From the NCBI RefSeq assembly GCF_006345805.1, contig NC_043000.1, forward strand, positions 40,052,001 through 40,116,000: a stretch of DNA of 64,000 nucleotides. The letters are read 5' to 3'. The notes under the pieces are model-generated. The model made no database searches, was not told the DNA's origin, and saw only the letters and a program-made list of their open reading frames with translations. How positions within the stretch are numbered: the stretch's first letter is position 1; each line of letters starts with the position of its first letter. Shown in pieces: positions 1-64,000 of the stretch. The DNA is from Octopus sinensis (taxonomy: Eukaryota). A program made the translations under genes and the position numbers.

Positions 1-718
1 AACTGCTGAGGTCAATTTTTGTTTATCTTTTGACATTTGATAAAAATTACATACTGTTCAGGTACTGAGGGTGATATAATCAACTAACCTTACCACCCAA
101 AATTTGCAAATTCCAAGACTGAATCCAAATGAAGGCCAACCTACTGATGAACTATGATTCAATCACCAAGGCACAGTTTCTTCCTACTGCATCTCTCATT
201 ACTATCTCTACTGGCTTCTGATTGTCTGAAGTAGTTATTTTCATATCTTCTGCATCCAGTTCTACCTCATACATTTATATTTCCCATTGCTATCATTATT
301 ACTTTTACATCCCATGTCTTACACAGTGTACCAAAAACATCTATCCCTAATACCTCTTCCTTACATGAACAGCATTCTGGAATTCTTTCTCTGGTCTCAT
401 ATTCTTCTTCAAAGAGATACCAATCTGCTGATGTTTAAACTGAACATCAACTGCTTTATTCTCACCAGACTGGGATAACATTCAAAGGTCATGAGCACTG
501 CTCTGACAATTTTATCATCATCTTTTTAATGCCCATTCACATGGGTCAGATTGAGACAAATTGTTTTATGGCTGGATGCCCTTCCTATTACCAACCATGA
601 CTTTTTTCCAAGCAAGATAATATTCCCCATGACCAGACATGTTTTTACAGGTTATTGGAAATGCATGACGTTAACAACAATCACACAATGTCAATATGAC
701 AGGCTTCTTTCAGTTTCT

Positions 719-940
719 TATTTCTTTACTGCCCACAAAGGCTACACACAGAGGGGACAAACAAGGACAGACAAACAGATTAAGACGATTATATCGACCC
801 CAGTATGTAACTGGTATTTGACCATGAAAGGATGAAAGGCAAAGTCGACCTCGGCGGAATTTGAACTCAGAACGTAACGGCAGACGAAATACCACTAAGC
901 ATTTCACCCGGCGTGCTAACGATTCTGCCAGCTAGCTGCC
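719..940 (-). mobile_element. SINE family B (tail type 1) inserted into a SINE family A fragment
   Basis: Reverse complement has the head ggcagctagctggcagaatcgttagcacgccggg, the central ccgaggtcgactttgcctttcatccttt and the tail tgtgggcagtaaagaaata. It is flanked by the duplicated aggcttctttcagtttct (701-718, 949-966). Confidence 0.85.
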
Positions 941-1569
941 TTATTGAAAGGCTTCTTTCAGTTTCTGTCTATCAAATCCACCAATAAGGTTTTAGTTGTC
1001 TTGGAGCTATAGTACAAGACACTTGCCCAAGGTGTCACACAGTGGAACTGAACCCAAAACCTTGCTATTGGGAGGCAAACTTACCACACAGCTATGCATG
1101 GACTTTGTATTAAAGAAAAGAAACATTAAAAACTGCCAATATTAATCACCAAAGTCATAAACATCTCTTGGAAGATGATATTTTTTCCTAAATGAATTCA
1201 GATTGATTAGCTACTGTGATTTTAATCAAAGAATATAATTGAAGAAAAACCAACAAACAGAACAAAAAGCCTCCTTGTTTGTTTATTATCAAATTTTTCA
1301 ATCCATAATTTCAACCTGCCAAAAATGTTGGATAAATTTAGCTAACCTGGACAATTCAAATATAAGTCCCGCTATAGTAATTTGCTTTTTCTTCATTTTA
1401 GTAATCAATAAGATGTTTAGATCTCAGTCTTAATCCTTAAAAACTACAAAGAGGAACTGATACTTGTCTTGCTTCAGTCAGACAGGCTGAGGCAAGTACA
1501 ATAATGTTGGTATGGGGTGGGGTGGGGTGGGAACAACGACAGAGAGAGAGAAAGGGAGATTGTAGATTA

Positions 1570-2015
1570 GTTTCAAATTTTGGCACAAAGCCAGCAGTTT
1601 TGAGGGGAGAAAGAAGTCGATTTCATTTACTCCCAGTACTCAACTGGTCCTTATTTTATGAACACCGAAAGAATGAAAGGCGAGGTGAAGTTGACCTTAG
1701 TAAAATTTGAATCCAGAACAAAGATGGACAAAATACCACTGGGCATTTTGTCTGGTGTGCTAACAACCCTGCCAGCTTGCTGCCTTAAGACTATAGAAAA
1801 ATTGGTTTCAAATTCTGGCACAAGGCCAGCAATTTCAAGGAAGGGAGTAAATTGATTACATCGACTCCAGTGCTTAACTGGTACTTATTTTATCAACCAT
1901 AAAAGGATGGAAGGCAAAGTTGACCTTGGTGTAATTTGAACTCAGAATATAAAGTCAGATAAAATGCCACAGCATTTTGCCCGGCATGTTAATGATTCTA
2001 CCAATTCACTATCTT
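1570..2015 (-). mobile_element. Two adjacent degenerate SINE B copies (tail type 2)
   Basis: Two diverged repeats of tttggcacaa...ctggtacttattttat...gaaaggcaaagttgacct...atttgaactcagaa. Confidence 0.75.
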
Positions 2016-2486
2016 AAGACTATAGAAACATTGGAAATTAGTAAGTTAACAAATAGTCCTTAATCTCTCTAAAACTCATAGTAATAATACTCTTTTACCA
2101 TTCTATCTGTTACTTTTTTTTCTTAACAGAAAACTAAAAAGGTAAAAAAGAAATCGTAAAGTCATGTAATTAAGGAGGTTACTTTACAACCATGTGGTTC
2201 CCTGTAGCCTTTTACTGTAACCTTGGGTTATCTACTATCTTGTGTGTGAAATTTGGAAACTGAACAGAAGTCTATCATAAGCACATGCATGAGTACATAT
2301 GTGTGTAGGGCCAGTCTGTGTGCATGTTTGTTTTTACCAGTCAACTTTTAGTTATTTTATTGAAAGGAAAGTTAAGCCCAGTGCAATTTGAACTCAGACC
2401 GTAAAACCAGAAAAATGTCACTGAGCATCTTGTAAAGTGTGCCAATGATTTTGCCAGCTTGCTGCCTCAATTATAACAATAATAAT

Positions 2487-2838
2487 AACAAAAAGAGCAC
2501 TTGAGAGTACAAACCTCTGCCAAGGCAACACCAATGTCCTCTCAATGATTAGCCAGAGATGATTTTTAAAATGAGAATATCTGAAATAAACTCGACTGCT
2601 CTCACAAATGAGAATACTAAAAGTGAACCTGACCGCTCTCAAAAATTAAGTAAAATACAGGCAGAATAATCCAGAATCCTTGTCTGGTACCAGATTGATC
2701 CCAAAATTTAATCAGTTTGTGCATGTCACAAGGCCAAATATCCCTGAAAGTTTCATCCAAATTCATCCAGCGGTTCTTGAGATATCTTGTCCATAGACAA
2801 ACACAACAATACCTCTGCCTTCGCTAAGGCAGAGGTAA
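2487..2838 (-). mobile_element. Non-autonomous Helentron-type element (HINE/DINE-1-like)
   Basis: Subterminal inverted repeat acctctgcc (2513-2521) / ggcagaggt (2828-2836), terminal hairpin 2810-2837, short palindrome-like gcacttgagagtac (2497-2510), A/T-rich flanks, no TSD. Confidence 0.6.
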
Positions 2839-3789
2839 TAATATTAAACTAAAAAAAAAAAAAAAAAAAGAAACATTTAAAATGTCCAAAGGCAGAGCAA
2901 AAATTAAGGACAGAAGTGAAATATGAGCACGATTTTTTTCAAGGACATTTTTAAATAATGACAATTATGGTAGGTGAAAATTATTTCAAAAGGAAGTCTG
3001 ATCTCATACACCATAATTAAAGTATTTTTTTTATTATTTATTTTCTAAAAAGGTAAAGTCAGTTCTATTATGTTAGTTTTATAAACAGGACAAGACAATT
3101 GTAGTAAAGTTTGAAAAAGGAGGTTACTGAAAAAAATAACTAAAACACAAAGAATAATTTTAAAAGCCAAGAGTAAAACCACTTGGCAAGGAAGACATTA
3201 AATTGTTACATAAGTAATTAACAAAAATTAGAATCAATTAATTCTGTTAAGTTGGCTTTGTTTATAGAACAATAATTTGTAATCATCTGAAAACAAGTTA
3301 ACATTTTCAGTGTATGTGGAGGAAGACAGAGAGAATGCGTGTGTGTGTGTGCACATAGGAGTAACAGAGGAGGAAGAAAAGAGACTGGGAGAAAGAGAGA
3401 GAAGCTGTGAAATGTTTTGCGGGAGAGAAACTGTAAGGGTGAGAGAAACAGAAACTATGGGTGTATTTGAAAGATACAAAAAAAGAGAGAGAAAGAGATA
3501 GAGAGAGTGTGTAAAAGAGAAAGAGAGAGACAAAGACTGGGGAGTGTGAGAGAGAAAGAGATTTCTGAGAGAAACAATATCTTTATAAAAACTGCAGCAT
3601 AAGAGAAACAATTCAACTAGGATTTGGAACTAGATTATTAGGTTGATTTTTGTCAAAAACTTGGCAGCACCATACCACAATGCACACCATATGTATAGGT
3701 GTGAGCACAATGGTGGGACAGGGGGACTGGAGAGGACATTTGAATGATTTCTGAGAAGTAAGTTGACAAGGTGATGTGGGAGCTGAATA

Positions 3790-4290
3790 TTTTGTCTGCA
3801 TCTTTTTTTTTCAATATAAATGATGATGCCAACAGCTCCATAAAGGAAGTGCTGATCTCTCAAAGTAGATGGAACATATAAAAGAGGGAGACCCAGGAAG
3901 ATATGGGATGAAGTACTGAAGGATGACCTCTGGACACTGAACCTTTCAAATGAAATGATAAAGGACTGAGATACCTGGTGCCTTCCTGTACTTAAGAAGA
4001 CCTGTCTTCCAAAGCAGAAATGTTAAGGCCACCCCCTGGTGAAGAAGTTTGGCCTGCAAAAGTACTGTGCAGGTGCCATGTAAAAAGCACTCATGCCAGT
4101 GCAATGTAAAAGCACCCAGCACCCTCTGTAAAGTGGTTGGCATTAGGAAGGGTGTCCAGCTGCAGAAACCATGTCAAATCAGATTGGAGCTTGCTGCAGC
4201 TTGCAAACTTGTCAGCTCTGGTCAAACCGTTCCAACCCATGCCAGCACGGACAACAGACGTTAAATGATGATGATGATGTTGATGATATT
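3790..4290 (+). mobile_element. RTE-clade LINE 3' fragment (ORF C-terminus, 3'UTR and (TGA)n tail)
   Basis: Manual translation gives LKVDGTYKRGRPRKIWDEVLKDDL, the RTE GRPR.W motif. It ends caacccatgccagcacggacaacagacgttaaatgatgatgatg. Confidence 0.75.
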
Positions 4291-4574
4291 GATGACCGAG
4301 GAAGAAAAAGGTGAAAGAGAAAAACACCTAATCAAACTGTACTTTCTCACAACACCACATACTGTTCCAGGGCACTTTACTACATAAAGTGCAGCACAAC
4401 ACTGTTTGGTGTGCTAAACGACATTTCAGTTGCATTACATAATGATACTAAAATACATAGATATAAATCAGCAAAGGCATATAACGGCAAGTTAGATAGG
4501 AGCAAACCTATATTAAAAATTGAGTGATTAAAAGACCAAAACAGAAGTGTTTTCAGGTAAAAATTTATTTGAAG

Positions 4575-4945
4575 AAGCTGTGTGGTAAGAAGCTTGCTTC
4601 CCAAATACATGAATCTGGGATCAGTCACACAATATAGTACCTTAGGCAAGTGTCTTCTACTAAAGTTTTGGGCCAACCAAAGTTTTTTTGAATGGATTTG
4701 GTAGCCAGAAACTGAAAGAAGTTTATTGTGTGTGTTTGTTTGTCCCTCACCATTGCTTGACAACTGGTGTTGGTGTGCTTAACTCCCTGTAACTTAGTGA
4801 TTCAGCAAAAATAGTTTAAGTACCAGGTTAAAAAAACACAAAAAAATAATAAGTACAGGAGTTGATTTATTTGACTAAAATTCTTCAATGTGGTGTCCCA
4901 GAATAGCTGCAGTTTAATGACTGAGACAAATAAAAGATAAAAACG
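4575..4945 (+). mobile_element. SINE family A (tRNA head, CORE-like segment), degenerate
   Basis: gctgtgtggtaagaagcttgc head, ccttaggcaagtgtcttctac segment, tail gcagtttaatgactgagac. Confidence 0.75.
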
Positions 4946-5174
4946 TATAATAAAATGTGTATGACAAAAGAATAGAAATACAAAGGAGCAGGGATTAAAC
5001 ACAAAATTCCTATGTAAAAATAAATAGCATAAGTTAGGTTTATAACTAACCAAGAAGTAAAAAGAAAGTGTGGGCTTTTAAGATCAGCTGAGGTCACCTA
5101 AAGAAATTGTATTGACAAAAGATAAAACTTGCACTAATGTGGCTATCTATAAATTTTTATATAGTTTTTCATTG

Positions 5175-5545
5175 ACATGGCTGTGTGGTTAAGAAGCTTG
5201 GTTTGCAACCATGTAGATTTAGGTTCAATCCCATTGAGTGACACCTCGATCCCTTGATTATTAAGTGTCCAATCAATGCCCCATGCAGATTAATGCCTTG
5301 TGAGTGGATCTGGCAGATGGAAACTGTGAAAGCCCATAGTGTGTGTGGTGTGTGTGTGCTTACACACACACACGTGTGTCCTCACCACTGCTTAGTAAGT
5401 GGTGTTGGTTTGTGACCCTTAGCAGGGTCACAAACACCTACAGAATAAGCACCAGGTCTAAAAATAAGAACTTGGGTCGATTCAACTCCTTAAGGTGGCA
5501 TCCCAGCAAAGCTGTAGTCCAATGGTTGAAATGAGTAAAAGATAT
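5175..5545 (+). mobile_element. SINE family A, degenerate
   Basis: Same head, internal (TG)n and tail as the copy at 36794-37192. Confidence 0.7.
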
Positions 5546-5636
5546 ATATTCTACATTGCTTCTTTCCTATTAATGTCAAAGCAATGGTATACACACACAT
5601 GCATGTGCGTATATATATATATATATATATATATAT

Positions 5637-6200
5637 CTTTTACTCGTTTCAGTCATTTGACTGCAGCCATGCTAGATCACCAGCTTTAGTTGAACTAATC
5701 GATCCCAGGACTTATTCTTTGTAAACCTGGTACTTATTCTATTGGTCTTTTCTGTTGAACCGCTAAGTTACAGGGACATAAACATACCAACATCAGTTGT
5801 CAAGTGATGGTGGGGGGACAAACACAGACACACAAATACATACAATATATATATGTATATAAATATATAAATGCAGAGTATATAAAGGGAATGTTCTTTA
5901 TGTCACCTGTCTCATTTCTCATTTTGTTCACCTTTTTTTTTTATGTCCTGTACCCATATATGCATGTATATAAACATTTATATGTAGGTATGTACATATA
6001 TGTATGTATATATGCATATATATATATATACATATATACACATGAGCTTCTTTCAGGTTCCATCTACCAAATCCACTCAAGGCTTTGGTTGGCCCGAAGC
6101 TATAGTAGAAGACACTTGCCCAATGTGCTGTGCAGTGGGACTGAACCTGGAACATGTGGTTGAGAATAAATTTTCTTACCACACAGCCACTCCTGCGCCT
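5637..6200 (-). mobile_element. SINE family A with expanded internal microsatellite
   Basis: Reverse complement of head (6050-6200) and tail (5637-5835), separated by TA-rich sequence. Confidence 0.8.
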
Positions 6201-6201
6201 A

Positions 6202-6247
<46 letters not shown>

Positions 6248-6434
6248 ACTTCAGCAGTGTAACTGCTCATGTGCTGCTGCTGATATTTTTCCTTCTCTGG
6301 ACTTTTCCGCTTTCCTTTCTGATGAAGAGCTATGCCTGAAACATTAACAGCCCTCCTTTTACCGAGTGTCAAACTACTACATTCCATGTGCATGTCCTCT
6401 TGTTATTTGTTGATGATGTTACATTTAATGTCTG

Positions 6435-6557
6435 ATCAACTATAACTCTGGCTCAAACAAAGCCTTGTGAGAGATTTGCAAGGTGAATGAGTCTTTTTTC
6501 AGTATCCATCTTGCAAATCTCTCAGAAGGCTTTGTTTAACCCAGAGTTATGGTTGAT
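6435..6557. repeat. Local inverted duplication of a SINE A fragment (arms about 54 bp)
   Basis: 6435-6488 is near reverse-complementary to 6504-6557. Confidence 0.85.
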
Positions 6558-7297
6558 AACATATGACTTACCAAGCTTCACAGTAGGACTGAAACCAAAT
6601 CTCAATAATTAGAAGGAAGCTTCTTAATTACATTGCCACGCCTACACTTATGAATCTGTGTGTATAAAACAGTGAACTGGAATAAACTACCTTAAATACA
6701 CTTTTCTCAGGTTTGTAAGAGAGAGAGGGAGATAGAGAGAGAGAGGGGGGAGCAGTCAAAGAAGTCCACCTACACATACGAAATATATTCAGCAAAACAG
6801 GTTAGAAAATTTGTGAACTATTGAGGTTACTGAGCTTGACAATAATAGGAGACTTGTTTTTTGACAATCCCATTCCATAGCTTAGCTTTGTCACACTTGA
6901 TTGTTGTGGAAGTAGCAGTGGTGGTGTTGGTGGTGGTTGTCAAAATAATGGGTGATAGTGGGCGGTGTCGTAACGGCGACTATAAGGCAGTGTAGTGTGA
7001 CATCAGTGATATAAGTTTTCATGAAAATGGAAACTTAAAACGCCTCGCCATCTGCCAACGAACAGTGAAGGTATGCATGTATTATACACATCCCTGGGCC
7101 AACAAAAGCCTTGTGAGTGGAGTATGGGCTTGGTAGACGGAAACTGAAAGAATCCTATAAATTTATATATAATTACAAGCAAATTATTATATACACATAA
7201 AACAAGTAGATGGAATAAACAAGATTTAATTAAAAATCACAACTATTGTTTCTGTGCAATGGTAACAGCTATTGATTGTCGAGTTTTCCATATACTC

Positions 7298-7667
7298 TTT
7301 TCTACTCTGGGTACAAGGCCCGAAATTTTGGGGAGGGGCCAGTCGATTAGTTGCATACTGGGGTCTCCGAGTTTGCAACTGGTACTTAATTTATTGACCT
7401 CGAAAGGATGAAAGGCAGAGTTGACCTTGGCAAAATTTGAACTTAGAATGTGAAAACAGACGAAATACCTATTTCTTTACTACCCACAAGGGGCTAAACA
7501 CAGAGGACAAACAAGGACAGACAAACGGATTAAGTCGATTATATCGACCCTGAAAGGATGAAAGGCAAAGTCGACCTCGGCGGAATTTGAACTCAGAACG
7601 TAGCGGCAGACGAAATACCGCCACGCATTTCGCCTGGCGTGCTAATGTTTCTGCCAGCTCACCACCT
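7298..7667 (-). mobile_element. Composite SINE B (tail-1 unit joined to a 5'-truncated tail-2 unit)
   Basis: Two central domains with the junction gacgaaatacc|tatttctttac. The whole is flanked by gagttttccatatact (7281-7296) and gagatttccatatact (7668-7683). Confidence 0.8.
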
Positions 7668-8477
7668 GAGATTTCCATATACTATTATAAAAATTATTTT
7701 ATAAACAATTATATAAATAAATATGATCTCGCAGTAGCTGTGAACTGACACATCATCCGGTGAGTGGCTTTGAGAGTGCTGCTGGATCACGTTCAGTTTT
7801 CTCCTTGTTTTATAACCCTTATGTGTGTGTGTATGTGTGTCCTACCACTACTTGACACTCGGTGTTGCTTTGTTTATGCTAATCCCTTCAAGGTTGTACC
7901 CTGACATAGCTGCAGTTTCATGACTGAAATATATACATATATATATATATATATATAGTGCTAGTGCATGCATATACAGCTGCATGCGTGCGCACATACA
8001 CGCGAGTACTGTCCAATTCTCCGACCAATCACATACAGCTAGCTGGCATTCAATTGGCGTATCAAGTTTCGGATAGAAAATTCACAAAAAAGTCACTTGT
8101 ATTGATTTTTTAATGGCTTTGCTGGGTGACTGGGGAAATGTAAAGATTTGCACGACCACACTTGGACGGTTTTGAATGACCATAGAAAGTGCGACCCCTC
8201 TAACAGAAAAATTGTGGATTTGTATGTGTGTGTGTGTGTGTATAGTAACTAAGTATAAAGTAACAAATGTATAAAATAACAAAGGCAACAGGTATATTTA
8301 TACATTGACACCGTTCGTTTGCTTTGTAATACAGAGGGCTTCCTATCGACAGCATTTCAGTGACCAACGAAGTCGCAAATCTCAACTTTTGTTATCACTA
8401 ACGCCACCTCCATAAACATGTTCAGACGTATATCTATATATCGATATAGGTTAAATGTTAAATGCGTGCATAGTGTA

Positions 8478-8531
<54 letters not shown>

Positions 8532-8732
8532 AGAGAGGGAGTGAGAGAGGGGGAGTAATCAATATGCATGAGCAGGAGGTGGACAGTAGAGGATTTCCGC
8601 CAGTTTATTACTAATAACTAAGATATTTTATCTGACAGTTCTATAGGTAAGTAAACGTTAGTTATGCGTGTCAGTCTATCTGTTCTCTTTTCTCCCACAT
8701 ATACACACTTAAGCAAAATTCAAGAGTCATGA

Positions 8733-9096
8733 TCTCTCTATATATAAACGGCAGTTTGTCTGTCTGTGTGTCTGTCAGGTTGTACCCTCACCCTCACCAC
8801 GGCTTTCAACCGATTCTGATGAAACTTGACACACACATAGCCCAATGTCATAATTCAAAACTAACGCAGCGAAAATTTTGAAAAGTTCCCCCAGTTCTGA
8901 AAAAGATCGATAAATTCGACATGGGGTCGAGAATCAGAAACACAAACCACAGACTGTCTAGGGGACGCAACTCGACCTTTTTAACTCTCAAAAAAATTTA
9001 CCATAATTTTTTTCCATTTTTTTGGCTATAACTCTCTAAAAATGCTTTATAGTTATTTCCCTTACAAACCCGAGCAACGCCGGGCGATACTGCTAG
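8733..9096 (+). mobile_element. Non-autonomous Helitron, complete (364 bp)
   Basis: 5' TC(tctctatatataaa), 3' hairpin cccgagcaacgccggg (9069-9084), CTAG end, inserted between A8732 and T9097, no TSD. Confidence 0.85.
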
Positions 9097-9394
9097 TGTT
9101 AATATAAAACGCATGTTTTCTGCCCTTTAGTTTTATCACTCATTTATCTGCGACCTGGCCACCAACACTGTACCACTGCAGTGTCTATGACCAGTCACTA
9201 GGTGTACTACGGACACTTTTGCCGCAAAAATATGTAGGCGTGTATTAAATTTCAATTACGAGCTTTTCACGAAGTACACCCACACACACAATAACAGACG
9301 CAGTCAAGTATGGCATCAAAGTAACAAAATATGTTAATATGGCTGCTATTTTATAGCATGTTGAGCTATCTACTAGCACATAACTAGAGCGTGG

Positions 9395-9655
9395 TTGCAA
9401 CACAATTTCTTTTCCTCAACAGACCCTGCTCTTTTTAACATTATTCCAAACAAATCAAAGAAGAAAAAGATCTTATCGCCTTCAAACTCAATCTGGATAA
9501 ATTTCTTCAGGGGATACCAGGTAAGCTGCCTACATGGATACATCTTTATCAACAACTCCTTACTTGGCTCTAAAATAACTGAACAGATCCTATCAGGTTA
9601 GACATCACCTGGGCCAATCTTTGGCCGAAGCATATCTAAGTTATCGAGTCTAGCA
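9395..9655 (+). pseudogene. CR1-group LINE extreme 3' fragment
   Basis: Frameshifted translation PALFNIIP / KEEKDLIAFKLNLDKFLQ resembles the C-terminus at 22986-23312. The tail ctgggccaatctttggccgaa matches 20727-20803. Confidence 0.6.
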
Positions 9656-9702
9656 ACCAAATAAAGATCTCCCCTGTTAGCTCATACTTACATACACAAG
9701 AC

Positions 9703-9824
9703 AGGTCATTTCCACAGATTTTCTAAAGGAATTATAGCTAGCACTGATTTTGTCACGACGTTTCATATCCGAAACGTCAGACATGCTGGCTTTAATTTCT
9801 ATAGAAAATCTATAGAGATGACCT
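9703..9824. repeat. Imperfect inverted repeat with an inner hairpin
   Basis: Arms 9703-9743 and 9784-9824 (41 nt, 7 differences by eye) enclose gacgtttc-atatcc-gaaacgtc. Confidence 0.75.
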
Positions 9825-11657
9825 TAACGCCTGGTTTATGTACATTGCTAATACAGTAGTACACGGTATTGATTTATAAAAACGTTTAGGTATACTTTAT
9901 AGCATATTATGTGGGAGAGAGAGTTAGAGGATCGGGAACGGGAAAATAGTATAGAGAATAGAGGGAGAAGTTTCATAACCACTCTGTGGATCAGGGCTGA
10001 TCTCTAGCATAGCACTAACCCCACTCTCTCTGTTCTTGAGACCTAGACAAATGGCTGTCTCAATTTTGTACGTAATAAAATACATATATTTTACTTGTTA
10101 GACTGTGTCCATACTGAGGCACGGTCTTTAGGAATTTTTAGCCGAATGAATTAACCACAGTACTTATTTTTGAAGCCTGGTACTTATTTTATCGGTCTTT
10201 TTGCCGAACCGCTACAAAACGGGAGACGCAACATGAAAGAAAGTGCTTTGCTCAAGAACACAACACACAGACCAGTTCTGGAACCGAACTCACAACCTCG
10301 CAATGCTCTAACCACTGACTCATACACCTTCATATCTTGCATACAGACGCCTTATGTATTTAACAGTAAACTAATTATATCTAATACATGTTAGACAGAT
10401 AGTTGCTGTTGAGCTCCAAGTCAGTCAAGATGCAAACCGGCTTATGATCAAAGATGTTCCCGTTGTAACGATAATATTTTTTGTTCATACAAAACAATGC
10501 CCCAGCATAGTCGCAGTCAAATGACTGAAACAGACCATCGCCCAAATATAAAGTAGCTAGGAATACACAATCCTGTATGTTCATTCCTTTTTATTTCAAG
10601 GCGTCAGAGTATGGTTTGAGAGAAATTTGGCTGTTTCTAGCATGTTGAATGACCACATAGAAGACCTACCACTAGTTCGTTATTAAACATGCTTGTCATA
10701 CAAGGCGTCAGTGCTGGTCCAGCAGAACTATGATCAGAGCCGTTCTAACCGTAGCCATATCTTTTATTCAGTCTCATTATATCAAATACAATGTGGGCAT
10801 GCCTTAGGCCTGACTAGATCAGCAAAGTTCACCTTCTGCCAAGTATTTCCAGTCAAAAAAACTTCAAAATTTCTTTCACAACCACGACACAATAATATAA
10901 CTCACACGAATCAGTTGGAGAGCCCAGACGTGTTACATATAGCAGCCAAATCTCCCTTAAAATCCATTGTACTAAGCTTGAGACATTGGATAATACACTT
11001 CCAAGATTATGTTTAAAGAAAAGGCTACAGCGTTTTGTTTTCCATGGGTTTCATGTTATTTTCTTTCGATGTTTCTAAGGTGGTGAACTGAGCGATTCTT
11101 GATGAGGAACTCTCTCTCTCTCTCACGAAAGCTTTCACGCAGTTTCCGTCTAACAAATTCACTCACAAGGTATTGGTCGACCCAAGGCTATAGAAAACGC
11201 TTGCCCATGGTACTGTGCAGTGGATCGAACCCGAAGCCACTAGGTTGCAAAACGAGCTTCTTAACCAGTCATACCTGTTTAAACATTTAGAAGTTACTGG
11301 CAGTGAAATGAGAAAGATGGAAATAATTGCAAGTAGTTAATGCGGGGTTCCTGGAAGTGAAAGCGCTGAATGTCACGTTCAATAATTTATAAAATTCGTC
11401 TCATGCAATAGGATCGGCTCTAGTAAAACTGACCTCCTAGAAAAGCGGGCGAGGGAGTAATATCACTAACTATACATGATTTTTTTTTTTTGACATTGCC
11501 CCCACCTTAACATACGAAAAGGACAAGGCAGTCAGGCTAAATTTTCAAAATTATGGACAAAAAAAAAAAAGGTGATGAATAATCTTCATTAATGACTTTT
11601 TAAACGAGTGACACATGAAACGTCATTTCCGGACTGCATAAGGATAAATAACGACGT

Positions 11658-12066
11658 AGGCGTGGCTGCGTGGTAAGAAGTTTGCTTCCGAACCACATGG
11701 TTTTGGGTTCAGTCTCATTGCGTGGCACTTGAGGACAGTGTCTTCTACAACAGCCTCGGGCCGACCAAAAACTTGTGATTAGATCTGGTAGACGAAAACT
11801 GTAAGAAGCCCGTTTTGTGAGTGTGTGTGTATGTGTGTATGTATATATATGTGTGCGTGTGTGCTCCTCCTCCATTGCCTGACAACCGGTGATGGTGTGC
11901 TTACGTCCCTGTGATCTAGCGGTTCGGCAAGGAGGCCGACATAATAAGTATCAGGCTTAAAACAACAACAACAGAAAAAGTATTGATGCCGATTCGTTCG
12001 ACTTAAATTTTTCAAGGCGGTGCTCCAGCATGACCGCAGTCTAATAACTGAAATGAGTAAAAGATA
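11658..12066 (+). mobile_element. SINE family A, near full length
   Basis: Head aggcgtggctgcgtggtaagaag, internal (TG)n, tail ggcggtgctccagcatgaccgcagtctaataactgaaa. Confidence 0.85.
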
Positions 12067-12357
12067 AAACCATCAGGAAAAAAAAAAAAGGCCAAAAAAA
12101 GCCAAACAAACACGTTATTAGCAATATTATGAATATTTATCTACTTCTTAGAAATGAATTATCGACGAAATCCGGTTTGGCTACTGTGGTGTAGGGAGTA
12201 AAGTGATTTAGAGATTTGTGAAAAAAAAAAAAAAGTGATTATCATCCGCATTGAAAGTTTTTTTTTCCACGATTACCTACACATGTCCCACTTTCTCACC
12301 CGCTTTTGCTACATGGACCATTAAACTATAAGATTGTGTGTGTGTGTGTGTACATAA

Positions 12358-13522
12358 AGTGGCTGTGTGGTAAGAAGCTTGCTTCTCAACTATGTGGTTT
12401 AGGGTTCAGTCCCAGTGCGTGGTACTTTGGGCAGAATTTGATAGACTAGTCTATAAATTAAAACTGACCCCATAAAACAGTGACAAGCAAAATCTGTAAT
12501 AAGTCTTACATTTATACATATGCATAAATATATATACACATATAAACATATATGCATATGTATAAATATATATATACATATATATACATACATATATACA
12601 CATACACATATAAACATATATGCATATGAATATATATATATGCATATATACATATACATACATATATACACATACACATATAAACATATATGCATATGAA
12701 TATATATATATGCATATATACATATACATACATATATACACATACACATATAAACATATATGCATATGTATATATATATATGCATATATACATATACATA
12801 CATATATACACATACACATATAAACATATATGCATATGTATATATATATATGCATATATACATATACATACATATATACATATATACATATACATACATA
12901 CACATATATACATATACATACATACACATATATACACATACATACATACACATATATACACATACATACATACACATACATATATGTATACATACATATA
13001 CAAATATGTATACATACATATACAAATATGTATACATACATATACAAATATGTATACATACATATACAAATATGTATACATACATATACATATATGTATA
13101 CATACATATACATATATACATACACATATAACATATATGCATATGTATAAATATATATATACATATATATATACATACATATATACATATATATATATAC
13201 AAATATACATATATACACAGATATATACACATAGATATGTACACATAGATATAAATATATACATATATGTATACACACATATATATATACACACACATAC
13301 ATACATTTATATATACACATATATATATGTGTGTGTGTGTATATGTTTGTGTGTGTCCCCAGCATCGCTTGACAACCAATGCTGGTGTGTTTACGTTCCC
13401 GTAACTTAGCGATAGAATAAGTACTAGGCTTACAAAGAATAAGTCCTGGGGTCGATTTTCTTGACTAAGTGCGGTACTCCAGCATGGCCGCAGTCAAAAT
13501 GACTGAAACAAAAAAGTAAAGA
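12358..13522 (+). mobile_element. SINE family A whose interior is an approximately 830-bp complex microsatellite
   Basis: Head at 12358-12435, tail at 13345-13522, TA/CA array between them. Confidence 0.7.
12510..13340. repeat. Complex TA/CA microsatellite with 70-bp and 22-bp higher-order units
   Basis: Near-identical 70-bp units (ORF starts recur at 12620, 12690, 12760 and 12830), plus aaatatgtatacatacatatac repeats around 13000-13085. Confidence 0.85.
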
Positions 13523-14639
13523 GTATACACATATACATGTATGTATATATATATACATATATGTGCATGCATATATATGGGTGGTGGGTCCCAGTACCTC
13601 TTGACAACCAGTTTTGTCTTGCTTACATTGCAGTTCGACAAGAAGAGCGCGGTACAATAAGTACTGTGTTCGATCTCTTCAACTAAATCCTTGAGGACGG
13701 TACCCTACTGCAACGACCGAAACTAATGTAAGATAAAAGACATACACACAAGCAAAAGATGCTGAGAATCGAGGATGACAATACAGTATTGCAAGAAGTT
13801 CCTCATTCTCAGTTAGACTACGCTTCACGAAGGAAGTCTAATAAGAGCGAAACATGTTCTGAGTTGTGCTAAAATACTAAAGATCACAGTCTTTCTTGGT
13901 TCACTGTATCATGTATGCTAGCGCTCACTTCACTCTGGAGCAGAAACTCCCAAATGGTGTTACTGCTGTTTACTTAGCAATAAGGCAGTCCAAGTCGAAA
14001 AACAATGACGATCCAGTGTTTTTATCCGTGCAGAATATCTAGGAATCATTTAGTTTAATAGTCGATAGGTATATTTAGTTGCTATTTCTAGCTGATCATG
14101 CGACCATGTAGAGCCTCCCACAGGGTCGCCCGGGTGTTATTGTAAAAATCATAGAGCAGACGTTGTATAAATACATTTATTATACACACACACGTGTAAA
14201 GCCACACCTTCTAGATACAGAGACGTATGTATATTCAATATATTCAACTGACAACCAACTAACCGTGACCCGTTTGAATGCAGGTTCCCTATTCCACACA
14301 CACAGTGGCAGTTAAGATTGCCACCGTCCTAATCCTCAATATAGGTATTTACTGAGAACTTATAAAAGCGGTGGCCAAAATATGACAAAAAAATATAATA
14401 ACAATCAATATATGGAAAATAAATATATGGAAAAAGGCTATTGAAATTTAACAACTTTCGTATAGATTTCTCAACAATCATAGTAAAGTAAAAAAAAAAA
14501 AAAACAACAAAAAACTATTTTCAGAAATAGATTAGGTATCACGTGATTATCAACGAAGACAAATGGAGTTGTCGAGTCTCTACGGTAGCAAATGGTAACA
14601 AAATCGCCTGCATTATCACACACCCTTTTACTAGTTAGA

Positions 14640-14965
14640 GGTTTCAGTCATTGGACTGCAGCCATGCTGGCTGGAGCACCGCCTTGAAAGGTTTTAGTCG
14701 AACGAATTGACCCAAAAGACTTATTCTTTTTTAAATCCTGGTACCAATTGTATTGGTCTCTTTGCCGAACCGCTAAGTGACGGACACGCAAACAAACCAG
14801 CACCGGTTGTCAAGCTATGGTAGAGGACAAACACAGATATTCGACAAGCTTCTTTCAGTTTCCATCTACCAAATCCACTCACAGTGCTTTGGTCGGCCTG
14901 AAGCTATTGGAGAAGACACTTCCCCAAGGTGGAACAGAACCCGGAACATCTTAACAACGATTGCG
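14640..14965 (-). mobile_element. SINE family A, degenerate
   Basis: gtttcagtcattggactgcagccatgctgg...tttgccgaaccgctaag...ctttcagtttccatctaccaaatccactc. Confidence 0.75.
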
Positions 14966-15489
14966 CCTATACCCTACTGATGCTGATTTACAAAAAGACA
15001 GGATAGTCATGGCCGGAATATTTTTGATCATAAGTCTGTTCGACCAGTTCACATTAAGTTTAGCGAAAAGCACCAACATATGCCAAACAGTTGATGGCAA
15101 AGATGTGTAGATAGGAATAAAAGGTCACCATCCGTAATATATAAGTTATCAGCTCTAACTTTTGTCGTCCTCCTTTGGAAAAGCAAAGACAAAACCCGGT
15201 CGGGTTTGAACTTAAAATGCAGCATTTAACAGATACGTTTATTTCAAGAGGAAGCGTATTTATATAGACGACTGAATCGATACTAGGTGAAGATATTTGA
15301 AGAGGAACATAACTAAATACTGCTTCACACACAAGTGCTTGTGTGTGTATATGTATGTATTAGAACCGGCTATGTGAACACACTGAATATGTGGTGAACG
15401 CGATTACAGGCCCGTTACCTCTCTCTTATTCATATATATATATATATGTACTTCATCTCATAGTGTACAATGTTATAATACACGTAATA

Positions 15490-15652
15490 ATGGTTTCAAA
15501 ATCTGAAATAAGGCCAGCAATTTCGGGGGAAGGTATAAGTCGATTACATTGACCCCCAAAAGTATGATAGGCAAAATCGACCTCGGCGGAATTTAAACTC
15601 AGATTGTAAAGACGAACGAAATGCTGCTAACGATTCTTCCAGCTCGCCGCCT
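15490..15652 (-). mobile_element. SINE family B (tail type 2), internally deleted
   Basis: ggcaaaatcgacctcggcggaatttaaactcag...ccagctcgccgcc. Confidence 0.7.
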
Positions 15653-18600
15653 TAATATATACATAACAATGAAACAATCAAACGTCGTTAAATATAATTC
15701 ACGTGTTCCGGCCACATGCGACAAAAACTATCAAGTACAGGCAGAACAGGGAAAGGAGACTCAAGAAAATAAGTAGTCACATATAAGCGTTTTGCGAAGG
15801 CATTTCGTAAATTAGCGTCAAGTGTGCACATAAAGTAGCGACAATCAATACCTAGTCTCGGGCGTGGCACAGCCTGTCCTGCCACTACTCACTCCAACAC
15901 TAAGTTTGCAGTTACGGCTTTTGTTTGTTTTTATCCCAACAGCGAACAGCTTTATATAGAATGCATGTTTATTAAAACAGAAAATTCTAATCATTAACCA
16001 CTTTTTCTGTCGATACACAGGACATTTACCTGGCATCCATGCATCATATATGATACACATCCCTAATTTAGTTATCGATCAGATTAATTTGGGATTTATG
16101 CTTTCGTTTAGGACAAGCTTAAGAAAATATTTTGGACAGGGAAAGTGTTAAAGTCATGAAGCTTCATAAATGAATAAAGTTTCTGAGTAACGTTGAAGTT
16201 CACACACACACATGTATATATAGCGAACGCAAATACATGCAGCCACATGTATAAAAAAAATCTCAGGTAACACACACACACACGTTCCCTGTATTTGTGT
16301 CCAGATAACATTAAGCGAAAATGCATAACTTCTTTTAAAGAAATTCGTTGGATGATTTTTCTCGTTCAAAAACTATCTTATAATAATGATAATAGAAGGC
16401 ATATATGAATTCAGATTAGTGGGAGGCAGAAAATGTGATCACTGAATCAGTCAGTTTTCGAGGGAAAAATTTCTGTGATAATAGTGACCTACTTTGTCTA
16501 CCTGTCTCACGAAACTACAACTAATATAAAGATAAACTTATTTTAAAATTTTGACTATAAACAGCATCGTAGTAAATTTGCTTTTTTTTTTTTTTTTAGA
16601 TGACGGGCCACTACGAAAATTCAGTTTTCATCAATTACCACAAACTAACACTACTTATAATTAATGGACAAGTAAAGAAAATAGCATATTGTCACACTGT
16701 GTGTGTTTTAGGGACTTTCACCTGTAGGGGTTAATGCTTGTGAAGTGAAAAAACGAATAAATTCAATCGGATTTCGAAGCCGGGTTATCGATTTAGTTTG
16801 CCGGGACGTTGCAGCGAGTAAACTTATATCAAAAACAATACATGTAATAGGAAATTTAAATCAATTTATTGAAAAACTACTTGCTTTAGTGGAGATATTA
16901 AAAATTCCCCACTTTATCTAACACGCGAACTTGTCACGTTTCATGTACTAAACTCAAAAGATTACCTGAATGTTAATTTTTTGAATTGGATCAAAACAAA
17001 GTTTTATTAATTTTTTATGCGAGATTGAAAAATAGGAAGTTGTGATGTTCATGGCTCACTAAGGACTACTATCAGCAAAACTGAAATGAGAGAAATCGAA
17101 CAGAATTCCACGATTTCACTCGCCAAAAGTTTTACCTGTTGAACAGTGTTCACGTTATACCTGAATAGCTCAAATTTTATAGGTGAAGGAATTATGGGAG
17201 AATGCAAGATGACTTCCCTTCAAAAGGCTTAATCTGTTAATGTCCCAAATAGATATATTCATAAGCTGTAGATTAAAAGATTCTAAATGACCTTTTAATA
17301 TTGCCCTACAAAATATCAAAATTTATAGTTGTGTATTTAGAGAGAGAATGAATGGCAAAGTCGACACCGGCGGGATTTGAACGCAAAATGTTATGGTAAT
17401 GCTTTTCAACTTTTTAATATTTTGTCTGTCCAAAGCATTTTCATAAGTTTGTCTGAAACGTCCATGCCTGTCTTCAGACTTTTATTTGGTCTTAGTTTCA
17501 TACGTTCTGAGTAATATAAAGGTTTCCTTTCGTAAGTTCCAAGTTGGAAAAAATAAATCAGAATGTGTATATACGATGCATGGACGCCAGGGAAATTTGT
17601 CATTCCTGTCAAAAGGTTAAAAATGGCAAAACATTTTTGATACCATTAAAAGTGACACGACATACAATAAATATGCATACTTAATGAAAACTATATAACC
17701 GTTAAATAGCAAGTTTTCAGATTCGTTTGAGAGTATGCATGAGCAGCCCAAAGAAGTTGCTGTTTAATTTACGAATGTGGAAAGAAAAAAAAATACCAGT
17801 AAGAAAATAATATGACCACGGACAATTTCACAACGCACCTGTTTAGTTTTGTAACACTCATGTTAGAAAACACTGATATAAAGAGGTGTAATTGAAATAG
17901 CACAAAACTTTTTGTCCGGAGGTGCGCTATCGATTTTCAAAATTTACCAGCCGGTGATAACGATTTCTAACAGACACAACCTCCAGAGATTTGGAGGGTG
18001 AAAAATATACATATATGCAGTAAGATTATAATACGATTAAATTATAAATATTAGAATGGGGTTCTTCGTGTTTGTTTGCCATATTCTTGCCAATAACATC
18101 TGTTATTAATGGTGGAATGTGGAGAAGCTATTGCAATTGAGAGGTGTCAACGTTCTAAAGAAAATGACTAGAAGAAAAAAGTGAAAGATAGGTATACTTA
18201 AAAGTCAAACATAAAAATTTAAAACGGACCCCACCCTCCAATAGCTTACAGGCAATATGGCACACACGTACCTGTAAATTCACACACTCGTATGTATGTA
18301 TAGATATAGTCAGACAGAAAAGTGTGTGTATATATATATATATGTTCGTTTTGAATATCATATTTTGTCTGTCCAAAGCATTTTCATAAGTTTGTCTGAA
18401 ACTATATATATATATAAACACAATCTATATTTCATTAACAAAGATTGACAAAATAATAATTATAGGTTTAGGCAATGTTGTAAAAGAGGGGCTTAAGACT
18501 GTTCAGGTAAAAACGACGTGGGACATTTTGAATATACATAAGTGTGTGAGTACAAAGTTGAAATGATTATTAGGATCTTTAATGGGACCACTTTAGAAAA

Positions 18601-19350
18601 CAATAATCTGTAGATAATATTAAACAATATCCTCAATATGTCTGAGACAGATATTTTGATGGCATTATCATAATAAGCGGCTATTACGGTAAAATATAAA
18701 CCGGCGAGTAAAAATTGATTGGAGTGCGAGTTAGTGGAATATCATATTACAGGTAACGCAACACCTTTAACAAGTAGCGAGTTACTTTCGAATTAGTTTA
18801 ATCAACTTAAATAACATATGAAGTTTTTTCCGTATTTTATCGGAGTTTTAAATGGCAGTAAAGAAATAGGACGATCGAAGAAAATAACGAAATGCTTTCA
18901 AAACCTTAGTTCGTAAAACAAATTTATATATATATATATATATATATAACCGTCTTAAACGCGGAAAATTAAAAATAAAACATCTTTAAAAAAAATTTTA
19001 ATCTCGCGCGAAACATTAATACAAATAATAATAATGATAACGAAACACGTACCTTTTTGTATTTTGTAATTTACAAACTTCAAAAAGAAGTCCCTCACCA
19101 CCGATGGTCCAGGTTAAGTTTATTTTTGAAATTTCCTTCGGGTGTCTACGTGAGCACAAAAGGCGTGACGTAAACACGTTGGTACACCTGTAGCTGTTTG
19201 TCGTCCGTGATTTGAATACGTTAGGTTAACAGGTAGGTAGGTAGAAAGTTAGCTAGCCAGCTAGGTCGTTCGACTTGCTTGCTTACAATGGGTGACAGTT
19301 ACCTTGCAAGTCGTAGCAGCCGACAGTGAAATATTTCGGAATATTTTTGA

Positions 19351-19353
<3 letters not shown>

Positions 19354-19390
<37 letters not shown>

Positions 19391-19615
19391 TGAATATATA
19401 TTTCGTTAAAAAAAAATCACACACATATATACATAAATATTAACATATATATATATATATATAGTGTGTCTGCATATATACATATATATATATATTATAT
19501 ATATATATATGTATATATATATATAATATATATATATGTATAATATATATATATGTATATATATATATGTATATATATATATATGTATATTATATATATG
19601 TATATATATATAATG

Positions 19616-19646
<31 letters not shown>

Positions 19647-20080
19647 TATGTATATATTGTATATGTATATATATGTATATATATGTATATGTATATATAT
19701 GTATATATATATATGTATGTATATGTATATATATATGTATATATATGTATGTATATGTATATATATATGTATATGTATGTATATGTATATATATATGTAT
19801 ATATATGTATATGTATGTATATGTATATATATGTATATGTATATATATGTATATGTATAAATATATATATGTATAAATATATATATGTATATATATATGT
19901 GTATATGGTGTCTGCATATATACATGCATATGTGTGTAGATAAGTATACATACTTTATGTGTATGTATGCATATGTATATATATATATATTATTCGCATA
20001 CATATATTTATATGCATGCATATATATCTATATGCATATATAAATATATATATATTCGCATACATATATTTATATGTATG
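19354..20080. repeat. (TA)n/(TATG)n complex microsatellite
   Basis: Direct inspection. Confidence 0.95.
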
Positions 20081-20082
20081 CA

Positions 20083-20640
20083 TCTTCATCGTTTGACGTC
20101 CGCTTTCCATGCTGGCATGGGATGGACGGTTCACCTGGGGTCCGGGAAGCCCTTCTATAGCTGGATGCCCTTCCTGACGCCAATCACTCTGAGAATCTAG
20201 TGGGTGCTTTATTTATGTGCCACTGGCACAGGGGCAAGAGGGGGCTGGCATAAGCTACGTTCAGGTGGTGCTATTTACATGCCACCGGCACAGGGATCAC
20301 AACTACAATTTCCATTTGATTGTGATTTGATGTTGATGTACTTAACTCAATAGATTTCCTCAGGCATGGCATGTCACCCTACGATCCAAGGTACTTTTGA
20401 GTGGGCTGATTATGCAACACTGGTGTAGGTTACAGCTGTGAACTCACTTTATTTGTTGGATCTTCTCAGTCACAGCATATCTCCAGAAGCCTTGGTCTTT
20501 TTTCATTGCCTCAATGAGGCCCAATATTCGAAGGGCATGCTTGACCACCTCAACCCATGTCTTCCTGGGTCTCTCTCTACCCTAGATTCCTTCCACTATT
20601 TGGGAGTGGCACTTCACACAGCTCTCCTCATCCTGTCTGA
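20083..20640 (-). mobile_element. RTE-clade LINE 3' fragment
   Basis: Reverse-complement homolog of 3790-4290 (catcgtttgacgtccgctttccatgctggcatggg; ctggatgcccttcct; gtcttcctgggtctct encoding the RPRKTW region). Confidence 0.7.
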
Positions 20641-20802
20641 AAAGACAATCTTTTCTCCAGTACTGGTATCATAGTCACACTTGGAATATATATATATGCA
20701 TATGTATATATATGCATATGTATTTACCAGGTGGTGCTATTAAGTTAGACATGGCCTGGGCCAATAATGGCCGAAACCTATCAAAGTATCAAAGTATCAA
20801 AG

Positions 20803-20830
<28 letters not shown>

Positions 20831-20834
<4 letters not shown>

Positions 20835-21550
20835 TAATTAATAAGGGTGAGAGAATTAGATACTAATTTAATAGTATATCCATTCAACACCAAGTGGTCT
20901 AGTGCTCGAGAAACCTGGATTATTATAATATTTTATAATATATTATAATATTTTTACAAAATAAATATAAGAGAGTGGTCACTATATGGCTCACTCTAGC
21001 ACCAGTTAATCCAAAGGTTTCAACCACTAAAAATACATGTTTCCCATGAAAGTCAGTACGATTGTTAGCTCACACGGACAGGGCAAATAAAAAATAACAA
21101 AAATACAGATTATTTTGGGACAATTGTTTCGCTATTAATGAATTAAATGTAATTTTACTTACAAAAAAATCCACTTGTAGCTCGTCGGCCAAAACTATCT
21201 GGATGAAATCCACTCAATCACACGCCAGATTTTACCATAACGATAAATACGCGTGTGGTTCAATTGATTACATCCGACGTTATAATTCAAATGCCCCAAC
21301 TAACAGCGCGCCAAACTTTCACGGAAAACAAATACAGCATTTAGAAATAAATGCAGCATAATTATAATTAATTAATAAGGGTGAGAGAATTAGATACTAA
21401 TTTAATAGTATATCCATTCAACACCAAGTGGTCTAGTGCTCCGAGAAACCTGACTTTCATGGGAAACATGTATTTTTAGTGGTTGAAACCTTTTGGATTA
21501 ACTGGTGCTAGAGTGAGCCATATAGGGACCACTCTCTTATATTTATTTTA
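20831..21550. mobile_element. Rearranged Penelope-like terminal-repeat cluster
   Basis: Direct repeat at 20831-20917 / 21365-21452, inverted repeat at 20958-21056 / 21449-21550, hammerhead-like motif inside. Confidence 0.6.
21113..21194 (-). ncRNA. Type I hammerhead ribozyme-like motif (U4C variant, long stem II loop)
   Basis: Minus strand reads ttttgg-CCGACGA-gcta...tagc-GAAA-caattg-TC-ccaaaa, with a 6-bp stem I, palindromic stem III and GUC site. Confidence 0.65.
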
Positions 21551-21801
21551 TTATTATATATATATATATATATATATATGCACATATATATATATAATAT
21601 GCACATATATATATATATCTATATGCACATATATATATATATATATATATGCACACATATATATGCACATATATATATATATATATATGCACACATATAT
21701 GCACATATATATATATATATATATATTTATGCACATATATATATATATGCATATATATATATATATATGCACATATATATATATATATGCACATATATAT
21801 A

Positions 21802-21843
<42 letters not shown>

Positions 21844-21874
21844 CATAAATACACACACACACACTCACATATAA

Positions 21875-23370
21875 GCTAAAGGAGCAAATGATATTCCCAA
21901 TCCATAAAGGGGGAAGCAGTGCAGATGCCAAAACTATAGGCCTATCTCTCTCATTTCACACATCAGCAAAGTCATGGAATGGATAGTCAGAGGAAAACTA
22001 ATTGCATTCCTTGAAGAAAGTAACTTGCAGAGTGATACCTAGCATGGCTTTCCACCAGGTAGGAGCTGCCCTACTCAGCTCTTACAACATTATGACTGGA
22101 TGTTGAGGCAATTACTCAACAACTCAAATGTGGACATAACACACCTTGATTTTACAAAAGCTTTTGACATAGTGGATCATGGTATGATATGCCACAAACT
22201 GCGTGATCTTGGCATAGCTGGAAAACTTGGAGAGTGGTTACATGACTTTCTGAAAGATAGAAGTCAAGCACTATTGGCCAATGGAGCCACCTCAATGAAA
22301 GCACAAATAGTGAGCGGTGTTCCACAGGGCACTGTCTTGGAACCACTGCATTTCATAGTGGCCCTCTCAGGTATGCTCTCAACTGCCCGGATAGCCACCC
22401 TTGCTAACAACACAGACGATACGAAAGTTTTGCAGAAAATATAGAACCCCAGCGATATTGCACATCTGCAACAAGAGTTGGACTCAATTTACAGATGGGT
22501 TGGGAATAATAATATGCAGTTTAATGCTGAAAACTTCCAAGCCCTGTGCTACCAGCATCCAAAACTGAATATAAAACTTACAGGGTCCACTGGTCCACAG
22601 GGAATTTCAATCCCAGAGCCTAAATCAGTGAGGGACCTGGGAATCAACAATGGTTACGATACCATTACCAGGATGGTGACAAAGTGCAGATGACTGGCTG
22701 GATGGATCCTGAAAATATTCAGAACCAGAGATAAAGAAACCATAATGGTCCTGTGGGAGGACATTCATCCTGAGCCACATGGATTACTGCTCCCAGCAAT
22801 GGTCACCCAACAGTGTAAAATTGATAGTGGACCTTTACGCAATCCAGTGAAGATTCACAAAGAAGATCATTTATTTGCAACTCCTCGGCTATTGGGAAAA
22901 GCTGAAACAGCTAAAACTCTACTCCCTGGAGCGAAGGCGGGAGAGGTATGTAGTAATATACATCTGAAAGATCCTGGAAGAAATTGTGCCAAATTTTGGA
23001 TTTGAAAGCCACACCAATACCAGAACAGGTCAACACTGCATAGTGCCAAAGATTCCAGCAATGCCATCATGCTTCAGGACCAGTTACTGCAACAGCTGCA
23101 GTTGCAGGGGCCCACAGATTTTTAATATTCTCCCAAAGAGCCTGAGGAACCTGCCCAATGTTGATGTAGTCATTTTAAAATCAAGGCTGGACCTCTTCCT
23201 GCTGAGAGTCCCAGATGAACCTACTTTACGGCAAGAGGTGCAAATGAGGGGGGCTACATCAAACTCCATTCTTCACCAAGTGCCACATATTGGAGGAAGC
23301 TTTCAGGAATAACAGTGTAGTAAAATGGCAGCGCATCAGCATGGCCACAGCTCTGAGCTGAAACTACAGA
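21875..23370 (+). pseudogene. CR1-group LINE, 5'-truncated reverse transcriptase pseudogene with intact 3' tail
   Basis: PIHKGG..YRPISL, DFTKAFDIVDH, SGVPQGTVL, TDDTK, VRDLGI and GPQIFNILP..LDLFLLRVPDEP across several frameshifts and stops. Confidence 0.9.
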
Positions 23371-23399
23371 GAAAAAAATATATATATATATGCATAAAT

Positions 23400-23501
<102 letters not shown>

Positions 23502-23621
23502 TGAATACATACATATATATATATATATATGCATGAATATATATATAATATATATATATATGCATGAATATATATATGTATATATATATATATATATTTA
23601 TGCATATATGTATATATATAT

Positions 23622-23681
<60 letters not shown>

Positions 23682-23735
23682 CGTTTAAATATTTGTTGTG
23701 CAAGATTTTTTATGTGAAGTCATGTATTGAAACAG

Positions 23736-24169
23736 ATATTGTTATATTTCAGAATGATCATTTTGCCAGTTTAGCCAATAAAAACACACGCACTATATAT
23801 TTGGTGTTATTTATTTTTTACATTAATCTTAATCTTATTTCGGCCAGAGTTCTTTCGTCACACTCCTGTGACCGCATCAGTGGTCCTTTGTTTTCTTCTT
23901 TCTTATTTGTGTCTCTCCTTACTAACCGTCAGCCATTTTGTATTTCTATACAATAATAGAAATACAAAATGGCTGACGGTTAGTAAGGGGAGACACAAAT
24001 AAGAAAGAAGAAAACAAAGAACCACTGATGAGGTCACAGGAGTGTGACGAAAGAACTCTGGCCGAAATAAGATTAAGATTAATGTAAAAAATAAATAACA
24101 CCAAATATATAGTGCGTGTGTTTTTATTGGCTAAACTGGCAAAATGACCATTCCGAAATATAACAATAT
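23736..24169. repeat. Near-perfect palindrome (arms about 214 bp, 6-nt spacer), Penelope-type
   Basis: 23736-23949 is reverse-complementary to 23956-24169; the ORF track shows the same peptide on both strands. Confidence 0.9.
24022..24061 (+). ncRNA. Minimal hammerhead ribozyme-like motif
   Basis: cca-CTGATGA-g-gtcac-aggagt-gtgac-GAAA-gaac-TC-tgg; the mirror copy in the left arm has CTGATGC. Confidence 0.6.
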
Positions 24170-25224
24170 ATATATATATATATATATATGCATAAATATA
24201 TATATATATATGTATACATGCACACACATACATATATATATTTGCATGTACATATGTATGTGCATAAGTATGTTATATACATGTGTGCATAATATAGGTG
24301 TTTTTATAGACATTAGATGTATGTGTAGGGGTGTGTAACTTCACCCCACCACTAAGACTGATTAGAAAAATCATTAATTTATATTAATCATATACACCAC
24401 TTCAATATTTTGAAAAATAAAAAAATTCTCAGGAAACAAAAATAGTGTGAAATCATGTTTTAGGTTCAATCATCATCATCATCATCATCATCATCATTTA
24501 ATGTCTTTTGTGTATGCTAGCATGGGTTATTAAAAGAAATATTTTTTACACATCTTTAATGGAACTCTACTAGAACCAGACTTTGGATGGCTTTGATGCA
24601 ACAGTTCTGAGTGAATCTTGTTTCTTGAACTAACCAAAGATTGTCAGTGTGTTTTTATCCAAAATATTATAAATGTATGTTGTATATATTTTATGTATTA
24701 ATAAACCCAGGCAAGACTGTGCGTGGTTGCTAGTACTATCATCATCATCATTTAACGTTCACCTTCCATATTGGAATTGTGAACAGGGTTCAATGAGCCA
24801 AAGGAGCATGCCGTGCCACAATATCTGCTTTGGCATAGTTTCTATGGTTGCATTCCTTTTCTGATGCCAACCACTTAGTGTATTGGATGCTGTTTCTGTG
24901 GAACCATCACTAGAGAGGTTGTTGTGCAATTTGAAAGACTAAGAGCTTAATGTGATCCCTATAACTAAAATAGAAAGAGAGAGGGTGCAATGATTCCAGG
25001 TAACATGACAGAAGAGGGTAAAGTATGAGGAGAGGAACAGATTTATGATTGTGAGAGAGAGGGAGTGGAGAAAGTAACAGAAGTCACTATTGGAGGAAGG
25101 TGTATAGCAGGAACAGGGGAATGGAAAAGGATTAGTGCCAATGGTTAGTGAGAAAAGAAGGAGCAAATTTGATAAGAGTGATGATGTGGGTTGTGTAGGA
25201 AAGTCCAAGGTTAGTTTATACCTA

Positions 25225-26962
25225 CTCTTTTATCAAGCAAGACTGTTTCACTGAAGAAGTTTGGGTTCTGTCTTTTTTTCTACTTACTAATACCTTCATA
25301 TTTGCTAAGTTTAACTTGAGACTTCTTGATTGTAAGTTTAGCTTCCATACCTAGAATATTTTCTCTAATTGCAGTATACATTCATTAATGAGAACTGGAT
25401 CATCAGAATATAAGAGCTCCTGAACTTTTGTGTGATATTCTGGAGGACTATGGTAAATATAAAAGGGATGAGAAGTGAAATTTGATGGACTCTTCTTTCA
25501 TGCTGAACTTATTGTGAACTCTTGGTTACTGCATCTTTGTACACAAGGTGCTGAAAAGTTCCTGGCTTTGGGTAAGAGAAAATACAGGAGGATTAGTTAA
25601 TTATGATTTTATTTCAACATATTCCCCTCACAGATTCATACACTTATTGCAGCAGTCGTTTAGTTTTCCTAAGCCCTGTAAAAGATCTCAGAAGGGCCCC
25701 CAACCAGGCCTTTTGTGATACCCTTAAAATCAGGAATGTTTCAGCACCCTGTCCCACTAGCTTGCACAGGCCTCACAAACCATTTGTCTACACCTAGCTT
25801 CCATAATAACCCCCAAATTACAGAATGTGGCACTCTGTCAAAGGTCTTCTCCAATCCAATTAATGCCAAGAATAGTAGTTTACTCTTAGCCAAGTATTTC
25901 CCCTGCAGTTTCCTCACTAGAAAGATTGCATCTTTGATATCTCTGTTGAGCATGAAGCCAAACTGCACCCCATTTAGTTCACTCTGTTACAGATCAGTTG
26001 TGCTATGACTTTTCTTGACCTTCATAATCTAGTCCAGTAATTTGATGTCTATATAATATCCTCTTTCTAATGTTACTTGTTTGCTCTTGTAGTAGTTTAC
26101 AATGATACTTATTCACTCTCCATTGAATATGGTATTACTTGATTTATTTTCAGGGTGACTATCATATATCTTACCTCACCAGACATGTCACTATCACTGC
26201 TGGATCATCAGCTTTCCTTACCTTTGTTTCCTTAATCACTTAATCTACAGCATTCCTGTTAACTTGAATTGCTGGTCTCTCTGTAAGGTTAACATGACAT
26301 AGCTTGTCTTTATTCCACACTTTATCCACATCTCATATAAGTAATTTTGATGTATCTCCCTTGTCATTCACAGCAATAACACTTGTATCTGAATCAGTTC
26401 TGATGCCCCCCCCCCCCAATGACAATGACACTTCAGTTTTATCCAACACTCTTGCAATCCTGAATACCTCACATTTCTAGTCTCCAGGTTGGAGATCATG
26501 TGCAAATCTCTTCCTTTTTTGCTTTTCCCTCAGTTATGTATATTTGTCGCCTAGCTGGCTGTTCGCTTCCATCTTCCTTCTTGGCTTTCCAAACCTCTTT
26601 TGCAGCCTTATCAACCATATCATTCCACCATCATGTCACTTTCAATTTGGCTGGGATGTTCCATTACCAAATAATCTGGTCTGTAGCTCTAAGCAAGTCA
26701 TTTCTTAGGAACTCCCAGTTGTCATCTATGTTATAATTACTGAGGTATGTTATAGTTATCTAACTCAGTCATACACATGACAAACTGCAAGTTCTTTTAG
26801 CTTCTATGTCTTTCTTCTCTCTACAGTTTTGCCTTTGAGTCTGCCTGGCTCTGACTTTGTAGTCACTGACCACTAATCTTTGTATTTGTGCTGAGTATAG
26901 CACTCTTCACCAGGAAACATTTTGGTACATGCAATGGCTTTCCTTTCTTATTTCCTGATGAA
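25225..26962 (-). pseudogene. RTE-clade LINE fragment (end of APE endonuclease to RT), interrupted by a MITE
   Basis: FPGEECYTQH near 26920, QFGFM..DAIFLVRKLQ..LEKTFDRVP (25741-25968), ELLYSDD near 25400. Confidence 0.85.
25542..25751 (+). mobile_element. Mariner-type MITE (about 200 bp) inside the RTE RT
   Basis: TIR ggtgctgaaaagttcctgg / caggaatgtttcagcacc; homologous to 27016-27215 and 31592-31794. Confidence 0.75.
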
Positions 26963-27015
26963 TATGAGGCGCGCACACACACGCATGTGTATGAGCATTC
27001 ATATCTTTGTACATA

Positions 27016-27215
27016 TGAGGAAGTGCTGAAAAGCTCCTGACTGTGTAAAAGAAAGTGCAGGAGGATCAGTAAATTATATTTCTCTTTCAGATTCTCACAC
27101 TTACTGCAGTGGTCCTTCATTTTTTTCTAAGTCCTGTAAAAGAACTCAGAAGGTTGGGCATTCAACCAAGCCTTCCACAATACTCTTAACACCAGACACT
27201 TTTCAACATTCCTCG
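27016..27215 (+). mobile_element. Mariner-type MITE
   Basis: ta|tgaggaagtgctgaaaag ... cttttcaacattcctcg|ta, TA flanks. Confidence 0.75.
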
Positions 27216-27404
27216 TATATATTGTACGAGGGATGTATGAAAAGTTCTGAGCCTAGCCTAGAAACGGGGCTGCTATATAGCTGAAACAATTTTTTCTCGT
27301 AAGTACACTCTTTTTGAGTATTCTTGCTCATTTTCATGATTCTGATATTTTAATTTCTTTTGTTGCAGATTTTTTAATAAACAAGCTTCGAGTTTACAAG
27401 GAAA

Positions 27405-28706
27405 ATGGAGAAAACTGAGTATGGTGCTGTCATGAAGTACCTTCATTTGAAAGGCATGACTCCATCAGAAATCCATGAAGATATGGCAAGAACCTTAACA
27501 GACAATGCTCCTTCGTATGCAACAGTCAAATGCTGGGTAAATGAATTCAAGCGTGAGTGTGGTAAATGAATTCAAGGGAGAGTGTGGAAGATGATCCCAG
27601 ACCAGGGAGACTTCCAACTGCAATCACCAAGGACAACCCTGACCTTGCTCTTGGTATGATAATGCAAGATCGCCGAATATCATGTAGTCAAATAGCTGAG
27701 AGACTGGGCATCTCAAAAGAAATGCTGAAAGAGCATACAACATTGTAACAAAAGAACTTGGGTTCTCAAAGGTTTCTGCAAGGTGGGTCCCTCGCCTTTT
27801 AACTCCTGAACAGAAACGCACCAGATGCACTTTGTCCACGAGCAATCTGGAACTGTTTGAAGTTGATGAAGAGAATTTTCTAGTTTGTTTCATTACTATG
27901 GATGAAAGATGGGTTCATCTCTACCAGCCTGAAACCAAAGAACAATCAAAGCAGTGGAAGCACACATCTACTCCTACCTCAAAGAAGGCCAGGGTCATTC
28001 TTTAAGCTGGCAAGGTCATGGCGTCCGTTTTTGGGGATTCTCAAGGTGTCTTGCTGATCGATTACCTTGAAAAGGGTCACACCATGATAGGGTTGTATTA
28101 TTCTCAGCTACTGAAACACCACCGAGAATCAATCAAAGGAAAAAGGCCGAGAATGCTCACCAGAGGAGTCCTTTTTCATCACGACAATGCTCCAGTGCAC
28201 ACCTCAGTGGTTACCATGTCAACAATTCGTGATTGTGGACTTGTTCCTCACCCGCCTTATTCGCCAGGCTTAGCTCCCTCTGACTTTTATCTATTTCCAA
28301 AAATGAAAAAAGTCCAGGCTGGTCACCATTTTGCCAGTGACAATGACATCATAGACGCTGTAGGAAGTTTCTTGGAGTCTCGAACAAAAGAGTTCTACGC
28401 CGAGATATAGGCAGCAAGCTGGCAGAAACGTTAGCACGCCGGGCGAAATGCATGGCGTATTTCGTTTGCCGTTACGTTCTGAGTTCAAATTCCGCCGAGG
28501 TCGACTTTGCCTTTCATCCTTTCGGGGTCGATAAATAAAGTACCAGTTACACATTGGGGTCGATATAATCGACTTAATCCGTTTGTCTGTCTATGTTTGT
28601 CTCCTCTGTGTTTAGCCCCTTGTGGGTAGTAAAGAAACAAATATAGGCGCTTCAGCACCGCTGGAAAAAATGTTGAGCCATCGAGGGGGACTATGTTGAA
28701 AAATAA
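27405..28706 (+). pseudogene. Mariner transposase pseudogene
   Basis: MEKTEYGAVMKYL, WVPRLLT, TMDERWV, HHDNAPVH, HPPYSPGLAPSDFYLF and GDYVEK*; frameshifts, stops and a SINE insertion. Confidence 0.92.
28410..28640 (+). mobile_element. SINE family B (tail type 1), full length, inside the mariner ORF
   Basis: Complete head, central domain and tail; the transposase frame resumes after it (ALQHRWKKC). Confidence 0.9.
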
Positions 28707-30386
28707 ATCATCAGAAGTCTTGTACCATGTTTTGATTTTTTGAGGTTCAAGACTTTTCATACACCCCTCGCATATACTTGCAGAAACATTGCACTTCCAG
28801 TTTATGTTGAACTGAAAATTATACTGTGGAAATGAATTGGAGTGTATTTGGTATTATAATTAGGAGTATGTGTGTTTGTTAAATTATAATGTTCAATGAT
28901 AATAAACTATAGGTACATGGCTTAAATTTTGGAGGAGTGGGGGCTATCGATTACATTGACTGGTACTAATTTTTTTTCAATCCTGAAAGGTTGAAAGGCA
29001 TAGTCAACCATAGGAACATTTGAACTCAGAACACAAATGCTGTTAAGCATTTTGTCTGACGTGATAGTGGCTCTGCCATCTCGCAGCCTTTGTTAAATAA
29101 TAAAGATAAATCAGAAGTTGTAACGATAGAGTTCTTTAGTTTATTTATACAAAGATACAAAAGGTAACCAAAATTTCTCAAACAAATGAAATAAAACATT
29201 GCTTAACTTTTTATTAAATTTTAAAACATTGCTTAAATTTTTATTAAATTTTAATAATTACACTGGTCAATAAAATTAAATGTATTATACTCATTACGAA
29301 TGCAAACCAACTTTTCAAGATTAATTTTTCATGCTGATTTCAAAATTTTACTCCATTTGTATGCACCATGTACTAGTTTTTCAGTAGAAACATGCAAATA
29401 TTTACATATTTGTATGTATAAAATCATTAACGTAATAAATAAAGAGATATTATTTTTGGAAAGGAAATGAGTTGATTGAACTAAAAATCATCACTATCTT
29501 TCTACAAAGAGTGAATACACAACACATAGGTCAGACAAAACAGAAAACATTAGAACAACAGAGTTAGAAACATTGTGATTTAGATTTCCTGTGGTGTTCC
29601 TGTGGTATTCCTTATCTAGTTGATCACGGTAAAGTGTCCAGCATACTGTCTACCAGTATACGAAGTTTAAAATTTTTCAGTTACCTAGAAATTATGTTAA
29701 AAACTGCCGTTCAAACAGAAAAGATCCGAACCATCTTCTGCTGTATAGATACACACACACACACACACACATGCACATACATACACACACGCACTCACAC
29801 ACGTCTTAAAATAATTAGCAGGTGTCAAAATTGATTATTTTGTTTTTACTTGGCACCCCATCGTCATACATCTAAAAAGAGGGGAAATGTTTTTCAAATT
29901 TCAAAAACGATAAAAGTTGTAGAAGAATAAAAGAGCTACAAAACAACCGAAACACAAAGATAAAAATATTTTTCGTCTTAATTCAAATAAAATCGGAAAC
30001 AAACGAACAAATTTACCTGACAACGCAATATATTTTGGTTTAGGTATTGTTGTTGTTATTGTTCTTGTTGGGTTTGTTTAGTCTCATGTCGGCTCTGATT
30101 GTATCGACCTATATACAAAGTTTTTCTACTCTTGACCATCACGTCCATGTTTTTTCCTTCGATAGACATTAAGAATATTTAGAACTACATTATTCCATGT
30201 AACATTCCGTTTTTAAAATGGTATGTGTGATTTGAAAATGATTTCGTAGTTATTTCTAGCAGGTCGAGCGATTTGCTCTCAGCATGATGGGAAGCCCCTA
30301 CGCATTCAAGTTTAAAACACCGATCTCTGACAAAGTCCTCTAGAAACCCATAAAAAATGGTTTAAACTTTAAGGCCAAAAGAGTAA

Positions 30387-30763
30387 TCTATTATATAAAA
30401 TCCGTTCTGCGTGTGTGTGTGTGTGTGTGTGTCTTCTAGGATCTCGGGTATCCTCCATCCAATTGCGCTCAAATTTGATAAGTATATACCGACGGTATCA
30501 AGGTGTGTACAAATCTTGGAAAAATTACAAAAATCTATTCCAGGTGAGAATGCGATCGATAATGCCGTGGAAACCTGCATTTGTACGCGCAAGTACATCA
30601 GCTGTTGCGATCGATACTACGGGTACGCGAGAAAAAGTATCTTTATTTCTTCTTTTGCTGGTGTCTCAAATTTAAGTTAAATCAGTGTTTCTCAAAGGGG
30701 AGAAAATTTGGTTTAAATGTTTGACAACTCAGCACCGTCCATTGCACGGGGGCGTTTTGCTCG
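30387..30763 (+). mobile_element. Non-autonomous Helitron
   Basis: A|TCtattatataaaa start, (TG)n, hairpin ccgtccattgcacgg, CTCG|T end as a CTAG variant. Confidence 0.65.
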
Positions 30764-30859
30764 TTTACCATAAGATGAAAATCGCATTTGCATTTATGAA
30801 ATTAAAGAGTGAGACAAGCCATCGCAAATCCTTATTCATTTGCAGTTTGCTCCTTTTAT

Positions 30860-31075
30860 CTGTGTGTGTGTGTTTGTCACCCACCTCCGCTTGACAACCG
30901 GTGTTGGTGTGTTTACATCCCCGTAATTTAACGGTTTGGCGAACGAGTCCGATAAACAAAAATCCCAGGCTTAAAAATAATAAAAGCACTGGAGTTGATT
31001 CATTCGACTAAGAATACTTAAAGATGATGCCCCAGCATGGCCGTAATCTAATTACTGAAACAAGTAAAGATAAAC
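30860..31075 (+). mobile_element. SINE family A, 3' half
   Basis: cgcttgacaaccggtgttggtgtgtttac...cccagcatggccgtaatctaattactgaaac. Confidence 0.75.
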
Positions 31076-31591
31076 GATAAAAGTCATCTACTCATGTACA
31101 TACATACATACATACATACATACTTACATACACCCACAAATATATGTAACACCATAGCAATATTTCCACCGATGAGACTTAAAAAGTAAGAAAGCTATTT
31201 TTATTTTCTTATATTGTAATAAGAAAAATTACTATTCTAAACATATTATGTTATTGACTCAATGAATAAGGTTATTGACGTTGTTGACTTATGGTATATA
31301 TTATACGCCACGGTTAACAAGCCGGGCGAAGAGACTCGAACTGCGCACATATTACTTACCAGGCAGTCTGCCGATTACGACACAGTGTACCAGTCATTCC
31401 ATCAGATTCAAATAAATAGTATAGAAAGCGTTTTATACTATTGTATCTCTACAAGATAATTCACCAATCACTTAACGCTAGCGGCATAGGTAATTTTCAT
31501 AATGTACAACATAGCGAGATGCCCTATCTTGGATGAATGTCTGCGACGAGAAATAACCATATTAAAAATTTACTCCTATGATGTTTATGCA

Positions 31592-31794
31592 CGACGGTGT
31601 GCCAGAAAAGTTCCTGGCTTTAAGGGTATCGCGAAAGGCATTGTTGGTGGCCTAACCCTCCAAGTTCATTTTTCAGGGCTTAGAAAAACTGAAGATCCAC
31701 TGCAATAAGTGTGTGAGTCTGAATAAAATCATAATTAAATGATCCCCCTGTATTTTCTTTTACCCAAAGCCAGGAACTTTTCAGTACCCCTTCG
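31592..31794 (-). mobile_element. Mariner-type MITE
   Basis: TIRs gaaaagttcctggcttt / aaagccaggaacttttc; reverse copy of 25542-25751. Confidence 0.8.
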
Positions 31795-31874
31795 TAATTA
31801 ATATTAATAGCATAAAGGCAGCGCGTTGGCAGAATCGTTAGCACGCCGACATAATGCTCAGTAGCATTTACGTC

Positions 31875-32464
31875 TGTAGTGATCCTATATAACGGTGCGC
31901 GCACGCGCACCGTCCATTTCTATTTCGCGCGTGCGGTGTTGGTGCCTTCACCAAGGCAGAGAGGAAGGGCCCTCTCGCGCATGCGCGAAGCCCCGGAAGA
32001 AGGACCATTTGCCTACGTGGCAGTTAGCCGAGGCAAGGGGATCGTAGGACGTTGACCACTAGCGTCCAGCAGCAGTCATTGACTTGAGACAAAGCGACCG
32101 AAGGCAACGGACGTATATTTTCTCGCTGTCCATATTTGATAGCAGTCGGCCGAAGGCTTTTAACCAAATTGTTGCAGACAACATCATCTTCTTCTTTCCG
32201 GACGCCATCTTTGACCAGTGTCGTTAGCATTTGAACACTGTAGATTCTACAGCGATATAGTTCAGCTCTGACACATCTATACCAAAGGGATACCCAGATA
32301 TACCACTTATTTGTTACTGTCATAAGAGAATAAAGTAGATATATATATTTTACGTCTGCGTCTTGTTGTTTTTGACTGGTAGAATCTGGATTATTAAAGC
32401 AACGGAAAGTGATTGCTTCTCGCACCCCCAAAAGGTCCAGAGAAGATATTCACTAGTCGTTACA
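31875..32464 (+). repeat. 5' LTR
   Basis: Direct repeat of 33992-34581 (one difference seen: C32012/T34129); AATAAA at 32329-32334. Confidence 0.95.
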
Positions 32465-32465
32465 C

Positions 32466-32484
32466 TGGTGACCCCGACGTGATT
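32466..32484 (+). promoter_or_regulatory. Primer binding site complementary to the tRNA-Trp 3' end
   Basis: TGGTGACCCCGACGTGATT, 1 nt after the LTR, is the reverse complement of the metazoan tRNA-Trp end AATCACGTCGGGGTCACCA (recalled sequence). Confidence 0.88.
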
Positions 32485-33979
32485 CTGGTCTAAAACCAGA
32501 GATCACTTAACAACAAAGAAATCCAGTTTTCTGCCAGGTCGGAACACGATTTAACTCTACGCAGTCATCATCTTTCGACGATTTGTTTCCGGTCCCCTCG
32601 GACAGTTATAGAAGGAGCCTTTTTTATTCTTCAACATAATGACGGACGCCATCATATCATCGATGCTTTTTCTCTGCCTTCGTCATCATCATCGTCGTCT
32701 TAGAACTTCACGTCGTCGTTATCTTCGTCGCCATCACCACTAAGAACAATGTTTCTCAAGTCCACTACAGTCGCCTTCCACCACCACCGTTGCCTTTCAA
32801 CACCGTCGACACAATAAGATGTAAATAGCAACTCGCGGAAGTTTAGCCCACTTGCTGTTTGTGCATGGCACACCGGAATTAACAGCACCAGCACTATCTG
32901 CGAAATTCTTCTGTTCCAGTTAACCTGTCACAGCATTGAAGCCACAACCGCTACACGATATGTGTTCAACCGGCATCTGCATTTGTGATTTCAACATTCT
33001 GTTACAGAACGAACTGCTATTGTGCATCAGGCTATTGGAGACTGGTAAATTAACTCCATTGTCTGAGATAGCCCTGAGAGACATTTTTCTATGCGCTGTA
33101 TTTTAATTTTTGCTCGCATTCACCTTGTATGTATTTCTGTCGCACACACGTACACACACATAAATGCTATCTCTCTCACATACATACGTCACACATGCTT
33201 TTCTCGCTTGTTTTTTTCCATGCTAAATTTGCCTTTTGTGGACACACCTCATTTCTATAGACCCTAGGGGTCACGTATACATAGAGAGGGTTGTTTGTCC
33301 ATTATAACGCGCCGGCATGCCATACTTTTGTTCCTGTACGAACGAGGCATATAATCGCTCAACCACTGGCATATTCATTGCTGTTTTTTCGGTCTGGCAA
33401 GCCCTATTGCATTTCATGCGCATTTGCTCCGCACGTGTACTGCCTTGTTTTTGCAACACGTTTGCGTTAGCTTAATTCTTTTCCCGACTCATAGAACGTC
33501 GGATGTTCACATGCGCTGCGCCTATGTATAGGCGTAATTTTTTCCCTGTTAGACCCCTGTTGGTCACGTAATTAACAGAGAAAATTATCTGTGTCGCGCA
33601 TCACACCAGCATGCTTGCACTGTCGCCTTTTGTGTTACTGGCGATCTATCTGTCGGTTCCATTTCCTCTCCTGCAGCAATTGACTTAACTGCTATTTCGC
33701 AGGATCAACTACCTTTAGAGAAGTTGGATTTAATTTCGCCTAGGTTCATTAACTGTGAGTTTGCTTTCCTTCAGCGGAAGGCTCTATACTTTGTGACGTA
33801 TCCACCTTCACGCATGCACCTTTGATCTTTGCTCATTTTGAGTATTTTTTTCCTTTTGGTAAATTTCTTATGTATGATGTAAATTTTGCCATTTTATTAT
33901 ATTGTGTGCTATTTGGTTATCTGGTATCCGCCTTGAGTTTTATAGTCACTGCAGGGAATTTTGTGTCGTGCTTCGCACT

Positions 33980-33988
33980 GGGGCGGAG
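33980..33988 (+). promoter_or_regulatory. Polypurine tract
   Basis: GGGGCGGAG, 3 nt upstream of the 3' LTR. Confidence 0.7.
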
Positions 33989-33991
33989 CTC

Positions 33992-34581
33992 TGTAGTGAT
34001 CCTATATAACGGTGCGCGCACGCGCACCGTCCATTTCTATTTCGCGCGTGCGGTGTTGGTGCCTTCACCAAGGCAGAGAGGAAGGGCCCTCTCGCGCATG
34101 CGCGAAGCCCCGGAAGAAGGACCATTTGTCTACGTGGCAGTTAGCCGAGGCAAGGGGATCGTAGGACGTTGACCACTAGCGTCCAGCAGCAGTCATTGAC
34201 TTGAGACAAAGCGACCGAAGGCAACGGACGTATATTTTCTCGCTGTCCATATTTGATAGCAGTCGGCCGAAGGCTTTTAACCAAATTGTTGCAGACAACA
34301 TCATCTTCTTCTTTCCGGACGCCATCTTTGACCAGTGTCGTTAGCATTTGAACACTGTAGATTCTACAGCGATATAGTTCAGCTCTGACACATCTATACC
34401 AAAGGGATACCCAGATATACCACTTATTTGTTACTGTCATAAGAGAATAAAGTAGATATATATATTTTACGTCTGCGTCTTGTTGTTTTTGACTGGTAGA
34501 ATCTGGATTATTAAAGCAACGGAAAGTGATTGCTTCTCGCACCCCCAAAAGGTCCAGAGAAGATATTCACTAGTCGTTACA
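33992..34581 (+). repeat. 3' LTR
   Basis: Direct repeat of 31875-32464. Confidence 0.95.
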
Positions 34582-34585
34582 CGTC

Positions 34586-34970
34586 TGTCCTTATGTTGTG
34601 AGCTCAAATTTCGCCGAGGTCGACTTTGCCTTTCATCGTTTCGAGATCGATGAAACAAGTGCTGTTGAGGACTGAGGTTGATGTAATCGATTATCACCCT
34701 TCCCCCAAAATGTCAAGCCTTGTACCTAGAGTAGATAGGATACTCTATAGCACAAAGGCAGAGAGCTAGCTGAATCGTTCGCATGCCAGACAAATGCTTA
34801 ACGGCATTTTGACCGACTTTACGCACTGAGTTCAAATTCCTCCGACGTCGACTTTACCTTTCATTCTTTCGGCGTCGATAAATTAAGTACCAGTTGCGTA
34901 CTGGGGTCGATCTAATCGACTGGTCCCTCCCCCAAAATTTCGGGCCTTGTGCCTAGAGTAGAAAAGAATA
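34586..34970 (+). mobile_element. Remainder of the LTR-interrupted SINE B plus a second tandem SINE B (tail type 2)
   Basis: The head at 31816-31874 continues at 34586. The second copy, 34757-34970, ends aatttcgggccttgtgcctagagtagaaaagaat. Confidence 0.8.
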
Positions 34971-35054
34971 AGTACCAGTTGAGCACTGGAGTCGCTGTTA
35001 TCAACTAACCTTCTCTCCTCTAAATTTCAGGCTGGAGACTAAATGCCACAGCCC

Positions 35055-35720
35055 TGGTCGGGCGCGTATGGTCGTTAAAGGAAAGCGTCACGGAGTACAA
35101 CATAAAATGGAAAATCACAGAGGAGTACATGGCTTATTTTAATAGCAGCAGAAAAGAACCATATTAAAAACTTTCAACACCCAGACATCTACCTAAACTG
35201 CAGCAGTGAGGTTTATAGTCTTTGCCTACATGAAAAAAGGTATACCTTACTGCGCCTTCATAACTATCATCAGCTCTCCCCCTTCGACTCTTTCACCATC
35301 ACGTCCTGAGAATCCGACAAAGAGTTTAACCAAAACATACACAAACGAACACAGACGGATATCTTCCCAGCAACCCCCTTTTCCAATAAAAGATACCCCC
35401 TACACATGTTCCAACCCTACTGCCAACCCTCAATCCCTACTCACATTTTCAGAAAACTCTTGTAGACTTACAACTCAGAGACCTTTGGGGCCAAGAGAAG
35501 TAATTCTTAATTTAATCCTTGTTCAGTTCATTTCGTCTTTTTTCACAGCATACACAAACCGGTTGTAGTTTTCCACCTCCTACAACGGAGAACTCTGGCT
35601 AATTTTTTTTTCAAACCTGCTAGCTCTGACGATTACGCGGTATTATATAACCGTGCTGTTATCTGGCATTCAGTTTGACACCCTGTGCGAAACCAATTAG
35701 TAAGATCGGCGGTAATGGAT
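35055..35720 (+). mobile_element. Penelope-like element 3' fragment (GIY-YIG C-terminus remnant and hammerhead motif)
   Basis: Manual translation VWSLKESVTEYNIKWKI and LNCSSEVYSLCLH resembles the IWxLK..IxW..LNKRSE..CRH pattern of PLE endonucleases; CTGACGA...GAAA lies downstream. Confidence 0.65.
35622..35706 (+). ncRNA. Hammerhead-like motif with extended stem II, degenerate
   Basis: ct-CTGACGA (35626-32)...GAAA (35689-92)-ccaattag-TA-ag. Confidence 0.5.
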
Positions 35721-36749
35721 ATATAAAACTGTATACTTTAATGATATATGTGTGTGTGTGTGTGTGTGTGTGCGTGTGTGTGTGTACGTAAATATATGAT
35801 GATTATGATGTGTAGCAAAAAAAAAAAAAAATCCATGAATTTTGGAGAAAGCTCACTCAATTGGAATTTCATGCAAAAACTGGCAAAATTTCATTAACGA
35901 ACTGAAGTCTACGAGATGTGAATCGATTGAAGAATACACAGCTGTTTTAGTTTCAGTGATTTTTAAAAATAAAAAAAGGAAAGAAGAAAGAAAAAGAAAG
36001 AAAAGGGAAAAGAAAGAAAGCAAGGAAGGAAAAAAGAAAGAAAGAAATAAAGAAATACGATAAAAGTTTTGCTAATTTAAAAAAGAAAAACACAAACCGA
36101 AAGAATACTGTTGATGTCGCCAAGACAGCTTATGACTTACCGATAGAATTGATGAGTTCTCCGAAAATAAACTCTGAAGATTTTATTTATGCAAAAATTG
36201 ATAAATAAATAAATGAATAAATAAAAGTTCTTATTGAAACACAGGAAAAATACAGTTGAATATCCACGTCTACTTCAATGTACCTGTTGAATGATTTATT
36301 AATTTTTTGTTCCTCGACTATCTGCCGATGTAGAGAATCAATATTTTTCATATCTAACCCAAATCGAGACGCATTTCACGGTTCAGATAACGGCTATTCA
36401 CCCGGAGGAGCCGCCTAAGCTTCTCGCAATAATTTTGGAGCCAAATATTATATTTATTTAATGTATGAAGTAATCATAAAAATGTAATTGAAGTGAAAAA
36501 TATTCTGATTACTTTTTATTTTCATGATTTTTAAAATCATGTTCTTTGATATTTTGATCTCATATTAGTTTCAGTGATTGGACAGCGGCCATGCTAGAGC
36601 ACGTTTTCAAAGAGCTTTAGTCTGTTACGTTGGTTCCAGTACTTATTTGGGTACTCATCTTAATCTTTATGGAATGGCGACGTTCACCTGAATTTTTACG
36701 CTGATTTAGTTACACACGAACGCATGCGTGCACACACACACACACACAC

Positions 36750-36793
<44 letters not shown>

Positions 36794-37192
36794 GGGCGCA
36801 GGAGTGGCTGTGTGGTAAGTAGCTTGCTTACCAACCACATGGTTCCGGGTTCAGTCCCACTGCGTGGCACCTTGGGCAAGTGTCTTCTACTATAGCCTCG
36901 GGCCGACCAAAGCCTTGTGAGTGAATTTGCTAGATGGACATTGAAAGAAGCCCGTCGCATATATATATATATATATATATATGTGTGTATGTTTGTATGT
37001 CTGTGTTTGTCCCCCCAACATTGCTTGACAACCGAGGCTGGTGTGTTTACGTCCCCGTAACTTAGCGGTTCGGCAAGAGAGACCGATAGAATAAGTACTA
37101 GGCTTACAAAGAATAAGTCCTGGGGTCGATATGCTCGACTAAAGGCGGTGCTCCAGCATAGCCGCAGTCAAATGACAGAAACAAAGTAAAAC
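36794..37192 (+). mobile_element. SINE family A, best-preserved full-length copy
   Basis: A box tggctgtgtggt, B box ggttcagtccc, CORE-like ccttgggcaagtgtctt, internal (TA/TG)n, tail ggcggtgctccagcatagccgcagtcaaatgacagaaac. Confidence 0.9.
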
Positions 37193-37199
37193 AATATAT

Positions 37200-37377
37200 A
37201 TATCGTTAGCCACTACACACATTTTTTTCTCTCCTTGTTTTTTCTGTGCCGTTTTTTGTAGAAGAGCGTAGGCTCGAAACGTAAAAGAATTTTTCTATTC
37301 CTGATCGTTATACTAATACATCTGTTTGTTCTGTACACCACCTGTCTTCGTCTTTTATTTTTTTCGTAAACTCTTCC

Positions 37378-37380
<3 letters not shown>
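37200..37380 (+). mobile_element. Penelope-like terminal fragment with a decayed hammerhead
   Basis: ttgtaga-a-gagc-gtag-gctc-GAAA-cg-TA-aaa; related to 6316-6350 and 53688-53720. Confidence 0.5.
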
Positions 37381-37411
<31 letters not shown>

Positions 37412-37412
37412 A

Positions 37413-37495
<83 letters not shown>

Positions 37496-37619
37496 TACAT
37501 ATATATATATACATATATATATATACACACTTGATGATAGAAGTTGACTCAAAATTCGAACCGGCAACATCGGACATTCGGTAAAAAACATCTGTTACAT
37601 TCCGTAATATTTCCATTTT

Positions 37620-38030
37620 TGAGCTTTTTCCACTCTGAGGTTGAATTCACAACCTTCTACACAACTCCATTGATAAACCACCTTACCCTTTCCCTATACA
37701 ACCTCCAGGATCTCCCAGAATTCCAATTAGATGAAAAAGTTCCTTTCCATCTAATTGCAGGTGAGTTCATTGAGAATATACAGTGGCTCAGGCTTAGCTC
37801 CTTCGAGTCATAACTGAGAGTGCCTCTGAGGTGACATTCGGTCTCAGCTTTAGGAGTATGATTAGAACGTCACTGTGCTCTCGTGGTAGCCCCCCTCCGC
37901 ATAATCATGATTAAGCCTTGTGCAGTTTAGTGCTTGCACCGACTGTATACATTTCATCTTCTCCAAGTGGATTTTCAAACCGCGCAGGTTCATACACTAC
38001 TTGCCGCAAATGCATTCCGTATTCAACATT
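37620..38030 (-). pseudogene. Possible N-terminal remnant of a HERO/RLE-type non-LTR element
   Basis: Minus strand reads TECICGK*CMNLRGLKIHLEKMKC, matching the CxCGKxCKNxRGLKIH..MxC zinc finger I recall from HERO elements. Confidence 0.5.
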
Positions 38031-38119
38031 CTATCTCTATTGCTAATGCAGATTGCAACAGGCGCTGGATTTGAATTCCACAAGCGATATGTCAACTGTT
38101 TTTTCATCTGCTGTACACG

Positions 38120-38234
<115 letters not shown>

Positions 38235-39768
38235 CTATATCATATTTAGCTCTAATTATCTTACTTCAGTGGTAGTTTAGTTATAAATATCAAAACTACA
38301 TTTAGGTTAATATTAAAGAACCGTACTTGACTGCCGAGCTCTTGATGAAATCAAAGCATAATCCTGGCGTTGTAGGTGTATTCCTGCAAGAAGCACATAT
38401 ATATCGGGTTCGCTTCTTCAACATACACCCGTATATATTTTATTACACTTCACTATTTTACTGTGTTATTTAGATTTAAATATGACACATAATGTATCAC
38501 TATCCTAATGTATCTGCTTTAAGTATGATGCATAGAATGCTATTTTAAACTAATACAGTTTCTGTTGCATCTAACGAATTCTTTATTTAGCCTTTAGGCT
38601 AATTGCAACATCAGTGATTTTTTTCAATTACTATTTTACAAAATTAGAAACGGTGGATTTTATCTTAGCATATGATTGTCAGTGGATACTTGTTACTGAC
38701 GAAGGAGGCAGAAATGCGCATTTAGTAATGCCATCTCCGCTGCCAGACGATTTTCGTCTGCTACTGATATATAAATATTTGCGCTTTTTAACCTTTTTAC
38801 GTCTATAAAAGATGCTGTCTTAATACAAATGCCGCAGCTAACTAGGCTTTCGGTAATGTATCTGCTTTAAGTATGATACACAGACTGCTTTTTTAAATAA
38901 TGTTTTTTTTTCCTTTGCCACACTCATCGACTTCTTTTTAAAATCTTTTAAACACGAAATATATTTTTGTTACCCTGTTACCATACCCATTACCTAAGCT
39001 GACCTTAAATTTATCTTAGTGTGAAATCTTTGTATTAGCTTTTCTATAAAGCCATTTACACCTGATATTGACTAAGTGAATGAGATAAAAATAACTCGGT
39101 CCTCATGGGTAGAGATAGATAGATAAAGAGACTGTGAGAGAAACACGCAGAGATGGTTGAGTGAATAGTGGGAGATGAGAGGGGTTTCTATGTAGGCTTT
39201 GAAGAGAAGAGAAGCTTGCAGCGAAGTTCTGTATTCACTCGACCATTTCATCTTATATGAATTAACCTGCAACAAGTTTAATTTTGTCAATAAAAGCAAG
39301 GGAAAACAACAACATCAACAATTACAACGGCAGCAGTAGTAGCCATAATAGCAATAGCAATAAGAAGAATCACATGTTCGAACAATCTATAGGCATAACT
39401 GCCCTAGCAACAAGAGCAGCAACAATATATCGGTACACCCACACAAACATACAGAAAACACGAACTCCATACACATATAGATACACATATATAACTATAT
39501 ATACACATATTCTCACACTTACACTCATACACGGAAACACACATACACACACATACAGGTAGGCACTCAGATAGAGGTGGGCACTCACGCATAGGAATAT
39601 ACACTCATACATGTCCACACACTTGCACACACAAGCATCGAGGGACAATCACTCATATATTTGCACGTACGTATTGCCAAACCCGACACACGTAGATGCA
39701 TCCTTAAATAATCACATTGGTATACGCGCAGACATAACCTCCCCCATCTCTCTCCCCCCCACATACAC

Positions 39769-39850
<82 letters not shown>

Positions 39851-40358
39851 CGAGAGAGAGGGAGAGAGAAAGAGTGAGTGAGTGAGTGAGTGAGTGAGAG
39901 AGAAGGAGAGAGAAAGAGTGAGTGAGTGAGTGAGAGAGAGGGAGAGAGAAAGAGTGAGTGAGTGAGTGAGAGAGAGAGAGGAGAGAGAGAGCCATACACA
40001 GACATACGCACAAACTCAGTCACACAGACATAGGCATACGAAGACGTTTGCATGTATAGATACTCACACACAAGGCCTATAATCAGACTTAGGGAAACAT
40101 TCCCAGGTGTACATGCACACAAGCATGAACACATACAGGTCGTATCGATGCAGATATCTTAACATGCAAATACATGTGCAAACATAGAATCGTAGACACA
40201 TACTCTCCTTCAATAAATACTTACACACATATGTTGTTAAGGTAAAAATAAAACTAGCCAAGTAGAACTATACGAGATAATACAAAAGTATTTCATCGTG
40301 GTACTTATCCTGTATGCGAATACATGTGCCTGTGTGCGCGTGCATTTGTGTATATGCA

Positions 40359-41886
<1,528 letters not shown>

Positions 41887-42248
41887 GGCTTTTCTTCCCA
41901 CAGATAAACTTTACTTGCTTTCCCCTTTACACCATATATCATAACACTGATACACGATCCCTATTGATCGTTCCTTTTTTTTTTTCCTCTTCCCCTTTTT
42001 TCCCCTTTTTCTTCTTTTTTCATTTCTCTTTTGTTTTGTTCCTTTTCCCTTTCTTTTTTTTTCTTTTATTCTTTTTATTTCTTATTCTATTTTTTTTTCT
42101 TTCCATTTTTTTTTGTTCTTTTCTTCCCTTTTACGATCCCTCTTGATCGAAAACCTACACCACCCCCTTTTTTTCATCCCCCAAAAGAAAAGCTCTACCT
42201 TGTAACTTGTCCCATCTGTGTGCAGCCCTGTGTGGCCAATAAAGAAAC
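41887..42248 (+). mobile_element. Second Tx1-like copy, 3'UTR only
   Basis: Homologous to 41213-41483; followed again by (TCTA)n. Confidence 0.85.
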
Positions 42249-42266
42249 TTATCTATCTATCTATCT

Positions 42267-42308
<42 letters not shown>

Positions 42309-42589
42309 CCACCCACACATATATACATATATATGTGTGGTTGTGTGTATTATTTTATTCGTTTGTTTTCTGGAGCATCGACTTTAGTCGAACAGATCGA
42401 TCCCAGGACTTATTCTTTGTAAGCCTAGTACTTATTCTATTGGTCTCTTTTGCCGAGCCGCTAAGTTACGAGGACGTAAACACACCAACATCGGTTGTCA
42501 AGCGATGGTGGAGGGACAAACAGACATACAAATTCGCACGCACACACACAGACAGACACACGTACACATATAAATCCCCCCCCCCCCCC

Positions 42590-43708
42590 AAATGGAACAA
42601 GAATGCAACAGGCGACAATAAAACATCCGGACAGACAGACGATACGAAGACGGACAGGCAAAAACAAGGGTGGTCCATTTGTGGCCTTCTCTCATCAGTC
42701 AAGTTTCCAGGTTATCCTTACAGTTTCGGCCGGTTACACTTGAAACTCTTCAAATCTGGCTGGCCGCAAAAATTTAAGTCAAGAGTATTAAATATTTTTG
42801 GAAAAAGCAAGCGACAACAAAGACAAAAATACACAAAAAAATACGAAAAAATGGAGGAAATGTTACTCAATTACAAATACAAACAAGAAAATAACAGCAG
42901 GTGTCTTTCGACTAGTAGAGACGAATCAAGTTGAGCTGGCGTGTGTGGACTGAAAGCATTGAGGCAGGAACATTGATGAAGAAAGAGATGAAAGTCAGGA
43001 AACAGGAATGAGATATTTCGAGTCTGGCAGTCGAGTCAAGAATGAAAGATCATGCATGACCGAACTCTGATCATGTGGAAGGAAAGGATAGAGGTAGGGT
43101 GCAGAGGGATTGAAGAATTAGGGGGAGAACGAGAAAGTGAGAAAAAAAAATCAAAGGGACATAGAGAAGGTACAAAGGAAATAAGCAATGAAAAATAGGT
43201 AGATTAAAGAAAGAGAAGGCCAAGAAATGTGAGAGAAGGGGAGCAAGGAAAGAAAGAAGAAAGAAAGAAGAAAGTATGAGGGAGACTAATAGAAGGAATA
43301 AAAAAGTCGCCGCTATATGTATATATAAATCCAAAAATAGAACAAGAACGCAACAGATGACAATAAAACATCCGGACAGATTGACTATACGAAGTCGGAC
43401 AGGAAAAACAACAAAAAGACGGACAGGAAAAAAACAAGGGTGAGCCATTGGTGGCCTTCTCTCAAGCTTCCAGATTATCCTTACAGTTTCGGCCGTTTAT
43501 ACTTGAAACTGTTCAAATCTGGCTGGCCCCAAAAATCTATGCTAAGATCATTAAATATTTTGGAAGAAAGCTAGCGAATGTGCACAACAAAAACAAAAAA
43601 CAAAAAAAAAACGAAAAACGGAGAAAATTATTATTTCTTTTGTCGTTGTTGTCGTACACATTCGCTTGCTTTCTCCCAAAATATTTAATGCTCTTAGCTC
43701 AGATTTAA
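42590..43708. mobile_element. Direct plus inverted repeat cluster, probably Penelope-type
   Basis: 42590-42860 is homologous to 43335-43630; 43645-43706 is an inverted copy of 43533-43590. Confidence 0.5.
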
Positions 43709-43855
43709 TTCTTTCGGAGTCGATAAAGTAAGTACCTGTTGAACCCTGGAGTCAATGGAATTGCTGGCCTTTTGCCAAAATTCGAAACCATTACACGAAT
43801 CCTTCCAAATAGTGCTCCAGCATGGCTGCAGTCAAATGGCTGAAACGATATATAT

Positions 43856-44171
43856 AATCGAAGAAAGTAAAGAGTGGAACAGGTAAAATACGGACTACGA
43901 ACGTTTCATTGCAAAGTGATGGTTGTCATATAAATTGTAACATACACAGAATCAGCTAAGCTAATCTTCAGGCCTTATAATCGATAAGTTGTTTACATTA
44001 TCGCGTGAGACGAACAAACGAACTATCAATGTAAACGACTCATAGGTAATAAGATCTGAAGATTAACTAAGTTGGTTTTGTGTATGTTACAGCTTATGTA
44101 ACAACCATCGCTTAACTATGAAACGTTCGTAGTTGGTGTTTTATTTGTTTCATTCCTTACTTTCTTGGATT
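43856..44171 (+). repeat. Long ungapped imperfect hairpin (144-nt arms)
   Basis: 43856-43999 pairs with 44028-44171 without indels in a manual alignment. Confidence 0.88.
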
Positions 44172-44482
44172 TTATTCGCATGTTTAGCAACATTAGTTGC
44201 TAAGCCACGAATTGTGCGTTAACCGTCAGCTCATCGAAATTCCTTTCAATTTCAATGTGGGGCGAAACGTGTGACTTGCGATGTTAATAAAAATAAACTC
44301 GTTTTATCGCATATTCTCCACGTTATATCATCTGTATTAGCTGCATAAATGCTCGAAGCTTTCTAACATCCTTCACTTGATTCCCACGATCTTACTTACC
44401 TATTACCACACACACACACACGTATGTATGTATGTATGTATGTATGTATGTATGTATGTATGTATGTATGTATGTATGTATG

Positions 44483-44565
<83 letters not shown>

Positions 44566-46349
44566 TTTCGGAATAGCACACCCACATAATTTGGATTTCT
44601 TCTGTTTTGACGGAGGTTTTCAAATTTGTTTTACGTGAGATTCTTACAAATAATAGAAGCCTTGAAGTTTAAAAAAAAAATGGAAATTGGCTATCTCCAT
44701 TACAATACCCACTTCCATTATTTTCCAACAGAAAATAAAACGTAATTTAGAAACAATAGCGACCGATGTTACTGCTAATTTTAGCCTCAAGAAGATGTCC
44801 CCTTCAGCTGGTTATTTGATGCAATTTGCACCCGATATGTATTACAAGCAGGGGAGAGAACATCTACCATCTTCTAACCACTAGACCATCAGACCGTACG
44901 GTTTCGACCTCTTAGTGGTCATCCTCGGTAGCAGATATTCGTCTGCTGGAGATAGCAGTAGTTCAGTCCAGCTAGCTATATATAATAATATTTGAAAATA
45001 ATTGACATACAGTCACTGATCTTGCAACAAGCAAATTAGCTAGATGAGAAAATCTCTATATGAGATGAAAGCAGTAACTATACTGAGAAGTAATATTTAT
45101 CGCCACTTAAACACAGCTGTTCCATAGGAACCGACGTTACTGCTATTTTTAAACCCCAGGAGGACGCCTCATTTAGCTGACCACCGGAGCCCTGGGACAC
45201 AGCACCGATTCGTCTCAAGATCACTTGTTTCTGCCAACTGAGTGAACTGGAGCAAGGTGAAATGAAGTGTCTTGCTCAAGAACACTAGGCGTCACTCAGT
45301 CCAGCAGATGAAACCACAATTTTACGACCATGAGCATAACACCATAACCACTGAGCTGAGCATATTTTGTTTGTATGTATGTATGTATCCGTGAGTGCGT
45401 GTGTTTATACAGTATATCTTAACTTCTTTTTCGTTTTGTTTAACCAACGCCACTTCCACCACCGTCACCTCCGCCACCACCGCCGCCGCCAACGCCACCG
45501 ACGCCGCCGCGTGCTGAACCAGGCCATTGGCATGTAGCTCGTGGGAGTATTAGACAGTGTTGTTAAATATGCACTAATAAATATTGTATTTGAAAGATTA
45601 TACACACACACACACATACATACATATCATAGTTACCTTTTAATATGTTTCACATCTAATATATCTAGTTTCAAATCTGACTCATTCACTTGCTCTCTCT
45701 TTCTCTCTCTTCTCTTTTACTACGCTTCACACATTTTCTTTTTATGTGTCTCTTTTCATTTCAGCTCTTCTATTTTCTTACCTACCTTCTTCCTCTCTCT
45801 CTCTCCCTCTCTATTTCTTTCTCTCTCCCTCTCTCACCCTATAGCTTACATTCTCTTCGGTAATTTACTCTAGTCATCATGTTAAGTTGTCACACCAACT
45901 TGCGTACAGCGTGAATGTTCGTGTATCTAAATAATTCTCTATAATTAGATCTGACAAAAACTGGGAAAGTTTAAGTTTCACTGATGAGCTGTTATAAGAC
46001 CGAAAGACGTCCAAAGTTATCACCGTGCTTATCAAATAGACTAAATAAACATTACTCCCAGATCTAAGCCTCCCACGTTCTCTTTGCAAGTATTCTCCTG
46101 AATTTAATTAAATAATATTTCAGATCTGTTGATTTTGTCATTACTGCATTTAATAAATATTAATCAATGGACTTTTCCCCACCGTTTGGCCAAAGAGGGG
46201 TGGGAAGTACTCATGATTTTATTGTTATTGGGCCTTCGAAACTGTCAGAGAGAGAATTGGAAGTTATTTTCATACCGAATTGCTATCCCGAATGCTTGCA
46301 ATAATGAGCCTCGTTTATGACCCCCAAAGACCAGGAGATGGTGTTAACT

Positions 46350-47072
46350 CAGTGGTTTTCAATAGGGATCCATATAGCCCCTGAGAGTCCATATTAGATT
46401 TCAGGCGATCCACGCAGCAAAATAGTAAATTGGAGACACACAATAGCATTTTAAGAGGCCTTGAAAAAATTTTGCTTTAGACGTATTTCTCTTTCTCTTT
46501 GGTCCTTTTCAAACCTAACCAGGCTCATGGGCCCGGTTTCCCGGTTTATGTGGCGTATGCGTTCCCACCCCCGCTGGACGGGACGCCAGTCCATCGTAGC
46601 GTTACTCAAGAAACAGGAAGAGAGAGTGAGAGAAAGTTGTGGCGAAAGAGTACAACAGGGGTTGCCACCACCTCCTGCTGGAGTCTCGTGGAGCTTTTAG
46701 GTGTTTTCGCTCAATAAACACACAAAACGCCCGATCTAGGAATCGAAACCGCGATCCTCCGACCGTAAGTCCGCTGCCCTAACCACTGGGTCATTGCACC
46801 TCCACTTAGACGTATGTGTTGGTATATATTGCAAGAAACAGCCTGGTTTCTTTCTCTAACATTTTACATAGTTCAACTTACACAAGTGAATGTTTGAAAA
46901 ACAAAATAGGAATTTTGAAAGAAGTTTTTATAAAGCTAGTTTTTATAGAGCTAGTTTTTTTTTTATTTATAAAGATAGTGTTTTTTTTTAAGCATCGAAT
47001 GGATATGGGGGTCCACCAGAATAAAATAGTAATCAAAAGGTCCATAGGTAAAAAGTGTTTGAGAACCCCCTG
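46350..47072 (+). mobile_element. hAT (Charlie-like) MITE carrying a nested SINE
   Basis: TIRs cagtggttttcaa / ttgagaaccccctg, degenerate 8-bp TSD tgttaact/agctaact; homologous to 50107-50630 and 63721-64000. Confidence 0.8.
46487..46805 (-). mobile_element. SINE family C (tRNA-derived), full length
   Basis: Head gtggaggtgcaatgacccagtggttagggcagcgg...gtttcgattcc; perfect 10-bp TSD ttagacgtat (46477-86, 46806-15). Confidence 0.88.
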
Positions 47073-48501
47073 AGCTAACTCAAACGAAGGATAAGTTTGT
47101 CACTCAAGAACTCTACACCCAAAATCAATAAAAATTCTCTCCCCTCCCAAAAAACGGAATAAGTACTACAGTGCATGACTACTCTCATTGCAGCACTCCA
47201 CTCAATCAATCTTAAAAGGATAAAACGTAAAGCTGACGTTGGCGTGATTTGAACTCAAACACAAGAGGTCGGAACAAGTTTCCTCTGATGACTCTAATTC
47301 ACTAAAAAAGAAAAGAAAAGAAAAAAATTGACCTTCAGTTTTTCTCTCATTGCAAAGGTTAATACTATTCAACGTATAGCCCAACCTATCTCATTATCAC
47401 TCCTCACTCTCTTTTTCTGTCATGCTATCTCTTTACTTCACCCTTACTCTCCATCTCCGCCCTCCGAGAGGTGTCAGGAATTACTGGCGTATGGTGTCGC
47501 TTTTTGATCCTTCGATATCGGCTCTTCGTATCATTACGACCAATCTGTTAATACACACAGATTTCTCACTTTATTTTTCTAATTATTTCCGTCTCTCTCT
47601 TTAGTTCTTCTCGTTTTCTGTCTTTTTCTTCTTTCTTTCTGACTTTCTTTCATATACTATTTTACTGGTGATCATCTACGCTCGCGTGTCAATGTCTCTT
47701 CCTCAGAGACATTCCCCATCTCTATATCTTACCCACCATATTCTATCTGGTCATCTATCCGTTGTTCACTCATTTGTCACTTGTACAGGACGAGGACAAT
47801 ACTCCGACGACAAAGTTGGGAGCGACCAAATGTACATTTTCCTTAGATTTCACATATCACCCTATACTGAGTAACCTTATGCAGAGAAGAATTTCTACGA
47901 TATGGCATTCCCAGTGCATATATTCACCGATCTCATCCGGTTGTGCCGAAAATAGAAACCAATCTGCAGCTGAAACTTTTCCAGAGGCATTTCGTTCATA
48001 TGTCTATACATAGAACCGTTTTTGTTTTCCTTTTAACATACGGGTACTGATGCATTATATGATGTTATATTTCTCGATTAAGTATTTGAATATGGCGTAG
48101 CACATTCAACAAAGTTCAAACCTCATACGGACGTTTTAAATTTCACTACGCAATTTTAGACATTTTGAGAAGTGGAGGTGGAGTTATTTCTGTCTCTAGA
48201 TCTATAACGTGTGTAATTTTGAATGAATTTTTTGTGAATGAGCTTACAATAGCTCATATTGATTCAATTTACAGAGGTTAAGTTTGCTTTCTACATTTAA
48301 TATTAAGTGGGCAGAAGCTGTGTTGCTATAATATATAGTTGTGCAACATCACGTCCTAACCACTGAACGGTACACATCAAACTCGCACAATAACCAACAA
48401 AAAAAAAGCACTCTATCCAGTGAGAGCTATATATAATTTACGTGTGTATGTGTATGTGCGCGTTAATATATAGGTAATATATATTTATATAAATCTGTCT
48501 G

Positions 48502-48581
<80 letters not shown>

Positions 48582-48637
48582 GTTATCTGTCTGTCTGTCT
48601 GTCTGTATGTATGTATGTATGTATATGTGTATGTATG

Positions 48638-48671
<34 letters not shown>

Positions 48672-48702
48672 TGTATGTATAAATGCATGTATGTATGTAA
48701 AT

Positions 48703-48847
48703 CAGGGGCATATATTCCAAGTGTGCACTGCATACCCATCATTAATTTAATCACAAATCTTAATGGAAAACTTCTTATACCCTGCTTGAAATTTAGTGGC
48801 ATTTGGTATGGCAGCACACCCAATACTACAACCTCTATATGCCACTG
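48703..48847. mobile_element. 145-bp hAT-type MITE
   Basis: TIRs caggggcatata / tatatgccactg; perfect 8-bp TSD atgtaaat. Confidence 0.85.
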
Positions 48848-48874
48848 ATGTAAATATACCTGCTCATGTATATA

Positions 48875-49985
48875 TCTACTACATATGTAGAATATCGGTG
48901 TGTGTTTGTTTGTGGCGTTGTTAGCTATCTCCTACTACATAGTTTTATTGATTTTGATGAAACTTGACACGTGAGTAGAACTCATGTCTGGAAACCACGT
49001 TACATACTTAGATTGTTGAAAAATATCGATAATATGACCCCTGGAAGGGACCTTTATATCTATCATATAACTAATTTGTTTAAATACCCAAGGGAATAAC
49101 CCATAGCACCTGTACAATATTTTTTAAACACTCAAGGGAAATAACCCATTTCATTGTTTATGTTCGATTACTTTGAATATTTTTTGTGTGTCCTATTTCT
49201 AATTTTTGCAGACAATATCACTTTTATACTTTATTTGACACGTGAGTAGAACTCATGTCTGGAAACTTCGTGATATACTTAGATTGTTGAAAAAAAATCG
49301 ATAATAGGGCCCTTCCAATGGATCCTTCTCTCTACTACATATTACTAATATTTGATTTAAACAACCCAAGGGAAATAATCCATACCACCTGCAGATTTTA
49401 GTGAACCGATCAATATTTGATTCTCATGATCAGCGGACATAATTCTGCATTTCACTACACACAGCTTTGAACTGCTAAACATTATTACTACACTTCCTTA
49501 ATTTGAATCTCTTCATTCATACATTTCTATACATACATACTTTTTTGAATATCAATTACTCCGATAATTCTGCATTTTTACCGTTACACTTTTTCCATGA
49601 CAGTAGATAAATTTTTTATTCCACAATGTATTTGGAGTGGTTTCATGCAGGCATAGCGTGGATTCGATCCTCGATTGCTAAATTTCACTTAACACTTCAA
49701 CAGCGCTTTTCTCACGGTAAAACAATAGTTTTTTCTGTGAATGACAGCAGTTAAACATTTCCCAGATGCTTTCTCTAAGCAGAATAATGTCTTTGCCTCT
49801 CTCCAACCTCTCTCGCCAATCTCCAACAATGTCTCCCTCCTCAAGCTGACAGTATTTTGTACTTTTTCGTGACGGAAAATACACCTTTTGTGGCAGTTAT
49901 GAAGAAATTGCTTTCTTATATCAGAATAATAAGGCGTTCCAATAGAACATCTTTACCCCTGGGAATTACCAGGTACACCAGCTAG
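48875..49985 (+). mobile_element. Non-autonomous Helitron (about 1.1 kb) with an internal duplication
   Basis: A|TCtacta start, shares tgatgaaacttgacac with 8733-9096, hairpin cctgggaattaccagg, CTAG|T end; 48965-49115 is repeated at 49235-49392. Confidence 0.75.
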
Positions 49986-50106
49986 TATATGCATATTTAT
50001 ATATACACGCACACATACACAGACGAATATATATAACACTTCAATTTTATCATTTAACTATTTTTTGTCAACAGCATTAGTCACACCGTAAATTCACGAT
50101 CTAGTC

Positions 50107-50630
50107 CGTGGGTTCTTAACCATTTTTTATCTATGGGCACCTTTGATTAATATTTTATTCTGGTGAACCACCATAGCCAATCGATGTTCTTTCTAAATTC
50201 CTATTTTATTTTTCTCATTAACTAGTGTAGGTTGAGCTATATAAAATGTTAGAGAAAGAAACCTGTTTCTTTCAATACATACGCCTAAAGCAAATATTTT
50301 CCAGGGGGCTTTAACCCCTTTGTTACCATATTTCTGTTGAGATTCTCTGTATTTCTTTCAATTATGTTTTAAATATAACAAAGAGTTTAGTAAAATAACT
50401 TTGTTAGGAACATAAATTGTGACTAAGGTTTGGTGGAAGATTTTAATTCACAACTTTTGAAAACATGACATTTGTACTACAGAGCCAAAGGCAGTTTCAG
50501 GCGGATTGCTATCATAAGGGTTAAAATACTATTGTGGATACCTAATTTACCATTTTGTTGCGTAGACCCCCCCCCCAAAAATCTTATGTGGACCCTCGGG
50601 GGCCATATAGACCCCGGTTGAGAACCGCTG
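50107..50630 (-). mobile_element. hAT (Charlie-like) MITE carrying a nested piggyBac MITE
   Basis: Perfect 8-bp TSD atctagtc; end ggttgagaaccgctg. Confidence 0.85.
50315..50520. mobile_element. piggyBac-type MITE
   Basis: TTAA|CCC...GGG|TTAA termini. Confidence 0.75.
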
Positions 50631-51093
50631 ATCTAGTCGCTGATGGATTTGTACGTTACTAATGAAAAAAGGGTGCATTGCGGTGCCTGTATCACTTAGC
50701 TGGTTCGCATGACGCTATCATAGTACAACTGTTACAATGTAAACTCATAACAGATGAAAGAAATGAGAGAATAAATAAATATTCATTTAGCCAACCCATC
50801 CATTTTCTTTATATATTTATTGATATTTTTACCAAATTCCTTCTCCATCCACCCATACAATTTCATCCTTTTGTCTCTCATTCAAATTTATTTATTTACT
50901 TATTAAATAGTTTATCTTGTTTCTATTGAATTCTCTTGTTGAGTTACCAACTGCCTACCCTACAGTATTTTTCTTTCAAAATCCTTTCTTCCTTCTTCTT
51001 TCTCTTTTCCTTTTTCCTTTCTTTTTTCTGCTTTCTTTCTGTTTCTGTTTATTTCCCTTCATCAAAACCTTCTCCTCCTCCCTATGACTAATC

Positions 51094-51153
<60 letters not shown>

Positions 51154-51160
51154 ATATATA

Positions 51161-51191
<31 letters not shown>

Positions 51192-51210
51192 CATATATGT
51201 ATGTATATAT

Positions 51211-51461
51211 GAATAAAGTTAAAACATGGTTTGGTTTTCACGTTTTTATTATGGTATTTTAAAAATTCAGCTTGTTGGAGCGGTCTAAGAGGTACTAAAG
51301 TTGTCAAGAATTCAACTGTTAGTTAAACACATTTGAAATTTGATGATTACACTATGTATGAAAACGCTAATTTAACTTTATGAGCATTACAAAATATTTT
51401 TTTAATGTTGAAATACTATAATAAAAAAACGTGAAAACCAAACCATGTTTTACCTTTATTC
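51211..51461. repeat. Inverted repeat pair (about 40 bp) bounding about 170 bp; MITE or PLE-derived
   Basis: gaataaagttaaaacatggtttggttttcacgttttt versus aaaaacgtgaaaaccaaaccatgttttacctttattc. Confidence 0.7.
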
Positions 51462-51671
51462 AACTGATATATTATTCTATACACATTCACACAAATTCGA
51501 AACAATATACATATATATACAAAAGATTAAGGTTCAAGTGAACCAGGCACTTAAATAGTAAAACACCGAATCAGGTCAAAATTAAAATGCATACACCACA
51601 AAGAGAGACGAATACATTCGTTGGAAATAGCTGTAGTGAATTGACACATTATCCATTTGTTGTTATATATA

Positions 51672-52251
51672 CAGGGGTTGGACAAAATAATGGAAACACC
51701 TAGCATCATAATTTTGAAATATCTATAAAACCATCAAACACTTGTTTATTTTTATGTCTTTTGATTTATTATTAGTGTTGCTTAATATGCTTTGCTAAAA
51801 TTGCTGTTTCTTTTCAGATATCAGAAAATGGTAATTAAAATTCATTAAAATCACAGATCTATCGGACTTTCAAAGAGGTCAAATTATTGGTGCTCATATG
51901 GCAGGTGCTAGCGTAACGAAAACAGCCGAAATGTTTGGTGTATCAAGAAGTACTGTCTCGAAAGTAATGACAGCCTTTGAGAAAGAGGGAAAAACCTCCT
52001 CGTCGAAACGAAACCCCGGAAGAAAACCAAAACTTTCAGTTAGGGATCGTCGGACTCTTACGCGAATTGTTAGAAAGGATCACAAAACTACAGCTCCCAA
52101 AATTACTGCAGAGCTTAATGATCACCTCGAGAACCCAATTTCCACAAAAACTGTTCGCCGGGAGTTGCACAAAGCCGGATTTCACGGGAGGGCTGCAATC
52201 AGAAAATCACTACTTTCAAAAACAAACGTTGCAAAGCGTTTAGAGTGGAGT
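51672..52251 (+). mobile_element. Tc1 transposon left half (TIR and paired-like DNA-binding domain), truncated before DDE
   Basis: TA|caggggttggacaaaataatggaaacacc; DLSDFQRGQIIG..GRKPKLS..TVRRELHKAG..RLEW. Confidence 0.88.
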
Positions 52252-52284
52252 ATCAAAATAAGCAATGGGATATCAAGAGGTGAT

Positions 52285-52368
52285 GCAGTACGACCGTTTC
52301 AAGCGGTTCCATTTAATTGAACAATGCAGTCATTACAGCAATTTAAATACAGAGCTATCCTCAGTTTC
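52285..52368 (-). ncRNA. Hammerhead-like motif with extended stem II, stem I decayed
   Basis: Minus strand CTGAGGA-tagc...gctt-GAAA-cggtcg-TA. Confidence 0.45.
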
Positions 52369-52595
52369 ATAAATGAATAAATAGAATTTTGTTAATCAGT
52401 TGAACACATTAATATAATTTTACTCAAATTCTCTAATAGAGTAAGAAGAGGGAGAAAGCCCATGTTGCTACTAATGTAACTCAGAGTATATTCTGAGTCA
52501 GATTAGCAGCAACCTTACTTTGAGTTGTACGGATAACATCGCACTAACTTGGTGCTTCAACGTAAGTACCTAATTCAACTGAATCTCAATTATTT

Positions 52596-52636
<41 letters not shown>

Positions 52637-52639
<3 letters not shown>

Positions 52640-52961
52640 CAAAATAAGCAACAAGAATTACTTCGGTAATTTGGCACGATCGTTTCACGCTACATCATTT
52701 TATTAAATGTTGTAAGTATTACAACAGTTTTAAAATGCTGAGCACTCATCAGCCATTAATAGAGGTTTTCCATTAATACATAATTTTCATATAATTATAT
52801 ATAATTTTGATATGAAAATTATGTATTAATGGAAAACCTCTATTAATGGCTGATGAGTGCTTAGCATTTTAAAACTGTTGTGACACAACATTTAATAAAA
52901 TGATGTAGCGTGAAACGATCGTACCAAATTACCGAAGTTATTCTTGTTGCTTATTTTGATT
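52637..52961. repeat. Near-perfect palindrome (arms about 150 bp), Penelope-type
   Basis: 52637-52791 is reverse-complementary to 52810-52961. Confidence 0.9.
52847..52926 (+). ncRNA. Type I hammerhead ribozyme motif with long stem II
   Basis: tgg-CTGATGA-gtgct..catttta..tgttgt-gac-acaaca..taaaatg..agcgt-GAAA-cgatcg-TA-cca; intact core, GUA site. Confidence 0.68.
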
Positions 52962-53557
52962 ATAACCACCCCATGGATTTATATGGATAACACCATACAA
53001 AATTCTGGTGCATCTAACTTAAGTACCATATTCATTTGAATCTAAATTTTGCTGAACTTATATATATATATATATATATGAAATGTTTGGAATAGTATAT
53101 CTCGAAGCGTATACATAAACTATAAAGAATAGCGATATTTTAGGTTGATGTAGTTAAATATGACATCAACAATATATGTGTGTATATGTATATGTGTGAA
53201 TGTTGCTAAAAATGACTACGACCGATGCACACAAGCAGGTTCTTTCACACAAGCAGTTCGTTAAACATTTATAGAATGTATGAAATTGATCGTATTTATA
53301 GGCTTATCTTGATTGACGAATAAGAAAGAGAAGGAAATGGAAAACGGTGAAAGCCACAAAAGCAAGGAAATAGGAATATTTTGTAGAGAACTGTTATACG
53401 CTGTTTTAAGATACAGCTTATAGCATATTGATTAATGTATATTTTTTTTGGAAACTTAAAAACGGTTCCAGCGTTAGTAGTGACGCCGAGTTCCTTTTTG
53501 CCGACTAATTATGTGGTTTTCCAGTTGTGTTTTTACCCGAGTAAGTAAATTAACGGG

Positions 53558-53635
<78 letters not shown>

Positions 53636-53687
53636 AGAATAAGTATAGTGTTATTGGACGCTCAGGAAAGGAAAGAAAGAAGGAGGA

Positions 53688-53720
53688 TTTCACGTTTCGA
53701 GCGGAGCTCTTCGTCAGAAA
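53688..53720 (-). ncRNA. Minimal hammerhead-like motif in a Penelope-like fragment
   Basis: ttt-CTGACGA-a-gagc-tcc-gctc-GAAA-cg-TG-aaa; the GUG triplet is probably inactive. Confidence 0.55.
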
Positions 53721-53856
53721 TATAGAAAAAAAAGAAAAAGAAAAGTCCAAAGAAGGAAAGACGGAGAAAGAAAATCGCCAACGATACAAACGTGGTCACA
53801 GTTAGGCAAGAGTTGTTAAGGGAAGTGAAAATTGTTGATGTAACTGGATTCGTAGG

Positions 53857-53965
53857 GCAGGTGGACAGATGTGTGAGTTGTTATAGATATGTTGAGCAGG
53901 TGGACAGATGTGTGAGTTGTTATAGATATGTTGAGCAGGTGGGCACTTGGTGAGTTGTTATAGAG
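53857..53965. repeat. 39-bp minisatellite, two exact units and one degenerate unit
   Basis: gcaggtggacagatgtgtgagttgttatagatatgttga repeated. Confidence 0.85.
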
Positions 53966-54119
53966 CTTGGTGAGTAAGTATATGAAGGTGTCTTTACATA
54001 TCTTAGGTTCAATACGATTTTGGTGTTAGTCCTCAAGTGTGTCATTTGTGTTATTTATTACAAATATCTGTATGAAGCCAATGTGAAGTAGAACTTTAGG
54101 TTACTATGTTTTATCTTAT

Positions 54120-54480
54120 TGTGTTAATCATTGGACTTTAGCCATATTGGAGCACCGTTCTGAAGGGTTTAGTCGAAAAAATTGACCCTGGTACTTATTT
54201 TTTAAAGCCTGGCACTTTTTCTGCCGGCTTCTCTTTTGACGAACCGCTTAGTTACGGAGGATGTAATCTAATCAACATCGGTTGTCGAGCGGTGATTGAA
54301 GAACGAACAAAATGACAAACACAGGCATACACACAGATGCGTGTGCGATGGGATTCGACGTAGTTTCACTTACGTCGGCTCCGGGCTAGATCAGAAGACG
54401 TATGGCTGCGCAGTGGGATTGAACTCGAAACTACGTGGTTGCAAAGCAAGCATTTATTACCACACAGCCTTGCTGCGCTT
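54120..54480 (-). mobile_element. SINE family A, degenerate
   Basis: Reverse-complement tail and head motifs. Confidence 0.65.
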
Positions 54481-54861
54481 ATGTGTTCCTATTTTTCTCT
54501 GGGAATAAATTTAGAACTTTAAAGTTTGATTTTTTTTTAATGTTGGATAACCAAGAAAATCACCAGGGAAGTTTGAGTTTTGTGTAAGGATAGAATACAT
54601 GTGCTCTTGTATTACATGCTTTTACACTGACTCACTCGCAGACAGGTTAAATACATACTCATATAAAACGATGATATTAAATGTATAGGAAAAACCTATA
54701 CACGATAAAGATATACGTGTAGAAAATGTGAATCGTGTGTGAGTGTGTATCCGAACAGAAAAAAAGTCAGAATAAATACTGCAAAGCACTTTACTGACGC
54801 TCAAACGATTTTGAAAATCTATCGCCTTAACTTACTACTACAATACAAGATGTATGACACT

Positions 54862-55265
54862 TATTTCTTTATTGCCCACAAGGGGGCTACACACAGAGGA
54901 GACAAAGGGATTAAGTCGATTATATCGACCCCAGTGCATAACTGGTACTTATTTAATCAACCCCCAAAGGATGAAAGGCAAAGTCGACCTCGGTGGAATT
55001 TGAACTTAGAACGTAACGGCAGACGAAATACCTATTTCTTTACTACCCACAAGGGGCTAAACACAGAGAGGACAAACAAGGACAGAAAAACGGATTAAGT
55101 CGATTATATCGACCCCAGTGCGTAACTGGTACTTATTTAATCGACCCCGAAAGGATGAAAAGCAAAGTCGACCTCGGCGGAATTCGAACTCAGAACGTAA
55201 CTGCAGACGAAATACGGCTAAGCATTATCGCCCCGCATGCTAACGTTTCTGCTAACTCGCCGCCT
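54862..55265 (-). mobile_element. Dimeric SINE B (two tail-1 units)
   Basis: Same junction as 7298-7667; flanked by agatgtatgacacttatt / agatgtattgcacttatt. Confidence 0.85.
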
Positions 55266-56447
55266 TAGATGTATTGCACTTATTATTTAAAATACCAACC
55301 TTGTCACACAGTGTATCAGGCCGATTATGTCGATTGTATTAAAGCTAAAAGTGTGTGGACTATAGTATAGGGTATACTGTACTTGCAACTTGAAGGGCTA
55401 GTCTTGTTCCATAGTGTCAACTCGAGCCAACGTGGCTAGATCGAAGGGACGGGAAAAGGCCGGACAGTATGACAAATTTCCCGTTCCGTGGCGGTAGGTC
55501 CCAATCTCACAACCAAATATACGAACTGAGTATTCTGTGGCCTTGCTCCAAGTCAACCGTAAGTGAGCAGACCTATGATCAAAAGTGTTCCAGACATGAC
55601 CGATCTATTTTTTTTATATATATATACATAAGCTTACATTGTTGAAAGCGTTTTCCGTCTTTTTTGTTTTTAAGACGGTGGTGTATTTGGCGGCTATTTG
55701 CGACTATAAGCTTCCTTGTTGGCTTTAACAAGAAATGGGTTGAGGCAGAAAATAAAGAAAAGTGAAAGCCAGAGTTGTTAAGCAGAAGTAGTTTAATTCT
55801 AGTTCAGCCCTTATCTAACAAACGTGCTTCTGCTAAGAACAGTGTGTCTATTTTTTCAGACATAGCATGTCCACCTCTGTTCCATCGTACGTGATTTCAC
55901 TCTTTATAGGAATTACGAAGTGATTTCAGGGAAATATGGTCGCTATTAGCCGTAGAACGGGTAATCACGTAGAATGACGTCGTCAGCTATTATTTGTTAT
56001 ATTTTATTGAATGTCGTATCAAATAATTTCACCTACCAAATCACTCCACCACTACCACTCTCTTTCTCTCTCCCACACACATATAGTTTCCCTGTCTTAC
56101 TCTCTTTTTCTCTCTCCTATCTATTTATCTATGTGTGTGTGTGTAGGAGGGACGGTGTGCGCGCGCGTGTATGTTTCACACACACTCTCTCTCTCCTTCA
56201 CTCTTTCACTCATTCTTTCTATCTTTATTTTTCTCTCTTTCTCTTTCACTTTAATATTCTCTTGCCTCACTCTACACTTCTTCCCCACTTTCCTCCCTCT
56301 CTCGCATACCCTCTTTCTCTTCCTCAATTTACCACCACTATCTCTTTTCCATTAACTTTGCCCCTCTATTGCACCCCCCCACTACTTGTCACCCACTTGA
56401 TATTTATCTCATTTCCTTTCAGTCTGTTCTCTTAGATATATGTATAT

Positions 56448-56675
56448 ATCTTTACTACCCACAAGGGGCTAAACACAGAGGGGACAAACAAGGACAGACA
56501 AAGGGATTAAGTCGACAACATCGACCCCAGTGCGTAACTGGTACTTAATTTATCGACCCCGAAAGGATGAAAGGCAAAGTTGACCTCGGCGGAATTTGAA
56601 CTCGGAACGTAACGACAGACGAAATACGGCTACGAATTTCGCCCGGCGTGCTAACGTTTCTACCAGCTCGCCGCC
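56448..56675 (-). mobile_element. SINE family B (tail type 1), full length
   Basis: Complete reverse-complement copy of 28410-28640. Confidence 0.9.
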
Positions 56676-56730
56676 TTTGATATATGGTCTTCCTTCGTCT
56701 CTCTCTCTGTCTCTCTGTCTCTCCCTCTCC

Positions 56731-56791
<61 letters not shown>

Positions 56792-57437
56792 TCTATCAGA
56801 CTTCCACATTCTGTCTTCGATTTGACTCGCTAGAAATTTTTCTTCTCTTCCTAACTTATTGCACATAGTGTATGCGCGTTCTTCCTCTCTCTCTCTCTCT
56901 CTCTCTCTCTTCTTCTTCTTTCTTCTTCTTCTTCTTCTTCTTCTTCTTCTTCTTCTCCTTCTTCTTCTTTGTGTGTGTGTGTGTGTGTGCGTGTGTCTAT
57001 ATATTCTTTTATTCTTTTATATATTTCTTCCTTGAGACTGCGGCCATGCTAGGGCACCGCCAATGTATGTATGTATGTATGTATGTATGTATGTATGTAT
57101 GTATGTATGTATGTATGTATACACACAACTCTATGCAACAAGTTAGTAAGAAAAATAAATCGTAAATTTCTAGGAAACCGATTAGACTATAAGGGTTCGA
57201 TCCCTGGCAGAAAACAATTGATGTTTATATTGATTTTTCGTCTGAGCCTATCTTCAGAATCAATAAACTAAGCCAATAATATTCTGCGATCGATTATTCC
57301 GTCTATCCTACTAAAAGCGATCTTTAGCCTTACGAAAAAGAAAAAAAAATCAATAACTTTGGATACGAAGAAACTCTCGGGAAATTCTTGTCTGACTGCC
57401 TATACACACGCTCAGGCTCATACATCTGTCACTCAAT

Positions 57438-57484
<47 letters not shown>

Positions 57485-58714
57485 GGTATGTATGTGTGTG
57501 TGTGTGTGTGTGTGTTGGGTGTACGTACGTATGTACAGTGTGTTGCGTGTGTGTACATAGTTGTGAGTACCTATTATTTTTTTTATATATATCTTGTGTG
57601 TGCGTATGTGTGTATGTGTATCTGTCTGTCTGTATGTTTGTATGTATGTATGCATGGGTGTATGTGTATATCTATCTATATATATATTGTACCCCCCCCC
57701 CCGATTTTAATATATTTAATATATAGCATGTATGTATGAAATTTATGAACACACGTATGTATAATATAGGTGCATGCTAGTGTGTATATATTAACGTATT
57801 TATGCATGCATATTATGTGTGTATACTTTTTGCACGCCTGATGCATGCATGTATGTATATACGTATATATATATCTGTATAGTTGTATATGTGAATGTTC
57901 ATAATGTTATATATATATATAAACTCAAATGAATACTAAATACATATAAAAAGAGTTTTGATCTCTAAGCTTACACGTACATACCCTACACACAACTACG
58001 CACTTTCTTTCTCAATAAACATCTATCGATCACTTGCTTTGAACAGAACGTCTGCATGTATTTCGTTTGCTATTCAAAATGTGTTGCCGTGAAAGTAAAT
58101 TGAATTTCAAGAAGGCTATCTCTGGCCCTGTGCCTAGTCACTAAGGATTCAGTACATCCGGAATGGCTTTGATGATTGCGGTAAGAGTTCCTGTAAAATG
58201 TGACGGGGTAGAGTGTGAATGAAATACGTAGGCCAGGAGCAATCGGTAGAAAACTCGTACAGAACAATCGAAAATGAGGTTTGAAAACGGCGGCAACAGA
58301 ATTTTATCAGTATTTGTTACAGCTATAAAGTTTTAATTCCGTCTGCTGCAGCTGCTGTTGCTACCACTTCTACTACTACTACTACTACTTACCACCACCA
58401 CCACCACCACAACCACTACTACTTCTACCACCACAGCTGCTGCTATTGCTGTTGGTGCTACCGCTTCTGTTGCCGATATAGCCATAAGGTGTAGGGTATA
58501 AAACTTGTGATTATTTCCAGATAGGAAACATATTATTGGTATAATGACTCTCCCGAGATACAACAAAAACGTATGATGTTAAAGCGGTGATCCTTTCTCA
58601 AGAGAATATATCAAAACCAAAGAATTTAAGCGATTTGCTCTCATAGATATCGAAACTGGATCGCCTAATTATCTATACTCACCTTTGTCTTAATTTAGTA
58701 AAAGAAAATAATTC

Positions 58715-59148
58715 TTCCGGCTGTAAGCATAAGGCCCGAAATTTTGTGGAGGGAGGGGGACTAGTTGATTACATCGAACCCAGTCCTCAGCTAGCACTTA
58801 TTTCATCATCCCCGAAAGTATGAAAGGCAAAGTTAACCTCGGCGAAATTTGAACCTAGAACGTTAATCCGGAAGAAATGCTGCTTTGCATTTTGTCGACG
58901 TTATAACGAATCTGCCAGCTCGCCAGAGTCTCTTTGCAATAATAATCCTTTCTCCTATAGGTACAAGGCTGGAGAAGTGGCTACTTGATTACATCGACCC
59001 AATATTCAAGTGGTACTTATTTCATCAACCCCGTTAGGATGAAAGGCAAAGTCGACCTCGGCAGAATTTGAACTGAGAACGTAAAGACGGACGAAATTGT
59101 GCTAAGCATTTTTCCCGGCGTGTTAACAATCCTGCTGGCTCGCCGCCT
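58715..59148 (-). mobile_element. Two tandem SINE B copies (tail type 2)
   Basis: Two central domains gaaaggcaaag(tt/tc)(a/g)acctcggc with heads. Confidence 0.8.
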
Positions 59149-59150
59149 TA

Positions 59151-59185
<35 letters not shown>

Positions 59186-59200
59186 TAATAATAATAATAA

Positions 59201-59763
59201 CTGCCCTGATGCAGTACCAGACAGTGGCTTTCATGCCTTCTGATCTTAACTGATTGGAAGTGTTATCATGTACATTCTTTTGTCTTTGTATAAAAGATGG
59301 GCTACAGCAAATATTCTGCTCAATACCACAGATTTGCTTGTCAGTTGTTTGACCTTAACCAATTGAGCATGTCCCTCAGTGGTTGATGATAGGTGCATCT
59401 CTGATCACGAGCAGAAATAGTGAGGGAGCATCATAGCCATGTTTTGAGAAGAATTCTTTGGAGTTTGGATAATTCATCTCTGGAAACATAAGTGTTTTGT
59501 TCATCATCCTTAAACAACCCTTATTCAGGGACCTTTTGAGCAAGATGGGCTACTCGACCAGAAGAAAATTCTAACTGGGCCCCACCTGCAAGGTCATGCG
59601 CTGTTTATACTGATACGAGATCACTATGTCGTGCACATACGGTCGTGATGAATGTGCCTGGTGTATCCTTATCAGACGGGTAGTCATGATGGGTATACTG
59701 AGCTTCATATATTTTACCCTTTGTCACTTTGATGGCATGCACTGCCCTCTCACTGACTCACTC
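59201..59763. mobile_element. 563-bp non-coding insertion bounded on both sides by (TAA)n
   Basis: Sharp boundaries with (AAT)n at 59150-59200 and 59764-59813; no ORF or TIR. Confidence 0.6.
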
Positions 59764-59799
<36 letters not shown>

Positions 59800-61262
59800 T
59801 AATAATAATAATAAGAAGAAGAATGACAATGATAATAAAAGAATACTCCTAAATTGAGCAAAAGGTAAAATGTTTAGTGGGGATGCTGGTTAGTTGATTT
59901 TCTCAACACTAGTACTTGACTAGTACTTTATTTTATCGACTCTGAAAGGATGAGAGTTAATGACTACTGCGGTATTTGAACTCAGATCGAAAAGATCCGG
60001 AACTAAATATCACCTGACATGTTGTTCAACGATTTAATGATTCTTCCAATCTAAGGCAAATTTATTGGAAAGACAAAGAAAAATGACCGCTGATACAAAA
60101 ACTGAAAGAGAGTACTTTAACCAAAAGTTCTGAGACGAAAAAATATGAAGAAAGAGAAAAAACTCAATAAATACAGAACCGCATATAAAACATGGCTGAA
60201 AAATAAATGCATGCTTATTTGAGTAAATATGTAAGGCTATTTCCCGGTTCTCAAAAAGAAAGTAAGAAGTTCTGAGGAGAAATTCGAGGTGAAGAAAAGA
60301 TTAATAATACTCAAGCTGAATGATTACAGTTTCTTAAGGATTAAATAAACAGCAACTAGCAGGAGAATATACATGTTACGAATGATGGTAAATAAAAAAT
60401 TAAGGGGAAAGCCCCAGATTTTGATCGCGACCAAGAGTGCTGGTTAAAGATATTTTAAGTCATTGTATAAGAGAATATCAGTGGAACTGAATAAGATGGC
60501 AAGCAGAGAAGATAGCTTGTTTGCATGGATGGCAAATGGACGACAGTTCCCGTGGCAAAAGACACATCAAAGTGAAATGTTGTCAGCAATTTCTGTTCAG
60601 TATCAAGTCTAACTTGACAGGAATTATTGCAGATAACATGTACATATTTCTTGTCGAAGAGAATAGAAAGTGTTGTCGTAGAAAGAGCAGAGGGTTCAAG
60701 TATTAACAAAATAATGCAAAGGAAATTAGCAACGCCTTGAACGGAGTACCAAAAGAAAAAAAATAATAAAAGGCATGATTCGGTTTTGTACTTGAGGATA
60801 ATAAAATGCAGTTTGTTGGCTTGACAAACGACGTGACTAATTTCAGTGGATGTAACATGACTGTTTCAGTGATGAAGAACAGAGTTAGGATTATCAAATG
60901 GAACAAAGAAAAGACCAGGGGTATGAGGGTAGGTATGGCTACTTAAACACAAAAGATATACTGTCTCCAAAAATATGATGTTGATTGCATTCAGAGGTGG
61001 AAGTGGTTTGATAAGCTAAGAAAACTATAACAAGTGAGGAAAATAATAACGGCTTGGATGTAATGAACAAGCTTGGACTGTCAGTAGTCAAACAATGATA
61101 TTTTTTGATTAAACTCCTACGATCGTAACAGTTTCCTTGAAGGATTGCAAGCTCCCATCTGGTTTGATCATTGCACACACACACACATACACTTGCGCAT
61201 TTACACACAAAACTATGATGTTCTTGTTGATTAGTCTCAAATGCCTTCCATGATTAACACGT

Positions 61263-61697
61263 CAGAAACGTTAGCACGCCGGGCGAAATGCTCAGCGGTA
61301 TTTCGTCTGTCGATACGTTCTGATTTCAAAATCCGCCGAGGTCGACTTTGCCTTTCATCCTTTCGGGGTCGATTAAATAAGTACCAGTTACGCACTGGGG
61401 TCGATATAATCGATTTAATCCTTTTGTCTGTCCTTGTTTGTCCCCTCTGTGTGTAGCTCCTTGTGGGCAGTAAAGAAAAAAGAAACGTTAGCACGCCGGG
61501 CGAAATGCGTAGCCGTATTTCGTCTGTCTTTACGTTCTGAGTTCAAATTCCGCCGAGGTCGACTTTGCCTTTCATCTCTTCGGGCTCGATTAAATAAGTA
61601 CCAGTTGCGCACTGGGGTCGATATAATCGATTTAATCTTTTTGTCTGTCCTTGTTTGTCCCTTCTGTGTGTAGCCTCTTGTGGGTAGTAAAGAAATA
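61263..61697 (+). mobile_element. Head-to-tail SINE B dimer
   Basis: Two units of about 220 bp, both starting agaaacgttagcacgccggg. Confidence 0.88.
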
Positions 61698-62129
61698 GTT
61701 AACCAATGTATCCTATATATTTTATTGAAACGCAAGATGTGATGTGATGGAATTTGGGTGTTATTTCTAGTAGATCCGGCGACTGGACAGAAACCCTACC
61801 TACTCATTGGGCCGCTAAGCCCTATTATTCAGGATAGGTGAAACTGGATATTGTGATGGTCTTCTCTTTCTAGGCGAAGGAAATGAAGTGAGAAGGATTT
61901 TAATTAGGAATCGTAAATACCTCGCTCCCTGAGAATTTACCCGTATATTTCTTCGATGCTTGCCAAACTAAATCTTCAGTGATATCACACATACTACCAT
62001 CATCACTCCTTCCATCCCAACCACGATCATCACATCACTATCATCATGATCATAGCATGAACATCGTCATTGGTACCACCACCAGCACCTTCGCTGCCAT
62101 CACCAACCCTCATCTTTTTCCACTCCCAC

Positions 62130-62309
62130 ACCACCACCACCATCGCCACTATCGCCGCTGTCGCCGCCGCCGCCACCGCCAACACCACCACCACCACCAA
62201 AACCACCTCCAAAACCACCACCACCACCACCACCACCACCACCACCACCACCGTCAATATCATAACTACGCTGTTATTGTCACTGTCATCATCGTCATCG
62301 TCGTCATCG

Positions 62310-62344
<35 letters not shown>

Positions 62345-62356
62345 TCATCATCATCA
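62130..62356. repeat. Compound (CCA)n/(CGC)n/(TCA)n trinucleotide array
   Basis: Direct inspection. Confidence 0.9.
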
Positions 62357-63000
62357 AAAGTAGTAGTTTATACGCACATCAATTGCAATAAGCACGTGTG
62401 AAGAATGGAATGGAAAACCGAAATTCGAGCGTAAAGAAGATCGATAAATGTGTTTAAATGAATTCCTGTTGATTATGGAATCTTTGAGGTCGAACATTGA
62501 GCAGAGATTGTGGAGGAATTAGTCGAGAGAGAGAGAGAGAGAGAAAAGAAAGAGAGAGAGAGAGAGAGAGAAGAGAAGAGGGGGTTGAGAGAAAGGGAGA
62601 GAATGAGACTAAAACAGAAAACAAAAAGGGGGAAAGAGTAGAGGAGAATTGAAAGTGAAAGCGAAACCATAGAAAATGTGCGAGTATTCGTATATGCAAG
62701 GAGATATATACATGTATATGTATGTATGTACATATTCATATGTGTGTGTGTGTGTGTGTTTATATACATATATATGCGCGTCTTGCAAGGTTCGTCTTGT
62801 GAAGTTCATGCGTGTCTAGTTACAACCGACACCCCCACACACACAAACGCACATAAAAACATACATACGTACACACATGTTTATTGATTAATTTCTAATT
62901 AAATAGCTAGAATAACTAGCAAATTGATATTATCGTTAGTTAGATTTATATATCTACATACGTATATACTTATGTGCACGAATGGTTCTGTATATAAATG

Positions 63001-63032
<32 letters not shown>

Positions 63033-63720
63033 TGTATGTATGTATGTATGTATGTATGTATGCATGCATGGATGTATGTATGTATGCATGCATGCATGGA
63101 TGTATGTATGTATGTATGTACGTACATAAACGCATACATTCATACATACAAACATACATAGATGCGTGCATACATACATACACGCGTACATACACACGTA
63201 CATACATACATACACACATACATACATACATACATACATGCATATATACATACATATATGCATACATATATGTTTGACTCTAAATACTCAAACATATACT
63301 TATATGTATGTATATATATATATATATATATATCCAGCTATCTTTCTATCTATCCATCTCTCATTTTCTGTAGGTGTGTGTACGTCAAAGGACAAACTCC
63401 CTGATGAGACATTGAGCACTCAGTATCTTGTTTTGGAAGAACTGAAATTATATTGTTATGACTGAAATCATATGCCTCTATCTACCACAAGTTTCACAAC
63501 TTATGTCCCACCAGTAGAACACTGAAGTTATTTTGTTGTCAGAGTAGCTCTTTTGAGGTTAACATCAGCTGACGAGGTGAAGAACTCTTGAAAGTTATAC
63601 AGGATGGTAAATATTTCACATTTTTTTCCTGAGTGGTATATTTAGATCCATTTTTCTTTAATTCACATAAACATACAACCATAGCACGGAGTACCCGCTG
63701 CATAGTTGAACACTCTATGG

Positions 63721-64000
63721 CAGTGGTTCTCAGTCGGTGTCCATATGGCCCCTGAGGGTCTATATAAGATTTTTGAGGGTCCACGCAACAAAATGATAAA
63801 TTGGGGATCCACAATAGTATTTTAAGGGCCCCTGCAAACATTTTGGTTTAAATGTATATATTGGTATGTATTGCAAGAAATAGCTAGGTTGCTTTTTCTG
63901 TCATTTAACATAGTTCAACCTACACAAGTGAATATGTGTGAAAAACAAAATAGGGGTTTTCAAAGAAGTTTCTATAGAACTAGTTTTTAAACATGAAATG
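63721..64000 (+). mobile_element. hAT (Charlie-like) MITE running off the window end
   Basis: cagtggttctca start; collinear with 46350-47072 without the SINE insert. Confidence 0.8.

What the first reader, a model, noticed from the sequence alone, without database searches (positions are those of the whole stretch)
42195..42248. SINE B tail type 1 appears to be a Tx1/L1-clade 3' end
Seen: the Tx1 end ccttgtaacttgtcccatctgtgtgcagccctgtgtggccaataaagaaa aligns with the SINE end ccttgt---ttgtcccctctgtgtgtagccccttgtgggcaataaagaaa (composite of the copies at 61430-61478 and 54862-54897), and both stop at the same point. Established: SINE tails usually come from CR1/L2/RTE partners, while mammalian L1 recognizes only poly(A). 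Inference: an abundant young SINE swapped its older tail for a Tx1 tail and uses stringent Tx1 machinery, yet is not confined to (TCTA)n. I rate this the best candidate for a new system here.
Basis: partly seen in the sequence, partly recalled or inferred. Interest (0 to 1): 0.75.

Follow-up and report, generated by a model that had tools for sequence, protein, structure and literature searches.

The report
Octopus SINE shares Tx1-clade tail
A very abundant short jumping repeat (SINE) in this genome, likely an octopus's, ends in the same 45-57-base tail as a whole group of Tx1-like retrotransposons, and it likely borrows the copying enzyme of a dispersed sister family rather than that of the microsatellite-bound copy in this window.

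Summary
The match is real: the LINE end at 42191-42247 aligns with all 8 tail-1 SINE units in the window (76-83%; 0/1000 shuffles reach the score), and the ends coincide. The LINE is a young 5.1-kb APE+RT element on the Tx1 side of the L1 clade, flanked by (TCTA)n. It is not the best partner. The tail is shared across a clade. An ORF1-only family matches the SINE tail best (82% over 57 nt, against 69%). A dispersed RT-bearing sister family matches the last 28 nt best (85% against 77%) and ends in the same letters. RTE-like and R4-like ends sampled do not match. A small predicted hairpin covaries across families but folds weakly. SINE targets begin with letters tied to the tail variant, which suggests RNA-end priming and would explain the freedom from (TCTA)n. 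A tail swap away from a non-Tx1 partner is unproven, because the older tails carry the same loop. Mobilization in trans is inferred, not shown. The scan found this before on other DNA of this genome.

The parts
42191..42247 (+). Shared 3' tail of the Tx1-like LINE (family A), ending AATAAAGAAA
42215..42245 (+). Predicted tail hairpin (upper stem GCC/GGC around loop CTGTGT, weak lower stem); prediction only
42248..42267 (+). Family-A 3' tag CTTA followed by short (TCTA)n
41888..42251 (+). 5'-truncated, 3'-UTR-only copy of LINE family A
40547..41487 (+). Second 5'-truncated family-A copy: ORF2 C-terminus (zf-RVT, frameshifted near its end) plus 3' UTR and tail (GGCT variant)
40359..40548 (+). 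(TCTA)n array upstream of the LINE copies
41485..41886 (+). (TCTA)n array between the two LINE copies
61264..61695 (+). SINE B tail-1 dimer (units end 61478 and 61695), joined at the AGAAACG site of the head
54864..55264 (-).
56447..56675 (-). SINE B tail-1 copy, 12-bp duplication
28410..28637 (+). SINE B tail-1 copy
721..940 (-). SINE B tail-1 copy, 22-bp duplication starting AGAAA
7296..7666 (-). Tail-1 unit followed by a tail-2 unit inside one 16-bp duplication

Best explanation
The SINE's tail 1 is the 3' end shared by a clade of octopod Tx1-like LINEs and their ORF1-only derivatives, and the SINE likely spreads by using the reverse transcriptase of a dispersed sister family (D-like) rather than the (TCTA)n-bound family in this window. 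Shown: the homology, its spread across the clade, the better-matching families, and target duplications of 12-23 bp. Inferred: (1) the tail was likely captured from an ORF1-only element of type E or an unsampled relative, and its last 28 nt are D-like; (2) ORF2p likely recognises a small predicted hairpin with a CUUGU loop plus AAUAAAGAAA; (3) a few read-through bases behind the tail likely pair with the nicked DNA, so each family lands on sites that begin with its own tag (TCTA for A, GA(G) for E, GGTA, AGAA or TATA for SINE variants). Step 3 would explain why the SINE ignores (TCTA)n and stacks at two sites in its own head.
For: Homology beyond chance. LINE identity: APE, RT and zf-RVT in one frame; 265 bits to a protein labelled YTX2 against 147 to human L1 ORF2p and 54 to R2. 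The RT pieces of A, B and D group with an Argonauta protein at 100/99. Mean identity to SINE tails over 57 nt: E 0.82, C 0.72, D 0.71, A 0.69, B 0.68; SINE-SINE 0.90; shuffles 0.46-0.48. Over the last 28 nt: D 0.85, E 0.82, A 0.77. D has ORF2 similarity directly upstream of the tail in 22 of 30 loci, varied flanks (2 of 30 in a SINE head), and ends AAAGAAAT like the SINE. E shows no ORF2 similarity upstream in 30 of 30 loci (most are 5'-truncated) and ORF1 similarity in 4. Hairpin: 94.9% of cells paired, 0/500 shuffles as high, 3 pairs with two-sided changes; the third pair is C-G in SINE, C and D and G-C in A, B and E. Tags: after the tail, the TAG variant reads GG in 12/30 and AGA in 1/30, and the CAA variant reads AGA in 13/30 and GG in 1/30 (p 0.001 and 0.0004). 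In the upstream, pre-existing copy of the duplication, GG begins 6/18 T-variant and 0/11 C-variant targets (p 0.058), and AGA begins 0/18 and 4/11 (p 0.014), against backgrounds of 3.4% and 2.0%. For E, G stands at +2 in 13 of 16 targets (read by eye). Tag letters appear downstream without being in the target at L149, L390, L253 and L254. Within-family identity: SINE 0.90, young D 0.93, E 0.94, nearest A 1.00.
Against: No assay: shared tails do not prove mobilization in trans. No single RT-bearing family matches the whole 57 nt. A pattern joining LINE-type upstream letters to the SINE's TTTAG found 1 match in the genome, which I did not inspect separately. Duplication length does not discriminate: tail-2 and tail-3 SINEs have 12-18 bp (n = 5 and 4). 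The hairpin is weak: RNAalifold gives -0.09 kcal/mol and single folds give z from -1.4 to +1.7; the counted structure was read from these same sequences, and MAFFT put family A one base out of register. Without array junctions the GG link drops to 3/21 against 0/26, p 0.08. TAT-starting targets are common in both variants (7/18 and 3/11). The LINE age sets were the top hits to each query, so their identities are biased upward, and older A-like subfamilies exist (L085, L118, L306).
Confidence: 0.62

Rival explanations
1. One reading: the TCTA-flanked family A donated the tail and drives the SINE.
For: A is abundant (6,413 exact tail matches) and recently active. Its TCT-to-GCC spacing equals the SINE's, whereas D and C are one base shorter. 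Older A-like subfamilies exist.
Against: A ranks fourth of five over 57 nt and third over the last 28. Its loop is 6 nt and its third stem pair is G-C where the SINE has C-G. It ends CT or CA where the SINE ends TA. 0 of 29 SINE targets begin with a TCTA unit.
Confidence: 0.1
2. The tail is Tx1-clade, but target choice comes from the endonucleases of several LINE subfamilies, each mobilizing one SINE variant, and not from RNA-DNA pairing.
For: Kojima 2015 states that target choice is mainly set by the endonuclease and infers different Tx1-Mar partners for different SINEU families (PMC4494074). The variant-target link is equally expected if the variants were active at different times.
Against: Tag letters are carried into junctions where the target lacks them. 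The tags equal the sequence that follows the tail in arrays (22 of 56 tails are followed by one of two head sites).
Confidence: 0.2
3. The tail is a captured passenger, and the SINE is copied by a relaxed or unrelated RT (for example the abundant RTE-like or R4-like LINEs).
For: All three SINE tails give duplications of similar length. RTE-like and R4-like LINEs are common in the unselected sample. The hairpin is thermodynamically marginal.
Against: The SINE ends at the same base as the LINE tail and lacks the (GAT)n and (AAT)n ends of those LINEs. Stem pairing is kept in 50-56 of 56 SINE copies at each of four pairs.
Confidence: 0.08

Closest known systems
SINEU and Tx1-Mar of crocodilians (Kojima 2015, PMC4494074; passages and section 16 read)
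   Same: A SINE likely mobilized in trans by Tx1-clade LINEs, with a shared target preference; Tx1 relatives (Kibi, Koshi and others) sit in microsatellites as family A does.
   Different: SINEU has snRNA heads and a poly(A) tail, and the paper found no LINE similar to the 3' half of SINEU-1. Here a structured tail is shared in sequence, there is no poly(A), and the SINE exceeds 50,000 exact tail matches.
ZmSINE2/3 with LINE1-1_ZM, and SINEX-3_CR with L1-1_CR (Ohshima 2013, PMC3747384; passages and part 1 of 2 of the tables section read)
   Same: tRNA SINEs with an L1-clade tail of about 45-80 nt that forms a hairpin with compensatory changes; stringent recognition proposed.
   Different: Plants and algae, and not Tx1. 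That review counts only 3 SINEs with L1-clade tails, and its Table 1 names no Tx1 partner.
HAL1 (half-L1) (Kojima 2018, PMC5753468; passages)
   Same: ORF1-only non-autonomous derivatives, like families C and E.
   Different: HAL1 is described there for mammalian L1. Here the ORF1-only element shares a specific tail and is the closest match to a SINE tail.
Bivalve HCD SINEs with several LINE partners (Martelossi 2024, PMC11481361; passages and section 13)
   Same: Mollusc SINE bodies with exchangeable LINE tails of 35-61 bp at 72-95% identity, and tandem arrays.
   Different: Partners are CR1, CR1-Zenon, L2 and Nimb; 'Tx1' does not occur in the main text.
3'-end annealing in R2Ol and L1 priming (PMC6530143 and PMC3649969; passages)
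   Same: Pairing of the RNA's last bases with the nicked target aids priming.
   Different: Shown for one fixed rDNA site or for poly(A) on T-tracts, not as heritable tags that differ between subfamilies.

Membership tests
Tx1 clade (family A LINE) | APE endonuclease, RT and C-terminal zinc motif in ORF2, behind an ORF1 | tested here: met
   Pfam Exo_endo_phos, RVT_1 and zf-RVT on P0002. An upstream 365-aa frame with a Cys/His cluster has no Pfam hit.
Tx1 clade (family A LINE) | RT closer to Tx1 than to L1 or other clades | tested here: inconclusive
   265 bits to a database protein labelled YTX2 against 147 to human L1 and 54 to R2. The tree had no L1 outgroup and no curated Tx1 reference. 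That YTX2 names the Xenopus Tx1 ORF2 is recalled.
Tx1 clade (family A LINE) | Target preference for a repeated sequence | tested here: met
   42 of 60 ends are followed by 4 or more TCTA-type units, and most of the other 18 begin with a shorter or imperfect run. Upstream arrays are present at most of the long copies.
tRNA-derived SINE (SINE2) | tRNA-like head with A and B boxes | tested here: inconclusive
   No Rfam match at E <= 1 in 54800-56800. Box-like motifs were seen by eye, with the consensus recalled.
tRNA-derived SINE (SINE2) | Short, non-coding, high copy, with target duplications | tested here: met
   About 230 nt; 56 units per Mb; 43,357 and 9,974 exact matches to two tail variants; duplications of 12-23 bp in 29 copies.
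Stringent SINE/LINE pair | Shared 3' sequence ending at the same point | tested here: met
Stringent SINE/LINE pair | Conserved stem-loop in the tail | tested here: inconclusive
   Covariation supports it; folding energy does not.
Stringent SINE/LINE pair | Tail-dependent mobilization in trans | not testable with these tools
   Needs a retrotransposition assay.
Stringent SINE/LINE pair | Overlapping activity periods | tested here: inconclusive
   SINE 0.90, D 0.88-0.93, E 0.94, A 0.95-1.00 pairwise; LINE sets biased toward the queries.
HAL1-like ORF1-only element (families C, E) | ORF1 followed by the 3' end with no ORF2 | tested here: met
   E: ORF1 similarity upstream in 4 of 30 loci and ORF2 similarity upstream in none. 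C: ORF1 frames in L152, L154, L163, L169 and L176 with no ORF2 before the tail.

The most novel reading that the evidence does not exclude
An animal Tx1-like clade uses one portable 3' hairpin as its recognition signal and lets the few RNA bases behind it choose the landing site. A SINE that took this tail from an ORF1-only parasite thereby inherits RNA-steered targeting that differs by subfamily, which turns its own head into a target and builds arrays. Even the LINE's (TCTA)n specificity would be RNA-set, not endonuclease-set, and the older SINE tails may be earlier captures of the same loop.
Probability: 0.3. Interest if true: 0.75.

Novelty: new variant of a known kind. Interest (0 to 1): 0.5.

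Why it matters
Sequence-shared tails between SINEs and L1-clade LINEs are rare in print (3 cases, in plants and algae), and the one Tx1-SINE partnership I found described has no shared tail. An animal example with tens of thousands of copies makes Ohshima's proposal that stringent 3' recognition is ancestral in the L1 clade testable in animals. If the tags steer insertion, one RT clade with several natural specificities is a ready system for separating endonuclease-set from RNA-set targeting.

Tried and rejected
Chance or a poly(A)-signal artefact: rejected by shuffles, with and without the last 10 nt. A non-Tx1 donor: the RTE-like end and two R4/Dong-like ends found near RT hits in 1 Mb are unrelated, and tail hits beside them were neighbouring SINE insertions (clade labels recalled from motif appearance; a CR1-like copy gave no defined end). 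A LINE that homes into the SINE head, a lead from earlier notes: 27 of 28 matches to my junction pattern were SINEs or SINE-derived and 1 was a D element, and only 2 of 30 D copies sit there, so I could not confirm a site-specific homing family. A donor for tails 2 and 3: no LINE carrier among the profile hits in 1.9 Mb. Duplication length as a partner marker: not discriminating. ESM Atlas gave no result. Cluster members carried no names. Rfam did not identify the head. Literature searches; none listed a paper whose title or abstract start reports an octopus SINE with a Tx1 tail. Repbase, Dfam, SINEBase, subscription papers (such as Ohshima and Okada 1994 on octopus SINEs) and the supplements of PMC13282606 and PMC5786205 were not seen and may hold this pair.

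Full report
Setting. The window lies in a 2.72-Gb genome. The closest named homologue of the LINE's RT is from Argonauta (65%), so the host is likely an octopod (inference).

The observation. The stretch 42191-42247 is the end of a 5'-truncated element between (TCTA)n arrays, and a second copy ends at 41482. It aligns with all 8 tail-1 SINE units in the window at 76-83% over 42-50 nt. Against 4 real SINE copies, 0 of 1000 shuffles reach the score, also when the last 10 nt are removed.

The LINE (family A). A genome search returned 40 matches at 99-100% from 592 candidates, and a 29-nt tail pattern has 6,413 exact matches with 0 in the control. Long copies measure about 5.1-5.2 kb and encode APE, RT and zf-RVT domains. 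The protein scores 147 bits against human L1 ORF2p and 54 against R2, and 265 against a protein labelled YTX2. This places it on the Tx1 side of the L1 clade, though no curated reference was available. Of 60 ends, 42 are followed by four or more TCTA-type units.

The tail is clade-wide. A profile built from SINE tails alone led to four more carriers. B is an older RT-bearing family (86 candidates). C is a diverse ORF1-only group (208 candidates). D is RT-bearing and dispersed (1,118 candidates; ORF2 similarity upstream in 22 of 30 loci; 2 of 30 in a SINE head). E is ORF1-only (1,446 candidates; no ORF2 similarity upstream in 30 of 30 mostly truncated loci; ORF1 in 4). RT pieces of A, B and D form one group with the Argonauta protein at 100/99. 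Two rows that I labelled tail carriers in that tree were not shown to carry the tail: L080's upstream copy lacks it, and the tail of the L178 piece was not checked. The tree is midpoint-rooted only.

Which family is closest. Mean identity to unselected SINE tails over 57 nt is E 0.82, C 0.72, D 0.71, A 0.69 and B 0.68, with SINE-SINE 0.90 and shuffles 0.46-0.48. Over the 5' half it is E 0.81 against A 0.61. Over the last 28 nt it is D 0.85, E 0.82 and A 0.77 (up to 25 copies per family against 40 of the 56 SINE tails). D, like the SINE, continues with T, mostly TA, after AAAGAAA, while A continues with CT or CA. No RT-bearing family matched the whole tail, so the tail is either a mosaic of E-like and D-like parts or comes from a family I did not sample. 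The RTE-like and R4-like ends found in the unselected 1 Mb are unrelated.

Structure. A hairpin with a CTTGT loop is compatible with all families. On 27 natural copies, 94.9% of cells pair, 0 of 500 shuffles reach this, and 3 pairs change on both sides. The third pair is C-G in the SINE, C and D and G-C in A, B and E, and the SINE's A-to-G change keeps a U-G pair. Against this, the consensus energy is about zero, single folds are not better than shuffles, and I read the structure from these same sequences. The two older SINE tails also contain GGC-CTTGT-GCC (34 of 44 and 24 of 28 copies matched a pattern that included the stems, so those pair counts are biased).

Why the SINE is not in (TCTA)n. 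Only 1 of 56 tails lies next to such a tract, while 22 of 56 run into one of two sites in the SINE head. Among 60 copies chosen only by exact tail, the TAG variant is followed by GG in 12 of 30 and the CAA variant by AGA in 13 of 30, with 1 of 30 each the other way. Without array junctions the counts are 3/21 against 0/26 (p 0.08) and 1/21 against 10/26 (p 0.013). In 29 copies with a readable duplication (12-23 bp, median 15), the pre-existing upstream copy begins GG in 6 of 18 T-variant and 0 of 11 C-variant cases, and AGA in 0 of 18 and 4 of 11. I dropped loci L194-L221 (picked by a junction pattern), low-complexity duplications and 5 rows with an unclear anchor or an internal match. E copies carry a CCGAG-like tag, have duplications of 13-24 bp in 16 of 28 (one more was a tandem copy), and have G at the matching place in 13 of 16 targets. 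In several junctions the tag is present although the target lacks it. I infer that read-through bases on the RNA prime reverse transcription at matching nicks. Pairing of this kind is shown for R2Ol and L1. Different endonucleases remain a live rival. Duplication length does not separate tail types.

Age. Pairwise identity is 0.90 for the SINE, 0.93 for young D, 0.94 for E, and 0.95-1.00 for A. The LINE sets were top hits and are biased upward, so this only weakly favours D and E.

Literature. SINEU is likely moved by Tx1-Mar but shares no tail. Three SINEs with L1-clade tails are known from plants and algae. Bivalve SINEs use CR1, CR1-Zenon, L2 and Nimb. The 2026 Octopus vulgaris annotation lists 13 recently active L1-Tx1 families and has no occurrence of 'tail' or 'partner' (part 1 of 3 read plus a term search). 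Kojima 2018 on SINE bodies has no occurrence of 'Tx1' or 'octopus' (passages). Matetovici 2016 was seen as passages. Repbase and supplements were not seen.

Earlier notes of this scan reported the shared tail, a sister-family partner, self-targeting and RNA tags on other DNA of this genome. They gave me the leads to test head insertion and tags. My counts agree on the tail and the tags, and I did not reproduce a strictly homing LINE.

Verdict. The feature is real, a new variant of the known SINE/LINE tail partnership, and the window's LINE is a relative of the likely partner rather than the partner. Interest 0.5.

Noticed in passing
L121-L150 (family B 3' flanks): Most family-B ends are followed by the same AAATTTCTT.CCGAACAACCAC-like sequence, and some family-C ends by a similar one; it may be a longer tag or a fixed target in another repeat.
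   Followed up: no
L080:1066-4730: An 82%-identical sister of family A sits upstream of an A copy in the same (TCTA)n array; this copy ends without the hairpin tail.
   Followed up: partly
L220:1-1525: Internally deleted D element (ORF1, start of ORF2, then the C-terminal region and tail) whose 3' end abuts the AGAAACG site of a SINE head.
   Followed up: partly
L031:3340-5142 (-): A 601-aa open frame with no Pfam hit that looks like a Penelope-type RT by recalled motifs.
   Followed up: no
L261:811-1366 (-): Four-unit SINE array in which each unit includes 21 nt of flank, suggesting duplication at the DNA level.
   Followed up: no
window 51835-52320 (-): A 161-aa frame that resembles a Tc1/mariner transposase N-terminus by recalled motifs; not scanned.
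   Followed up: no
window 36797-37170: A second abundant SINE has a GTCTGTGTTTGTCCCC stretch weakly similar to the 5' half of tail 1 (9-11 bits).
   Followed up: partly
L163, L176, L181, L187, L189: ORF1-only and RT-bearing elements are often stacked head to tail.
   Followed up: no
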